A stretch of DNA of 64,000 bases from Octopus sinensis (lineage: Eukaryota). This document shows, in pieces, positions 1 through 64,000 of the stretch. Positions within the stretch are counted from its first letter, which is position 1. Each line of letters begins with the position of its first letter. A model generated the notes under the pieces. It made no database searches. It saw nothing but the letters and a program-made list of their open reading frames with translations, and had not been told where the DNA came from. The position numbers and the translations under genes are program-made. The stretch lies in the NCBI RefSeq assembly GCF_006345805.1, contig NC_043017.1, positions 18,414,001 to 18,478,000 of the forward strand, given 5' to 3'.

Positions 1-893
1 GAGGGAACAGTTATGGCTGGAACATCTTTGCTTATAGTTCTGATAGGTGAGAAATAACCACAATGAAGAACACAGTTTAGTTCTAGATACTCCTATGTCT
101 GAATAACATGGGATAGTCACAGTCGGAACGTCTCATTGCATGTTGGATGAATCAGAGCTAACTTGAAGTTAATCATAATTATCCACTTTCTCCATGCTCG
201 CATCGGTCAAACAGACTGGCCAGAGGCCCTTGTCAACCGTCACTTGTGTCCATATAAGGTAATATTTCTCATTGACCAGCCATATCTTGGGGATTGAGAG
301 CAAAAAAAAAGGGACACTGAATGACAGTGACACTTGTTTACAACGGGGTACATATGTAAGAGGAGGGGGAGGAGGAATGGTTACATTGCAGCTGAGTGGT
401 TAACAAGCTTGCTTCCCAACCATGTTCAGCAAAAAGTTTAGCCAAGTTTCTTCTAGTACAGTCCCAGGTAAAACAAAGCCCTGTGAAGGGATTTGGTAGA
501 TGGGCTCGCAAATAAGCCTGTCAAATTTGTGTATGTGTGTACATCTGTGTTGATATCATTTGATAGTTGCAAACAAACATCCTTCTCACACAAGCAGTGC
601 TATTCATTTTCAGTCTTCCATGCATGATACAACATGTCTGGCCATGAGGAAACATTACCTTGCTTGGAAACAGTTGAAGGCTAACTACAGAACGGGGTAA
701 CTGACCATAGAAAACCTGCCACAACAAAATTCATCTAACTCATACAAGTATGCAAATGTGGACATTAAAACAATGATAATTAATGACAATTAAGCAGTGC
801 TGTATTTGCACTGCCCAACCAATTCTTCTACAAACAACAGCAGCAAAGACATAAAAATTGGAAGACAGAGACAAATTAAAGTGCCACCCTTAC

Positions 894-1059
894 CTGTAGG
901 AACACCAGGAGGGACGCCCATAGGAACTGGCATCGGGGGTCTGGCCATAATGGCATTGTTCGGTACAGGTGGGCCTTGGTTCATTATCATTGACTGAGAG
1001 GAGTTTCCATTGTCTGGTTGTTCTGATGGAGGAGACTTCCGCTGACCAGGGACATCCTG
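894..1059 (-). CDS. NABP2: SOSS complex subunit B (NABP1/2, SSB1/2-like), coding exon 5 (Pro/Met-rich tail; gene continues left of the window)
   Basis: Acceptor TTGCAG|CAG GAT (NAGNAG), donor ACA G|GTAAGG; peptide QDVPGQRKSPPSEQ...GVPPGVPT; phase 0 matches the upstream exon. Confidence 0.75.
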
Positions 1060-2523
1060 CTGCAATAGAAAAGCACTTCATTTTAAAAGCTAATTAACTG
1101 AATCCTGATTATCTCAACACAAAAAGAAAGGCATGGATTGTTGAAGGTACTTGACAGGATCCACTAGGGCTGTGTAGTGTGTCCAAGTTAACAGGGTACC
1201 AGATACTCAACAGAGAAGGGTTACAGGCACTGTAGTGTGCCCAAGTCAAAAGGGCACCAGATATTCTGAGATAAGGTTCACTGGTGTTGTGTAATGTACC
1301 CAATACTCACATAAGGGGTCATCAGTGAATGAGTGGGATGGTTGATGCTTTAAGCCTCGGTCAGCAGTAACCCAGCACTTATGATCAAAGACATTCCAGC
1401 AGTGACCATCCTGTTAAACTCCTCACACACACACACTTGCTCACACAGACGAGCATACCCAAGACTACACCATTCAACATAACCATCCTCTTCAAAACAT
1501 TAGACTGTCATTGGGAGTCATATTTAGCTACTGTTTCTATTAGATTGCTTGAAACAACTGGCTGGCGTCTTTCCTGTTCCGAGTGCAAAATCGACGAGTA
1601 AAGCCAGAGTTTATCTGCAACATAGTGACAGCATCTGGTGATATTTGAACCGGTGTCCTTGTGATCCATTGTCCAACAACATACTAGTTCTCAATCTTTT
1701 GCATTTTATGCCACATTGCAATTTAAAAATGCAGAAATCTATTATCCCGTTTCAGTAATCGTACTTCCATTTAACCCTTTATTTTAACCATATTTCTGCT
1801 GAAAAACACTGTCTTTGTTTCAATTAATTTTGACAAAGAATTTAGCAAATTAACTTTTACCATTATTCAACTGGTGTTTGGAACCCAAAATGAATTAGAA
1901 ATTTTGGAAGGTTTTAATTAATATCACATCAAAACGGGGAATTTATGGATGTGTATCAAAAGGGTTGATTCAAGACGATGATGAAGGGAATTGTCTGGGA
2001 TATGCACTGGAATTGAACTTATGGTTATAAAATAGGCTTCTTAACCACCCAGCCATACCAGAGTCCATATAGGAAGGACATCAATAGTAGAAACAATGCC
2101 AGTCCAGACTTTAGTTTTGCGGTTAGCAGCAAGAAGGACATCAATCAAAAACCACCTCCAGCCCATGCAAGGATTGAAGAGAGAAAATGTTAAAAGGAAA
2201 CAAAAGTTTCTGAAAGAACAGCATGAAGATCACAGCTTCCACACCATTACCCCATTTCATTAACACTGTTTCATGCTTGCATGAGTTGAAATTTAATGAA
2301 ACAAACTTTTCTGTGGCTGGATGCCCTTCCTGTCACTAACCCCCACCTATTTCTAAGCAAAGAAATATTCCCTCATGGCTGAAAAATTTGAAATCTGGGC
2401 ACCACATGCATTTCCACTGGGATTCAACCCAAAGCTATGTTATTGGGGAGCAAACTTCTTACCACAGAACCACACCTGGGCCTTCAATTAATTATCCAGA
2501 ATATTCCAAAAAGAAAGAAGTAC

Positions 2524-2581
2524 CTTGAAATCTAAATTGGCTTCACTCATGTTTGGTGTCTCAATAAACTGCATCGTGAAT
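2524..2581 (-). CDS. NABP2: SOSS-B/NABP coding exon 4
   Basis: TTCCAG|A TTC ACG ATG CAG TTT ATT GAG ACA CCA AAC ATG AGT GAA...AAG|GTACTT = (E)FTMQFIETPNMSEANLDFK, resembling the NABP motif EFCMVYSEVPNFSEPN. Confidence 0.85.
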
Positions 2582-3545
2582 CTGGAAAGGAGAAAAATGA
2601 AACAGAACAAAACAAGAAACATTAGATATAAAATGGCAGCCAAAGAATACAAGGAAGAAAAACAACAGATTACAGAAATAGCCCTCCACCCTGATTGCTC
2701 CCATCCACTCTAATGTGCATAACCATGCAACCTCTCAACAGCAAGAAACCTGTTCTGTTTGGGCCCTTTCACTTTAACCTCTCATTTCCAAGCAAAGTGC
2801 CACATCCCTCTCTACTGTAACCCCACTTAGGGTTTCAAAAAGGCACCCCATACAATCTGTATTGTTGGTATTAGAAAGGGCATCCAGCTGTAGAAAGCAT
2901 GCCAAAAGAGACATTGGGGCCTGATGCAACTCCGTAGCTCATTGGATCCCGTCAAACTAACTCATACCAGCACAGAAAATGGATGTGAAAAGATGACCCC
3001 ACACACACAATCTCCTTTAAAAACATGTACACATATTTGCTTCAAGCAAACAGACAGGAACATATTGGAGAACAATGAGAACAGAACCAATTCTAACATT
3101 ATAAAATTGGTTTCTGTTGTCATAGTGAGGACTTGTTGCTGTGGTGATTAATGATGGTGGTTCAAGTGAGTTGTCCAACTTGCTACCCAAAGAAAAAAAA
3201 AAGAGTACGTTTGATGATGTACAAAAGAGAAATAAACAACAGCATTACCACAGCTGGAAAGCAACGATCGCAGATCTCTTTTGCCACCACACAATCTCCT
3301 AAAAATAGCAACCAAAAAATCCCTAAATCCCATCTTGTCTTCAAAAAATAAAAAGGTAAGATGGGATGGTCATGGGGCTAACCATACATAATCTCTACCA
3401 AGGTTAAATAACAGAAACATCAAATATTGTTATGCTAATCCTTCATCTGACATTGAGCTGTCTTCAAACTGTGTGTGGGGGGTTATCAATGAGGCAAACC
3501 CCACCATTAGACATACAGTGCAACAACAACAACCACATTACTTAC

Positions 3546-3617
3546 TCTCCCATTTTGGTGATTTCACCATTCTTGCCAGTATACAGTGTCAAACATCCTT
3601 TCCAAAGTGAGGAATAA
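3546..3617 (-). CDS. NABP2: SOSS-B/NABP coding exon 3
   Basis: TATAG|T TAT TCC...GGA GA|GTAAGT = (G)[23 protein letters not shown](E), the conserved OB-fold KGCLTLYTG motif. Confidence 0.9.
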
Positions 3618-4412
3618 CTATAAAGAAACAACAAATGAAATAGATTTATTTTAACCAATCAACAAGGGTTCCACACACACACACACACATTGACACTCCA
3701 GTCTGATGAGGGAAGGAAGACTGCTGTGAGTGCAGCTGTATTCTGTCTCTAAATGCAAGAGTCGATGCCTCATCAGGGAGTGAAATAGCTGTAAGGTTTC
3801 CAGCCTTCTCTACTGCAACATCAAAACTGCCCAAAGCCACTTGCTGATGTCAGTTAAACTCCCTTACACAACAGCACACCTTAAAACAGAAAAATAGAGC
3901 TGCAATACTACTGTTGCTGTTTATTCTTAAGTTTAACCCTTTTGTTAGCACATTTCTGTTGAAATATGCAGACTTTGTTTCAATTAATTGTAAAAATTGA
4001 AAATTTAAACTGATCTAGTCCCTCCTCTTAGGCTGTAGTTTGGAACATAAACATGAAATTTTAATTTAGATAATTCTTAATTCTAAAACAAGTTAATATC
4101 ATCTGAACAGCATTAGGCTGAGGTGGTTTGGCATTAAAAGTGTTCAACATGAAAAATTTAATAGAAGCAGTATCTGGTGAGTTGTATTGAAAAGAAAAAG
4201 AGCATCTAAGACAACACGGCCTCACTAAATATGCCTAAAAAATTGGGATGGTCATGGCTGGAATGCAGTTGACTAGGGTTGACTTTAAGCTAAGCAACAA
4301 CATGGCTGTTTGGTTAAAACGTTTTTCTATCAAGTCACTGAGTTTAATCACATCATAGAGCTCCTGGTGGCTCTGGTCAACACAAACTGTAAATGTAACT
4401 GGCCGTTTTCCA

Positions 4413-4566
4413 TGTACCCTCAGCTCTCATAATCTACGTCACAGGCTCCCTCTCAGTGACAGCCACTATCACACACTCACACACACATACATAAATGCAT
4501 ACACACATTTATACAGCAGCTGTTCACTGAGTGAACCTCAAGTCAGGTTTCTCATCATTGGGTACA
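4413..4566 (-). ncRNA. Box C/D guide RNA (scaRNA-like, SNORD97/SCARNA97-like), copy 1; predicted guide for Cm34 of elongator tRNA-Met
   Basis: Minus strand: terminal stem TGTACCC/GGGTACA, box C ATGATGA, box D CTGA preceded by AGATTATGAGAG, internal hairpin with GU-repeat apex; intronic and sense to the SOSS-B host. Confidence 0.85.
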
Positions 4567-5378
4567 AGAAATATTCTACATCAAGTTACAATTGTACTGA
4601 CCAAGTGTTTCTTCTAACCACACAGAATACAAGCATTCAACCACATGGTTTCAGGTTCCTTTTTACTGCATGGCACCTTGGGCAAGTGTCTCCTACTGTA
4701 GCCCCAAATCAACCAAACCATTATGAGTGGATTTGCTAAATGGAAACTGGAAGTCCACCACAATTTTTTATATATATATATGCTTAAAAATTACCTTTGA
4801 ATTGCTGGGTGTCAAGCCAGTCTCTTGCAACCACAAGTTTCATCTATAGGTATAAAGGATCTGCAGGCAATTTATGATTGAAGGTAATGAATCTCATACA
4901 CACCCGAACATACATATACACTTGTATAACCTTTGAAATTAACATACCTGAAATTGCCCCTGGTTTTAAAGCGATCTAAATTCAAACTACCCATTAAAAT
5001 TTCATGTCATGTCCAAAACAAGTTTAATAATGACAGATATTTTACTAAATTACTCTTTTTTTTTCTTCAAAATAATTCAAAGTCTGGGTATTTTAACAGA
5101 AATACAGGAACAAAATGGTTTCACCCTTTAGCATTGAAATTCCTCAGTTAAAAATATTGCCTATTTATTCAAATTGTGTTTAGCTAATCATGCATTTAGT
5201 AGCTTTGAGATTTCAGTGATGTAAAAGTTTATTTTGAAAATGACATTGTAGGGTAAGTGTGAGAGGCTGGACATAGCTAAAGAGTTAAGAGAATGCAACC
5301 CTCACTCAAGATTACATCCAGTCTCTCTCTGCTTGTAAAGACACCCCACCATGAGTGTTAAAACATGCAAGTTTTCTA

Positions 5379-5532
5379 TGTACCCTCAGCTCTCATAATC
5401 TGTGTCATTGGCTCCCTCTCAGTAGCAGCCACTATCACACACTCACACGTACAGCCTCACACACACACACACATATATACAGCAGCTATCCACTGAGTGA
5501 ACCTCAAGTTCTGTTTCTCATCATTGGGTACA
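5379..5532 (-). ncRNA. Box C/D guide RNA (SNORD97/SCARNA97-like), copy 2
   Basis: Same boxes, stem and guide (CAGATTATGAGAG-CTGA); most diverged copy, with compensatory changes in the internal stem. Confidence 0.83.
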
Positions 5533-6417
5533 TGAAACTACAATATTTGTCCCACCCCAACCTTAAAGCAACATATCTACCCTTATTACAGTAATACAAG
5601 CCAACCTCGAGGTTGTGAAAATAGCAGCTGCATGTCCCCCACAGAAATTGTAGTGCCATACAAGTCAGGATGGTCATGGCTGGAACGCCTTTAAAAAGGT
5701 CTTGTCAACCTATTTGATCTGCGGCTACAATATGGTAGTATGGTTAAGAAATTCAATTTGCTATGACTAGAACAACAGAACTGTCATCGTAAGTTACCTC
5801 CCTTGTCTGTTAATTCAAGCCATGTGAGTTAACAAAACTAAATGGAAACTGTGTGGAAGCCTGTCAGACTGCTTCTGTTCTCGTGTACCATTAATGCTGT
5901 ACATCCTGCTGGAAGACTTCATAACCACTGCTTGGTTTTCAGATATCAATCTTTTCTTCCATTAATCATAGCTGCTACTCGTCTCCTGTCGAGAACTACT
6001 ATAAGTATATCCACGCATGGGCCCGGTGGTTAAGCTCGCTTCGTAACCCCATGGTTTCCGGTTCAGCCCTCCTGTGCAGCATCTCAAGCGTCTTCTTTCG
6101 CCCTAGCCATAACCCAATAACTTGAGTGAATTTGGTAGATGGAAACTGCATAGAAGCGCATCGTGTTTATATTACGTATCTCTATTTGTCTCCACCACCA
6201 TTGGTTTGTTTACATTCCCTTTACTGGTTTGGCAAAATAGATTAATAGAATAAGGACGGGACTTGCCAAATTGTTTTAGTGGAATATTTTAAGATATTTT
6301 GTGTACTACTTAACCTCATGACGTCCCCTTCAGGAATTTCACATTCCTAACCATAACACCAAGGGGTCGTACCTAGACATTAGCCAGGGTGTGGAAGGAG
6401 TTTTGTATTTTTTTCAA

Positions 6418-6571
6418 TGTACCCTCAGCTCTCATAATCTGCGTCACAGGCTCCCTCTCAGTAACAGTCACTATCACACACTCGCACATACATAAATGCA
6501 TTCACTCACACATTTATACAGCAGCTGTTCACTGAGTGAACCTCAAGTCAGGTTTCTCATCATTGGGTACA
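6418..6571 (-). ncRNA. Box C/D guide RNA (SNORD97/SCARNA97-like), copy 3
   Basis: Same boxes, stem and guide; 12-nt complement to TCTCATAATCTG. Confidence 0.85.
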
Positions 6572-7010
6572 AGGAATATTCTACAAAAAGTTACAAATGT
6601 ACTGACGAAAGCAGTTATTTGTTCTACCCCTACAACGGTATTCACTTTTATAGCACGTGCTTACATCCTAATTCTGCTCGATAAAAAGTACCACAGAACA
6701 AAGTAACAGCTAAATCGGCGATCATTCGGTATTGTCTCCAGATTGCCGATATGAGACATCAATTAATTTCTTTTTCAGCCTAGTCTATTTGTCTAGGTCT
6801 TGTGTGGGTACGCATACACACACAATACCCAGGACACTAGTTCTGAGGTGCTATGCAAACACAACCAAAGTAGAAAAAAAAATGTGGTAAAGGGAGGGAA
6901 CTCTAGCGACTTAGGTTGACCCCCCCCCCGCTCCCTCCTCAATAATTATAAAGGGGCCAAGTACACCCTTCAGGAAAGGTTACGATCACTTAGTCCTTGA
7001 TTGGTACCTA

Positions 7011-7496
<486 letters not shown>

Positions 7497-8281
7497 TTAA
7501 ATACATGAAACAATTTGAAATCCCTGCATATATCTAAGTAAAACTACATTACCTAGCCACTCGCCATTTGATAGTGAGTGCGTATTGTAATAGATTAAAT
7601 TCCTATGAACCCCATTAACTACCTCGAAACAAGGTAACGCCAACCACCCATCTTATACACTTTTACAACTTTATAAAATATGTTATCAATGCACACAAAT
7701 CCCGACTTCCCTACTATATTAGTTACTAAAACGTCTTTGCTGTTCGATTGCGTACGCACGAGGTAAAAATAATATTAGCCGTTTTCTATAGGAACACAAG
7801 ACAAAGTGACTGTTTACCATGTGCTGTGCAAAGGTGTGTATATATATATATATATATATATACACAGACACACCAGCTCTTACACGCTGTTACATACCTA
7901 GAGAGAGAGGACCCTTCCATAGTCAGCTAGAACCAGTAAAATAGAAGATAAATATAGATAAATGTAGCACCACCAGACATGCCCCCAACTCAACCAATCA
8001 GGACGATTCCATTAGTTCACCACTACCAACCAATCGCCCGTCACAACACTATCCTCCACCACCCCCTGCTTCGTCTAAAAATGGACTCTTCCATGTCAGC
8101 AGATAATTTTAAAGACACCGTATCACAAGTAGAATATGTATATACATATACACATATATACACACATAATATTACGAGACCACCACCCCGGGTTGGGGGA
8201 GGGAATCGGGGTGCAATTAGGGTGTAGTTAAGTTACGCACGTTGACGGCTGTTTTTTTTTCTGTTTGTGTGTATTACCTAC

Positions 8282-8369
8282 CTATTTCCAGAACAATAAA
8301 AGCAACATTAAGACTCTTCAGACCAGGTCTTATGTCTTTGATTTGCATAAATGCAGGATGGCCGTCCAT
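8282..8369 (-). CDS. NABP2: SOSS-B/NABP coding exon 1 (start codon)
   Basis: ATG at 8369; MDGHPAFMQIKDIRPGLKSLNVAFIVLEI(G)|GTAGGT matches the NABP N-terminal KDIKPGLKNLNxxFIVLEIG pattern. Confidence 0.9.
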
Positions 8370-8431
8370 CGAAATATTAAAAAAAAAAAAATTAAAGGAA
8401 ATATAAATATCACAAACACACACCCCGACTA

Positions 8432-8731
8432 CCGGAAGTCGTGAAAAAAATGCCAAGTTGGACTACTTCCGTTATGGAAGGACAAGAAAAAAATTATGTA
8501 AGAAAAAAAAATCAAGTTCCGTTTCGGTCCCCCCCTATCTATCTTATAAGCCGCCTCAGGTATCAATTATGTTGGTTGAATGTCCGAGAAATCAGAAAGC
8601 TTCATATTGCTGTTGCTTATAAACAAATAAATAAAGACTACTACTAAGGATGAAGCGAAAGTATAAATCGTTTTGTCAGTGAAGGGCGGGAAAGAAACAT
8701 AAAATGGCGTTCAGTGGAAGTCAGCCATTTT
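8432..8731. promoter_or_regulatory. Probable housekeeping promoter region of SOSS-B
   Basis: ETS-type CCGGAAGT (8432-8439) and ACTTCCG (8465-8471); YY1-type AAAATGGCG (8701-8709) and GCCATTTT (8724-8731); locally more CpG, just upstream of the ATG. Confidence 0.45.
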
Positions 8732-9245
8732 TTCCCCCACCCTTTAATGTGACAAGACAAAGAAAAACTTTCAGTAATTATAAATATCTCTGAAAATAAA
8801 TCTGTAGTACGCCACGGCTTCGCTTCTTTTCCGTCTTTCTATAAAGACGATCAACGCAATAGATGACAACAGGAAGGCAGTGGGAGACTAATATAGAAGT
8901 GTAAAAAAAAAAAAAAAAAAATGGCTAAGGCTACTATACAACTACGGCTAAATGTTTGCTTGTAAATGACCCAAAGAGAAAAACAACAGGGAGGCTTTCT
9001 TTCCTAAAGACAAGCGTTATGGAGTATATATACGTCGAGTACCGGCTTAGAGTGTGAGTGAAGGTGTGAATGAGTAAGAGCGAGGACAGAAGTGAAGACG
9101 ATCACGGCTGCGGTCCTTCTGCCTCGTGTTGTAGAGGAGTCGATTTATAGCAGTTACATACGGGCATTTACACACAGGCGATGTATGTGTGTATATACAT
9201 ATATGTGTATGCTATAAACACATACGGGCATTTGTATAATATGGC

Positions 9246-9280
<35 letters not shown>

Positions 9281-9949
9281 GAATGTGGTGTGTATTTTTA
9301 TGTATGACTGCGCATGTATGTGGATATAATGTGTGTCTATGTATACGAGCGTGGATATAAAATATGAATATATATCTATACTAATATCTGCGTGCGTCTG
9401 TGGGAGCGTAGCTGTTAATGTATGCGTATATTTATGTAGGTGTATATGTACCAATGTGTGCGTGTGTAGCTATGAACACATACGGGCATTTTCACTATGT
9501 AGACGTATGTAGTTGTCAGTGTGTGTTTGTGTGTATGCGCGCGCAAGTTAACATACGGGCATTTTGAAAACTGAGGATGTAAATGCATCTTACTCTCTCT
9601 CTCTATATATATATATATGTTTATGTACGTGAGTATCTATCTGGATATGTATGTGTGAGTTGCTGCAAGTACATTAAAGATGTATGTGTCACTATAAGCA
9701 TATATGGGTGTATGTTTTATTCTGAGGAAGTATGTATCACCGTATGTGCGCATGTGTTACTATACATATATGGGTATTCATAATGTGAGATAGTGCGTAT
9801 CTATGTGTATGTATGCATAAATACATAACGCCCATGTTACATATATGTATGTGTCTATAAACACATACATATATGTATGCGTAGCCAGTGTGTGTTTGTG
9901 TATTTTTATAAGATATATGTATGTATGTGTGTGAATGCTGTCATTGGAG

Positions 9950-10665
9950 AAGGAAAGAATAACGGAATAATAGAGTAATTAAGCCATGGAAATAGGCTGA
10001 GGCACGACAGAAAAGAAGTAGGGATAGAGAGAATGAGGGAGAGCAATAAGGGGATGAGGAGAGAAAGAATAATATAGCTAAGAGAGAGAAAACGAAACGC
10101 AAAGAGGGATGATGTCAGAGAGAGTAAAGGGGTGAGGTGAGAGAGTAAGAAATAAATGAAAGGAGAGATGGAATAAGGATTAAGTAAACGAAGAGAAAGA
10201 CAGGAAAAAGTATAGGGAAGAAGGTTATGAATTACAGAGGGAGAGATGAAAGTGAGAGTAAGACAGGTAAACGGAGGGGAAGCGTGGAGAACGAGTAAGA
10301 GAATGAAGAGAGGAGAGTAAGAGAAAATAAAAGGGGGAATAACAGGAAAGATATAGAATTAAAGAAAAGAAAAAGTGAGAGAGAGATAGAAAGAAACAAA
10401 TAATGAGGTAAAGAGATACAAAGAAAGGGGAAAACGAATGTTAAAACAAAGGAGAAAAATAAAGAAGTGGAAGAAAGTTTAAGAAAAAGACAGGAGTCGG
10501 AACAGATGAGGAGAGAAAGAAAGTAGAAACGAAAGCGGAGGGGAAGGTCAGAAATGGAATAGAGTGCGAGAGAGAGACAGGAAAGGAAAAAGGAAGATGA
10601 GAAAAGAAAACATAAGATTAACAAATGGGAAGAAGCTGAGTAGAGGAGGAGAGAAAGATAAAAAA
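9950..10665. repeat. Purine-rich (GA-rich) low-complexity tract
   Basis: About 700 bp that is mostly A/G on the + strand. Confidence 0.8.
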
Positions 10666-11627
10666 AAGTAAACTATGGACGCATCGACTTCGTAATAAAT
10701 AGTGTGTGTTAGAGCAGTTGTTTAGCCCAAGGTCAGCCTTGATCGAGCAAACCAATGATAAAAGGCATTCCAATCGTGACCATTCTGTCTTTTAACTATG
10801 AACAAGAAACCTAAGATCTCTCTATTTAATAATCCAACGTGTCGCTTTAAAGTGAGGAGGATTTAGTTGCTGTTTCTAGCAGGTCGAGTGAACATCTACA
10901 AGCATCCTAGTCAACTAAAGACCAAACAGCAGATGATAGGGAGTGGGGGATAGTCCACTGTGCACACATACACACACACACACACACCACACACACGAGT
11001 GGCATGTAAAGTTCTGGAACATTTCAGTAAGAAGGGCGGCTTGGCAGAGTTGGACGAAGTGACTGCAGTATTTAAATACGGCACTGTACGTTCTGAGTTC
11101 AAATGACTGGTATCTGATATCGATAATGTACCAATAGAAATTCGGGTTAGGGAGAATTCACACACACACAAAAAAAAGACGAAGACAGGTAGTGTAGACA
11201 ACAAACAGATGTATTAGTTTAACGCTCAGTAAGTGAAGAAGAAGTTCCACAGAAATAAACAAGGAGAGAAAATAAAGAAGTGTAGTGGTTAGCAATCTAT
11301 CACATATATATATAGTATATATATATATATATATATAATATATATATAAATGCCTCACACTAGGAGGGACAAAGTCATTACTACCAAAATATAATAATTT
11401 ACTATGATTAGTATAATTTTGGTAGTAATGACTTTGTCCCTCCTAGTGAGGCATTTATGTGTAATAATGCCCTCTATACAATATAGATATAATTAATTTG
11501 TTCAAAGGAAAAAAATTATTTTCGAATTCTTTTCTTTTACGAGGTTTTCACGCTAGCTACCCGATAATTTCTTGTTAAGATCCCTTATTAAGAGATTATC
11601 CTTAATTGTTTAAACTATATATTATAT

Positions 11628-11685
<58 letters not shown>

Positions 11686-11696
11686 TATATAGAAGG

Positions 11697-11747
11697 AGCT
11701 TCTACAGGACTAGTACTGTTTCATTCAAGAGAAATCTTCAGGAAGCT
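11697..11747 (-). ncRNA. Type I hammerhead ribozyme motif (Penelope-like element associated), slightly degenerate
   Basis: AGCTTC-CTGAAGA-TTTC TCTT GAAT-GAAA-CAG TACTAGTC CTG-TA-GAAGCT; stem I 6 bp, GUA cleavage triplet, U-U mismatch at the base of stem II. Confidence 0.6.
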
Positions 11748-11979
11748 ATTTAACAAGAATTGTATTAGCATTTATACATTTAGGCAGGTTTAAAGGAGTG
11801 GTGGTGGGGGACTTTTTTGGGGGTAGGCATAGCGCAAAATATCATACTTGGGGGAGTGGTCAAGGAGTCAGTGGTAAGTAGATGAAAGAATAGATAAATA
11901 AAAAATAAAAAATAAAAAATAAGAAATAAAAAAAAAAAAAAATAGAAAATAAAAAAATAAAAAATAAAATAAAAAATAA

Positions 11980-12091
11980 AATGTGTGCACATACATACAT
12001 AAACACATATACATACACACACACATACGTACACATGTGTGCCTATACATACCTACACATACACACATACATACATATATATATGTTATAA

Positions 12092-12138
<47 letters not shown>

Positions 12139-12464
12139 ATCAATACAGGCCCATTCCCTAATTTTAATTTTATTATCTTCATTTATTACTTTTGTTATCT
12201 TTGATCGCTAGGGCTAAGGATCCTGGCGATGGCAGCATGTCAATTGTCTGTCTACTAGAAGGCAAGTACTCGTTCCCGCACGCACACTCATTAGCACGTA
12301 CATACACCCATTCGTACACTCATACACATACACGTACGCACGCGTTATATTCATACATACAAACATCTACATACGTTCACGTATATACACATACGTACTC
12401 GTACCTACAGATTCATGTCTACACTTTTGGAGGCTAGTCTATATATATACACCAATAAATATAC

Positions 12465-12511
<47 letters not shown>

Positions 12512-12609
12512 TACACACACACACACATATATATACTCCTACATACAGATACATACCCATATATATATACATATACACACACATACATTATATATATATA
12601 TATATATAT

Positions 12610-12640
<31 letters not shown>

Positions 12641-12870
12641 CATATATATACATACATACACACACACACATATATATACACACACATACATACACATATA
12701 TATACATACACAAACATATATACACACATAACATATACATATATACATATATACACAAACATACACACAACCTACATACATATACACACAAACACATACA
12801 TACGTAAACATACATACATACATCCATACATCCATACTTACATGCATTTATACGCATACATACACCCCCA

Positions 12871-12917
<47 letters not shown>

Positions 12918-13414
12918 TCACACATACATATACAAATATACGCCCACACATACATACATACACGTATACGCATACACGCACATACACATATACATGCGTA
13001 CCCATACACGTGCACACACGCACATGCATCCATATATATACACACACACAACATATATACACGTGTGCAAGCATACATACATACTCATACACGACACATA
13101 CTTACATATACATATATGCACACACTTACACACATATATACATACACATATACATGCATACATACTATATGCATACATACACATACACGCACATACACAT
13201 ATACACATGCGTACCCATACACGTGCACGCACGCACGCGCATCCATATATATTACACATACACACATATATATACACGTGTGCAAGCATACATACATACT
13301 CATACACGCGCACACACTTACATATACATATATGCACACACTTACACACATATATACATACACATATACATGCATACATACATATATGCATACATACACC
13401 ACAACAGCGCACTC

Positions 13415-13451
<37 letters not shown>

Positions 13452-13666
13452 CATACACATATATAATATATACATATATATACACAAACATATATATACA
13501 CATATACACATACACATACATGCACACCTACACACACATACACATACACATACATACATATATATATATATACACATATATACACATATACACATACATA
13601 TATACACACATACATACATATACATACACAACACATACATACATACACGGATACACATACCCATAC

Positions 13667-13703
<37 letters not shown>

Positions 13704-13787
13704 ATATATATATATATATATACACACACACGTATACACATGTGAGTACCTTACTTACTGTGGTTAACCCCGGATCAACCCGGGACC

Positions 13788-13848
<61 letters not shown>
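11980..13848. repeat. Large compound (TA)n/(CA)n/(TACA)n microsatellite tract
   Basis: About 1.9 kb of alternating purine-pyrimidine repeats; source of many spurious Y/I/H/T-rich ORFs. Confidence 0.9.
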
Positions 13849-13850
<2 letters not shown>

Positions 13851-14917
13851 GGGGGCGGTACAGTGTACTCCAATATTTAACGTCATCTTCAGCTGATTTA
13901 GATTTTTTAAAGATAATTTTAGATATATGTATATATACATATTTTCCTTGTTTCAGTCATTAGACTGCGGCTATACTGGGGCACTGCCTTGATGAATTTT
14001 AGTCTAACGAATCGATCCCAGTACTTGGTGTTTTTTTTTTTTAAGCCTGGTAATTATTCTATCGGGAACCTATTGCCGAACTGCTACGATACGGGGACGT
14101 AAACACGCTAACATCGGTTGTCAAGCGGTGGCGAGGAACAAAGACGAATACACACACATACATGTATAAAACGAGTCAGTGAGAGGAAGGAGGGCAGCAT
14201 CTGGAACGATTTCCAAACCCCCACCGTAATCCGTAGGTGGAAGGGACCTTGGTAGACTGCTTGGAAGTGAGGGGCCCCTACCATGGATCTGACCAGACGG
14301 GGGATAATGTTTTAGCGACCGACCGATAAATATTTCTGTCACGGAAGAAAAAGACAGTTATTGTAAGTCATGTGTGTGTATATATAGATGTATATATATG
14401 AATGTCTGATGCATGTGTGTGTATGTATACGTCTATGTAATTAAGTGTATATAACTTATATTTTACTTGTTTCAGTCTGCGACCATGCAAGGGTACGGCT
14501 CTGAAGAACGGTGGGGGGACAAACACACACACACACACACACACAGCACTTAGTTTCTTTTTAAGCCTCCTACTTATTCTATCGGATGTTTATGCCGAAC
14601 CGTTAAGTTACGGGGACATAAATACACCAACACCAGTTGTCAAGCGGCGAAGGGGGACGATCCCAAATACAAAGACACACACACACACAACAGGCTTCTT
14701 TCAGTTTCCATCTACAGAATCCACTCACAAGAATTTGGTCAGTCTGAGATTACAGATGAAGGTACTTGTCCAAGGTGCCACGCAGTAGGACTGAACCCGG
14801 AACTATGTGGTTGAAAAGCAAAGTTCTTACCACATCGCCACGCACGAGACTATGTAAATATGTAGGTATATCTGTCTGTCTGCATGCATGTGTGTATGTA
14901 TGTATGGGTGTGTATAT

Positions 14918-15149
14918 ATTTCTTTACTGCCCACAAGGGGCTAAACATTGAGGGGACAAACAAGGACAGACAAACGGATTAAATCGATTACATCGACCCT
15001 AGTGCGAAACTGGTACTTTATTTATCGACCCAGAAAGGTTGAAAGGCAAAGTCGACCTCGCCGGAATTTGAACTCAGAACGTAACGACAGACGAAATACC
15101 GCTAAGCATTTCGTCCGGCGCGCTAACGTTTCTACCAGCTCGCCGCCTT
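14918..15149 (-). mobile_element. tRNA-derived SINE (Nin-domain-like family)
   Basis: Head AAGGCGGCGAGCTGG...GAGTTCAAATTCC and a GCCTTTCA..CCTTTC.GGGTCGATAAAT core; same family at 16740-17146, 24311-24537, 26443-26659, 51175-51365 (+) and 58150-58480. Confidence 0.75.
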
Positions 15150-15408
15150 ATGTATGTGTGTATAGCTGTCTGTGTGTATGTACTGAGATATCAATATTCA
15201 GGTTTATCAGGAAGCAGAAAATGATCTGAGTATATATATATATATATCGAGCCAATCCTTACAGACTTAATTGTTTACATCGTGTATCTGTGTCATACAT
15301 GTTTGCGTGTGTCTACTTTCTGGCCACTCCTTAACTACTCATTTATCATAGGCTGTGTATGTATACATATTTTAGTGTGTGCGTATGTATACATATGTTA
15401 GTGTGTAC

Positions 15409-15462
<54 letters not shown>

Positions 15463-15465
15463 ATA

Positions 15466-15536
<71 letters not shown>

Positions 15537-15566
15537 AATAAAATTAAAAACAGAACACAAAGGATA

Positions 15567-15661
15567 TCGCGGTACACGTGTTTCAAGCTTTATAAACAAT
15601 CCGTTCTTACATCAGTGTATTATTGATATAAAAGATGGTTTAAAGCTCTCTTCAGCCGCAA
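15567..15661 (-). ncRNA. Minimal type I hammerhead ribozyme (Penelope-like element type)
   Basis: TTGCGG-CTGAAGA-GAGCTTTA...TAAAGCTT-GAAA-CACGTG-TA-CCGCGA: intact core, stems I and II, palindromic stem III, GUA triplet. Confidence 0.72.
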
Positions 15662-16739
15662 ACATTGTTATTCCAAAGAGTTACATCACACTATAAAGAA
15701 TATGAAAAGTACATGTAGTATTACCCATTATAATAGGTATATCATATCTCCCCGAGAAAGTGTTTTTATAAAATTTCCTAATTGCATAAATGTATAAAGA
15801 TTCATTGGATTTCGAAAATCTGCCCATACTGTATCACCAGTCAACATAGAGTGAACGTTAAATAGATTGGAATGGGTTTATATTCAATTTTCTTGTATAA
15901 GATAGGAAGGAAAATAAGATAGAAAGTGCGCGCACCGGGACCACTCTTCTTAAGTAGTACCCGTTATGACTTGAATGTCACGCAGAATGTAATCCTTATT
16001 AATGGCAATGACCGTTTCGACGAGCCGATATCAGCCCGCTATCCTGAAATCTCATGGTAGGGTTTGATGTTGGCTTGTAAGAGCGGATCCTATAACTTAG
16101 AAAATCTATATCCGAGATTTTAAGAACTAGATGTTGCGCTTATGTATGTGTGTGCATGTGCGCCAGCGCTCGCACTCTACTCTCTGTTTCACTTTGAGGG
16201 CGCTAACACACATACGTACGACCATACAGTGTTTCAGTTTTCAAGTCAAAAACATGGAAGTTAATGGGGGGAGGGGTGCGAGCACGCTGTCATCTGTTTT
16301 ACTTCAACTTCGAAGCAAATGTCGCCTTCGACACGTCAGGAAAACAAGGGTAAATAAATAAAAAAAGATTTACGGAAATTAACGAACAATCGTGACAAAT
16401 CTGAAAGGTATTTGTAGAAAATTTCATAAAAAATTACCCGTTTTTCTGAAAGTTATGGGGAAACCAGATCAGTGGGGTACACTTGTGTAGTTATGTCTAT
16501 ATAAAAGTGGCAGCCAAAACAGAAAAGATCCTCTATGGGGGTGTGTGTATGTGTGTCTTTTTGTAAATATACATACATACACGCGCGCACAAGGGCGTGC
16601 AACACAAGGAATATACAACAATACATCCATCACTTCAACACACGTGGTAGCGTGTATATATATATATATGTATGTATGTATGTACGTACGAAACTAAGGC
16701 ATGAATGTGAAAAGACTCACCATAAAGGCCAGCCCTACC

Positions 16740-17146
16740 TATTTCTTTACTACCCACAAGGGGCTAAACACAGAGGGGACAGACAAACGGATTAAGTCGA
16801 TTACATCGACGCCAATGCGTAATTGGTACTTAATTTATCGACCCCGAAAAGATAAAAGGCAAAGTCGACCTCGGCGGAATTTGAACTCACAACGTAAGGG
16901 CAGACGAAATACCTATTTCTTTATTACCCACAAGGGGCTAAACATAGAGGAGACAAACATGGACAGACATAGGTATTAAGTCGATTATATCGACCCCAGT
17001 GCTAACTGGTACTTAATTTATCGACCCCGAAAGGATGAAAGGCAAAGTCGACCTCGGCGGAATTTGAACTCACAACGTAACGGCAGCTGAAATACCGCAA
17101 AGCATTTCGCCAGACGTGCTAACGATTCTGCCAGCTCGCCGCCTTC
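16740..17146 (-). mobile_element. Tandem pair of tRNA-derived SINE copies
   Basis: Two adjacent copies of the family seen at 14918-15149. Confidence 0.75.
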
Positions 17147-18956
17147 AGGCCAGCCCTACCCTGTACTTCGATGTAGTCACGATCAACACCAATACCGGAA
17201 AGATGCTCAATACTTCATAAAAACTTATCTCAGCTGGATGCTTAGATAAAATATTATATCCAAACAACTCTTATCTCTGTTATTATTTGATAATGTAACT
17301 AGATTCATTACTACTGCCATAATTAAACAACAACAACAACTGATGATGTTGTTGTTGTTTAACCTTGAGCGAGATCATGATCCAATAGGACAATTATACA
17401 AAGGTAATTCCATTTGTGTCCAACACGTCAGTTTTGTTTGCTGCAGGCTAGTAGTAGTGGTGGTGGTATTGTTATTTAACCACAATCCGGCAGGATTATG
17501 ATCAGAAACATTCCTGCTGTGCCCATCCCTCCTTTTTTTAATCATACATCAGACAGCATTGCAAACGTGGTCAACCAGAGCGAAAGGTCGCCCAGACACG
17601 TTCTTTTCCTTGTTTGCTTTTCTTTTTAAAACGGTAATCAGTGATTTGAAGGCTGTTTGGCTGCTTTCTTTTGCAATTCAAACACGACACCGCCGTTGTC
17701 TTTTGGCTGCTGTGGCCATACCGGTTACCAATATCATTTAGGAGCCACCGATGTTATCCAAGGGAAAAGCAAAGGGGTCGGTACAGTTGGGTACCAGTGA
17801 CATTACAACTCTTTTCTACAACTTTGACAGCTGTTATGTAAATGCAAGATGTCTCCATCTGTGCCCCAGCAGACAATTTTGAGTGACCTGAAGAAAATTA
17901 GTAACTTTTATGTAAAATGACTTGGTGTATAAAATGTGCTGACACTAAGAAAGGGGCAAGCATTTTGTTAACCATCAGCCATTGCAATAACTCAAATGTT
18001 CACCCCCAGAGTTTAATCTTTTACTATCCAGATTACTCTCTCAAATATAATGCTTATTTATTCACATTGTTTTGAATTAATCTTGGATTATCTTGCAGTT
18101 TCAATCTTTAAATAATGTGATTGTTCATCTTTAGAATGACATTGTAGAATAGGTGTGAGAGGCCAGATCTGGCTAGTTTGATCATAAAACAAAATATTTG
18201 GGTCAGGTACAGCTGATTTAAATGATAGAGGGTTAAGGTTGATCAAATTGGCAGAATAATTAGAATGTTGAATAGAATGGTTTCTTTTTTAAGTGTATCT
18301 CAGCAGACTTTGCATAAGCTCTAAATTCTATAGAAAATCTGTAGAAATAAAGTTAAAAATGAAAGCAACACACTGCTTATACGAAGTACAGCTCAACATT
18401 GACTTGTGAACCTTTAATATATATATATATTAAAGGAGACCTCTTGCATTTACATAACAAAAGAAACAGCTGCCAATCACTACTTAAGCCTGTATTTTAG
18501 TGAATCCAATGAAGTCATATTAATTCTGTTGTGGCTGGTATGACTTTCTGGTTAAGAAGTTTGATTTGACATGATGTGGTTTTGAGTTCAACCCGTTGCA
18601 TGGCACCTTAGTCAGATATCTTCTACAAAAGCTTCAGGTTGACCAAAGTTTTGAGGGTGGATTTGCCAGGCATGAAGAGTGGAAACCCATCCGATGAACT
18701 GTTGTTGAGGGAACAGAATTAAACCATTGCCTGATCTTAGGGTGTCTTCAGCAGGGTCCTTGCTTTGAGGATAAGTTACTCCCTTTCTTTCTTTGGTGAA
18801 GTCATAAAACAAAGATCTTCAACTTTGACAGGTAAACTATCAAATACACCTGTTCACAATCCAAAGAGTTTCTAGAATTTTCTTGAAGTTTTTTTGGGAA
18901 GTTATGATTTCTATGTTAAAAGATATGCAACAGACTGGCATCCCATCCAGTGAGGA

Positions 18957-18987
<31 letters not shown>

Positions 18988-20068
18988 TGAGAAACCTAGA
19001 AACCAGCCTTATGATTCTTATGGAGCAATGTGAGCTAACCCACAACAAAGATAACAAAAACATCTTTAATTTGGTTAATTAATTTATTAAATGTCTGAGA
19101 TGAATTAATGATTCTTATGATTTTGTAGTTGTAAATGCTGATTTTCATTCAGGAACACAAAACACCATATTTTTGTGAAAGATGTATTTAGAGGTACAAA
19201 GACCCTACATTTGGTGAAGGGTATAGTTTAACAGCATAAGGCCCTTCATTTTAGAAAAGGGCATAGTTTAGGAGTTGTGGCACCTGTAGCCGTTGAGATC
19301 TGCAAGTGTGATATTTTTGGGAAAAATTTTGGATTTTTGCTTTAAAAAATATAGTTTTGATGATTATCAAATGGTATTATGTATTGATGGCAGGGGGACA
19401 AAAGGGATTTCTGCCAGTTTTGATGATGATTGTTCCAAATGTCTGATATACAGAACAGTTTGTTGAATTGGTAAATGGTTGAGTATTCCACAGATACATA
19501 TACACTTAATGAATTTCTCAGGGAAAATCAGCATGATACAACAAGTGACATGATAGTCACTTTGAATTACTACTCAACTTCCAATGGCATGCAGGTGTTG
19601 ATGAATGGTTGACTGACCAAATCCAAGCTTCTCTGCCAGTTTCTCAACAGTTACAATGGGATTTTGTTCCACCAGGGTTTGCAGGACGTCTTCATCAAGC
19701 TCTACAGGATGAGGCTCGTCTTCTAGGCTGTAGTTTCCAGATCAGAATTTTTGACACTGGCTTACACTTATTGTTAGGTCCCATATACTGCATTAATATT
19801 CCTTGCATTCTTCGTTGCGTTGTTACCATTATTGAACTCATAAAGCAAAATATGCCAAATATGCTCCTTTGTTACTTCCATTATAGCTTTGAAAAAATAA
19901 CTGCTAAAATCGTACAGCACTCTTCAAAATTTGCACCAAGAATCAGTACAAGGTAAAATTACTACCTGCTTTTATAGCAAGTTGCTGCTGGTAGTTTATG
20001 CTACCCCACTCTCACTTTTAGTTCATGTAATTGAAAAAACTGCATTATGGGATGATTAATACTGTATG

Positions 20069-20100
<32 letters not shown>

Positions 20101-20414
20101 ACATCATCTTTTAATGTCCAGGTTTCATTCTGGCTTGGGATTTTTGACAAGTAATTACCTTTCCCTGTATATTTTAATAAAGTTTTCTTTGAGGCGGCCT
20201 TATTGCAGTTAATACGTTGCGTCCCTTAAATATATAAACAAAAGTTTCACACCACTTGTATATCTGAGTGAATTAATCCTCCAGGCATCTCTGGTCATTT
20301 ACTTCTTTGGGTTCTGAACGTGACAGGTTTTGATGTAGACGTAAATATACATATATTTGAAATATTTCATTTCTAAAGATGATATTAATTAGTCCAAGCA
20401 ATTAAATTCTCGGG

Positions 20415-21824
20415 TTATTTGACATTTTCCACTTTAATGAATTTGGCAATAAAAAACCCGATTGTGTCTCTGTTAAAGGCGTCTTTGCTATCACCTGAAA
20501 CGTCTGGTTTAAACCGATGAACTAACTTCAGATGTTCTGGTGATAGGGAAGAACCTACTAAACCAGTATCTCCAATATGAGGCTCCTGTGCAGTGAGGAC
20601 GAGCTGAGGGAAGGTAGCCAGAACCCAAGCCACTTGTTCTTCATTTTCTGCTAAAGTTATGGTGCAAGTACTGTATACCAAAGTACCACCGACTTTTAAC
20701 AGTCCGACGGCTTGTCGAAGTAGTTTACGTTGATACATGGGGAAAGACTTCAGCCACGATAAACCCATTTTGTTACAACACGACGGTCTCTGGCCGAGAG
20801 CACTGCACGGAGCATCAAGCAGAATCCGGTCAAAGGTTCCCGGAGGGTAGGGAGGACCTTTGGTTGCTTCAGCTGAATCTTGAAGTGATTTTGTGGAATC
20901 AAATGTATAAACCTCAACACATGTTAGACCCCAGCAAGACACTAAAGAGGTTAGGCGCTCTACTTTGAGTTTAGTGCGATCTATCGCCACCAGGCGGCCT
21001 TTGTTTCTCATCAGTGTGGCAATATGAGTGGTTTTGCCCCCTGGAGCGGCACACATATCGAGGACAGTATCGTTTGGCTGAGGGTTCAGCACGTAGCTAC
21101 AAACGGCCGAGGGAAGATTTTGGGCAAATATCAAATCTGAGGTTAAATTGTCAAGTCTTGGAGCTGAATACAGAGCATTCGTTACCGATACACCGACTCC
21201 TGATAATACATGATCGGGCGACGAGTCGCGGAAGATCTGATTGCGACTGACGAGGGCAACGCCGTTCCCGAGAAAAATTTTCTCCCCCTTCAAAGGCTGT
21301 GTTTGTCCGCGAAGACAAGATCCTTCCATATCGACATACAGCGAAACAATGTCCCCACGAGTCATATCCAAAGGAGCACCAATGATCCCCTGAACGAACA
21401 CTTCAGATCCCCTTAGTACCGACATACCACACATGTGGTCAACAACTATTTGGTCTTCTCGTCTCTCGATCGACTGAACTGGCCCGGCATTAGGTATTAT
21501 CACAACATCGGGCATGAGAGGGTGGAAGAAAGGCTCAGCCAGTTGCACGGCTCTTTTTCTGTGGTTGTCTATCAACTGTTCTTTGAGGAGGGCGAGTAGA
21601 GATTCGGGGTCCTGTTGGAGGGTGTTTACACGTACGACAGTAAAGAGAGGCGGGATTGGAAGAAGAGAGAGTATACGACAAATTTCTTTCTCACATCTGT
21701 CTCTGTCACTTTCAATAGACTTGGGGAAATTCAGAGATTCTGTCTTCAGGTATTCCAGAACTTCACTATTCAATTTAATTTGAGGTGGGAGACAATCATC
21801 TGCAGTTTGTTCATTCCTCTCCAT
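20415..21824 (-). CDS. NSUN6: tRNA (cytosine-72)-C5-methyltransferase NSUN6, intronless, 469 aa
   Basis: Single ORF: TVVRVNTL N-terminal motif, PUA-like region (VLRGSEVFVQGI), QNLPSAVCSYVL, motif I DMCAAPGGKT, motif IV DRILLDAPCS, motif VI VYSTCT, C-terminal DTIGFFIAKF. Confidence 0.95.
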   Translation of the reverse strand: MERNEQTADDCLPPQIKLNSEVLEYLKTESLNFPKSIESDRDRCEKEICRILSLLPIPPLFTVVRVNTLQQDPESLLALLKEQLIDNHRKRAVQLAEPFFHPLMPDVVIIPNAGPVQSIERREDQIVVDHMCGMSVLRGSEVFVQGIIGAPLDMTRGDIVSLYVDMEGSCLRGQTQPLKGEKIFLGNGVALVSRNQIFRDSSPDHVLSGVGVSVTNALYSAPRLDNLTSDLIFAQNLPSAVCSYVLNPQPNDTVLDMCAAPGGKTTHIATLMRNKGRLVAIDRTKLKVERLTSLVSCWGLTCVEVYTFDSTKSLQDSAEATKGPPYPPGTFDRILLDAPCSALGQRPSCCNKMGLSWLKSFPMYQRKLLRQAVGLLKVGGTLVYSTCTITLAENEEQVAWVLATFPQLVLTAQEPHIGDTGLVGSSLSPEHLKLVHRFKPDVSGDSKDAFNRDTIGFFIAKFIKVENVK

Positions 21825-23113
21825 GTTTCACTCAACACCGAATAGTGAAACCGGTGTCTTATTAAATAAAGTCCCCTGTAAGATTTGTTTTACCCTGGAT
21901 ATTTATATATAAACACGATGAAACAATTATAGCGTGGAAGACCCATTAGCCATTGCAAATAAAAAAAAAAAAAAGAAAGAAACTAACACACGAAAAACTG
22001 TTAACTTCAACCAAGGAATGAATGTTTAAGTTAACAGTTTTGCTGTGTTTTTTAATGACTAATATGTCCTCCACGCAGAAATTGTTTTCGTTTTCAGCAA
22101 ATGGTTTTCAGAATCAAACCACTTGCCTAGCAAGTACGATATGGAATGAAATACGAGTCTTAGAAGCTGGCAATAGAGAGAGAAAAGGCATATGTACACA
22201 TGCACGCACACAGACAAACATCAAGAAAGACAATAGTGAACACAAAGATTCGGTTTCAAATCAGTTGTCAGACGGTTGATACTAGGAGTTATGTAAATAT
22301 ACACATACACACAAAGGGAAAATTTCCGGAGAAACTAAGTGAAGCCTTCATTTTATGGAAATCGTTATTTTAGGGATTCTTATGATTTTCCAGGTTACAA
22401 CACACACCAACCTAAAACGTGACTGGATTTGATTTTTTTTTTTTTTGAGAAATATGTTTAATAAATTCTAAAACCCTCTGGTAGTCTTTCTGTCAGTAAC
22501 TTTGTGGTGTTATTGTAGCTACAGAGATTGTATCGAAACAAGGAGTCCTAAATATTGCTGTTTTGCAGGATTTTAAAGCAGGCATTTAAAAATTTACTGA
22601 AAAAAAAAAAAAAACGTTAAACATATTGTGAAGTGAGGCAAGGGAGATAACTGAGGTAAAACAGATTTGATTGAGAGAAAGATTAACACAGCACACTTAT
22701 GCTATATATGATCTTTCTATGTATTATTATTTATATTAGATGTGTATTGATGCAGTTTTTCTTTTCTTCTTATCCTTATCCATTTCTTCAAACACGTGGA
22801 AATTGACGAGAGTGACTATCAGTATTTTATAAATAACTGTTGTGTTTCAGCCAGCATAGTTTCCTGGTCCCTTGTTCTGAAAATTCTCAGAATTCATCTG
22901 GCTATTCTCCTATATTTTGTTATCATCTCGGTGATAGGTACATGAAACGAGGCATCGTTGCTCATATCAACCCCTGAATCAAACTGTTTGACACCAGAAG
23001 ATTGGTGCTTCTTTTCGTTCAAAGTATTTTTGCTGTGGCGTTAGCTCAAGCCAGCTGATAACGGAGGTCTTTGAGTGTTCCTGCATTAAGTAGCATATTG
23101 TTTTCTTCAGTTC

Positions 23114-23129
<16 letters not shown>

Positions 23130-23147
<18 letters not shown>

Positions 23148-23710
23148 CATCTCAATCTTTCTATAGAAGATTAATATCAATACGGTCCTTGACTGCTTCT
23201 GTTACTTTTGTGTTGATGACATATAAGATTGACTGCCTGTGTAATTGATAGCATATCTGAGGGGGGCACCACAAACAGCAGCAGTCCCAAGACAGTTCCC
23301 TGATGCACTCCATTTGCTATTGTCTCCTTAGAGAGGGCCCCATTGTCTGCCACAGCCTACTTTCTGTCTTTTAAGAAGTCATGTAACCATTCTCACAGTT
23401 TTGTAAAGACAGTTTTCTAAAAATCATTTATGATCAACCTTATCAAAGGCTTTTGCAAAATTGAGATCCATTCACATTTGAGCAATTTCTAAGTTGTTTC
23501 AACACTCAGTCAAAATGCTGCAAAAGTTGTGTAAGGCCGCTTCTTCCTGAGTAGAAACTATGCTGAGTGTCAGGGAACAACTAATTATCTTCTAGCTTCC
23601 TGCTGACAAATTTCCTTCCATGACTTTGCTGACATGTGAGGTTAAAGAGTTAGGCCTGTAATTATTAGTATCTGCCCTGCTTCTTCCTTTACGGATAGGA
23701 CAGCAAAGTA
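23130..23710 (-). mobile_element. Decayed non-LTR retrotransposon RT fragment (CR1/L2/jockey-like)
   Basis: Minus-strand remnants NYRPNSLTSHVSKVME, FAKAFDKVDH and GVHQGTVLG, interrupted by frameshifts. Confidence 0.7.
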
Positions 23711-25285
23711 TTTGTTGACATAATGAATAAGGAATTAAAGACATTATAAAGTGTCTTCTCCCATTAATAGAGCAACAACAGAACAATTGCATGTTGTTAG
23801 TGAGGAGATGAGAATACTGACAAATAAAGCAATGATTGAAACTGTTCAAAAGAAAGACGCTTGCCTATTCCATGCCATTAAGTGCAGGTACAATGCAGAA
23901 TACCTTAGTATCTTCAACATTGTCAGTTTGCCATCCAACTCAGTAGCCCCACTTTCAGCAGCTCAAATATTTTTAGGGGTTACACAAGGTATAACAGCCC
24001 AAGCTTAAAACAAATTATTTACAAATTTCTTGTTTGCTAAATGTGGCGTAGTGTTTAGGGTGTTGCACTAATGATGGCAAGATTATGGGTTCAATTCCTA
24101 GACTGGGTGGTGTGTTGTGTTCTAGAGCAAAACACTTCATTTCATGTGGCTCCAGTTCGTCCAGTTGCAAATAAGTAAACCTGCAACAGACTGGTGTCTC
24201 ATCAAGGGGAAGGGCCGATTGTGATCTGTCATTTCTACCACATGCAAACCAGGTAACCGGCCTCTATGAGTTCTGGAGCTCAAACAACAATGTCAAGGGG
24301 TTGATGATAATGATTTCAAATTTTGGCCACAAGGGCAGCTTGTGGGAGGGGATTAAGTCGATTGCATCACCCCACCACCACCACCACCCAGTGTTTCACT
24401 GGTGCTTAATTTATCGACCCTGAAAGGATAAAGGCAGAATCGACCTTGGTGGAATTTGAACTCAGAACGTAGCGATGGGTGAAATACCACTAAGTATTCT
24501 GTCTAGTGTGCTAACGATTCTGCCAGTTCACCACCTTGGGGTTGGTGATAATAAAATACCTTAAAGGTGATGTAAAAGGTGTGAAGACAGTGTTTTTGAT
24601 TGAGTTGACAGGATTATTAGAAACAATACAGAGTTGCTGTCTGGCACACTGTGGCACTGACAGCCAAAGGTAGACCAGCAAGAGGATCTGCAGCCATACT
24701 CAGCAAAAAAGTACTTGATGTCCATACAGACGCCATCTCACATCCCAGAAATTCAACAGAGAACTGCATAAGGCCTTAAAAATGTGTAGGAGATTCCTCA
24801 ATAAAGTTTACAGACTTCATCATAATTCATAACTGTTTGCAATGTTATGAAAGAAGGAAAAGAAAATACTTTTGTAGAAGGACAGCTAGATATCAAGAGG
24901 TAACAGCTTGCAAAGACATGTCGCCTTGTTTGACACAGGTGTGGAGTGTCTTTCTTATTATGTAAGGATATCATCAGGTGATGTCTTGTAAGAAAGTCTA
25001 AGAAGCAGATATTTGATAGAGCTGGGTTTAATATTTAAAATTTAATAAAGTTCAGAAAATGTCTGTAAAGAAAAGACGTTACAGTTACTTAAATCTGAAC
25101 CTAAATAGGGAAAATAGTGGGAATGTTGGATATAGGCATGAAAAAAATGTGTGTGTGTATATACATATATATACATACATAGAAACACATTTGCTTACAT
25201 TGTTATAAGAAGATACAAGACAGCAGAAACATATAAAAGGATAAGGAGAGAAAATAAATTGCTGAATAGCTGATGGTATAAATAG

Positions 25286-25291
25286 TTTATT
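25286..25291 (-). terminator. Candidate polyadenylation signal for HERC1
   Basis: AATAAA on the minus strand about 140 nt after the stop codon. Confidence 0.35.
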
Positions 25292-25430
25292 AAATTGCAG
25301 ATTGTACAATGATAGCATCTAGAGATGACACTAAGCACCGTTGAGACACAGGGAGAGGAGATAGAGGCTTAACGACTGTAGTCGCCAAAGCCTCATAGCT
25401 GGCAAAAATTACAATGGAGCAGTCTAGAAG

Positions 25431-25619
25431 CTAGCACAGGTCTTCATCAGATCCGTGTCCATTATCTGTGTTGCGGGTTAGCATATAGTTATCCATGTCA
25501 ATTGAACGGCAGTTGTTGATCGCGTAGCGCAGTTTCTCTGCTAACACCTCCTGGCTTGAGTACATCGGCAGGCGGAGTTGGAAGAAGCAAGTCTGAGATG
25601 TGGGAAGACTGTCAGGACT
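25431..25619 (-). CDS. HERC1: HERC1 last coding exon (HECT C-lobe, catalytic Cys)
   Basis: CCAG|AGT CCT GAC: SPDSLPTSQTCFFQLRLP...YAINNCRSIDMDNYML...stop TAG, a HERC1-type C-terminus. Confidence 0.93.
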   Translation of the reverse strand, partial: SPDSLPTSQTCFFQLRLPMYSSQEVLAEKLRYAINNCRSIDMDNYMLTRNTDNGHGSDEDLC

Positions 25620-26062
25620 CTGGTGGTCGTGGAGGAGGAGAAAATATGAAAAGAAAATGACAAATGTAAACAGAATTGAATTACCATCACCACCGAACCC
25701 CATGCAAATAGCAAGAGCTACTTCTTTATATCACCAAGTAGTGATTAGGACCCCTTCTACTGATGTATATAGTATATTCTATCCCTCTTAGATATGCTCC
25801 TTTTCTTTACATTAGTCTGTAGAGTCCTTCCATATATTCACTGGTCTTTCCTACACCCCCCACCAAAAAACCCTAATTATATCTAGAATTGCGTAACACA
25901 TACCCAACCCTCAGATACACACAGTAAAACCTCCCCCATCCACACCCAATAAATCCCCCACCCTATACAATATCCCATTACATAGAACTCAGCTCCTCCA
26001 CCCCCACCACCACACCTGCACATTATTCCCCTGCCATACACAAACCTCTGTCTGATACTCAC

Positions 26063-26234
26063 CCTGTCCGAGTTCATAATCTGGAATCTCTGTGAGATGT
26101 CTGAAGAGTTGGCAGGTAAACGTGTCCGACCAGATACAAAACGAAGGAACTGGATGCGTTCTTCGTTGGCAAATGTTTCCAGAACTTTCCAGAACCACAT
26201 AACCACAGGACTAGATTCTTCAATACCACGGTAC
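26063..26234 (-). CDS. HERC1: HERC1 exon (HECT)
   Basis: YRGIEESSPVVMWFWKVLE...FLRFVSGRTRLP...NSDR|GTGAGT. Confidence 0.92.
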
Positions 26235-26289
26235 CTAAGCAAGGACACACAGACAGATGAGGTTCAAAATACAAAAAAGATCAGAAAAC

Positions 26290-27290
26290 TATGATGTCAT
26301 AGATATGCGAGTATACAATGTCATAAGTTTAGGATGTCATAGCTATACAATATGATAAAAGTGTGATGTCACAGATGGGCTCCGGTGTAATTACACAATG
26401 TCATAATTTAGAATGTCATAGATATGTGATAGAAGTATAATATTCTTCTCTACTCTAGGCACAAGGCCCAAAATTTTAGGGGAGGGGGCCAGTCGATTAG
26501 ATTGACCCCAGTATGCAACTGGTACTTAATTCATCAGCCCCAAAGGGATGTAAGACAAAGTCGACCTCGGTGGAATTTGAACTCAGAACATAAAGACAGA
26601 TGAAATACCGCTAAGCATTTCGCCCAGCATGCTAACATTTCTGCCAGCTCGCCGCCTTGATAGAAGTATAATATTAGATGTGTCATAATGTAAAATGTAC
26701 AATGTCATAACTTTTATGCTGTCATAGGTGTGTGATGTAAAAGAATGTAACAGATGTATAATGGTGCAGATCTGTCATAAGTAAGATATATTGTAGTTGT
26801 ATGATGTTATGGTAATACAATCTGATGAAAGTATGATGTCATAAATGTGATGTGGCACAATCCCACAATGTTATCAATTTATGATGTCATACATTTGTGA
26901 TGTTATAGCAATACTATATGGTAGAAAGGCAATGTCATAAGTGTATGATGTCACTGACATCTGTTAGTGTATATGCATGTAGTCATAAGAGTACAATAGA
27001 TAGGTGGGTAATGAGTAAATCAACATCATTGGTTTATGATGTCATTAGTATATATAATGTCACATATGCTTAATGTCATAGAGGTGTAAATTTACAGACA
27101 TATGATGTCATAAGTGAGCAATGGCAAAATATATGTCATAGGTGTATAATGTCACTGATATATGACATTATAGCCGAGTAATGTTGCAGACACATGATGT
27201 CATAACAGCCTGTTATAGAGACTGTAACTTCAGGATGCCACAGACAAAAGATGTCACAAAATTATGATGTTGCAGAAGTCAATCACAGCC
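26290..27290. repeat. Degenerate minisatellite built on a (T)ATGATGTCATAG-like unit, interrupted by a SINE
   Basis: Dozens of ATGTCA(T/C)A cores at short irregular spacing. Confidence 0.65.
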
Positions 27291-27638
27291 ATTCTGGCAA
27301 TGAGCTAGTTCGTTAGTCATTTTAACTCAGACTTGATGTTACTACTTGATGGTGGTGGTGGTGATGATGTTGTCGTAATGTCAGTCATAACATTGTGATT
27401 GTTACTTTTAATTACTACAAGATTATCATTCTCATTATTAAAAAAATGCATATGGTTACTATAGATGGTGACTGCTGTTACCATGTGATGGATGTTGCTA
27501 TGACTAAAAAAGGGGTATACTGTGACAGTGATGCAGTCATCATGAGATGTTAACTGCTGTAAAGAAGACATGGTAACCAGGTAATTACCACAAGAGAGGG
27601 ACCAAGTGGCATTAACACCACTAGGTATAGAAACTTAC

Positions 27639-27772
27639 CTCACAATTTTACGCAAGACATCAATAGACACCTGTTCCATGCCACACACCAATTGTTCAAG
27701 ATTTCTGGCAGTGAGGAGGGAGAGAAGGGGAACAGGGATGATCCAAGCCATGCCTTCACGTACAGCAGCAAC
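27639..27772 (-). CDS. HERC1: HERC1 exon (HECT)
   Basis: VAAVREGMAWIIPVPLLSLLTARNLEQLVCG...RKIV(R); canonical AG/GT. Confidence 0.92.
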
Positions 27773-28097
27773 CTGAAATAATAGGGTGTAAATATTAGGT
27801 TGAAAATATCCTCTGGAATACAAAAAGTCAAGGGCTGTCCATGGGACCTGAACCAACATCTCCTGCAAACATGACAGCCATTCTACCACACACACACACA
27901 CACACAGAGTATGTCTTAAGATTAAAAGTGCAGAACTTGTGATGCTTTACAAGACCCTTGACCCTGGTGGAAGGGAGAAGCGAGGTGAGTAAGAAAGCAT
28001 GACTCTTGACTGTCTGCTACAGGAAAAATAAGTAGAAACACATCAACAGTCTGACGAAGGTCTAAACAGCAACACAGTCCGTGATACAAATACATAC

Positions 28098-28250
28098 CTG
28101 TTTATCCATCTCATGTAAGCGATAGAGGGTCGCAGCCTCGGTGTAGGCCTTTCTGTTGTGGAATGTTAGTGGAATGCTCTTGCCACCTGATACGATAGGA
28201 AGCATCTGTCCTGAGGCACTCTGGCCTTCAAAACTATCCAAAGGGATGTA
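28098..28250 (-). CDS. HERC1: HERC1 exon (HECT)
   Basis: YIPLDSFEGQSASG...YRLHEMDKQ|GTATGT. Confidence 0.92.
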
Positions 28251-28297
28251 CTGGAAGAGAGAGAGAGAGACAAACATCATGACACAGAATGGCAAAC

Positions 28298-28336
<39 letters not shown>

Positions 28337-28342
28337 TATATA

Positions 28343-28949
28343 CACAAGGGGAAGTTAGAAGTTATCCGCACTTTCACTATAGCATATCTTTATTATTGTC
28401 ACACTACCTTCTGTGCATGCATGCTTATAGTGGGTACTATTGTGGTCATCTGATCAAAGTTTGTGCCTGATCGCGCTACTTTTTTTTTCTGGATTTCCAG
28501 TGTAAGCATGGCCACTCCACTAGCAATGTGCACCAAAGAAGAATAAAGAGCAGTGATCCAATTTCTCAGGAAAAGGGGTGCAAGACACGACACAGTGCTT
28601 TGCTGGCCAACAAACTGAAGCCAGCAATTCGCACCAAATGCCAAAGCCTGTTGTCAAAGAAAGTTTTGTTGTTGCATGACAATGGCCAGATCTTGCCCCT
28701 TCCAACTATCATACTTTGGACAGCTCAAAGAGGATTTACAAAGTCAGTGAGTTCCTATGGATGAAGATGTGAAAAAAGCAGTGCATAAATGGTTGCATGT
28801 AGGGAATACACAAGCTTGTGGACCGCTGGACCAAGTGCACTGAAAAGGAAGGAGGCTATACAGAAAAATGATGGACTTGTTTGTCCCCTGCTTTCATGTA
28901 AATACATTGAAAAATCAAGAGTGTGTATAATTTTTGACTTTCCCTTGTA
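28343..28949 (+). mobile_element. Internally deleted mariner transposon relic
   Basis: Imperfect TIRs (ACAAGGGGAAGTTAGAAGTTATCCGCAC / GTGTGTATAATTTTTGACTTTCCCTTGT); remnants E*RAVIQFL and LKPAIRTK...VLLLHDN. Confidence 0.75.
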
Positions 28950-29523
28950 TATATACACATATATTAAGGCAATGTTTCAGCAAGGCTGCAGTCAAATGAC
29001 TGAAACATGTGAAAGGATAGATAGGCAAATCAAAAATAAAAGACAGGAAAAAACAACAAAAGTCAATTGGGCAAACATGCAGTGAATATATTAGACTGAC
29101 AATCAGTGAAAGTTCTAAATGGGAAAATAGGAATAGAAATGACTGAACATGGTTCTTTGTTGGAAAGAGGAAAAAGTGTAGAGGAGGAACTGATTGTCCA
29201 AAGAAAAACGTGTGTCATTACATGCTCCAAAAATAACTATGTATATATATATATATACACACGAACAAAACGTCCCCCCGTCCGATGGACGGTGCTGAGT
29301 TGTCAAACATTTAAACCAAATTTTCTCAAAACAACTTGTCCAACCGTCCCATAGGCCTCCCCTTTGAGAAACACTGATTTAACCTAAATTTGAGACACCA
29401 TGCATTTTTCTTGTGTATGCGTAGTATCGATCGCAACAGCTGATGTACCTGTGCTGTAATGCAACACACTATATACCACAGCCTATTCTGTATTAGCCAA
29501 ATCAACAAACAAAAATGACATAC

Positions 29524-29604
29524 TTCATGAAAATTTGTTTCATTGACACCACTTTCTTGAATGTTCCGAATCCCAGCCATGGTTTGGACAAAGAAATTGT
29601 CTAC
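29524..29604 (-). CDS. HERC1: HERC1 exon (HECT)
   Basis: VDNFFVQTMAGIRNIQESGVNETNFHE|GTATGT. Confidence 0.9.
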
Positions 29605-30657
29605 CTGCAAAAGATAATTGGAATGTTAGCAGACAGATGTATGATATAACATTTTACCTGGATTTTTCACAACATTATCCCTGCCCCACCTGAAATACAA
29701 GCCATGGTTTGGACAAAGAAATTGTCTACCTGCAGAAGATAATAGAGATATAGAGCCCTGTATTGCCCAAGGATGACCATTGTATCTCCACCTGCCAAGT
29801 TTCTTTCCTGGGTTCATGTTGGGTCAGAGTTTCCCAAGGAAACCCATTATTTGCCCCCATTTGGCAAGTGTACTCCCTTCACACCACTGATGTTGTCCCC
29901 TCTCTCTGCTGTTCTTACCCAAAAGAAAGAAAAAGACTGACACAGATTGACCCCAGTGTCATCACAGAAAAACTCCAAACATAAACAGAGACAGCCAATA
30001 TCAAATACAAGACATTTTGTCTAAACTTTAATGATTCCACCACACCATGACCCCATAAGTGGGACTATATTTAATCAAACCCTGGAGGGATGAAGGACAA
30101 ATTTGACCTTGGTGGGGTTTGAACCCAGAATGTAGAGTCATAAAGCATTTTATGAGACCCTCTTAACAATTTCACCAGTTCAACGTCTTCAAGAAGTTTC
30201 TTTACTCATGTTTTAATGTGCAAGTGGCCGAGTACTCCACAGACAAGAGTAACCTTAATGTAGTTCTCAGGGAAATTCAGCATGACACAGAACGTGACAA
30301 GACTGGCCCCTTTGAATTACAGGTACAACTCAGTTTTGCCAGCTGAGTGGACTGGATCAATGTGAAATAAAGTGTTTTGCTCAAAGACACAATGCTTGGC
30401 TGAGGATTGAACTCACGACCTTATGACTGTAAGCCAAATACCCTAACCACTCAGCCACACACCTTCATTTGAAACATAATGAAGGGGCAAATAGAAAACA
30501 CTTTTATTTTCATTTCTAAAAATGAGATTAATCATCAGAAAAATTATAGTAATTATTTACTAGGAGTTTGAAGCCCTATCTTCAACCCTGCCACCTCTGA
30601 CGTTCCCTAATAAGGGACAGTTAATAGGGCAGTTAATATGGAAGTAGAGATACTTAC

Positions 30658-30829
30658 TTCTTCCAGATCACTGATGTCTAGCGCCATGCCAGCCAGAAGT
30701 TTCCAGACACAGGGAGCTAAATGGAGGTCCAACGGTTTCTTGGTACGGATGGCAACACCAAACAATACCCCAAGGAACTTCAGCATATTCATGTGTTCTT
30801 CAGAAGATAACAATGGGTTTAGCAGGAAT
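30658..30829 (-). CDS. HERC1: HERC1 exon (HECT)
   Basis: FLLNP...LKFLGVLFGVAIRTKKPLDLHLAPCVWKLL...DLEE|GTAAGT. Confidence 0.92.
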
Positions 30830-31018
30830 CTAGAGAGAGATGTGAAAGGTACGATCAACACTGAGTATGAGGGTGTTTGTGTGTGGAGTTGTCTGATCTT
30901 CTCTGTTCATGTTCATCTATTATGTCCACTCAATGCTGCTGACACCACCAAATTGAATAACATCACCTTCTTATAAGAAGGTGATGATATTTGGTTGGTA
31001 ACTGATGAAGGTGTTGAG

Positions 31019-31056
<38 letters not shown>

Positions 31057-32038
31057 TTGTGTGTGTGCTTTTCCTGCTTTTCTGTATGTTTCTTTGTTGT
31101 GCTACCTTTTCCCTTATTCTTATATTGTGTGTGTGTGTGTATGTATGTATGTATATATATATGTGTGTGTGTGTTCATGTTTATATATATATCATCATCA
31201 TCATCATCGTTTAACGTCCGTTTTCCGCGCTAGCACGGGTGCCAGAGGGGTCTGGCATCGGCCACGGTCGGTTGGTGCTTTTTATGTGCCACCTGCACAG
31301 AAGCCAGTCGGGGCGGTGCTGGCATCGGCCACGTTCGGATGGTGCTTTTTATGTGGGGGGGGAGGGTGCAGGAATATAGGGGAGCACCAGTGGGGAGGGG
31401 TGTTCGGAGAAACGATGACAGGTTCTAGACAAGTAGAACGTAGGATATCACGAGAGGGGTAATACATGGTGAAATAGCATATTGAAGAAGGGGATTCGAG
31501 GAGTAGACACCCATAATGGTGGTGGGAGAAGCGACATCCGGTATAGATGGAGCAAAATATAGAGATATCCGGTATTGGTGGTGGGGGTGGGCAAGGGCGG
31601 GTGCACCGCGAATTCGCGAAGGTTGATAGAGGGGAGGGCGAGGACTTGAACGGGCAAAATTATCGTAGTAACATGGAGAAATTATCAGCACATAATAATA
31701 AAGGGATATTTAAGGGGGACGGTGGAGAAATGGAGAAATTATGCGTGTACATATATATGCATAAATAATGAAAAATTGTGCAAAGTTCAAGTTTACCTTT
31801 TGAGAGAACCAATCTGCAGGTCGAGATCCTCCTTCAGCAAATGGTTTAATTGCACGACTGACAGACACCCAGTTCTATATATATATATATATCTCAATAA
31901 TACAGTGATGGTATCTTATCAGGAACAAAATGTTTAATAGGACTGCTATAGAAGTGCTCAATTAAATGAGACAAATATATTAAAATATGGTTTAAACGTG
32001 GATGACCTTGTATTTGTTTGTTCTGTAACCATAGTCTA

Positions 32039-32069
<31 letters not shown>

Positions 32070-32304
32070 AACACATACATATGTGTGATTTGCACTTCTC
32101 TGAAAATCTGAGCAATACAAGCAGTGAAAATGCGATCATTTGCTCTGTGAAAAAAATCATCTGCTGGTTTGCACCTTCAAAGATGTGTGGAGCAAAGATA
32201 GAGGTTACTGACAGAAAGGGCATTTGGCTGGAAAACACCACAATTATATTCATCTAACCCATGCTATCATGGAAAAAAAGACACAAAAATTATTTTATAT
32301 ATAT

Positions 32305-32870
32305 ATCTATATATATAAAACTGAGAATGTGTGTCTGTCTGTCTGTCTGTTTGTGTGAATCCCTGAAACTTGAGAACTACACAACCAATTTCATTCAAAT
32401 TTTACACATGCCTTACTTAGGGTCCAGGGAGTGTCATGGGCAAAACATTTTTTTAACTTTTTGCCTAGGGCGAGCCCAGAGCAATATCATATCTTCTCTA
32501 CTATGAATCCCTAAAACTTGAGAACTACACAACTAATTTCTTTCAAATTTTACACATGCCTTACTTAGGGTCCATGTAGTGTCATGGGCAAAAAATTTCT
32601 AACTTCTTGCCTAGGTCGAGCCCAGAGCAATATCATATCTTCTCCACTATTTCAGTATTATGTGTTAAAAGTGAAACAAAAACATCTCTCTATTGTAATG
32701 TCAGATACTTTCACTTTAATACTGAAACTATTAAAGTCAAACTATTATATAAGAGGGATGAACCATTAACAGTGGACATCCATTTTGCTAGAAGAAGATC
32801 CGCTATGGTCTTATATGCTACACCACTGGTTTTCAATTCATATTAATCAAATTAATATTCAATTTCTCAC
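32305..32870 (+). mobile_element. Non-autonomous Helitron-like element 5' part, with an internal ~148 bp tandem duplication
   Basis: Starts TCTATATATATAAAACTGAGAATGTGTGTCTGTCTG; near-identical units at about 32357-32504 and 32505-32650; 3' boundary uncertain. Confidence 0.5.
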
Positions 32871-33748
32871 CCTTATTACTTTAAATTTAAATTTAAACCC
32901 AGGACCATGTGTTTTGGAATGAAGTTTGTTACCACACAGCCAAACCTGCACCTATGTATGTGTGGTGTGTGTGTGTGTGTATGTGTGTATAGCTGTACAT
33001 GTATACATTTATTTCTATACATATAGATGTATATGTATACATGTATATGTGTAGATGTATATATATATATGGATGTACATGTAATATGTACACATATATA
33101 TTCACATATATACATGCATGCATATATATATAAAGAGGCTGGAGAGTAGAGATTGGGATCGAAAGGTTCCTTTCGTTGTGTCAAGGACATAACTATTCCT
33201 TTTGTGCCACGAAAAAATCAAGCAGATGCTGTAAGTAAGAGCATCCACAGAAACTATGTCAAAAATGAAACAGAAACAAGATGCAGTTGTCTGCCCCATC
33301 TCAGTGAGACATACCATTGAACATTTGCAGAGCATAAGAGCATGGAGAATGGACATAAAATGAAGCTGATGTGTGTGTGTGGCGAGAGAAAGAGGGAGAT
33401 GTGCACACATACACACAAACAGCTGGGGAAGACATTTATTCTCCTCTTTGACAAGACATCTGTTCCTGTCCCTCTATCCTATTTTTACACCTTTCAAAAC
33501 TATTCCCCCACTTAGTTGAGGGTGTTCTTGTTTTGCGAGTACTTGGTGACTTCACCAGTGTTGGTGCCATGAAAAACTGCACCTGAAATACTCAGTAAAG
33601 TGGTTGGTATTAGGAAGGACATCCAGGATATGGAAATCATGCCAAAGAAGACATTGGAGCTTGCTGTAGCCTTCTGGTTCATCAGTTCCTATCAAACAGT
33701 CTAACTCATGATGGCATGGAACAAGGGAAGTGAAACAGTGATGATGAT

Positions 33749-33793
<45 letters not shown>

Positions 33794-33850
33794 ACACACA
33801 CATGCATGCACATTAATACAAACATGGCTATACACAAGGTTGGGTCTTAC

Positions 33851-33927
33851 CTATCTCTGTTGTTTCCGGACTCATGCCGTTCATTCGGGGTCAGAATCAG
33901 TAATGGTACAAAACCTTTCTCGAGTTC
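33851..33927 (-). CDS. HERC1: HERC1 exon (HECT)
   Basis: CCAG|ELEKGFVPLLILTPNERHESGNNRD(R)|GTAAGA; bridges the phases of the flanking exons. Confidence 0.88.
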
Positions 33928-35242
33928 CTGGAAGAATTAGAAAAAAATAAAGAGATTGAAAAAGATATACAAAAAAAAGTCTTTGGCTGTTTATTTTTTT
34001 CTTTTATTCTTTTACTTGTTTCTGTGGTCATGCAGAGTTTTTTAGTTGAAGAATTTAACGCCGGAATTTATTCTTTGTGAGCCTGGTACTTATTCTATCG
34101 GTCTTTTTTTGATGAACCACTAAGTTACAGGGGCGTAAACATACCAACATCAGTTATCAATCAATGATGGGGAAACAAACACAGACACACACACATAAAT
34201 ATATACATACACACATATATAGGTGCATGGGCACAGTGGGTTAGAGTGTTGAGCTTATGATCGTGAGGTTATGAGTTCAGTTCCTGGACTAGGTTGCGTG
34301 TTGTGTTCTTGAGCAAGACATTTTATTTCATGTCGCTCCATTTCATTCAGCTGTAGAAATAAGTTGCAATGTCAATGGTGCCAAGCTGTGTCGGATTTTG
34401 CTTCTCCTTTGGATAACATCAGTGGCATGGAGATGGGAGGCTGGTACATATGGGCCACTGTTGGTCTTCTATAAACAACCTTGGCCGGACTTGTGCCTCG
34501 GAGAGGAACTTTCTAGGTGCAATCCCATGGTCATTCATGACTGAAGGGGGTCACCCACCCTATATATACGATGGGCTTATTGCAGTTTCCGTCTACCAAA
34601 TCTACTCACAAGGCTTTGGTTGGCCCAAGGCTACAGTAGAAGACACTTGCCTCAGGTGCCATTAAAAACTAATTGAAACTTGATAGACACTATATATTGT
34701 GGAATATCTGAGAGCAAGAGATGTTAAGTTGTCATAAATTTACACTCTCTTCCCTATCACTTTCACTGGGATGTACTTGACACATTTCAGGATTGTATGA
34801 CACACAGACACACACATATCTGGTACATCAATGTGACGGTGTGACACACTGGCACTCCATCGGTTATGATGATGAAAGTTCCAGTTGATCTGATCAACGG
34901 AACAGCCTGCTCATGAAATTCTCGTGCAAATGGCTGAGTACTCCACAGACAAACACACACCCTTAACTTAGTTCTCAGAGATTCAGTGAGACACAGAAAG
35001 TGAGAATGCTGGCCCCTTTGAATTACATGTATTACACATTTTTGCCAGCTGAATGGCCTGGAGTAACATGAAATAAAGTGCTCAAGAACACAATGCCCTA
35101 CTGGGAATCGTACTCACAACCTTATAATCGTGAGATGAATACTCAACACATGACTCACACACACACCTGGCACACTTATGTGATGGGGTGACGCACTTAG
35201 TTACATACGTGTATACACACACACACACACATATATACATAC

Positions 35243-35408
35243 CTGGCACATCTCGGTGATGGTGTCATCAAACACTCCACCAGCATCGTCGGCCCCTTCT
35301 CCGATTAATTTCACTTTCCAGGCCCTGGCAGGGAGACGCAGTTCTTCAGGTTTCATCTTCACAACCTGCCGAGCCACTTGTACGAAGATGGGTTTACACT
35401 TCTTACCT
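35243..35408 (-). CDS. HERC1: HERC1 exon (HECT start)
   Basis: GKKCKPIFVQVARQ...WKVKLIGEGADDAGGVFDDTITEMCQ. Confidence 0.92.
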
Positions 35409-36293
35409 CTGGGAGAAGAGAAAATACAGATTAGGGCAAATAGGGAGACGACTCCTAAGGGAAGACACAGCAAGCATTGGGCCAGATGGGGAGATGACCC
35501 TGGGAAAAAAACACAATAGACATTGGGGTAGGTAGGGAGGTGATCCCAAAGGGAAGACACAGTAGACATTGGGACAGTTAGGGCAATGAACCCCTCACCA
35601 GTGGGAGATGCAGTAGACATTGGAGAAGTTAAGGCTGTGACTCTGAAAAGCTAAGGACATTAACCCCTAGTTGAGGCTATATTCAAAGAACTGTGTATTG
35701 CATATAGTGTAAATGTGAAGCGTGGATGTTTAAAGTGTAATATGTATATAGTATATATGTGAGTGAGTGTGTGTGTGTGTGTACCGTTTTAAATCTCTGA
35801 GCGAGAGATATACAGTAACAGTACCGGGTAGTAATGGTTATAAGCCAACAGAATGTGGAAGTCCTATGAAGGATGGTGTTACTGTTGTTTTAACCCCCGG
35901 GAAAACACCTTTTCCAGCTGTCTACCGACAGTATGTAGTAAGTACTGTGTAGACAGTTTATTACTTGATGGAGAGAAATCCTTGCTGCTTGATATTCTGT
36001 CTTCATAAATACTTTATCTCTCTTTTTCTCTTTTTCAATACACACACACACACACACATTTAATCAGCACAACACACACAACAACAATACTTCCATCAGG
36101 TCCAACACACAGCAATACATCCAGTGTCACACACACACACACATAACAATACATCACCATATACCCACATACAAACATACAGACGCACAGAGCAATTCAT
36201 CCATCGCCTCCCTCCCCACCACAGTCCACAGCTAGACCCCCTCCCTCCATCCCATCCCCCAGTTTTTTTTTACATATACAAATAAACACTCAC

Positions 36294-36463
36294 CTTGTTG
36301 GTAACCTCTTCACAGTCACCAAGGGACCGAAGTTCTTGCCCTGCACCATAGTCTTGCCCAGTGACCGTACCATTGGTAATGTGTAGACCTGGGGTGAGAG
36401 CAGGGGCCTCATAGAGCCACTGAGGATACCGTTTAAACCAAGATCAAAGTAACTTGTGTCACC
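36294..36463 (-). CDS. HERC1: HERC1 exon
   Basis: GDTSYFDL...RPLLSPQVYTLPMVRSLGKTMVQGKNFGPLVTVKRLPT(R). Confidence 0.9.
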
Positions 36464-36594
36464 CTGCACAAGGAAATAAAACAAACAATAGAATAATCAG
36501 CAAGTGATATGGGAAGCTGTGACAATCATTCTGTTAACACCAGCTAGGGTGCCCCAAGTGAATGAATTATAAAGTTGATACTATCACATGATGG

Positions 36595-36630
<36 letters not shown>

Positions 36631-36882
36631 TTCAGAAAGAGAGATGATGAAGGAATAAATGACTGTCTTATGAACTTCATTATCTTACTGTTGTTTCTGA
36701 TGAGTACCTCAGCAACACCTTATAGCTTCATCAGAGCCTTGAATATGAAGTACAATTTACTTGAGAAAAAATTACATTTGTATATATATATATTTAGGAA
36801 GAGAGAGAGAGAGAGATTCTGGTATCAAGACAGTCAGTCAAACAGACCAACCCAACAGACAAAGACGAAGGCTGTAACTTAC

Positions 36883-37113
36883 ATGATTTGGTATCAAATT
36901 GAAGAGTCGCCATGAAGTGTACATCAAGTTGGAGAAACGATGAAGTAAGTTGAGACGTAGCCGAATATCCTCGATACTGTTCTCTTTAATTAAGGCATAC
37001 TGGGGAGGGATGCTCTCTGGGGTGCCCAGTTGTAGGTCTGTGGCACTGCCAGGGGTATGTTTCACCGGAGGAGGTGCTGTCCACGCAGCACTGTGCGTGC
37101 GACCAGCAGAAAT
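36883..37113 (-). CDS. HERC1: HERC1 exon (end of RCC1-like domain)
   Basis: ISAGRTHSAAWT...YTSWRLFNLIPNH|GTAAGT. Confidence 0.9.
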
Positions 37114-37686
37114 CTGCAAATAAAGAAATCCGGGTTTTGTTGTTGTTGTACTTGAAGGTTATATAAAACATACATTTCCTTAAAAAAAATGTCTCAAAAA
37201 AATCACTCTGGGACCTCTATGCAAAGCTGGGCCTATATTACCTGCTTTTATGCACTAAAGACTTTTTTTTCTGAATATTGGGGTGTGTCTAATATACGTT
37301 TTATGTTTTATATTTCTACAATGCACAAAATATTTTAACAATTCTTTTTCAATACGTTTCCTAACAATATTTAACAATAAAAAAACAATAAAACAGAAGG
37401 ACTTTTTTTCATATACACTAAATGGTTATGGCAGTACAGTGGAATAAAATAGGAATCAAAGGGGTTCAGAGGCAAAAAATTGTTGAGAACCACTGAATTA
37501 TGTTCAACTGAACTGCACCAAGTGTAGTTCAATTCAACTGAGATCAACTTCACTGTACTGAACTAAGCTCATTTGAGCAGGGATCAATTAAACTGTACTG
37601 AACCATGTTCAACTAAACTGCACTGAGTGTAGTTTAACTAAACTGAGATCAACTGTACTAAATCAATATGAAATAATCTTACATAC

Positions 37687-37931
37687 TTGTCTGATATTTT
37701 TGCCAGAAAGTTCTGCAATCTTCTGTGGTTCTCGGATGCTATTTGTTGTGCCATTTCCCAGCTGGCCTTCTGCATTGCTGCCCCACACCCATACATCACC
37801 TTCGTTGCTCAGGACAATCGTGTGTTCAGAGCCAACGTCGATGTCTATTATGAAGAAGTCAGCAAGGGTTGGAATCTGCTGAGGTTTCGTATGGTTTCTC
37901 CACAATGGCTCCGGTAAACCAATGAATCGAT
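37687..37931 (-). CDS. HERC1: HERC1 exon (RCC1 repeats)
   Basis: (D)RFIGLPE...GSEHTIVL...WVWGSNAEGQLGNG...KNIRQ. Confidence 0.92.
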
Positions 37932-38853
37932 CTGAGGAGAAAAAGAAGAGGGATGTTATGGTTAGGCAAACAAACAAACAAACAGAATATTAGGACTCAA
38001 GAGTGAGATTAAGGTTTTCTCTTTGACCATCCACTGGTGATAGAATAGTAAAATGACTAGAGGAAGGGAATGGAAGAATAACTAGATTGAGGGAATTTTG
38101 GCATAGTTGTTGGTGGAGGTGGCAGTGGTTATTTAGTGTCAGTTCAAATACATTCCAGTTATGACCATCTCATCTTCTGCCTAAATGCAGGGAAAGCTGG
38201 TCCCACATTATCACATTTGGTTGAGGTGCAGGTATGGCAGAATGGTAATGAAACTTGCTTCTCAACTATATGGTCTCAGGTTCAGTCTCACTGCACAGCA
38301 CCTTGTCTGCTAGTATTGCCCCAGGCTGATCAAAGCCTTTTCGATGAGTTTGGTAGACAGAAACTGAAAGAAACCCATTATATAAGTATGTGTATCTATG
38401 TCTGTGCATTTGTATGTGTATGTATATTTACATATGCTTATGTCTGTGTGTGTGCCTGTGTCTTGGAATCATGCAAATGAGCATCATCATCATTATACAA
38501 GTAATGTTGTTTACTTCTAGTTTTCTGTGGAAAACAAGTCTGGCCATGGGGAAGTACTACTTTGTTTGGGAAGAGATAAGGGTTGGCAACAGGAAGGGCA
38601 TCCAGCTACAGAAAATCTGCCTCAATAAATTTCATCGGAGTCATACAAGCATGGAAAAGTAGATGCTAAAACAATGATGAGGATGGTCTTTTCTAAGGTA
38701 GTAGCATGTAATTTGAAGGGGATTTGGCTGCTATTTTTATCAGGTAGTATGACCACAAAGAAGCTCTCACTGGTGCATGGAATGACAGGCATGCTGCAAA
38801 AGTGGAACATGAAGAAATGAGTGAATGCAAAGGGTTTGATGGGAAATCCATAC

Positions 38854-39079
38854 CTTGACCCCATGAGAATACTTTGCCATCTTTGGTGAGTGCAATGGAG
38901 AACTGGGCCCCACAGGACACTTTTTTGATTGTCTGACCCTGGAGGAGTTCGATTTTGGTCGGTAGGGAGCGAGCAGCACAATTGCCAAGTCCAAGTTTGC
39001 CGTAGTCTCCATCACCAAACGCCCACACTGTGGATCCATCTTTAGACACACACAATGAATGGTTCAATCCACAGGCCAC
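38854..39079 (-). CDS. HERC1: HERC1 exon (RCC1 repeats)
   Basis: VACGLNHSL...[12 protein letters not shown]...CGAQFSIALTKDGKVFSWGQ. Confidence 0.92.
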
Positions 39080-40262
39080 CTGGCAACAAGAAATAGGTTT
39101 CATTAGTAGGATAACAATAACGAAGATGATATATTAACAATGATAACGACAGCAATGATATATTGATGGCTTTAGCATTGATAGGAAACTATTTAATTAA
39201 CATATCATCATTATTATATCATCGTTAACACCATGAAAAATATCTAATTTCCATAGCATCATCAACATCATTATGTATAATTAGTTGGTCATCCTCCTCC
39301 TCACAAGACAATTACCATCATCAAACATATAAGGCATCTAATTTACATGTTATCATCAAAATCATTATAAAATATTTAATTAAATTTCATAGCCATTACA
39401 TTTAATTTTCATCCACATCAACATCAAAGTATATGGCATTTAATTAGAATATCATCAACACTATGTTTGCATGTCATCTTCAACATCGTTATATCCAATT
39501 AGCATGTCCTTATCATTGTCGTTGCAATTAATTAACATCATTATATTTAATCATCATCACCATCAATATATAAGACAACTAATTTGTATGCCATCATCAT
39601 CATCATCACCACCATTGTTGTATTTATGACCACCTTCATCACAATGGTACAGGGCCACATGTATGACTGGTATGGCAGAGTAGTAGAATGATGGGTGTAA
39701 GGGAATAAAAGAATGACTGATAGGGAACAGGAGGCTCTCACAAAAGGGTCAACCCTGCTAAAGACCCTCCCCACAACACACAATGACTAGGTAGTGTTGT
39801 TGCTCCAGGTCAGTCCTGATCAAAGACACTCCAATCATGATCCTCCAGTCTTGTTTTCAGAAATACTCTATCCCGAATCCCATCACTGAGTAGTGTGTTC
39901 TTCCTTTTTCCTGTTGTGTGCACTTCGAAGGTAATTTGACTGCTGTGCCTAGCAGATCAAGTAACCTCAAAGAGGCAAATATCTTACGCCTGCCACCCGT
40001 GCCATAGAAACTAGACTTAAAATCCTGCCTAACCCATGACTGCAGAGAAAAGCAGACATTAAATCCCACTGTGCTGTTACTGCTACTATCAATGATGATG
40101 ACAATGATGATGATAGCAATGATGACGACAACGATGATGATGCTGATGACAAAAATGGCCAGATGACAACTTGCAACAAGTCAACAGCAAAGTTTAACGC
40201 AAACCTAGAAATGGAATTTTATAAGAATTATCTGCAAAAGAAGGAGGAGACAGTTTACTTAC

Positions 40263-40418
40263 GTAGCCTATTTTGTGACCTTCCAAAGCTGTTACCCTTT
40301 CTGGAATTTTCCTGTTGGAATTGGAACCCAAGCCTAGACGCCCATAGTCTCCATTACCAAACGTAAACAACACACCATCATGAGAGACAACAGCACTGTG
40401 TTTGAATCCGCAGGCCAA
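40263..40418 (-). CDS. HERC1: HERC1 exon (RCC1 repeat)
   Basis: [11 protein letters not shown]...[12 protein letters not shown]...HKIGY|GTAAGT. Confidence 0.92.
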
Positions 40419-40598
40419 CTGAAGAATAAGAGAGACGGAGAGAAGATGGTTCAGGATGCTGTCCTCACATCACACCGATGCACATTAAAAGTTACAACAA
40501 TCATTTACATCAAACATCAAATTTGTTCTGGTTTTTTTTTTTTGAAGTTAGTGGTTGTTTCTCGTTACAAAACAGTTTTAATATTTTATATTTAATCT

Positions 40599-41060
40599 TT
40601 AACCCTTTTATTACTGTATTTCTTTTGAAATGCTCTGCGTTTCTTTTAATTACTTTAAATATAACAAAGAATTTAGTAAAATAACTTGGTTATCATTAAG
40701 CTAGGAACATAAAATGTGACTAAGGTTTGGTGGAAGATTTTAATTCAAAACTTATGAAAACAAGACATTTGTACTCAGAGCCAGAGCCGGTTTCAGCCAG
40801 GTTGGTAACAAAAGGGTTAATATCTTAATCAGCTTTAATCCTTTAGCATTCAGATTACTCAAGGAAATGTAATCCTTATTTATTCTCATTGTTTTGAATT
40901 AGTCATGCATTATCTTGTAACTTTGAGATTTCAATGATGTGACTATTTATTTTTAGAATAACATTGTAGGGTAGGTGTGAGAGGCCAGATCTGGTTGGTT
41001 TGAGCGTAAAATAAGTAGATTAGGGGCCAGATATGATTGGTTTAAATGTAAAAGGGTTAA
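40599..41060. mobile_element. Two adjacent TTAA-flanked MITEs (piggyBac-like ends)
   Basis: TTAACCCTTTT...AAAAGGGTTAA (40599-40820) and TTAATCCTTTAGCATT...AAAAGGGTTAA (40835-41060); related copies near 1771-1967, 5120-5288, 18013-18236 and 52780-52990. Confidence 0.6.
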
Positions 41061-41982
41061 AAACCTAGAATAATTAATGTAACATCTTTAATCATTTTAC
41101 AAACATCTTTATTGAAAATGTTAAAAGAATTATCGAAAATGCTTATAAACTGAGTAAAAACATTATGCAAACATAAATAGTGATGCTTTTTCTTTCTTAA
41201 TTTTGAAAAAACATTTTTATTCGTGCTTGAATGATACTTTTTTAAACATCTTTACTAAATTTTAAACATTTTTAATCACTTTATAAACATTTCCCTCAAA
41301 ATCCAAAGCCAACTAGCTTAAATGAAGGACACGTAGTACATTGTAGTCCTAGATACATTATGTCCAAATAAAAGACAGCTCGGGTATATTTGGCCATAGG
41401 TTAGCTGGATCAGAGCTCAAAATGTTAATTAGATAATGCAGTCCTAGATACATTATGCCTGATCACAGTTAAAGTATTTCTATCATAGGCCTCCTGGATC
41501 AAACTGACCTGGGGTTAAACAACAACAACAACAACAACAAGGAGGAACACCATTAGATAATGTAGTCTTAGATACATGATGAATAAAAGATGGAAGGGTT
41601 AAAGTTGAACATCTTTGATCATAGCTGTAGTGGATGATGACTAACCTGGGGTGAAACAACAAGAAAGGCAACATTACATAATGTAGTCCTAGATATACTA
41701 TGCCTGAATTAGAGACAGGATGGTCACAGCTAGAATACCTTTGATCATAGACCTACTGGATTGGGACTGACCTGGGGGTTAAACGACAACAACCACTACC
41801 TCTATGAAACAGCATCATTATCATCATCATTGACACAATTGAAGAAAGTTGTGGAAAAAAAAAACGAAATTCCTATGGTGTTGAAACAACAAAACAAAAG
41901 AATTGAAATTATTTCTAAGAAAGATGAAGTTACAGAAAGAAGAAAAGGAAAACAGGGAAAAAAAGCTAGAAGAATATTAAAC

Positions 41983-42164
41983 CTGAACAATTTCCTCTCC
42001 TTGGAGAGCTTCAATTTGTCGAGGCCGGCGCTGCCTGTCGCTGTTTCCATGACCAAGTTTACCATAATCGCCATCACCCCAACTGAAGACTTCACCACTC
42101 TCAGCAAGGGCCATACTATGACCATCGGATCCAACGGAGGTTACAAGTTGGGTTATCACAAAAC
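41983..42164 (-). CDS. HERC1: HERC1 exon (RCC1 repeat)
   Basis: (G)[19 protein letters not shown]...[33 protein letters not shown]. Confidence 0.92.
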
Positions 42165-42582
42165 CTAGACACACAGACAGACAAAACCATTGAATAGATT
42201 ACTGTGTGATGGAGCGTTGATTTACACATTTAATATTTAGTATGTGTTAGGTAGCAAGCTACAGAGAGAGGAGGGAGACATATACCATTTCACATTCAAT
42301 ATGAGAATAATTCCATTCAAAATGAGAATAAAAAATACAGTTTTTTGCTTTAATTATTTATGTAGCAGCACTAATAATAAAAACAAATTTTTGTGTAATA
42401 AAATGACAATAAATGGAATGATATAATGCCAAACATACTGTAATTTCTATTTTCATTTTGAACAAAATTATTCCATTTTGAATGGAATTACTCTTATTTT
42501 GGATTATTCCATATTGAATGTGAAATGGCATAGACTGAAATAGGGTGAGAGAGAGAGGAAGAGAGAGAGAGAGAGAGAGTAC

Positions 42583-42721
42583 CTTGCATTGATGAGATGA
42601 CGGTGAGTGAATGGAGATCATCGGAGTTTCCTTGTCCTAATCGTCCATAACTACCTTCTCCACTGGCCATTACGGTGCCATTAGCTTGGATTACAAATGT
42701 AGAATTCTGGCCACAGATTAT
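42583..42721 (-). CDS. HERC1: HERC1 exon (RCC1 repeat)
   Basis: IICGQNSTFVIQANGTVMASGEGSYGRLGQGNSDDLH...SSMQ. Confidence 0.92.
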
Positions 42722-42811
42722 CTGTAAATGAAACACATTCAATAGTGGTGGGCTGGTATGGAAAACATTTTGCAATATTGGGAGGGATTAAATCTAAACA
42801 TGTGTGTGTAC

Positions 42812-42856
<45 letters not shown>

Positions 42857-43158
42857 CATGCACTTATATATGTAAGAATGTACATATTTATGTATGTACA
42901 TATGTATGTATGCATGTAAATGCATATGTGTATGTAGGTAGTTGTGTGTGCATGCGTGTGTGTAGATGCACATACATATATATATATAGGTATGCAAATA
43001 CATATAGTTCTGTCCTAACAAGTTGAAATTTTACACATTAGGGTTACATGTTACAGTACAACCTAACAGGGGCAGATCCCTATCGATTTCCTCTTTTGAT
43101 AAGATCATAAAAACAAACATAATAAAATAAAAATGCACTGTGAAGTGGCTGTCCTTAC

Positions 43159-43350
43159 CTGCTGAGCACAAGAGAAGGATGGTACCCTTGTTGGAGCATG
43201 GGCAAATTTACCCCCTTCACACATTTGACCATGTCGGCCACTTCCCCACAGGTAGCCTTCACACTTGCCGCCGAGTTGCCAGTCTTCTGGTTTCTGTGTG
43301 GCCCAGGCCATTACTTGAGCATCTTTTGCACAATCCCAGTATCCTGCAGA
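43159..43350 (-). CDS. HERC1: HERC1 exon (RCC1-like domain start)
   Basis: SAGYWD...WATQKPEDWQLGGKCEGYLWGSGRHGQ...CAQQ|GTAAGG. Confidence 0.92.
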
Positions 43351-43528
43351 CTGCAAAAAGGAAAAAAAAGAAAACTTTAAAAAAAACAAACTAAAAAACT
43401 TCGAAATAATAAATAAGAAAAATAATTTCAAATTTTAGCACAAGGCCTGTAATTTGTGGTGGTGTGGGGGTAAGCTGATTATCTTAATCCCAGTGACACA
43501 CACATATGAATGTATATAGATATGTTTA

Positions 43529-43565
<37 letters not shown>

Positions 43566-43568
<3 letters not shown>

Positions 43569-43728
43569 CGCAGGAGTGGCTGTGTGGTAAGTAGCTTGTT
43601 TACCAGCCACATGGTTCCGGGTTCAGTCCCACTGTGTGGCACCTTGGGCAAGTGTCTTCTGCTATAGCCCCGGGCCGACCAATGCCTTGTGAGTGGATTT
43701 AGTAGACGGAAACTGAAAGAAGCCTGTC

Positions 43729-43790
<62 letters not shown>

Positions 43791-44000
43791 GCGTGTGTGT
43801 GCTTGTGTGTCTGTGTTTGTCTTCCTAGCATTGCTTGACAACCGATGCTGGTGTGTTTATGTCCCCGTTACTTAGCGGTTCGGCAAAAGAGACCGATAGA
43901 ATAAGTACTGGGCTTACAAAAGAATAAGTCCCGGGGTCGAGTTGCTCGATTAAATGCGGTGCTCCAGCATGGCTGCAGTCAAATGACTGAAACAAGTAAA
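43566..44000 (+). mobile_element. tRNA-derived SINE (CORE-like CCTTGGGCAAGT domain) with internal (TA)n
   Basis: GGCGCAGGAGTGGCTGTGTGGTAAG...GGGTTCAGTCCC...CCTTGGGCAAGTG; related copies at about 48437, 53087-53430, 62198-62540 and many fragments. Confidence 0.75.
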
Positions 44001-44058
44001 AGCGTAAAGTGTAAAGTGTATATGTTTATGAATATATCCTTCCAGGCTTATATATATA

Positions 44059-44356
44059 TAGGGCTTGGACAAAATAATGGAATCACCTAGCATCATAGCA
44101 TCATAATTTGGAAATATCTATAAAGCCATCAAGAGCTTGTTTATTTTTATGTTTTTTTGATTTATTATTATTGTTGCTTAATATGTTTATATATATATAT
44201 ATTTATATATATATATATGAATATGGTACCTAAATTGAAACACCAGAATTTAGTATGGTATTATCCATACAATTTCAAAATAAGGCAATTAAAATCCTTA
44301 TTATATTATCCTTGTTGCATATTTTCATTTTAATCACCTTATTTTGAAATTGTATA

Positions 44357-44401
<45 letters not shown>

Positions 44402-45456
44402 GAATCATCATCATCATCATTTAACGTCCGTTTTCCATGCTAGCATGGGTTGGCCGGTTCGACCGGGGTCTGGAAAGCCTTGAAGGCTGCACCAGGCTCC
44501 AGTCTGATTTGGCAGTGTTTCTACAGCTGGATGCCCTTCCTAACGCCAACCACTCCGTGAGTGTAGTGGGTGATTTTTACATGCCACCGGCACAGGGACC
44601 AGACGAGGCTGGCAAACAGCCATGATCAGTTGGTGCTTTTACGTGTCACCGACACAGACGCCAGTCAGGCAGCACTGGCATCTGATGAGATGAGCTCTGA
44701 CTTTCTCACGGGAGGGCTGCAATCAGAAAACCACTACTTTCAAAAACAAATGATAGAAAGCATTCAGAGTGGAGTAAAAACCTACAGAATTGGTCCCTAG
44801 AGCAATGGAAGACTGTTATTTTTTCAGATGAGCCATCCTTTACCTTATTTCTGACCACCTGCTGAGTATATGTGTGGAGACAGCCAAAAGGTGCATTTGA
44901 CCCAGACTGCCTTCTTCCAACTGTTAAACATGGAGAAGGATCTGTGATGATCTGGGGGCTGTATCTTGGAAATCTGCCAGCGCAACGGTTTCCTTTCATG
45001 GCAGGATTAATAGTCAAGACTATTTAAGCATTTTATCTGATCAAATTCCTCCTATGGTTGTGGAACTGTTTCCGGAAAGAAATGCAATCTTTCAGGATGA
45101 TAATGCACCAATTCACACACCTAAAGTTGTTACTGAATGGCATGAGGAACATTTTAGTGAAGTCAAACATCTTATCTGGCCACCACAGTCCCCAGATCTC
45201 AATATTATTGAACATTTATGGCGCATTTTAGAAAAACAAGCAAGGAGTCGATATCCTCCACCATCATCACTACAAGAACTGGGAACAGTTTTAGCTGAAG
45301 AATGGACAAAAATTTCTTTCGAAACAATTCAAACTTTGTATGAGTCCATACCTCGTAGAATTCAAGCTGTAATTACTGCCAAAGGCGGTTCTTTCCCATA
45401 TTAAAATGAATTTGTTTGAAATTTTAAGGTGATTCCATTATTTTGTCCAACCCCTG
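44059..45456 (+). mobile_element. Tc1-like DNA transposon relic (DD36E spacing) with nested insertions
   Basis: 30-bp TIRs TAGGGCTTGGACAAAATAATGGAATCACCT / AGGTGATTCCATTATTTTGTCCAACCCCTG; transposase remnants WKTVIFSDE, FQDDNAPIH, WPPQSPDLNIIE; stop codon and frameshifts. Confidence 0.88.
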
Positions 45457-45534
45457 TGCATAGAAAGAAACAACACTCCCCCCCCCACGCACACTGTGCC
45501 ACCACAGACGTAGGTTTTTATAGGTTTCTCTTAC

Positions 45535-45680
45535 AGGATTGTCTTCATGTTGTTGTGGTTCATATCCCAGCAAAGGAAATATGTCAGGCAGTTTGGAGCG
45601 ACGGTGCAGGGCTGTGGCTGACTTTATGGCCGTGGAATAGTTGAGAAGCCATTCCCACTCAGCGGCAACGTATGATCGAC
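45535..45680 (-). CDS. HERC1: HERC1 exon
   Basis: (G)RSYVAAEWEWLLNYSTAIK...HEDNP|GTAAGA; phases consistent. Confidence 0.85.
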
Positions 45681-46410
45681 CTGAAACAAACAAACAAGGG
45701 CTTTAGATTTATAGAAACTCTGGAATTAATTTGATGGGGTTGCAACAGACATCATCATCACCATCATCACAATTACTATCATCATCCTCATCCTCTTCAT
45801 TTTAATGTTTGGTTTTTCAACATGACACATTCAGACAGAACAATAACATTTTAATCTCAGCAAGGTGGACAGTGTTGTGTGAGAAGCATAATGTCTTGAC
45901 CACGGACCCAATACAGTGAACTGCATTGTACTGTGGTACCCTCTTACAGCTGGGTAGACTGTAGAACTAAGGGTGAGTATAAACTTTCAAACTCATGTGT
46001 CTTAATGACTTGGTCTTTCGTGAACACATTGTTTGTTTGTTTGTGTGTGTGTGTGTGTGTGTATGGATGTATATATGGATGTATGTATGTATGTGCAAAA
46101 GGCTTGCTTGGAGGTCGAACCTTCCAAGCTCTTTTACAGAGCTTACAAAATCTGAAGGAACACAGCAATAAGTGTACGAATCTGTGAGGGAATTGTGTTG
46201 AATAAAATCACAATGAACTGATTCTGTATTTTCTTCCAGCCAAAGCCAGGAACTTCTCAGCTGCCCCTCATACACCACAGAGACATAGACATAACAACAT
46301 GTACAGACTGCCACACTGCGACATACCATTCACTTCTAACCAATAAAACTCAGCTACTATACATTCTTCCACTGCTACTCCAGTAGCAGCAATGGAGCTA
46401 ACAAAGTCAT

Positions 46411-46448
<38 letters not shown>

Positions 46449-46536
46449 TTATATATATATATTATATATATGTAGGTAGAGTTATAATCCAAGCCGTATC
46501 CTTATGAAGCACATATCCAGTATTCCAAGATGGAAT

Positions 46537-46570
<34 letters not shown>

Positions 46571-46633
46571 GACAGACAGAAAGAGAGAGAAAGAAAGAGA
46601 GAGCAGGGTAGGGATCATTGAGATTGAGTTTAC

Positions 46634-46772
46634 CTTTGACGTTCTTATACCAATGATGTGGTGGCACAGAATTATAACAGAGGACATTGTCAAGTTCAAG
46701 TCCAATGGTTAATGCTGCCAAGTTCTGAAGATATTGGCTGTGGAGCAATTGTTCACCACTTAAGGTCACTGG
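46634..46772 (-). CDS. HERC1: HERC1 exon
   Basis: PVTLSGEQLLHSQYLQNLAALTIGLELD...PPHHWYKNVK. Confidence 0.88.
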
Positions 46773-46894
46773 CTGAAAAGAGTTGAAGACAGAACAAAAT
46801 AGTCAGGGCTCACCATTAATGATTGCAGACGGAAGGTTCTTATGTATGTGTATGTGTCAAACTATATGAATGTGTTCATGTACATATATGTATA

Positions 46895-46986
<92 letters not shown>

Positions 46987-47236
46987 CACATATATGAATG
47001 TGTAAGTGTGTGTATACATATATATATTTATATATCTACATATACAGGGTGGTGCAAAAACAGGTTGACAGTTAGATTTTGCATATTTCAGTGTTCTGAG
47101 ATGTAATGGCAGGCATTTTAATAGATAAGAAGAGAAAAGTGTTCCTAAAGAATTATTGGAAATTTGAAAATGGAGAAATAGTGTGTATATATACATATAT
47201 AACACTTATGTATATATACACATATGTGTATATACA

Positions 47237-47268
<32 letters not shown>

Positions 47269-47857
47269 CAGTATAAGGGAAGGAAAAAAATTTTTAGGGT
47301 AGGCAAGCTTTAATTCATTTCAAATCCAAGTTGGTACAGAACCAATATACATTCTACAAATTGTAGAATGTATATTGGTTCTGTACTTATACTTTATTTA
47401 CTGTTTTTGCAAATACAGAATATACATTTATATATATATATATATTATATTAAATTAGAGATAAAACCACTACTAGGCAAATCAAACAGTGAAAAACATA
47501 AGCCAATACATAAAATTAATTTAAAAATATAAAAGTTAAAAATAAAAAAATTATTTAAATTTAAGCTTATAAATTTTATATATATATATACAAATATATA
47601 TGTATGTATATTTTTATATCTATATATTATTTTATTAATTAATTAATTTATTTATTTATTAATCTATTTATTTTTTTATTTTTATTTATTTTTTTTATTT
47701 ATATATCAAAAGTATTAAAAGTTTAATAAAAGATAAAGAGTAAAACATATATATATATATATATATGTATGTATATGAATACACACAAATATACACGTGT
47801 GTGTGTGAGAGAGAGAGCAAAAAAAAACAAACAAACAATACACTGTGATTGTCTTAC

Positions 47858-48037
47858 CTTTTCATATAAGTATTGTTCTTGTAAGATGGTGGGTAGTTGT
47901 AGAAAAAGCATCTTCAGACACGGCGTATTGCACAGTCCTGTTATGCCACGCATTTTCAGAGCCTTACGTGCAGCAGCCAATACATGGTTTTTATAAGCAA
48001 CATCAGCAGGATGGAAGTAGTGGAATATAAAGACATC
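47858..48037 (-). CDS. HERC1: HERC1 exon
   Basis: DVFIFHYF...HVLAAARKALKMRGITGL...LQEQYLYEK|GTAAGA. Confidence 0.88.
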
Positions 48038-48753
48038 CTGCAAAGATAGACGGATACAATGAGACTGAGTTGGATCCAGGTGGGTGCCTACGTGTGTTAC
48101 TGGCGTGAAGAATGTTTTGTCTTGAGCAGAAAGTTGTTCACTCTTGGGGTGAGGTGGGGGGAGGCCAGTTTTTGCCAACGGAAACAGGTGCACTGGTTCT
48201 GTTTAAACTTCTTCTAATTATTAATAGACAATGAATTAACTAATTGACCAAACTATTGTTTAACTAATAATTTGATCAATCAAGCAGTTGGTTGACTAAT
48301 AATAATAATAATAATAATAATAATGATAATAATAATAATAATCAAATGAAGTGAATTAGAACCAGTGTTTCTGTTTTTACTGGCAAAATGACCCTCCCAA
48401 GAAACAAGAGACAAACACAACATATGTATAAATGTGCAGGCTTGGCTGTGTAGTAAGAAGCTTGCTTCCCAACCACATAGTTCAAAGTTCAGTCCCACTG
48501 CTTGGCACCTTGGACATGTACCTTCTATTATAGCCTCAGGTCAACCAAAGCCTTCGCTGAAAGTTGTTTGCTATGGCTGGTCAGAGAGTGACCACTGGTT
48601 TCACACTTACCTGATTAAAGGTGCAAAACCAATGGTAATTCTGACCAACCATAACAAACAACTTTCTAAATATGTGTGTGTGTGTGTGTGTTTGTGCATG
48701 TGAGTTGGTGTGTGTGTGTATGAGTACTTGTTGGTGTGTGTGTGTGTGTGTGT

Positions 48754-49204
48754 GTGTCTCCCTTGCCACCACTTGACAACTGATGTTGCTAGGTTTAAGT
48801 CCCCGTAACTTAGCAGTTCAGCCAAAGAGACTGATAGAATAAGTACCCGGCTTAAAAATGAATAAGTACAGGAGTCAACCTGTTCAATTAAAATTCTTCA
48901 AGGCACTGCCACAGCATGGCAGCAGTCTAATGGATGAAACGAGGTAAAAAATTAAAGACGTGGTTGTGTGTGTGTGTGTGTGTGTGGTGTGTGTGTGTCT
49001 CCCTTGCCACCACTTGACAACTGATGTTGCTAGGTTTAAGTCCCCGTAACTTAGCAGTTCAGCCAAAGAGACTGATAGAATAAGTACCCGGCTTAAAAAT
49101 GAATAAGTACAGGAGTCAACCTGTTCAATTAAAATTCTTCAAGGCACTGCCACAGCATGGCAGCAGTCTAATGGATGAAACGAGGTAAAAAATTAAAGAC
49201 GTGG

Positions 49205-49206
<2 letters not shown>
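48754..49206 (+). repeat. Tandem duplication of a 241-bp-period SINE 3' half
   Basis: Apparently identical units at about 48754-48965 and 48995-49206, separated by (TG)n. Confidence 0.8.
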
Positions 49207-49274
<68 letters not shown>

Positions 49275-49351
49275 AAGAAAGAGAGTGAGTGGCAATGATG
49301 ATGGTGTCGGAGCCAAAATATTTTAGGCTCTATATATTAAACGGACCCTAC

Positions 49352-49450
49352 CTTGCTGTGTCCAAAATTTGCCGTCAGTGAATTTTCTTCAAACCAACAA
49401 CAACTTCTGACAAGACCATTTCCAACATAAGTTTGGAGTAATGTACCATC
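49352..49450 (-). CDS. HERC1: HERC1 exon (WD40)
   Basis: CCAG|DGTLLQTYVGNGLVRSCCWFEENSLTANFGHSK|GTAGGG; 99 nt, phase 0/0. Confidence 0.85.
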
Positions 49451-49864
49451 CTGGAATAATTAGAGCAGTCATTAGAGAGTAATTAGAAGAGTAATTACAG
49501 TAATTAAAGACAACCACCCACGTCTGAAGTAATGTACCACACTAATATCATACTCACACAGTACAGACGTAATAAACACACACACTGTATAATCATTAAT
49601 TACAGACACACATTGTGAACACATTAAACACAAATACATATTGTGAACACAAATTACACAAATACACGGTATAAACACATTAATTACACAAACAGTGAAC
49701 ACATTAAACTCCTATAGCTGAACACATTGTGAATACATTAAGCACACACACACACATACACACAGCGTACACATTTAAACAGGTACATATACTGAGTGAA
49801 CAATAAACACAGATACACCTTGCAAAACCATTAAACACACACAAATTCAACATATTATCAAAGA

Positions 49865-50443
49865 TATGAGGGGATACTGAAAAGTTTCTGACTTTAAAGG
49901 TGTTGTGAAAGGCCTGGGTGGAGGCCCACCTTTCAGAGTCCTATTCTTCGAAAAGCTGAAGGACCACTGCAGTGAGTGAGTAAATCTGAGAGGGGAATAT
50001 CTCTATATATATAAACGGCAAAATGTCTGCGTGTGTGTCCTTTATACAAATCCACAATTTTTCAGTTAGAGGTCTCGCATTTTCTCTGGTCATTCAAAAC
50101 CGTCCAAGGGTGGTTGTGCACATCTTTACATTTCCCCAGTCACCCAACAAAGCCATTAAAAAATCAATAGAAGTGACTTTTTTGTGAATTTTCTATCCAA
50201 AACCCAACCAAAATGCCCGAAACTTGATACACCAATTGAATGCCAGCTAGCTGTATTTTACTGGCCGGAGATTTGGACAGTACTCCCGTGTATGTGTGCA
50301 CGCATGCAGCTGTATATGCATGCACTAGCACTATGACCCAGCAACGCCGGGTCATAGTGCTAGTGTTGAATAAAATCATAATTAATTGATCCTCCCGTAT
50401 TTTCTTTTACTCAAAGCCAGGAACTTTTCAGTATCACCCTCAT
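49865..50443. mobile_element. Mariner-derived MITE carrying a nested Helitron
   Basis: TIRs TATGAGGGATACTGAAAAGTTTCTGACTTT / AAAGCCAGGAACTTTTCAGTATCACCCTCATA; partial sister copies near 46090-46272 and 61100-61180. Confidence 0.65.
50000..50363 (+). mobile_element. Non-autonomous Helitron
   Basis: 5' TC, 3' CTAG, inserted between A and T, subterminal hairpin TGACCCAGCAACGCCGGGTCA, no TSD. Confidence 0.7.
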
Positions 50444-50558
50444 ATACGGTTTGAGCACATTAACATACATGCACACGCATGCTTATACAGATTTAAAATA
50501 ACGTACATTTTAGAAAATTACTATTTTTAAATCTTACAGCGAGAGATATTCAGCAACA

Positions 50559-50826
50559 GTACTTTGTAGTAAAGATTGTTTGCCAACATAACATGGCAGT
50601 CCTAGTTTAGGACGGATGTTGCTGTAATTTAGCCCCAGGAGACATCGTCTCCAGCTTGCTATATGACACGATCTATGTCCTTGTTCCCTTGTTCGAAAAT
50701 ATAAGGACACAGATCGTGTCGTATAGCCATCTGGAGACAATGTCCCCTGGGGCTAAATTACAGCAACATTCGTCCTAAACCAGGATTGCCATGTCATGTT
50801 GGCAAATAATCTTTACTACAACGTAC
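50559..50826. repeat. Long foldback inverted repeat (~270 nt hairpin), MITE-like
   Basis: The left arm TTGTAGTAAAGATTG...GTCCTT pairs with the right arm AAGGAC...AATCTTTACTACAA over about 125 bp. Confidence 0.85.
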
Positions 50827-52231
50827 ATTTTATCAATAATTAATAAAGATGGCACTAGTATAATGTAATGAGATAAATTTTATTTCCAATCATGCTTCCC
50901 AACACCCACCAATCGTATACCTGACGCCCACTCCCTTTTCTTTAAACAACTCACTCACTGTACACTTTCGTTTTTTTTTTTTGTGCCTTATTCTAGGAAC
51001 TATTCACGCACTTTTGGCTGCTTTTTCAGATGAGTTGTAGTGCAGCCAAGCACCGTACAGGAGGGAAGAAGACATGAAAAAATAAAATTGTAATTAGCAA
51101 TTTAGACCAAGACAAACAAGGGGAGGTGACTCTGTCTTAGCCTCAGGTATGTCCTCTCCCCCAAGAGCACATCATGTTAGCGGTATTTCGTCTGCCGCTA
51201 CGTTCTGCGTTCGAATTCCGCCGAGGTTGACTTTGCCTTTCATCCTTTCGGGGTCGATAAATAAAGTACCAGTTTCGCACTGGGGTCGTTGTAATCGACT
51301 TAATCCCTTTGTCTGTCCTTGTTTGTCCCCTCTATGTTTAGCCCCTTGTGGGCAATAAAGAAATATATAATAGTAGGTGCCTTTTCTGTAAGGCGACTCA
51401 GTGATTTGGCAGGGTGGGGTTGATTTTGCTTCTATTTCATGCAGATCAAGCGTTCACATATACTCCTTTGTTAGCTCAAGATGATATTTGGGACATAACT
51501 TGAGAAAAATAAAAAGGTTTCTTTTATAGAAGTAGGATGAAAAGGGTTCATTTAAAATGTAAGAGTCCTTTAAGACAGAAAGTTCTGTAACATGGATACC
51601 AGCTCCCACCCATGAGATACATGTGTGTGTGTGTCTTTTCACAACCAATCCCCAACGTGTATCTCATGTTGCTAGGGGGCAGCGGATAATCTCACAGCTA
51701 TTGCATTGAAGTTGTTACTTAGCTATAGGTCAGACTCAATAAAATAGACCTTTAATCAATGGTGTTCCAACCATGACCATCCTGTCTTATTCCATATCAG
51801 TTATCACATTATTCAATGAGTCTTTTTTTTTTTTAGAAAATAAGGACATGACTAGAGAGAGATTATGTTACAATTTCTAGCAAGTCATGCAACCACTTGA
51901 GGCTTGTTTCTTGCCTAGTTTAGAGAATATTTTGATGGTTAACTTCAAGACAGACTGGGCAGACCCACAAAGACATTCCAGATTGTAACCATCCAGAGAT
52001 ACTACATATTTGGACTTCAATATATGGGTTACTCCCTTTTTTTTTTAAAACAACAGCTTGCAATTTGCGGGTGGATTTAGCTACTGGTTCCAGCAGGTAC
52101 TGACTGTTTGGGCAAGTCTAATGAAGTAGGAGAGAGAGAAACAGAAGGGAAGAGAGAGAGAGAGGGAGGGAGAAAGAGAAAAGGGGAATAGTAAGATAAG
52201 CCAGAAAAACAAAACAAGGGAGGTAACTCAC

Positions 52232-52414
52232 CTTCAGGGACCAAATGTTGAGCCAACCTTTTAAACAGCCAGTGGCAAGCATTAATGCATTGGGAGAGAA
52301 TGACAAACTCGTTACTTTAGAAATATGCCCGACAAATACATATAAAGGCTTCAGGTTATTGTCGGAGCGGTGTTCAGGAAGTGTGTCTTCAGCTGGTGGA
52401 CAACTTGATGTTGC
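52232..52414 (-). CDS. HERC1: HERC1 exon (WD40)
   Basis: ATSS...GHISKVTSLSFSPNALMLATGCLKGWLNIWSLK|GTGAGT. Confidence 0.9.
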
Positions 52415-53803
52415 CTGAAATGGGAAAATAGATGCTATTTTAACAGCAGCAGAAACAATTCTAAGCAAATACGACCAGACAGTCATTATTCCTTATAACT
52501 TTAATAGTAATAATAACGTTTATAATTACATTGGTGCACGTAAACATTGGACGTTTTAGAAATGTCCTTTTTATTTGGATGCCTAAATTTATAGAATTTT
52601 ATAACATTCTATTGTTAAGGCTAAAAAATTTCTAGTGTGTTGGCAGAAGTTTTGCTCCTTAGATCTGGTTTCCACCTGTTTGGTTGTTAACAGAAGCTGA
52701 GGAGGTCGGCAGTGATGATAACCCAGGTCAATAGCATTGTAGTTGTGACCTGTGGGTCGAGGAGTCTAGCACAAAGACCCTTTAGCATCTAAACTGGCGA
52801 TATCAGACTGAAATATTCTACCTGTTTTATGTTCAAACTGGCCAGATCCAGCCTCTCACACCCACCCTACAACATCATTCTAAAAATAAACGACATTTCA
52901 AAGCTATGAGACATTGAAGGAGTTATTTATAAAATGCGAATAAATAAGCATCACATTTGACAAAGTAATCTAAATCCTAAAGGAGTTGATCTTATACAGA
53001 AGAAGAAAATAACAAAAACATCAACAAAGTACACTTAAAAGAGAGAGAGTACATACAATACTCTACACAGACAGTACACATATATATAGGTGCAGGAGTG
53101 GCTGTGTGGTAAGTAGCTTGCTTACCAACCACATAGTTTTGGGTTCAGTCCCACAGTGTGGCACCTTAGGCAAGTGTCTTCTACCATAGCCTCGGGTCAA
53201 CCAAAGCCTGTGATTGGATCTGCTAGACAGAAACTGAAAGAAGCCTGTCATATGTGTGTGTGTGTTTGTCCTCCCACCATCATTTGACAATCAATGCTGG
53301 TGTGTTTACTTCCCCGTAACTTAGTGGCTCGGCAAAAGAGTCCAATAGAATAAGTCCTGTGGTTGATTTGTTTGACTAAAGGCAGTGCTCCAGCATGGCC
53401 ACAGCCAAATGACTGAAACAAATACAAGAATAGTTTACTACTCTATAGAAAGAACCCACAGTGCTCTACACGGAGCATACGATATAGTGTGCTACACAAA
53501 GAGTATGTAAAGTACTCTAGACAGCCTACCCTACACTGTACTCTACATAGAAAGTGAAGCATATGCATCATAATCTACAAAGAGAGTACACAATAATAAA
53601 CTACACAGTGAGAACACGTACTTGAAAGCATACACAGAATACTACAGAGAAAGTACAGTTTTTACACAGATTATATTACACCACATTTCATAGACTACAC
53701 ACGGTACATCACACAGAAAGTACACTAGGCAGCAAACACATACAGTAAACTACAGCAAACACACATAGAAAGTGCAGTGAAGTTATACAAATAAAATGAT
53801 TAC

Positions 53804-53915
53804 TTCAGACAATTCCTCTTGAGACTCCATGGCATAAACATTTGGAGATAGGAAAGCCTCATGGGGCGAAGGTTGGGCAATGTTCCACAGATAGACACAA
53901 CCATTTTCACAGCCA
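53804..53915 (-). CDS. HERC1: HERC1 exon (WD40)
   Basis: (V)GCENGCVYLWNIAQP...EELSE|GTAATC. Confidence 0.85.
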
Positions 53916-54676
53916 CTGAAATAAGAAGAAATCAGCAAATTAATTAATACTGCTTTATAATTGAGGTACAAGGAATGAAATTTGGGAGGGGAGAAAGAAA
54001 TTGGCCGATACCAATTGGCATCAGTACTTCAACAGTAGAACTTCATTTTATTGATTCTGTCCCAGAAGGGAAAAAAAGCAAAGTGGATTTGGTTCATTTT
54101 GCTTGTCATACACAACAACCCCAGTAACTTTATCATCACTAACATCATCAACACCATCACTAAATTCATTATCATCATAATTTCCACGAGCCATAATGTT
54201 CACATATATATGTATCTATGTTCATATACAATAATTATTCTTGAACAAAACTATTATCAACAGTGACTTCGAAGTTTCAGCCTGCTGAGCCACACACACA
54301 TACTTCAAGTGGACTTTTGCATGGTATTCCTGTATCTATTTCACTAGTTCATGGGTTTAGGTCAACTTGAACCTACATCAGAAGACACCCAAGGTACTGC
54401 TCAGTGAGTTAAACCCTGAACTATGTAGTCATCTAGTGAATTCCTTAACTACACAGCCATAAGGTGCAGAAAAGTACAACACAATACAGTAGAGTACTAT
54501 GCAATGCAATGAAGTACAGTACTGTGAACAGTCACTCATGAACGAGCAGGTCTTGGTAACATTTACCAGTTTTGCTAATCGTTTGTGACCCCTACGTGGT
54601 CCCTATGCACAGAAGAAACAAACATCCTCTTGCTATCTTCATCCTTGACTCTGCAGCATATCCACAACGTGAGATT

Positions 54677-54707
<31 letters not shown>

Positions 54708-55268
54708 GCACTGGTGCTAGGTTGGCATGCTTTTATAGCTAAGTAAACTGGAGGAACAACAATGCAAAATGAATTAGGTTTTATCAGGGACACAATATGT
54801 TGGATCAGTCCAGGAATTGAACCTAAGGCCTTATGGTTGCAAACCAAGCATCATGACATGTATGAGAAGCTAACAGACAAAATGAAAATGTCACAGTTTC
54901 TATTTAACAAGAAGCATTTTTGGTTATCTAATAAACATTACTCTACATAGGTTGTTTTATGTTTGTTGCTTTAGCACCAGGAGATCCATGATCAAAGACA
55001 ACCCAGACATGACCATCCTACATTTCTTTTTATCTACCAGTATGTCCTTCTTTAACAATGAAGTGAGTAGAATATCCCCTGAATGGCATGCTAGTCTGTT
55101 GCAGGGTTAACCATTTACAGCTGAGTGGACTGGGGCAACATGAAAATGAAATGCTTTGCTTAAGAGCACAACACACCACCCAGTCTGGGAATTGAAACCA
55201 TGACCTTGCAGTTGTGAGTGCAACACCCTAACCACTAGGCCATACGCCTTCATTATGAATATAAAAAT

Positions 55269-55314
<46 letters not shown>

Positions 55315-55348
55315 CAAGAGAGAGAGAGAAGTTAGCATCAGTCCTTAC

Positions 55349-55551
55349 ACAGCAAACGTAAGCGCTTTATCGTCACCAACCCCAACCATCTTACACCACT
55401 CAATCATGGAAACACTGCATTTGTGCTTCAGGGAATACACGCATTGGATGGACTTTCTCTTGTGAAGCCAGATTTTCACACACGAATCATCGATGGCAAA
55501 ACTTCCAATCAACAGTCCAGTCGGGTCATACTTGATACATTCAATGGCCGT
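55349..55551 (-). CDS. HERC1: HERC1 exon (WD40)
   Basis: TAIECIKYDPTG...CVKIWLH...LTFA(V)|GTAAGG. Confidence 0.88.
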
Positions 55552-56198
55552 CTGCAACGAAAACGAAACACAAAGTTTGAGTTTTATTAATTTAGGTGAT
55601 AATTACTGGTACTATATTTTATCAACCATGAAAGGACCAAAGGCAAACTTGACTTTGACAGAATTTGAACTCAGAATGTAAAGATAGATGCAATGCCATT
55701 CAACATTTTGCCCAGTGTGCTTATGATTCTGCTAGCTCTTTGCCTCCTCCTTCTTCTTCTTTTGTTACAACTTATTACACCTCTCCATGTACATCACATT
55801 CTGTTACACCTCTGTATGTATGTCACAGTCTATTACACCCTTTGTTTATAAGAGTGCTTGAAGTTTAGTATATATTATTATATAAAATAAAGTACCAGAC
55901 AATAATAGTGTATAGCAGTACATGTTATCTATTTATATCAAACCGAACTCTAAAGTAATAAAGCTGTCTATTATCACCTAAATTAATAAAACTCAAACTA
56001 TATCAAATGGAATTATTTATTCAAATTAGTCAAACCTCTTCAAATGCATTAACTATAATCATTTAAATGAATTGAATCAGTCGATTATATGAAATGGAAT
56101 TCTGTTAATTAACTCCAGATTCATTACTAGTTAGTTACATCAAATAAACCTTACTTGTAGTAATTAAGTAAATTAAACAATAAAAGCTCGTTACTTAC

Positions 56199-56323
56199 AT
56201 TGAACGCATCGACAGTAAGGGGTTGTTTGAAGTCAACTCTGCTACACAGTGACAAGGTTCCATCACAGAATCCAACAGCAAATCTTTTGTCCTCGCTGGG
56301 CCAGGCCAGACACTTCACAGGGA
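56199..56323 (-). CDS. HERC1: HERC1 exon (WD40)
   Basis: (V)PVKCLAWPSEDKRFAVGFCDGTL...VDAFN|GTAAGT. Confidence 0.87.
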
Positions 56324-56845
56324 CTGTGTGTACAGAGAAGACAACCGCATCATTAGACAGACATTTACACAATACATATATATATCATCAGCAGCAGGAT
56401 TTAGTGTCCGCTTTCAATACTGGCATGGGGGTGGGGTACTTTGACTAGAACTGGTAAGCCATAGTCTGATTCAGCATTCAAAATGCCAACCACTCCAACA
56501 GTGTAGTGGGTGCTTTTTACAGGTCCCTAGCACTGGCCATGACTGTGTGTGTGTATATCATGTGACTGACCAGGCTATCAGATGTTGTTACACATCGCTG
56601 GTCACAATGTACTTCAAATGATGCCACCCAACGTTTCATAATTATCTATTATCTTTTATTTGTTTCAGTCATTAGACAGCGGCCATGTTGGAGCACTGCC
56701 TTGAAGACTTTTAGTGGAATGCATCAAGTCTGGTACTTATACTATCAGTATCTTCTGATGAACTGCTAAGTTATAGGGATGTATACATACCAAACCAGTT
56801 TTCAAGTGCTGAGGAAAAAACACAAAGATACATACACAAGCACAC

Positions 56846-56891
<46 letters not shown>

Positions 56892-57173
56892 TATATATGT
56901 ATGTATGTGTGTGTGTGACAGGCTTCTTTCAGTTTCCATCTCCTAAATTCACTCACAAGGCTTTGGTTGAGCTGGTACTATAGTAGAAGGCACATGCCTG
57001 AGGTGCCACACACAGGGGTTGAACCCAGAACCATGTGGTTGGGAGGCAACTTTCTTACCACACAGCCATGCCTGCGCCTATATATAATTATAATGTTTAA
57101 AAAAAGACAAGCCTCTGAGGACGCAGAGGCGTCATCTGCATACAAAACAACAATGGTGACTCAATCAACAGAC

Positions 57174-57374
57174 CTTTTCTGTAGCAGTGTTCCAATTCCA
57201 GACGACAGAAGGAATTGTCTCCATGGATGTCAACGACAGCAACTGAACCATTGACCCGGCCGATCAAGAGCATGTCGACACTGTTCTTGTGAATGCCCTC
57301 GGCCACACCTTTGCTCTGTGGCCAGGTCATGGCAGTGATTAAGTTTGGATTGACGTCTACATAACCTTTTTGAC
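57174..57374 (-). CDS. HERC1: HERC1 exon (WD40)
   Basis: (G)QKGYVDVNPNLITAMTWP...LLIGRVNGSV...ELEHCYRK. Confidence 0.87.
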
Positions 57375-57815
57375 CTGAAACAGAGAATCACAAGATGAAT
57401 GGTGAGATGACTACATATCACGAGATGATCTTGAGAATTCTTAAACAACAACGACTGGACTCTGGATGAAGAGTTTAGGAAAAGTATAAATAAATACAAA
57501 AAAAAGAAATCACCAGTCCCCCCCCTCCCACCACCACCACCACCACCACCACCACAACCTGTCCCCCATCACCCCCCACCTATCTCGATACCCCACCCTC
57601 ACGACCTGTCCCTTTCCCACCCAACACCACCTTTACAGTCACTACTCCCCCCACCAGCCTGACACTATCACCAGTACCACAAGCTTGCACCACCGCCACC
57701 ACCACAGAAGCCCCCCACACTCCCCAGACATCCCACACTCTCCAGACATCCCAGTCTCCCAGACATCCCAGTCTCCAACACAACCCCCCACCCAACAATA
57801 CCCATAGTTACGTAC

Positions 57816-58018
57816 CTGACATCTCCCATACGTTCATGATGTTATTCATCGATGCAGCCACCAATGTACCAGTGCAGTTCCAGCAAATATTCTCTGGTGC
57901 ACATTCCTGCACATACGATTCACAACTTCCTTCTTCTTTCTGGAACACGCACGTATGTTCCAGGTATTGATGAGAACGGTTGGGAAGATGCCACACTCGA
58001 AGGGTACTGTCAAAACCA
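57816..58018 (-). CDS. HERC1: HERC1 exon (WD40)
   Basis: (S)GFDSTLRVWHL...ICWNCTGTLVAASMNNIMNVWEMS. Confidence 0.88.
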
Positions 58019-58044
58019 CTGCACAGAGATAACCAAACAATTAT

Positions 58045-58081
<37 letters not shown>

Positions 58082-58110
58082 TAATAATAATAATGATGAT
58101 AATAATAATG

Positions 58111-58151
<41 letters not shown>
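58045..58151. repeat. (AAT)n/(GAT) trinucleotide microsatellite
   Basis: Direct reading. Confidence 0.9.
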
Positions 58152-58152
<1 letters not shown>

Positions 58153-59739
58153 GTTTCAAATTTTGTCACAAGGGAAATAATTTTGGGAGAGAAGATATGT
58201 CAATTACATTGACCCCAGTGTCTCACTGGTACTTAATTTATTGAACATGAAAGGATGAAAGACAAAGTCGACCTTGGCAGAATTTGAACTCAGAACATAG
58301 CAACAGATGCAATACCGCTAAGAATTTCACCTGGCATGCTAGCGATTCTGCCAGCTCCCTGCCTGAAAGGATGAAAGGCAAAGTTGACGTTGGCGAAATT
58401 TGAACTCAGAATGTAGCAACGGGCAAAATACCACTAAGCATTTCATCCAGCGTGCTAATGATCCTGCCAGCTCGCCGCCTTAACAACAATAAATGACAAT
58501 GACAACAATGGTTTCAAATTTTAACACAAGGCCAATAATTTGGAGGAAGAGATCAATTACATAGACCCCAGTAGGGGGACTGGTACAAAAGCTGAATGGT
58601 AAAATTGACTTCAGCAGGATTTGAACTCAGAATGTGATAACTAATCAAATATCAGTTCTAAGATCTGCCGTCACGAATGGACAAATGGATTAATTAGATA
58701 CCATTCTCAATCTCTAAAGTGGACAACTGTTAATCAGGACAGTAATAAACAGTGTGCATTAATTAGAACAACAATAGATGCTGTGTGCTAATTAGGACAA
58801 TGCTAATCAGTGTGTGTGTGTTAATTAGGACAATAACAAATGCTGTATCAAGACAAGGTCTTGACAGGGTACGTAGCCATGGGATCAGGGACTCTTTTGA
58901 GGCTGAGTTGCTATTTCTCCTCATTGAGAGGTCACAGCTCCAGTACTAAGGACATGTGATTAGAATGTCACAGGGAAGAACCATGAGACGGATTCTTCAA
59001 GCCAGCCAACCAGCAGAAGACCTTGGGGCAGAGGAAGAATGAAATGGTTGAACAATAGCTCTGACCTCAGTTGGTCAAGCTTAGGAAGCCAACCAGAAAG
59101 CGTAATGATGGGACCCAATGGAAGAGGCTCCTGAAGACTCTACCTCCATGACCCCCACCCCCACCCCACTCCAGGAATAGTGGGTGGAGAGGATGCACAG
59201 ATGGATGGACAATAATAATTGCTATGTGTTAATTTGGATAACAATAATTATTGTATATCAAATTGGACATTACTAATTGCCGTATATGAAGGCGCATGCC
59301 TCAGTGGTTACAGTTTCAGGCTCGCAATCATGAGATAATGAGTTCGATTCTTGGACTGCACTGTGTGTTGTGTTCTTGAGCAAGACTCTTTATTTTCACA
59401 TTGCTCCAGATCATTCAGCTGTAGAAATGGGTTGCAATGTCACTGGTGCCAAGCTGTATTGGCCCCTTTGCCTTTCCCTTGGATAACATTAGTGGCATGG
59501 AGAGCAGAGGCTGGTATGCATGGGTGACTGCTGGTCTTCCATAAACAACCTTGCCTGAACTTGTGCCTTGGAAGGGAACTTTGTCGGTGCAATCCCATGG
59601 TCATTCATGACCGAAGGGGATCTTTACACTTTTACCCTAATTGCCGCATGTTAATTAGGTGATCAATAATTGCAATATGTTAATTAAGTTGTTACTAATT
59701 GCTATACCTTGAGTAGAGTGTGTAAAGAAATGATCTCAC

Positions 59740-60037
59740 CTTGTGGCTAACAAGTTCTTCTTCTCACTCCACACAGAAGAATCCAATCTGTCTTGATGGC
59801 CTTCCAGTTTTGTGACGGAACACTTTGAGAGGTCATGGGCCAAATCTGCCATATTTTCATTGTGATCGCAGCTGGATCGTATCTGAGAGGATATGGAACG
59901 GACTAACTGTTTGGCGGCCCATTGGCGGTGTTGGTGAGGTACATAGGAAGAGATGATGCAGGCGGCTAAAGCATCCGTCAAGGTCAACGAGGTGATCTTT
60001 TCGTGAAGAAACGGACCAGATTCTTGTAGAGAAGGAT
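59740..60037 (-). CDS. HERC1: HERC1 exon (WD40 start)
   Basis: PSLQESG...LTDALAACIIS...HRQWAAKQLV...KLEGHQDR...KKNLLAT. Confidence 0.88.
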
Positions 60038-60561
60038 CTAGAAGGAAAATTAAGAGGAAAATCTTCTACAGACCATTTACAGAGAATGACAGGAAGATGG
60101 GCAGGATTCGTGAGCAACAAAAATAGGATGACTTACATGTTAGAAGGTAGGGGTAGAGTATGGGGGGTGCAATGAGATGTGTGTGGGGTGTGTGATATGG
60201 TTGTATGGGTGTCTAGTGTTGTATGTGTGTGTGTATGTAAGGTATGTAAGGTAGACATAGTGAATGCCAACACAAATAAGCAAGAATTGGGAAATAATGT
60301 TTCCTGAATGATGAGAGAGGGAGATGAGAGAGAGAGAGAGATGTGAGAGAGAGAGAGAGAGGTAAAAGGTAAGAGAGAGAGAGATGATAGAGGGATGAGA
60401 TTTGTAAGAGATATGTGAGTGAGAGAGAATGAAATGAATTAGATAAAAACTTGCAAGAGATGAAAAAGAGAGGTGAAAGTGAGACACACATGATGAGAGA
60501 TTGGAGACAGAGAGAGATAAGTTAGATGTGAGATGAAACAAGTAGGTATTGTGATCCATAC

Positions 60562-60757
60562 TTTTCATTTCTTCAGCGACATTGTGTGCCATCAATTTCT
60601 TGCTCCATCCTTGACTAGCCAATAAAGAGACAAGGGCTTGGGTGACAGAAAAATTAGGTGAGGTCATTCTCTCTTGAACCACAGCATTCTGCAACTGTCT
60701 TTGGTGGGCAGGGACATCAGGATTGGCACTCCAACCTGTGGCAGCTTGCATTAATTC
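60562..60757 (-). CDS. HERC1: HERC1 exon
   Basis: ELMQAATG...SPNFSVTQALVSLLA...AEEMK|GTATGG. Confidence 0.83.
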
Positions 60758-61887
60758 CTACAAAATAGAAATATTGAAGAGGGTGGAGTGAAGTGGGAGA
60801 AAGAAGGAAGATATCATCATTTAACATCTGTTTTCTATGCTGGCATAGGGTAAGCAGTTTTGGAAAGGTTTTTATAGCTGAATGCCCTTCCTAATGCCAA
60901 CCACCTTGCAGAGTGGACAGTGGTTTTTATGAGTCACTATAAATGAATATGTAAAAATATTAATAAAATTATGGCCATCTATGTAACATACTTAATGCAG
61001 TAGATACATCTTTGAAAGGAAATCTACTGTGGTATTTGTCCAAAAAACAATATCTCTTATGGATGTGCTGTATTTAAAAACAGTTTTTCTAAGCTCTTTA
61101 AAAGAACTCAGAAGGTTGGGCCTACAACCAGGCCTTTTGTGATACCCTTAAAGCCAGGAATTTTTCAGCACCCTCTTATACATTTACACACACACACAGA
61201 TGTATGCATATGAAGGTAGTGGTTACAGTGTTGCACTCATGGGTCACAAGACCCCAGTTTTGATTCCCAGACGACAAGCAGTGTATCGCATTCTTGAGCA
61301 AAACACTTCATTTCACATTGCTCCAGTCAGCTCAGCTATAAATGGGTAACCCTGTCACAGATGGGCATTCTGTTCAGAGGTGATGTTCACCTACCCAAAA
61401 CTTTGAACTAATTATCAAGGTTTTCCTTGTAAATATATATACATACACCTGTATTTATCTGAATCTGTAGGGTGGAAGGACATCCAGCCATAAAAACCAT
61501 GCCAAAGTAGACACTGGAGCTTACTGCAGTCCTCTGGCTTCACAGCTCTTGTCAAACCGTCTAACCCATGCCAGCATGGAAAACGGACATTAAATCATGA
61601 TGATAATGAGATATATATACATATATATCAACATTTAAAAACTGTTGTAATACTTACAATATTTAATAAAATGATGTAGCATGAAACGATCGTACCAAAT
61701 TAACTAAGTTATTCTTGTTGCTTGTTTTTGATTATAATCACCCCATGGATTTATATGGATAACACCATACAAAATTCTGGTTCATCTAACTTAAGTACCA
61801 TATTCATTTGAATCTAAATTTTGCTGAACTTATATATATATATATATATATAGTGTAGAAGAGAGAGAGAGAGAAAGAGAGACTTAC

Positions 61888-62116
61888 CTGTGAACAGACT
61901 TTGACGAGTTGTTTGAGAGAAAGTGGATTCTCCTGGGCCAAAGCTCCAATGGCAGCATTCAGGTAAGAAAGACATTCTGCTGGTTCAGTGACTTGTAATG
62001 AAGATGCAGACATATCGAGCTTCCCTGCAGCACAGAACTGCATCAAACGGACAACGAGCATGATGTCTGAAAGCCCAATGTTTTCAAGGGCAGCAGATAA
62101 ACTGCAGGACGGACCA
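61888..62116 (-). CDS. HERC1: HERC1 exon
   Basis: (S)GPSCSLSAALENIGLSDIMLVVRLMQFCAAGK...LVKVCSQ|GTAAGT. Confidence 0.87.
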
Positions 62117-62359
62117 CTGTGGACGGAAAGAGAGAGGAGGATAGAGCTTCAATTTCTACATGGACAGAGAAAAGTATTAAAAACAATGAACTGTATAGGC
62201 ACAGGAGTGGCTGTGTGGTAAGTAGCTTGCTAATCAACCACGTGGTTCCAGGTTCAGTCCCACTGCATGGCATCTTGGGCAAGTGTCTTCTGCTATAGCC
62301 TCAGGCCATCCAATGCCTTGTGAGTGGATTTGGTAGACGGAAACTGAAAGAAGCCCGTC

Positions 62360-62423
<64 letters not shown>

Positions 62424-62822
62424 TTGTGTGTCTGTGTTTCTCCCCCTAGCATTGCTTGACAACCGATGCTGGTGTGTTTATGTCCCCGTCACTTAGCAGT
62501 TCGGCAAAAGAGACCGATAGAATAAGTACTGGGCTTACAAGTCAAACCATCCAACCCATGCCAGCATGGAAGGAGGATGTTAAATAACGATGATGATGTA
62601 GTATATAGTGTAAAGATTCAAACATCATCATTGTCTTTTGAAATCCTGCTATATTTCACATGCAGTTTTTGGTCCTCCGCAATCCACCTTTATTTTGGTC
62701 TGAAAAATTCAAACTGTATGCTAGAGAACACAATTCTTCCTAGAGACATCATACAAGGCGTGCTCAGGTATTAGATATTTCCTAGTTTATAATACAACAT
62801 GTACATGATATTAGATACTCAC

Positions 62823-62997
62823 CTATCACTAAGGAGTGCAAGGGCTTTCATAACCATGGTTCTAGCAAGGAGTACTTGCATTGCCGATGTTATTCGTTGC
62901 AGAGCAAGCATTCGTTCATGTGGAGTCCGGAGACAGACAGCTTGTTCACCGAGGGATTTCAAATTCTTTACGCTCTTTACAGCACGGGCAGTGGCAG
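62823..62997 (-). CDS. HERC1: HERC1 exon
   Basis: ATARAVK...LGEQAVCL...ALQRITSAMQVLLARTMVMKALALLSD|GTGAGT. Confidence 0.87.
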
Positions 62998-63241
62998 CTA
63001 GAATAATATAGGAGAGAGAAGGGAAGTAATTGAGAGAGAGAGAGAGAGAGAGAGATCCACAGAGAGATGGACAGATACAAAGAGAGACACACACAGATAG
63101 AGAGAGAGAGATAAAGAGAGACAAGGAGAGACAAAGTGACAGAGATTGAGTCAGTTACAGATTTTTGTGGAGTATGAAACAAAATCATGTCAAGAACACA
63201 CACTCACACACCACACACACTCACACACACACGCGTGCGCA

Positions 63242-63275
<34 letters not shown>

Positions 63276-63307
63276 TTACATTGTATGATAGCAATGGCGT
63301 GACTTAC

Positions 63308-63499
63308 ATAGTGATGTTATGAGGTCATCAGAGGTGTGTCCTCTGACAAGTTTCTCTCCTAGGGGATCAGCTTCTGAAAAGTGGACAACATCTGGGGCCG
63401 GGCGCCTCTCAGACAAGCCTAACCTTAAAAGGAGTTTCTCACTATCATTAACTGGAACTTTCTCTAAAGGTGACTCAGTGTTCAGCAAGCTGGCATCAT
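63308..63499 (-). CDS. HERC1: HERC1 exon (most 5' in window; gene continues to the right)
   Basis: DASLLNTESP...LLLRLGLSERRPAPDVVHFSEADPLGEK...ITSL|GTAAGT; phase-consistent. Confidence 0.83.
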
Positions 63500-64000
63500 C
63501 TGAATACATCGATAAAAGAAATGAAAATACAAATTAGAACAGTTCTCTTTTGATAAGCATTTGCTAATCAGTATTTAAGTCAATTTCCTGCTATGGTGTT
63601 TAATTGATGCAGTCTTAGGGAATGAAACGGAGATGTATGATGTTGGCAGGAAACGTAAATGTCAAATTCTACAGACTTCCTTAACAAAATTCCATTTTTT
63701 TCAAAATTTCATAAAAACAAGAAAAACTATCAAAAAGTAAAATAGAAAAAGAAAAAAAACACAAAATGTTTAAATTAAAATTTATAAAAAAAAAATTAAG
63801 ATTTAGGTTCAGAACTGGCTGAGTGGTTGAGAAGCATGCTTTGCAACCACAACATTTCAGGTTCAATTCCAGTGAGTAGCACCTTGGGCAAGTGTCTTTT
63901 ATTCCAGCTCCAAACCATCCAATGCCTTGTGAGGGAATTTGGTTGACAGAAGCTGTGTGGAACCTCATTGTGTGCACATTTGTGTGTGTGTGTGTGTGTG

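Follow-up and report, generated by a model that had tools for sequence, protein, structure and literature searches.

Human SNORD97 and SCARNA97 have been shown to install the 2'-O-methyl group on C34 (Cm34) of elongator tRNA-Met (PMC6601510). Both, the latter also called SNORD133, are encoded in the sense orientation within introns, as single genes in EIF4G2 and LARP4. The same study predicts homologues in Drosophila, silkworm, honey bee, Ciona, Arabidopsis, and rape, with one candidate per genome and no mollusc listed; it gives the tRNA-Met sequences of Ciona, Drosophila, and Bombyx without introns (PMC6601510). A different arrangement is reported for plants and archaea, where introns of elongator tRNA-Met lie within the guide duplex and guide and target covary, which implies methylation before splicing (PMC10576143). 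Box C/D RNPs use at most 10 nucleotides: reconstituted archaeal and fungal particles work best with 9 to 10 bp, and duplexes of more than 10 bp inhibit modification in vitro (PMC7229835). A 2026 review raises loss of the tRNA-Met intron in animals as one explanation (PMC13578239), and intron-dependent modification has been speculated to retain tRNA-Met introns (PMC12168002). In the literature covered here, which included few subscription papers (among it PMC4536317, PMC4090602, PMC12530127, and PMC6962438), neither a molluscan copy of this guide nor an intron in an animal tRNA-Met gene is described; the octopus intron described below may already be annotated somewhere.

We describe three elements in a 64,000-nucleotide stretch of the Octopus sinensis genome (the window) that are very probably box C/D guides of the SNORD97/SCARNA97 family targeting C34 of elongator tRNA-Met, a conclusion drawn from sequence and predicted structure. 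The guide family is ordinary and widespread; the new point is an intron-bearing target. The octopus copies share with the human RNAs the core of the terminal stem, box C followed by NAAA, an 11-nt guide upstream of box D, the register that places C34, and an intronic sense position. They differ in that all three copies lie in one intron of the NABP/SOSS-B gene, in an interior built as a UG/UA-rich hairpin where the human SNORD97/SCARNA97 counterpart is pyrimidine-rich, in the absence of the GACGCG element on the D' side of the Rfam SNORD97 consensus, and in the introns of their target genes.

The three elements occupy 4413-4566 (c1), 5379-5532 (c2), and 6418-6571 (c3), all on the - strand of the window and all in the sense orientation with respect to the host gene. 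Each has a length of 154 nt. In all three copies a terminal stem of 7 bp closes the element, box C (AUGAUGA) follows close to the 5' end, and box D (CUGA), preceded by the guide and a single G, lies close to the 3' end. In c3, box C lies at 6563-6557, D' at 6546-6543, the apical hairpin at 6542-6449, C' at 6448-6442, the guide at 6441-6430 with the base opposite C34 at 6433, and box D at 6428-6425. The corresponding parts of c2 are box C at 5524-5518, the hairpin at 5503-5410 with 8 UG in a run, the guide at 5402-5391, and box D at 5389-5386. Those of c1 are box C at 4558-4552, the hairpin at 4537-4444, the guide at 4436-4425, and box D at 4423-4420. The base 5 nt upstream of box D is a G, opposite C34 of elongator tRNA-Met, while the 12th and outermost guide base is U in c1, where it wobbles with G42, and C in c2 and c3. 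Further inside, a 5-bp stem is flanked in 3/3 copies by a D' box at positions 26-29 (UUGA) and a C' box at 124-130 whose core is UGAC; these boxes are degenerate and were assigned by inspection. The D' spacer is just 10 nt long and varies between the copies and among homologues.

These elements stand out from their surroundings. The guide with box D is matched 3 times in the window and in 0 of 100 shuffles, and the ATGATGA box C occurs on the - strand of window positions 1-9000 in the three elements only. A DNA search of the whole genome (2.7 Gb) returned these three copies alone. Searching for divergent copies by guide plus CUGA gave 14 matches outside the window in 13 regions, none with box C or the stem, and five of these regions are copies of one repeat; when the D box of the motif was relaxed there were 48 matches, below the reversed control (76). 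Pairwise identity among the copies ranges from 132 to 143 of 154 positions, with c2 the most diverged (132/154 to both c1 and c3). The stem, boxes, and guide make up 44 core columns, and all 27 variable columns lie outside them (P about 4e-5 for random placement), which we count as evidence of selection on the guide RNAs. Predicted stem cells are paired in 89 of 90 cases, with one compensatory and two one-sided changes; covariation was not above the shuffle control (177/500) with three sequences only. Folding z-scores are -3.5, -2.0, and -1.8. An earlier sequence-only reading of this DNA had proposed the three sense-strand elements with invariant boxes, stem, and guide, and a G opposite C34, and on all of these points our results agree with it, the last also with the octopus tRNA-Met genes. 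Its description of the flanks as largely unrelated holds for c2, whose flanks are mostly at chance level, but not for c1 and c3, which have 33 of 40 nt of the 5' flank in common.

The host gene was assembled from five coding exons on the - strand, which together form an open NABP/SOSS-B frame: exon 1 at 8282-8369 (predicted from frame and splice sites), exon 2 at 7120-7258, exon 3 at 3546-3617 (frame and splice joint), exon 4 at 2524-2581, and exon 5, a proline-rich tail, at 894-1056 (the last two also predicted). Exon 2 encodes the OB fold and matches SOSS complex subunit B1 (E 2e-17); its product agrees with an Octopus vulgaris protein at every position (100%) and is 98% identical to that of Argonauta, which identifies the animal as an octopus and bears out the earlier guess of a probable cephalopod. 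Intron 2 (3618-7119, - strand, 3502 nt, GT..AG) contains c1, c2, and c3. The splice joint 3617-7120 is present in 2 of 2 RNA-like sequencing runs and in 0 of 2 large runs (15 of 159 joints listed), where the "RNA" nature of the two spliced runs is the tool's guess. Intron 2 is thus excised as one piece in the RNA-like runs, although small internal exons may exist. The exon frame, the exon 2 match, and the spliced joint bear out the sequence-only reading that the guides are intronic and sense in a SOSS-B gene. The sequencing data are assembled contigs, which carry no information on RNA ends or levels; low-depth intronic contigs cross the guides, and the four runs are so nearly identical to the window that they add no cross-species covariation.

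Clusters of snoRNAs within one intron are known in flies and plants. In vertebrates, splicing-coupled snoRNP assembly favours a distance of roughly 70-80 nt from the splice site. The octopus guides lie 2800 (c3), 1761 (c2), and 795 nt (c1) from the 3' splice site, far beyond that distance, and we therefore infer assembly through the terminal stem and endonucleolytic separation of the copies. High-copy interspersed repeats lie between the guides at about 4630-4760, 5150-5280, and 6070-6200, where they appear as peaks of depth.

Elsewhere in the window, 12 kb upstream of the host gene, a 470-aa uninterrupted frame of the RsmB/F methyltransferase family (20415-21827, - strand) is presumably NSUN6-like; a single-exon gene of this kind is unusual here. 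Exons of a large gene with RCC1 repeats span 35201-60757 (- strand), which we take to be probably a HERC-type ubiquitin ligase, and 44928-45404 (+ strand) holds a fragment of a DDE_3 (Tc1-like) transposase.

Family membership was assessed by the ends of the RNA and by its guide. Each of the three copies aligns along the entire Rfam SNORD97 model (RF01291) and has the terminal stem, the NAAA after box C, and the guide of the Rfam consensus. The scores are 19.8-20.8 bits (E 1.8-2.8), below the gathering score of 45 bits; at gathering threshold, Rfam gives 0 matches in the whole window and so misses the octopus guides. Other homologues fall below it as well: 5 of 17 loci match RF01291 at 28-34 bits and none at 45. 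The model misses divergent interiors, and we therefore class the copies as homologues by ends and guide rather than as Rfam members. In this sense the proposal of a SNORD97-like system is upheld by stem, NAAA, guide, and C34 register, but not by the Rfam score.

Homologues in other organisms place the octopus copies in a broad family. Metagenome contigs scanned with the 3' motif yielded 64 loci, with 64 matches to assess once one duplicate locus had been dropped. Their 3' ends match by construction, whereas the 5' end is independent evidence: CCC and box C lie upstream in 40 of the 64, compared with 2 of 141 control windows. Of the remainder, 5 are too close to a contig end and 19 lack the 5' end. 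The 40 two-ended homologues form 17 groups, are 105-254 nt long, and are eukaryotic. Sense-strand neighbours in 27 homologue loci include NAC, SMC, Sin3, CCT, ribosomal protein L23, an elongation-factor GTPase, and helicases; these genes are adjacent only, not proven hosts. SOSS-B was matched in none of the 64 loci within the 1.5 kb per side that was searched. Since invertebrate homologues were already predicted and the neighbours vary, an invertebrate copy in a new host gene is unsurprising; the NABP/SOSS-B host proposed earlier is real, but neither point adds much that is new. Another organism carries two tandem guide copies 1.1 kb apart (L100:28-280 and 1173-1420), so local multiplication is not unique to octopus. 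Sub-threshold snoRNA-like matches also lie beside the guide at other loci (L065:559-647, L085:605-685, and L073:1435-1558).

The family probably extends to nematodes. The Caenorhabditis elegans RNA CeN56 (Rfam RF01643, listed as sRNA) matches at both its 5' and its 3' end and carries almost the same guide, with 17-21 bits against a gathering score of 60, and on this evidence it is probably the nematode member of the SNORD97 family. CeN56 is lowered on depletion of C/D snoRNPs, in a passage that draws no link to tRNA-Met (PMC2442092).

The interior of the octopus guides is unlike that of their relatives. The tip of the apical hairpin is a UG/UA repeat, where G-U accounts for 10 of 22 pairs in both c1 and c2 and for 5 of 17 in c3. 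Runs of UR reach 8, 12, and 5 in the octopus copies compared with at most 3 in 17 homologue representatives, and a homologue that is not a representative (L078) has a UR run of 5. Human SCARNA97 carries a pyrimidine-rich Cajal-body signal (PMC6601510). The octopus copies lack this feature: their best 30-nt pyrimidine fraction is 0.50-0.53, compared with at least 0.9 in 6 of 17 homologue groups. Strongly pyrimidine-rich, SCARNA97-like interiors were seen in homologues L047, L072, L073, L085, L086, and L104; if any of these are invertebrate, the signal predates vertebrates. In other C/D scaRNAs of vertebrates the signal is a G.U/U.G stem on top of the apical hairpin, for which six UG repeats are enough (PMC4041459). 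The octopus guides resemble two of these, U90 and mgU2-47, in the long apical hairpin topped by UG/UA repeats, but U90 and mgU2-47 guide modification of snRNAs, the signal is described for vertebrates only, and the repeat of c3 is weaker (Marnef et al. 2014, PMC4041459). Independent gain of a UG wobble-stem Cajal-body signal by the three guides is a tentative proposal that we hold to be rather doubtful. The tip folds differ between copies, and microsatellites are common in the region, where 180 of 6396 sampled windows are equally UR-rich. An octopus scaRNA of the mgU2-47 type was sought as a positive control and gave 9 matches, none with box C and stem. The Drosophila-type GUUAnUG motif was rejected, as it occurs in c3 only and inside a stem.

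The target genes set octopus apart from the human system. The sequence-only reading assumed a human-type, intronless tRNA-Met, and this assumption fails: 35 of 36 matches to the elongator tRNA-Met pattern are interrupted after base 37 by an intron of 15-22 nt, and the single intronless match is a degenerate copy. The loci examined hold 36 intron-containing genes in 11 places on 9 contigs (C2, C5, C8, C11, C14, C17, C22, C27, and C10885), several of them in tandem clusters and all with a T run within 25 nt downstream. The exons are near-identical to Ciona and zebrafish sequences. These intact genes were recovered only by DNA similarity and then by a gapped pattern. An intronless pattern gave 12 matches, none an ARAGORN gene, and a second pattern gave 2 degenerate copies, one of them called tRNA-Met and mismatched in the anticodon and T stems; both sets were rejected. 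An intronless tRNA search alone would thus falsely imply that the target is missing. Intronless, degenerate, or partial copies (L016:1483-1557, L017, and L011) may be retroposed spliced tRNAs or old intronless relics. A search of viral contigs found no intron-containing tRNA-Met and was uninformative.

The introns are variable, with one exception. The 30 distinct sequences fall into 14 clusters with a mean middle identity score of 0.37, and nearly all have GAG at -5 to -3. All 30 begin with ATC, the same three bases with which exon 2 starts. Entropy is 0 at positions +1 to +3 and 1.1-1.8 bits at +4 to +10, and from +4 onward the modal base is found in 13-22 of the 30. The introns are related by descent and perhaps homogenised, so that 30 of 30 does not amount to 30 independent tests. 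A G stands at -3 in 30/30; an anticodon-intron pair has been described (PMC10275265), and this G fits that pair only in the canonical placement, which supports the canonical intron position. Other intron-containing tRNA genes of the same genome served as controls. None of 38 distinct tRNA-Tyr introns (55 genes) begins with ATC, though Tyr exon 2 does; none of 4 distinct tRNA-Leu introns (from 5 of 7 intron-containing genes) copies exon 2; and tRNA-Ile(TAT), for which a stricter first pattern gave no matches, yielded 3 matches, 2 with an intron, of a single type that starts with GAC. A tRNA-Tyr cluster at C4:115.54-115.71 Mb holds 52 intron-containing matches, among them 18 near-identical units arrayed in tandem.

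With introns in the tRNA-Met genes, the substrate of the guide likely changes. Contiguous guide pairing spans 10 bp in 35 of 36 pre-tRNAs and 11-12 bp in the remaining one; among the spliced tRNAs, 34 of 36 give 12 bp. The 10-bp duplex that guide bases -2 to -11 can form is unchanged by splicing, and in both forms of the tRNA C34 lies opposite the fifth base from box D. Bases -12 and -13 are complementary to U41 and G42 of the spliced tRNA, which makes the mature tRNA, on paper, at least as good a partner. The earlier claim of a guide that is the exact 11-12-nt complement of its target accordingly fits the spliced tRNA but not the pre-tRNA, and base 12 of c1 wobbles with G42. Predicted energies average -13.5 to -13.8 kcal/mol for the pre-tRNA duplex, and -9.9 with Tyr intron starts swapped in; they are -15.4 to -17.5 kcal/mol for the spliced tRNA. 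In predicted pre-tRNA folds the intron AUC is mostly unpaired (probability 0.66-0.81), while the intron GAG competes for C32-C34. Pairing of AUC with the GAG at the 3' end of its own intron or with G30 was rejected (probability at most 0.03). Copy c2 also contains, at positions 20-30, an 11-nt stretch complementary to the arm of spliced tRNA-Leu(CAA); this stretch was rejected as a guide, because it overlaps the D' box, has no D-like box at the right distance, and is absent from c1 and c3.

For the invariance of ATC in all introns, the likeliest reason is methylation at least partly on the pre-tRNA, with selection on the intron start. The guides may instead act only on spliced tRNA-Met, with ATC left over from the birth of the intron in a short tandem duplication and since preserved because gene copies homogenise, or because of some other requirement, for instance formation of t6A37 or recognition by an endonuclease. 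The 12-bp duplex with the spliced tRNA and its lower energy speak for this view, as does a guide identical to that of animals with intronless tRNA-Met, which had no need to adapt. Formation of t6A37 requires an A after A37, which the intron provides, but this covers base +1 at most, and the Ile-TAT intron begins with G. Homogenisation, for its part, failed to hold the bases from +4 onward; invariance ends exactly at the edge of the 10-bp window, and the Tyr, Leu, and Ile introns of the same genome have free 5' ends. The longer duplex is itself a doubtful advantage given the inhibition seen in vitro above 10 bp (PMC7229835). We consider action on spliced tRNA alone unlikely, while granting it real weight.

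Two further explanations concern the elements themselves. That they are unexpressed relics, or a local repeat built on a microsatellite, would agree with the richness of the window in microsatellites, with the sampled windows that reach the same UG/UA density (180/6396), and with the fact that no mature RNA of about 150 nt was seen, in contig data that are unable to show RNA ends. Relics of this kind would hardly be expected as just three copies, all sense within a spliced intron, with core columns unchanged while the c2 flanks are at random identity, and the thirteen other regions with guide and CUGA lack box C and stem; we judge this very improbable. The high-copy dispersed repeat without strand bias, named earlier as a result that would count against the guides, was likewise not seen, as the genome search gave three copies, all sense. 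Least probable of all, in our estimate, is that the main target is another RNA (rRNA, snRNA, or another tRNA) reached through the D or D' guide. Human D97 does have other tRNAs among its targets, as well as a D' guide directed at Gm22 (PMC10576143). In the RNAs scanned (18S, 5.8S, and 28S to model position 2763 of 3401), the D guide reached at best a run of 8 bases, including several G-U pairs, and D' a run of 7, so that the check for better rRNA targets suggested in the sequence-only reading found none. The short, variable D' spacer is also a poor fit to a second guide, and a published search of human RNAs gave tRNA-Met for the same guide (PMC6601510). One 18S rRNA match (L114:902-3546) spans 2645 nt against an 1831-position model, which indicates large insertions.

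We propose that methylation of C34 takes place at least partly on unspliced pre-tRNA. The guides would be released from intron 2 of the NABP/SOSS-B pre-mRNA and, judging by their anatomy, would form particles in which fibrillarin, Nop56, Nop58, and 15.5K occupy the C/D and C'/D' kink-turns. By homology and the D+5 rule, they would direct 2'-O-methylation of C34 in elongator tRNA-Met(CAU). The free AUC could act as a toehold while C32-C34 pair with the intron GAG, and selection would keep the intron start complementary to an unchanged guide. Taken as a whole (family, target, Cm34 made partly on pre-tRNA, and an intron start selected to fit the guide), this proposal from sequence is one that we hold to be reasonably likely. 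We lean, if only slightly, towards the specific claim that nearly all octopus elongator tRNA-Met genes carry an intron whose first three bases are selected to mimic exon 2, so that an ancestral guide methylates C34 before splicing. In plants and archaea guide and target covary, whereas in octopus an unchanged animal guide would be matched by an intron that copies exon 2, and both forms of the tRNA fit.

The role of Cm34 in octopus may lie in decoding, in stability, or in resistance to another nuclease. Protection from angiogenin, proposed earlier by analogy with human cells, is unlikely to apply, because angiogenin, an enzyme of the vertebrate RNase A family, is to our knowledge specific to vertebrates. 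Intronless vertebrate genes cannot tell whether guides of the SNORD97 type act on pre-tRNA or on mature tRNA. Octopus makes such questions, raised in recent papers, testable in an animal, with 30 natural intron variants that share the three bases needed by the guide. If the proposal is true, a snoRNA would have shaped a tRNA intron in an animal, and the genome would supply evidence that methylation comes first and splicing follows.

What the first reader, a model, noticed from the sequence alone, without database searches (positions are those of the whole stretch)
4440..4540. GU-repeat-capped internal hairpin with covariation, suggesting Cajal-body scaRNA-type localisation
Seen: between putative D' (TTGA) and C' (GTGAC/ATGAC) each copy folds GGTTC..CTCAGTGA ACAGCTGCTGT / ATAGTGGCTGT CACTGAG..GAGCC around a (GT)n-rich apex. 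Copy 2 has CTCAGTGG/CTACTGAG (A-U to G-C compensation plus a wobble) and copy 3 has TTACTGAG (wobble), so pairing is kept while sequence changes. Knowledge: vertebrate C/D scaRNAs use G.U/U.G wobble stems or GU repeats as the Cajal-body localisation signal (WDR79/TCAB1-associated). Inference: these (CA)n stretches are functional RNA elements rather than ordinary microsatellites, and all three copies resemble SCARNA97 more than nucleolar SNORD97.
Basis: partly seen in the sequence, partly recalled or inferred. Interest (0 to 1): 0.7.

Follow-up and report, generated by a model that had tools for sequence, protein, structure and literature searches.

The report
tRNA-methylation guide RNAs with GU loop

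Summary
The hairpin is real. It lies inside three 152-nt box C/D RNA genes (minus strand) in one intron of a SOSS-B/NABP gene. Their D-box guide pairs with this genome's elongator tRNA-Met and faces C34, so they are SNORD97/SCARNA97-family homologues. The 23-bp stem beats shuffles (z -5.1, -4.0, -2.5). The 43-nt apex is GU-rich (genomic background 0.2-1.5%) and keeps its length through offsetting indels, yet a wobble stem is predicted in only one copy. The SCARNA97 comparison is wrong: SCARNA97 lacks GU repeats and uses a pyrimidine tract; GU signals belong to vertebrate U-snRNA guides. Among 20 homologue clusters from metagenomes, 10 have pyrimidine-rich interiors, 1 is GU-rich, 9 neither. 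Side finding: 39 of 40 complete tRNA-Met genes carry an intron starting AUC, which preserves the guide duplex on pre-tRNA. Verdict: new member of a known family with an unusual loop; Cajal-body signal possible (about 30%), untested.

The parts
4414..4565 (-). Copy 1, 152-nt box C/D RNA of the SNORD97/SCARNA97 family (terminal stem GUACCC/GGGUAC)
   Evidence: Rfam SNORD97 19.8 bits, below the gathering score of 45
4552..4558 (-). Box C (AUGAUGA), identical in all three copies
4538..4541 (-). Putative box D' (UUGA); the 10 nt before it differ at 3 positions in copy 2, so no conserved D' guide
4444..4537 (-). Internal hairpin of copy 1: 23-bp stem (5+8+10 pairs) between D' and C'
4470..4512 (-). 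43-nt GU-rich apex of copy 1 (copy 2: 5436-5478; copy 3: 6475-6517), same length in all copies
4436..4442 (-). Putative box C' (GUGACGU; degenerate, varies between copies)
4425..4436 (-). D-box guide, complementary to elongator tRNA-Met positions 31-42; the G at 4428 (D+5) faces C34
4420..4423 (-). Box D (CUGA)
5380..5531 (-). Copy 2 (most diverged; hairpin 5410-5503; double change at 5490/5425; longest pure GU run, 16 nt)
6419..6570 (-). Copy 3 (hairpin 6449-6542; C.A mismatch at 6524/6468; weakest GU content)
3618..7119 (-). Host intron (3502 nt, GT..AG on the minus strand) holding all three copies in sense
   Evidence: joint 3617-7120 in contigs of runs X6 and X7
7120..7255 (-). Upstream exon of the host gene, SOSS-B / NABP single-stranded DNA-binding protein
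   Evidence: SOSS complex subunit B1 chains, E 2e-18
3546..3617 (-). Downstream exon of the host gene
   Evidence: joints 2581-3546 and 3617-7120

Best explanation
These are three intron-encoded box C/D RNAs whose D-box guide is complementary to this genome's elongator tRNA-Met and is predicted to direct 2'-O-methylation of wobble C34, and whose internal stem likely brings D' and C' together while presenting a fixed-length GU-rich loop that likely binds a UG-reading protein such as TDP-43. Shown by sequence: boxes, terminal stem, guide complementarity, one-intron location, stable stem, GU-rich 43-nt apex. Inferred: release from the host intron, assembly with fibrillarin/Nop56/Nop58/15.5K, methylation of C34 (probably already on the intron-containing pre-tRNA, whose intron starts AUC and so keeps a 10-bp duplex), and a protein-binding role of the apex. 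Whether that binding sends the RNA to Cajal bodies is open (about 0.3). Confidence in the guide identity alone is about 0.9; the figure given is for the whole statement including a functional apex.
For: Guide pairs 12 bp with spliced and 10 bp with unspliced tRNA-Met from this genome, D+5 on C34 in 3 of 3 copies. Boxes C, D and terminal stem invariant. Rfam aligns all three end to end to SNORD97 and to ceN56, identical over the guide. Only three full-length matches in the genome (3 of 11 hits; the other 8 cover the apex only). All in one sense intron. Stem z -5.1/-4.0/-2.5, strand-specific. Apex length 43/43/43 although gapped alignments show offsetting indels (+4/-4 for copies 1 and 3; -6/+6 for 1 and 2); apex GU content rare in the background. 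TDP-43 N-terminal domain present (best E 2e-31) and a coilin-like match over the cut-off (E 1e-8, with a stop inside). In human cells six UG repeats on an apical hairpin suffice for Cajal-body targeting and alternating A:U pairs also work (PMC4041459); TDP-43 binds such UG motifs directly (PMC6412121). 39 of 39 tRNA-Met introns begin AUC (33 of 33 distinct; the A was part of the search pattern, the UC was not; position 4 varies).
Against: Rfam scores are far below gathering (19.8-20.8 vs 45 bits). No evidence of expression or methylation was obtained. Only three paralogues, two of them recent duplicates, so no independent covariation; one stem pair breaks. The apex is the most variable part (8-12 of 43 positions ungapped vs 3-11 of the other 109). 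A terminal R.U/U.R stem with wobbles appears in 39.5%, 1.7% and 1.8% of sampled folds; only copy 2 has six or more pure UG units. 9 of 20 homologue clusters have no low-complexity interior and only 1 of 20 is GU-rich. Nucleolar SNORD97 also has a pyrimidine-rich interior (PMC6601510 supplement legends), so a low-complexity apex does not imply Cajal bodies. The genome is rich in simple repeats.
Confidence: 0.5

Rival explanations
1. Same tRNA-Met guide, but the apex is a tolerated microsatellite that grew in the loop of a purely structural D'-C' stem; the RNA is nucleolar or nucleoplasmic and the GU tract does nothing specific.
For: Simple repeats are everywhere here (97 tandem-repeat rows in 64 kb); 8 of 11 genome hits to the RNA are apex-only matches to unrelated GT tracts; apex is the fastest-changing part; no shared fold of the apex; an enclosing stem near D'/C' is common in the family whatever the interior (11 of 21 representatives beat shuffles at p<=0.05); G/U richness is structurally tolerated in a hairpin (inference); the GU signal is described for vertebrates only and Drosophila uses another.
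Against: Length fixed at 43 nt through offsetting indels, unlike free slippage; both ends of the apex are nearly invariant; background for this GU content is 0.2-1.5% per strand; it sits exactly where human C/D scaRNAs carry their signal.
Confidence: 0.38
2. One reading: the copies are SCARNA97-like because of their GU repeats.
For: Same guide as SCARNA97, long insert between D' and C'.
Against: SCARNA97 lacks GU repeats and needs a pyrimidine tract; invertebrates were reported to have one common SNORD97/SCARNA97 gene, the split being a vertebrate duplication (PMC6601510). The copies hold 15-16 pyrimidines per 30 nt at best and are 152 nt against 216 for SCARNA97 and 142 for the SNORD97 model. 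Host gene is neither LARP4 nor EIF4G2.
Confidence: 0.04
3. One or more copies are decaying duplicates (copy 3 the likeliest), so differences between copies reflect drift, not selection on structure.
For: Three C/D RNAs in one intron, 0.8-2.8 kb from the 3' splice site, is unusual for exonucleolytic release (recalled); copy 3 has the broken pair, weakest fold and fewest GU steps.
Against: Boxes, terminal stem and core guide are identical in all three; copies 1 and 3 differ at 3 of 109 non-apex positions while homology ends within about 10 nt downstream; each copy can form an extended external stem (-15 to -17 kcal/mol).
Confidence: 0.08

Closest known systems
SNORD97 / SCARNA97 (SNORD133) family, guides of tRNA-Met(CAT) Cm34 (Rfam RF01291; PMC6601510)
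   Same: Terminal CCC/GGG stem, box C, guide AGAUUAUGAGA one base before box D, D+5 on C34, intronic sense location, long insert between D' and C'.
   Different: GU-rich rather than pyrimidine-rich interior; host SOSS-B/NABP rather than EIF4G2 or LARP4; three copies in one intron; target genes carry an intron; D' guide not conserved; Rfam score below gathering.
GU/UG-type vertebrate C/D scaRNAs: mgU2-47 (scaRNA28), U90 (scaRNA7), scaRNA9, scaRNA2 (PMC4041459, PMC6412121)
   Same: 20-40 nt GU/AU-dinucleotide-rich tract topping a long apical hairpin in an intronic C/D RNA.
   Different: Those guide U1/U2 snRNA, not tRNA; known from vertebrates; a terminal wobble stem is predicted here for copy 1 only; weak Rfam hits to sno_ZL1 and SCARNA7 are not specific.
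Caenorhabditis ceN56 (Rfam RF01643)
   Same: Same ends, box C and guide AGAUUAUGAGAG: apparently the nematode member of the family.
   Different: 125 nt, D box AUGA in the model; interior not compared (not shown in the alignment).
Plant and archaeal tRNA-Met guides acting on intron-containing pre-tRNA (PMC10576143, passages)
   Same: Target tRNA-Met has an anticodon-loop intron that takes part in the guide duplex.
   Different: Here seen in an animal genome; human, fly and other animal tRNA-Met genes in PMC6601510 Fig. S4 are shown without introns.

Membership tests
Box C/D guide RNA | Box C (RUGAUGA), box D (CUGA), terminal stem | tested here: met
   AUGAUGA, CUGA and a 6-bp stem, identical in 3 of 3 copies
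Box C/D guide RNA | Intronic, sense to a host gene | tested here: met
Box C/D guide RNA | Accumulates as a mature RNA bound to fibrillarin/Nop56/Nop58/15.5K | not testable with these tools
   only assembled contigs of runs were available
SNORD97/SCARNA97 family | D-box guide complementary to the elongator tRNA-Met anticodon arm with D+5 on C34 | tested here: met
   12 bp spliced, 10 bp unspliced, C34 in 3 of 3
SNORD97/SCARNA97 family | Rfam RF01291 gathering score (45 bits) | tested here: not met
   19.8-20.8 bits; other clear homologues also fall short, 28.9-34.4 bits for 4 of 20 loci scanned, so the model does not reach divergent members
SNORD97/SCARNA97 family | Guides Cm34 in vivo | not testable with these tools
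   needs modification mapping
SCARNA97 (SNORD133) proper | Long pyrimidine-rich internal tract as Cajal-body signal | tested here: not met
   15-16 pyrimidines per best 30 nt; definition from PMC6601510
SCARNA97 (SNORD133) proper | LARP4 intron host | tested here: not met
   host is SOSS-B/NABP
GU/UG-type C/D scaRNA | 20-40 nt GU/AU-dinucleotide-rich tract at the top of a long apical hairpin | tested here: met
   28-34 of 42 steps are R-U or U-R
GU/UG-type C/D scaRNA | Terminal (R.U/U.R)n wobble stem, or at least six UG repeats | tested here: inconclusive
   10-11 bp stems can be drawn in all copies but are sampled at 39.5%, 1.7%, 1.8%; pure runs of 5, 8 and 3 units; no human control was folded
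GU/UG-type C/D scaRNA | Guides an Sm-class U snRNA | tested here: not met
   the conserved guide is for tRNA-Met
GU/UG-type C/D scaRNA | Cajal-body localisation, TDP-43 or WDR79 binding dependent on the tract | not testable with these tools
   TDP-43 N domain and a coilin-like match exist in the genome; WDR79 was not searched

The most novel reading that the evidence does not exclude
A cephalopod-type genome has put a TDP-43/WDR79-readable GU signal on its only tRNA-Met C34 guide, at the place where vertebrate SCARNA97 and many other homologues carry a pyrimidine tract. The GU Cajal-body code would then work outside vertebrates and outside snRNA guides, be interchangeable in evolution with the pyrimidine code, and bring the guide to intron-containing pre-tRNA-Met whose intron start (AUC) has been fixed to keep the duplex.
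Probability: 0.3. Interest if true: 0.6.

Novelty: new member of a known kind. Interest (0 to 1): 0.36.

Why it matters
[quoted passage not shown] A lineage with one guide family, a GU-type loop and an intron-bearing target offers a clean test: the intron marks the pre-tRNA stage, and the three natural loop variants (5, 8 and 3 pure UG units) straddle the published 4-6 repeat threshold. If the loop is only filler, this is an ordinary annotation of a conserved snoRNA that Rfam misses.

Tried and rejected
Rfam at gathering threshold: 0 matches in the window. Weak hits to sno_ZL1 (20.5 bits) and SCARNA7 (16.6, 10.7 bits) were rejected as evidence: plain microsatellites in an unrelated locus of this genome scored 23.3 and 20.1 bits. 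Search for this genome's own U-snRNA guides, to see whether they carry GU loops: two Rfam family searches gave no answer; guide-plus-CUGA patterns for U2-47 (9 matches), U1-70 (38, 30 examined), U2-20 (2; pattern one position off the intended G19), U2-61 (16), U2-19 (6), U2-25 (55, 30 examined) and U2-40 (12) gave no convincing C/D RNA with a terminal stem: inconclusive. Orthologues: no genome relatives are held; sequencing runs found were near-identical to the window and their contigs break at the repeat, so no extra covariation. Expression: no RNA holder listed on record; contigs of runs guessed to be RNA overlap the copies but run into the intron and cannot show ends or levels. D' guide: not conserved between copies, only a bulged pairing to tRNA-Met. 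Intronless tRNA-Met pattern: 0 matches, which led to the intron. Metagenome homologues: a first loose filter (49 of 95 matches) counted a (GUGC)n-bearing group of 5 loci (L054 group) as GU-rich; it failed the stricter stem-plus-C-box filter (42 of 95) and its repeat probably lies upstream of the RNA, so it was dropped, as was a pyrimidine-rich pair (L099, L121). No homologue locus showed the host exon by tblastn (0 of 95; flanks only 400 nt). Earlier scan notes: nothing by sequence or words.

Full report
What is there. The finding lies inside the first of three similar stretches spaced 966 and 1039 nt apart. Read on the minus strand each is a 152-nt box C/D RNA: 4414-4565, 5380-5531, 6419-6570. 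They align without gaps, with an identical terminal stem, box C (AUGAUGA), D' (UUGA) and box D (CUGA). Spliced contigs from two runs join 3617 to 7120, so all three lie in one 3502-nt intron, in sense. The upstream exon matches SOSS complex subunit B1 at E 2e-18. A DNA search of the 2.7-Gb genome gave 11 matches: the three copies in full and 8 that cover only the GT-rich apex. The animal is taken to be a cephalopod from its repeat landscape (recalled) and from earlier scan notes; this was not tested.

Family and target. Rfam finds nothing at its gathering scores. At relaxed threshold all three copies align end to end with SNORD97 (19.8-20.8 bits, cut-off 45) and with nematode ceN56, identical over the guide AGAUUAUGAGA. 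The genome holds 51 matches to the 5' half of elongator tRNA-Met, against 0 for the reversed control. With one such gene the guide forms 12 contiguous pairs on spliced tRNA and 10 on pre-tRNA, and the fifth base before box D faces C34 in 3 of 3 copies. This is the reaction shown for human SNORD97 and SCARNA97 (PMC6601510; seen: parts 1-2 of 4 of the text and the supplement text, not its image alignments). That paper already reports one common SNORD97/SCARNA97 gene in insects, plants and a tunicate.

The hairpin. The 94-nt region between D' and C' folds at -37.4, -35.6 and -28.4 kcal/mol, z -5.07, -4.01, -2.50 against 200 dinucleotide shuffles; the plus strand gives -19.8, -10.3, -14.7. Of 23 stem pairs 19 never vary. 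Five random substitutions give at most one break plus a double change with probability 0.11, 0.037 or 0.018 as the transition share is 1.0, 0.67 or 0.5; all five seen are transitions. So the stem is real by energy and strand, and covariation is only suggestive. A stem closing the region inside D' and C' is a common trait of the family: 11 of 21 outside representatives beat shuffles at p<=0.05.

The apex. It is 43 nt in every copy, with 24, 27 and 19 GU/UG steps of 42 and longest pure runs of 10, 16 and 7 nt. Such content is uncommon though not rare: 1847 of 126902 strand positions in the rest of the window reach 19 steps (1.5%), 0.5% reach 24 and 0.2% reach 27; 23 unrelated loci give 1.3%, 0.4%, 0.2%. 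The three copies share one ancestor, so this is a single event, chosen after the fact. For function: gapped alignments show insertions and deletions that cancel (+4/-4 between copies 1 and 3, -6/+6 between 1 and 2), and both ends of the apex are nearly invariant. Against: it is the most variable part of the RNA, its predicted fold differs between copies, and a terminal R.U/U.R stem with wobbles appears in 39.5%, 1.7% and 1.8% of 1000 sampled folds, although 10-11 bp stems of that type can be drawn in all three (no human control folded).

Comparison with the known signals. The GU/UG element was defined on mgU2-47 and U90; four UG repeats partly and six fully restore Cajal-body targeting, alternating A:U pairs also work, and position relative to the C/D core matters (PMC4041459; seen: abstract, Introduction, two Results sections, Discussion). 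TDP-43 binds the UG motifs of scaRNA2, 7, 9 and 28 and keeps them out of the nucleolus (PMC6412121; passages). SCARNA97, however, 'lacks GU repeats' and depends on a 93-nt pyrimidine-rich tract, and nucleolar SNORD97 also has a pyrimidine-rich interior. Drosophila C/D scaRNAs use a different box. scaRNA activity is not confined to Cajal bodies (PMC6298559; abstract only). The genome encodes TDP-43 N-terminal domains (3 matches over cut-off) and a coilin-like stretch; WDR79 was not searched.

Homologues. A metagenome scan for guide plus box D plus GGG gave 95 loci; 42 have a terminal stem and box C and fall into 20 clusters. In the best 30-nt window 10 clusters are pyrimidine-rich (24 or more of 30), 1 is GU-rich (15 steps; also pyrimidine-rich) and 9 are neither; the three copies score 19, 21, 15 GU steps and 15-16 pyrimidines (dropped rows are listed under Tried and rejected). 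Flanks of 9 of the 20 clusters hit Pfam families of varied host genes, some weakly. So a stem-capped low-complexity apex is frequent in the family, usually of the SCARNA97 type, but dispensable, and the GU version is rare. The organisms behind these contigs are unknown. Two unplaced contigs of the own assembly carry a different homologue with an AU-rich apex (L031, L032).

The target's intron. Of the 51 tRNA-Met matches, 39 have a 15-22 nt intron after A37 and an intact 3' exon start, 1 has no intron and a mismatched stem, and 11 have no recognisable 3' exon start. All 39 introns (33 distinct) begin AUC, repeating the first three bases of exon 2; the A was in the search pattern, the UC was not, and position 4 varies. 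The GAG near the 3' end (32 of 33) fits the usual anticodon-intron pairing (recalled). The fixed AUC is what keeps the 10-bp guide duplex on pre-tRNA, which suggests methylation before splicing (inference; an origin of the intron by local duplication is an alternative). Plants and archaea are reported to do this (PMC10576143; passages). PMC4536317 (passages) showed no Met intron among the passages seen.

Novelty. Searches on SNORD97/SNORD133 and invertebrates, GU or UG scaRNA signals, cephalopod snoRNAs, mollusc tRNA introns and ceN56 listed no paper on a cephalopod member, on a GU-type loop on a tRNA guide, or on a GU signal outside vertebrates; only listings were seen for most, and the library lacks most subscription papers. 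Supplementary alignments held as images could bear on this. Verdict: a new member of a known guide family, with a real hairpin and an unusual loop. Guide identity about 0.9; a functional apex about 0.5; a Cajal-body signal in this animal about 0.3. Interest 0.36.

Noticed in passing
G000 tRNA-Met genes, e.g. L043, L048-L051, L148-L155: Elongator tRNA-Met genes carry 15-22 nt anticodon-loop introns that all begin AUC (39 of 39; 33 distinct) and nearly all have GAG at -5 to -3, while the middle varies freely; AUC keeps the snoRNA duplex on the unspliced tRNA.
   Followed up: partly
L031:1380-1525 and L032 (unplaced contigs C8594, C9889); 3' fragments in L030, L034, L035: A second, dissimilar SNORD97-type RNA with the same guide, an 11-bp inner stem and an AU-rich apex. 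With intronless tRNA-Met genes of another type on unplaced contigs (L037-L040) and a divergent TDP-43 hit (L178), this suggests a co-assembled second organism (inference, not tested).
   Followed up: partly
metagenome loci L058, L077, L081, L096, L097, L102, L112, L114, L141, L082: Ten clusters of SNORD97-family RNAs with SCARNA97-like pyrimidine tracts on a stem; three lie beside exons weakly matching CCT or RPL28 rather than LARP4/EIF4G2, so the pyrimidine element may be older or wider than vertebrates.
   Followed up: partly
window 3618-7119: Three C/D RNAs in a single intron, 0.8, 1.8 and 2.8 kb from the 3' splice site, each with an extended external stem; release would likely need a cut between copies or hidden splice sites.
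   Followed up: no
L256 and L233, around position 1500: C-box-like sequence directly followed by an antisense stretch to U2 G25 (L256) or G19 (L233) and CUGA, as for a D' guide; no matching D box or terminal stem found and no GU tract inside.
   Followed up: partly
L082:57-145: A second C/D RNA (SNORD121A-like, 37.7 bits) about 250 nt downstream of a SNORD97-family RNA.
   Followed up: no
L176, L177 (C17): Two TDP-43 N-terminal domain matches 29 kb apart on the same strand: a tandem duplicate or an assembly duplication.
   Followed up: no
window 48734-49240: A 241-nt unit repeated 2.1 times at 99% identity between GT tracts: recent duplication or assembly artefact.
   Followed up: no
window 4624-4749 and copies at 43590, 48456, 53112, 62221, 63830: A short dispersed repeat begins about 60 nt upstream of copy 1; very high contig depth there shows it is abundant in the genome.
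   Followed up: no
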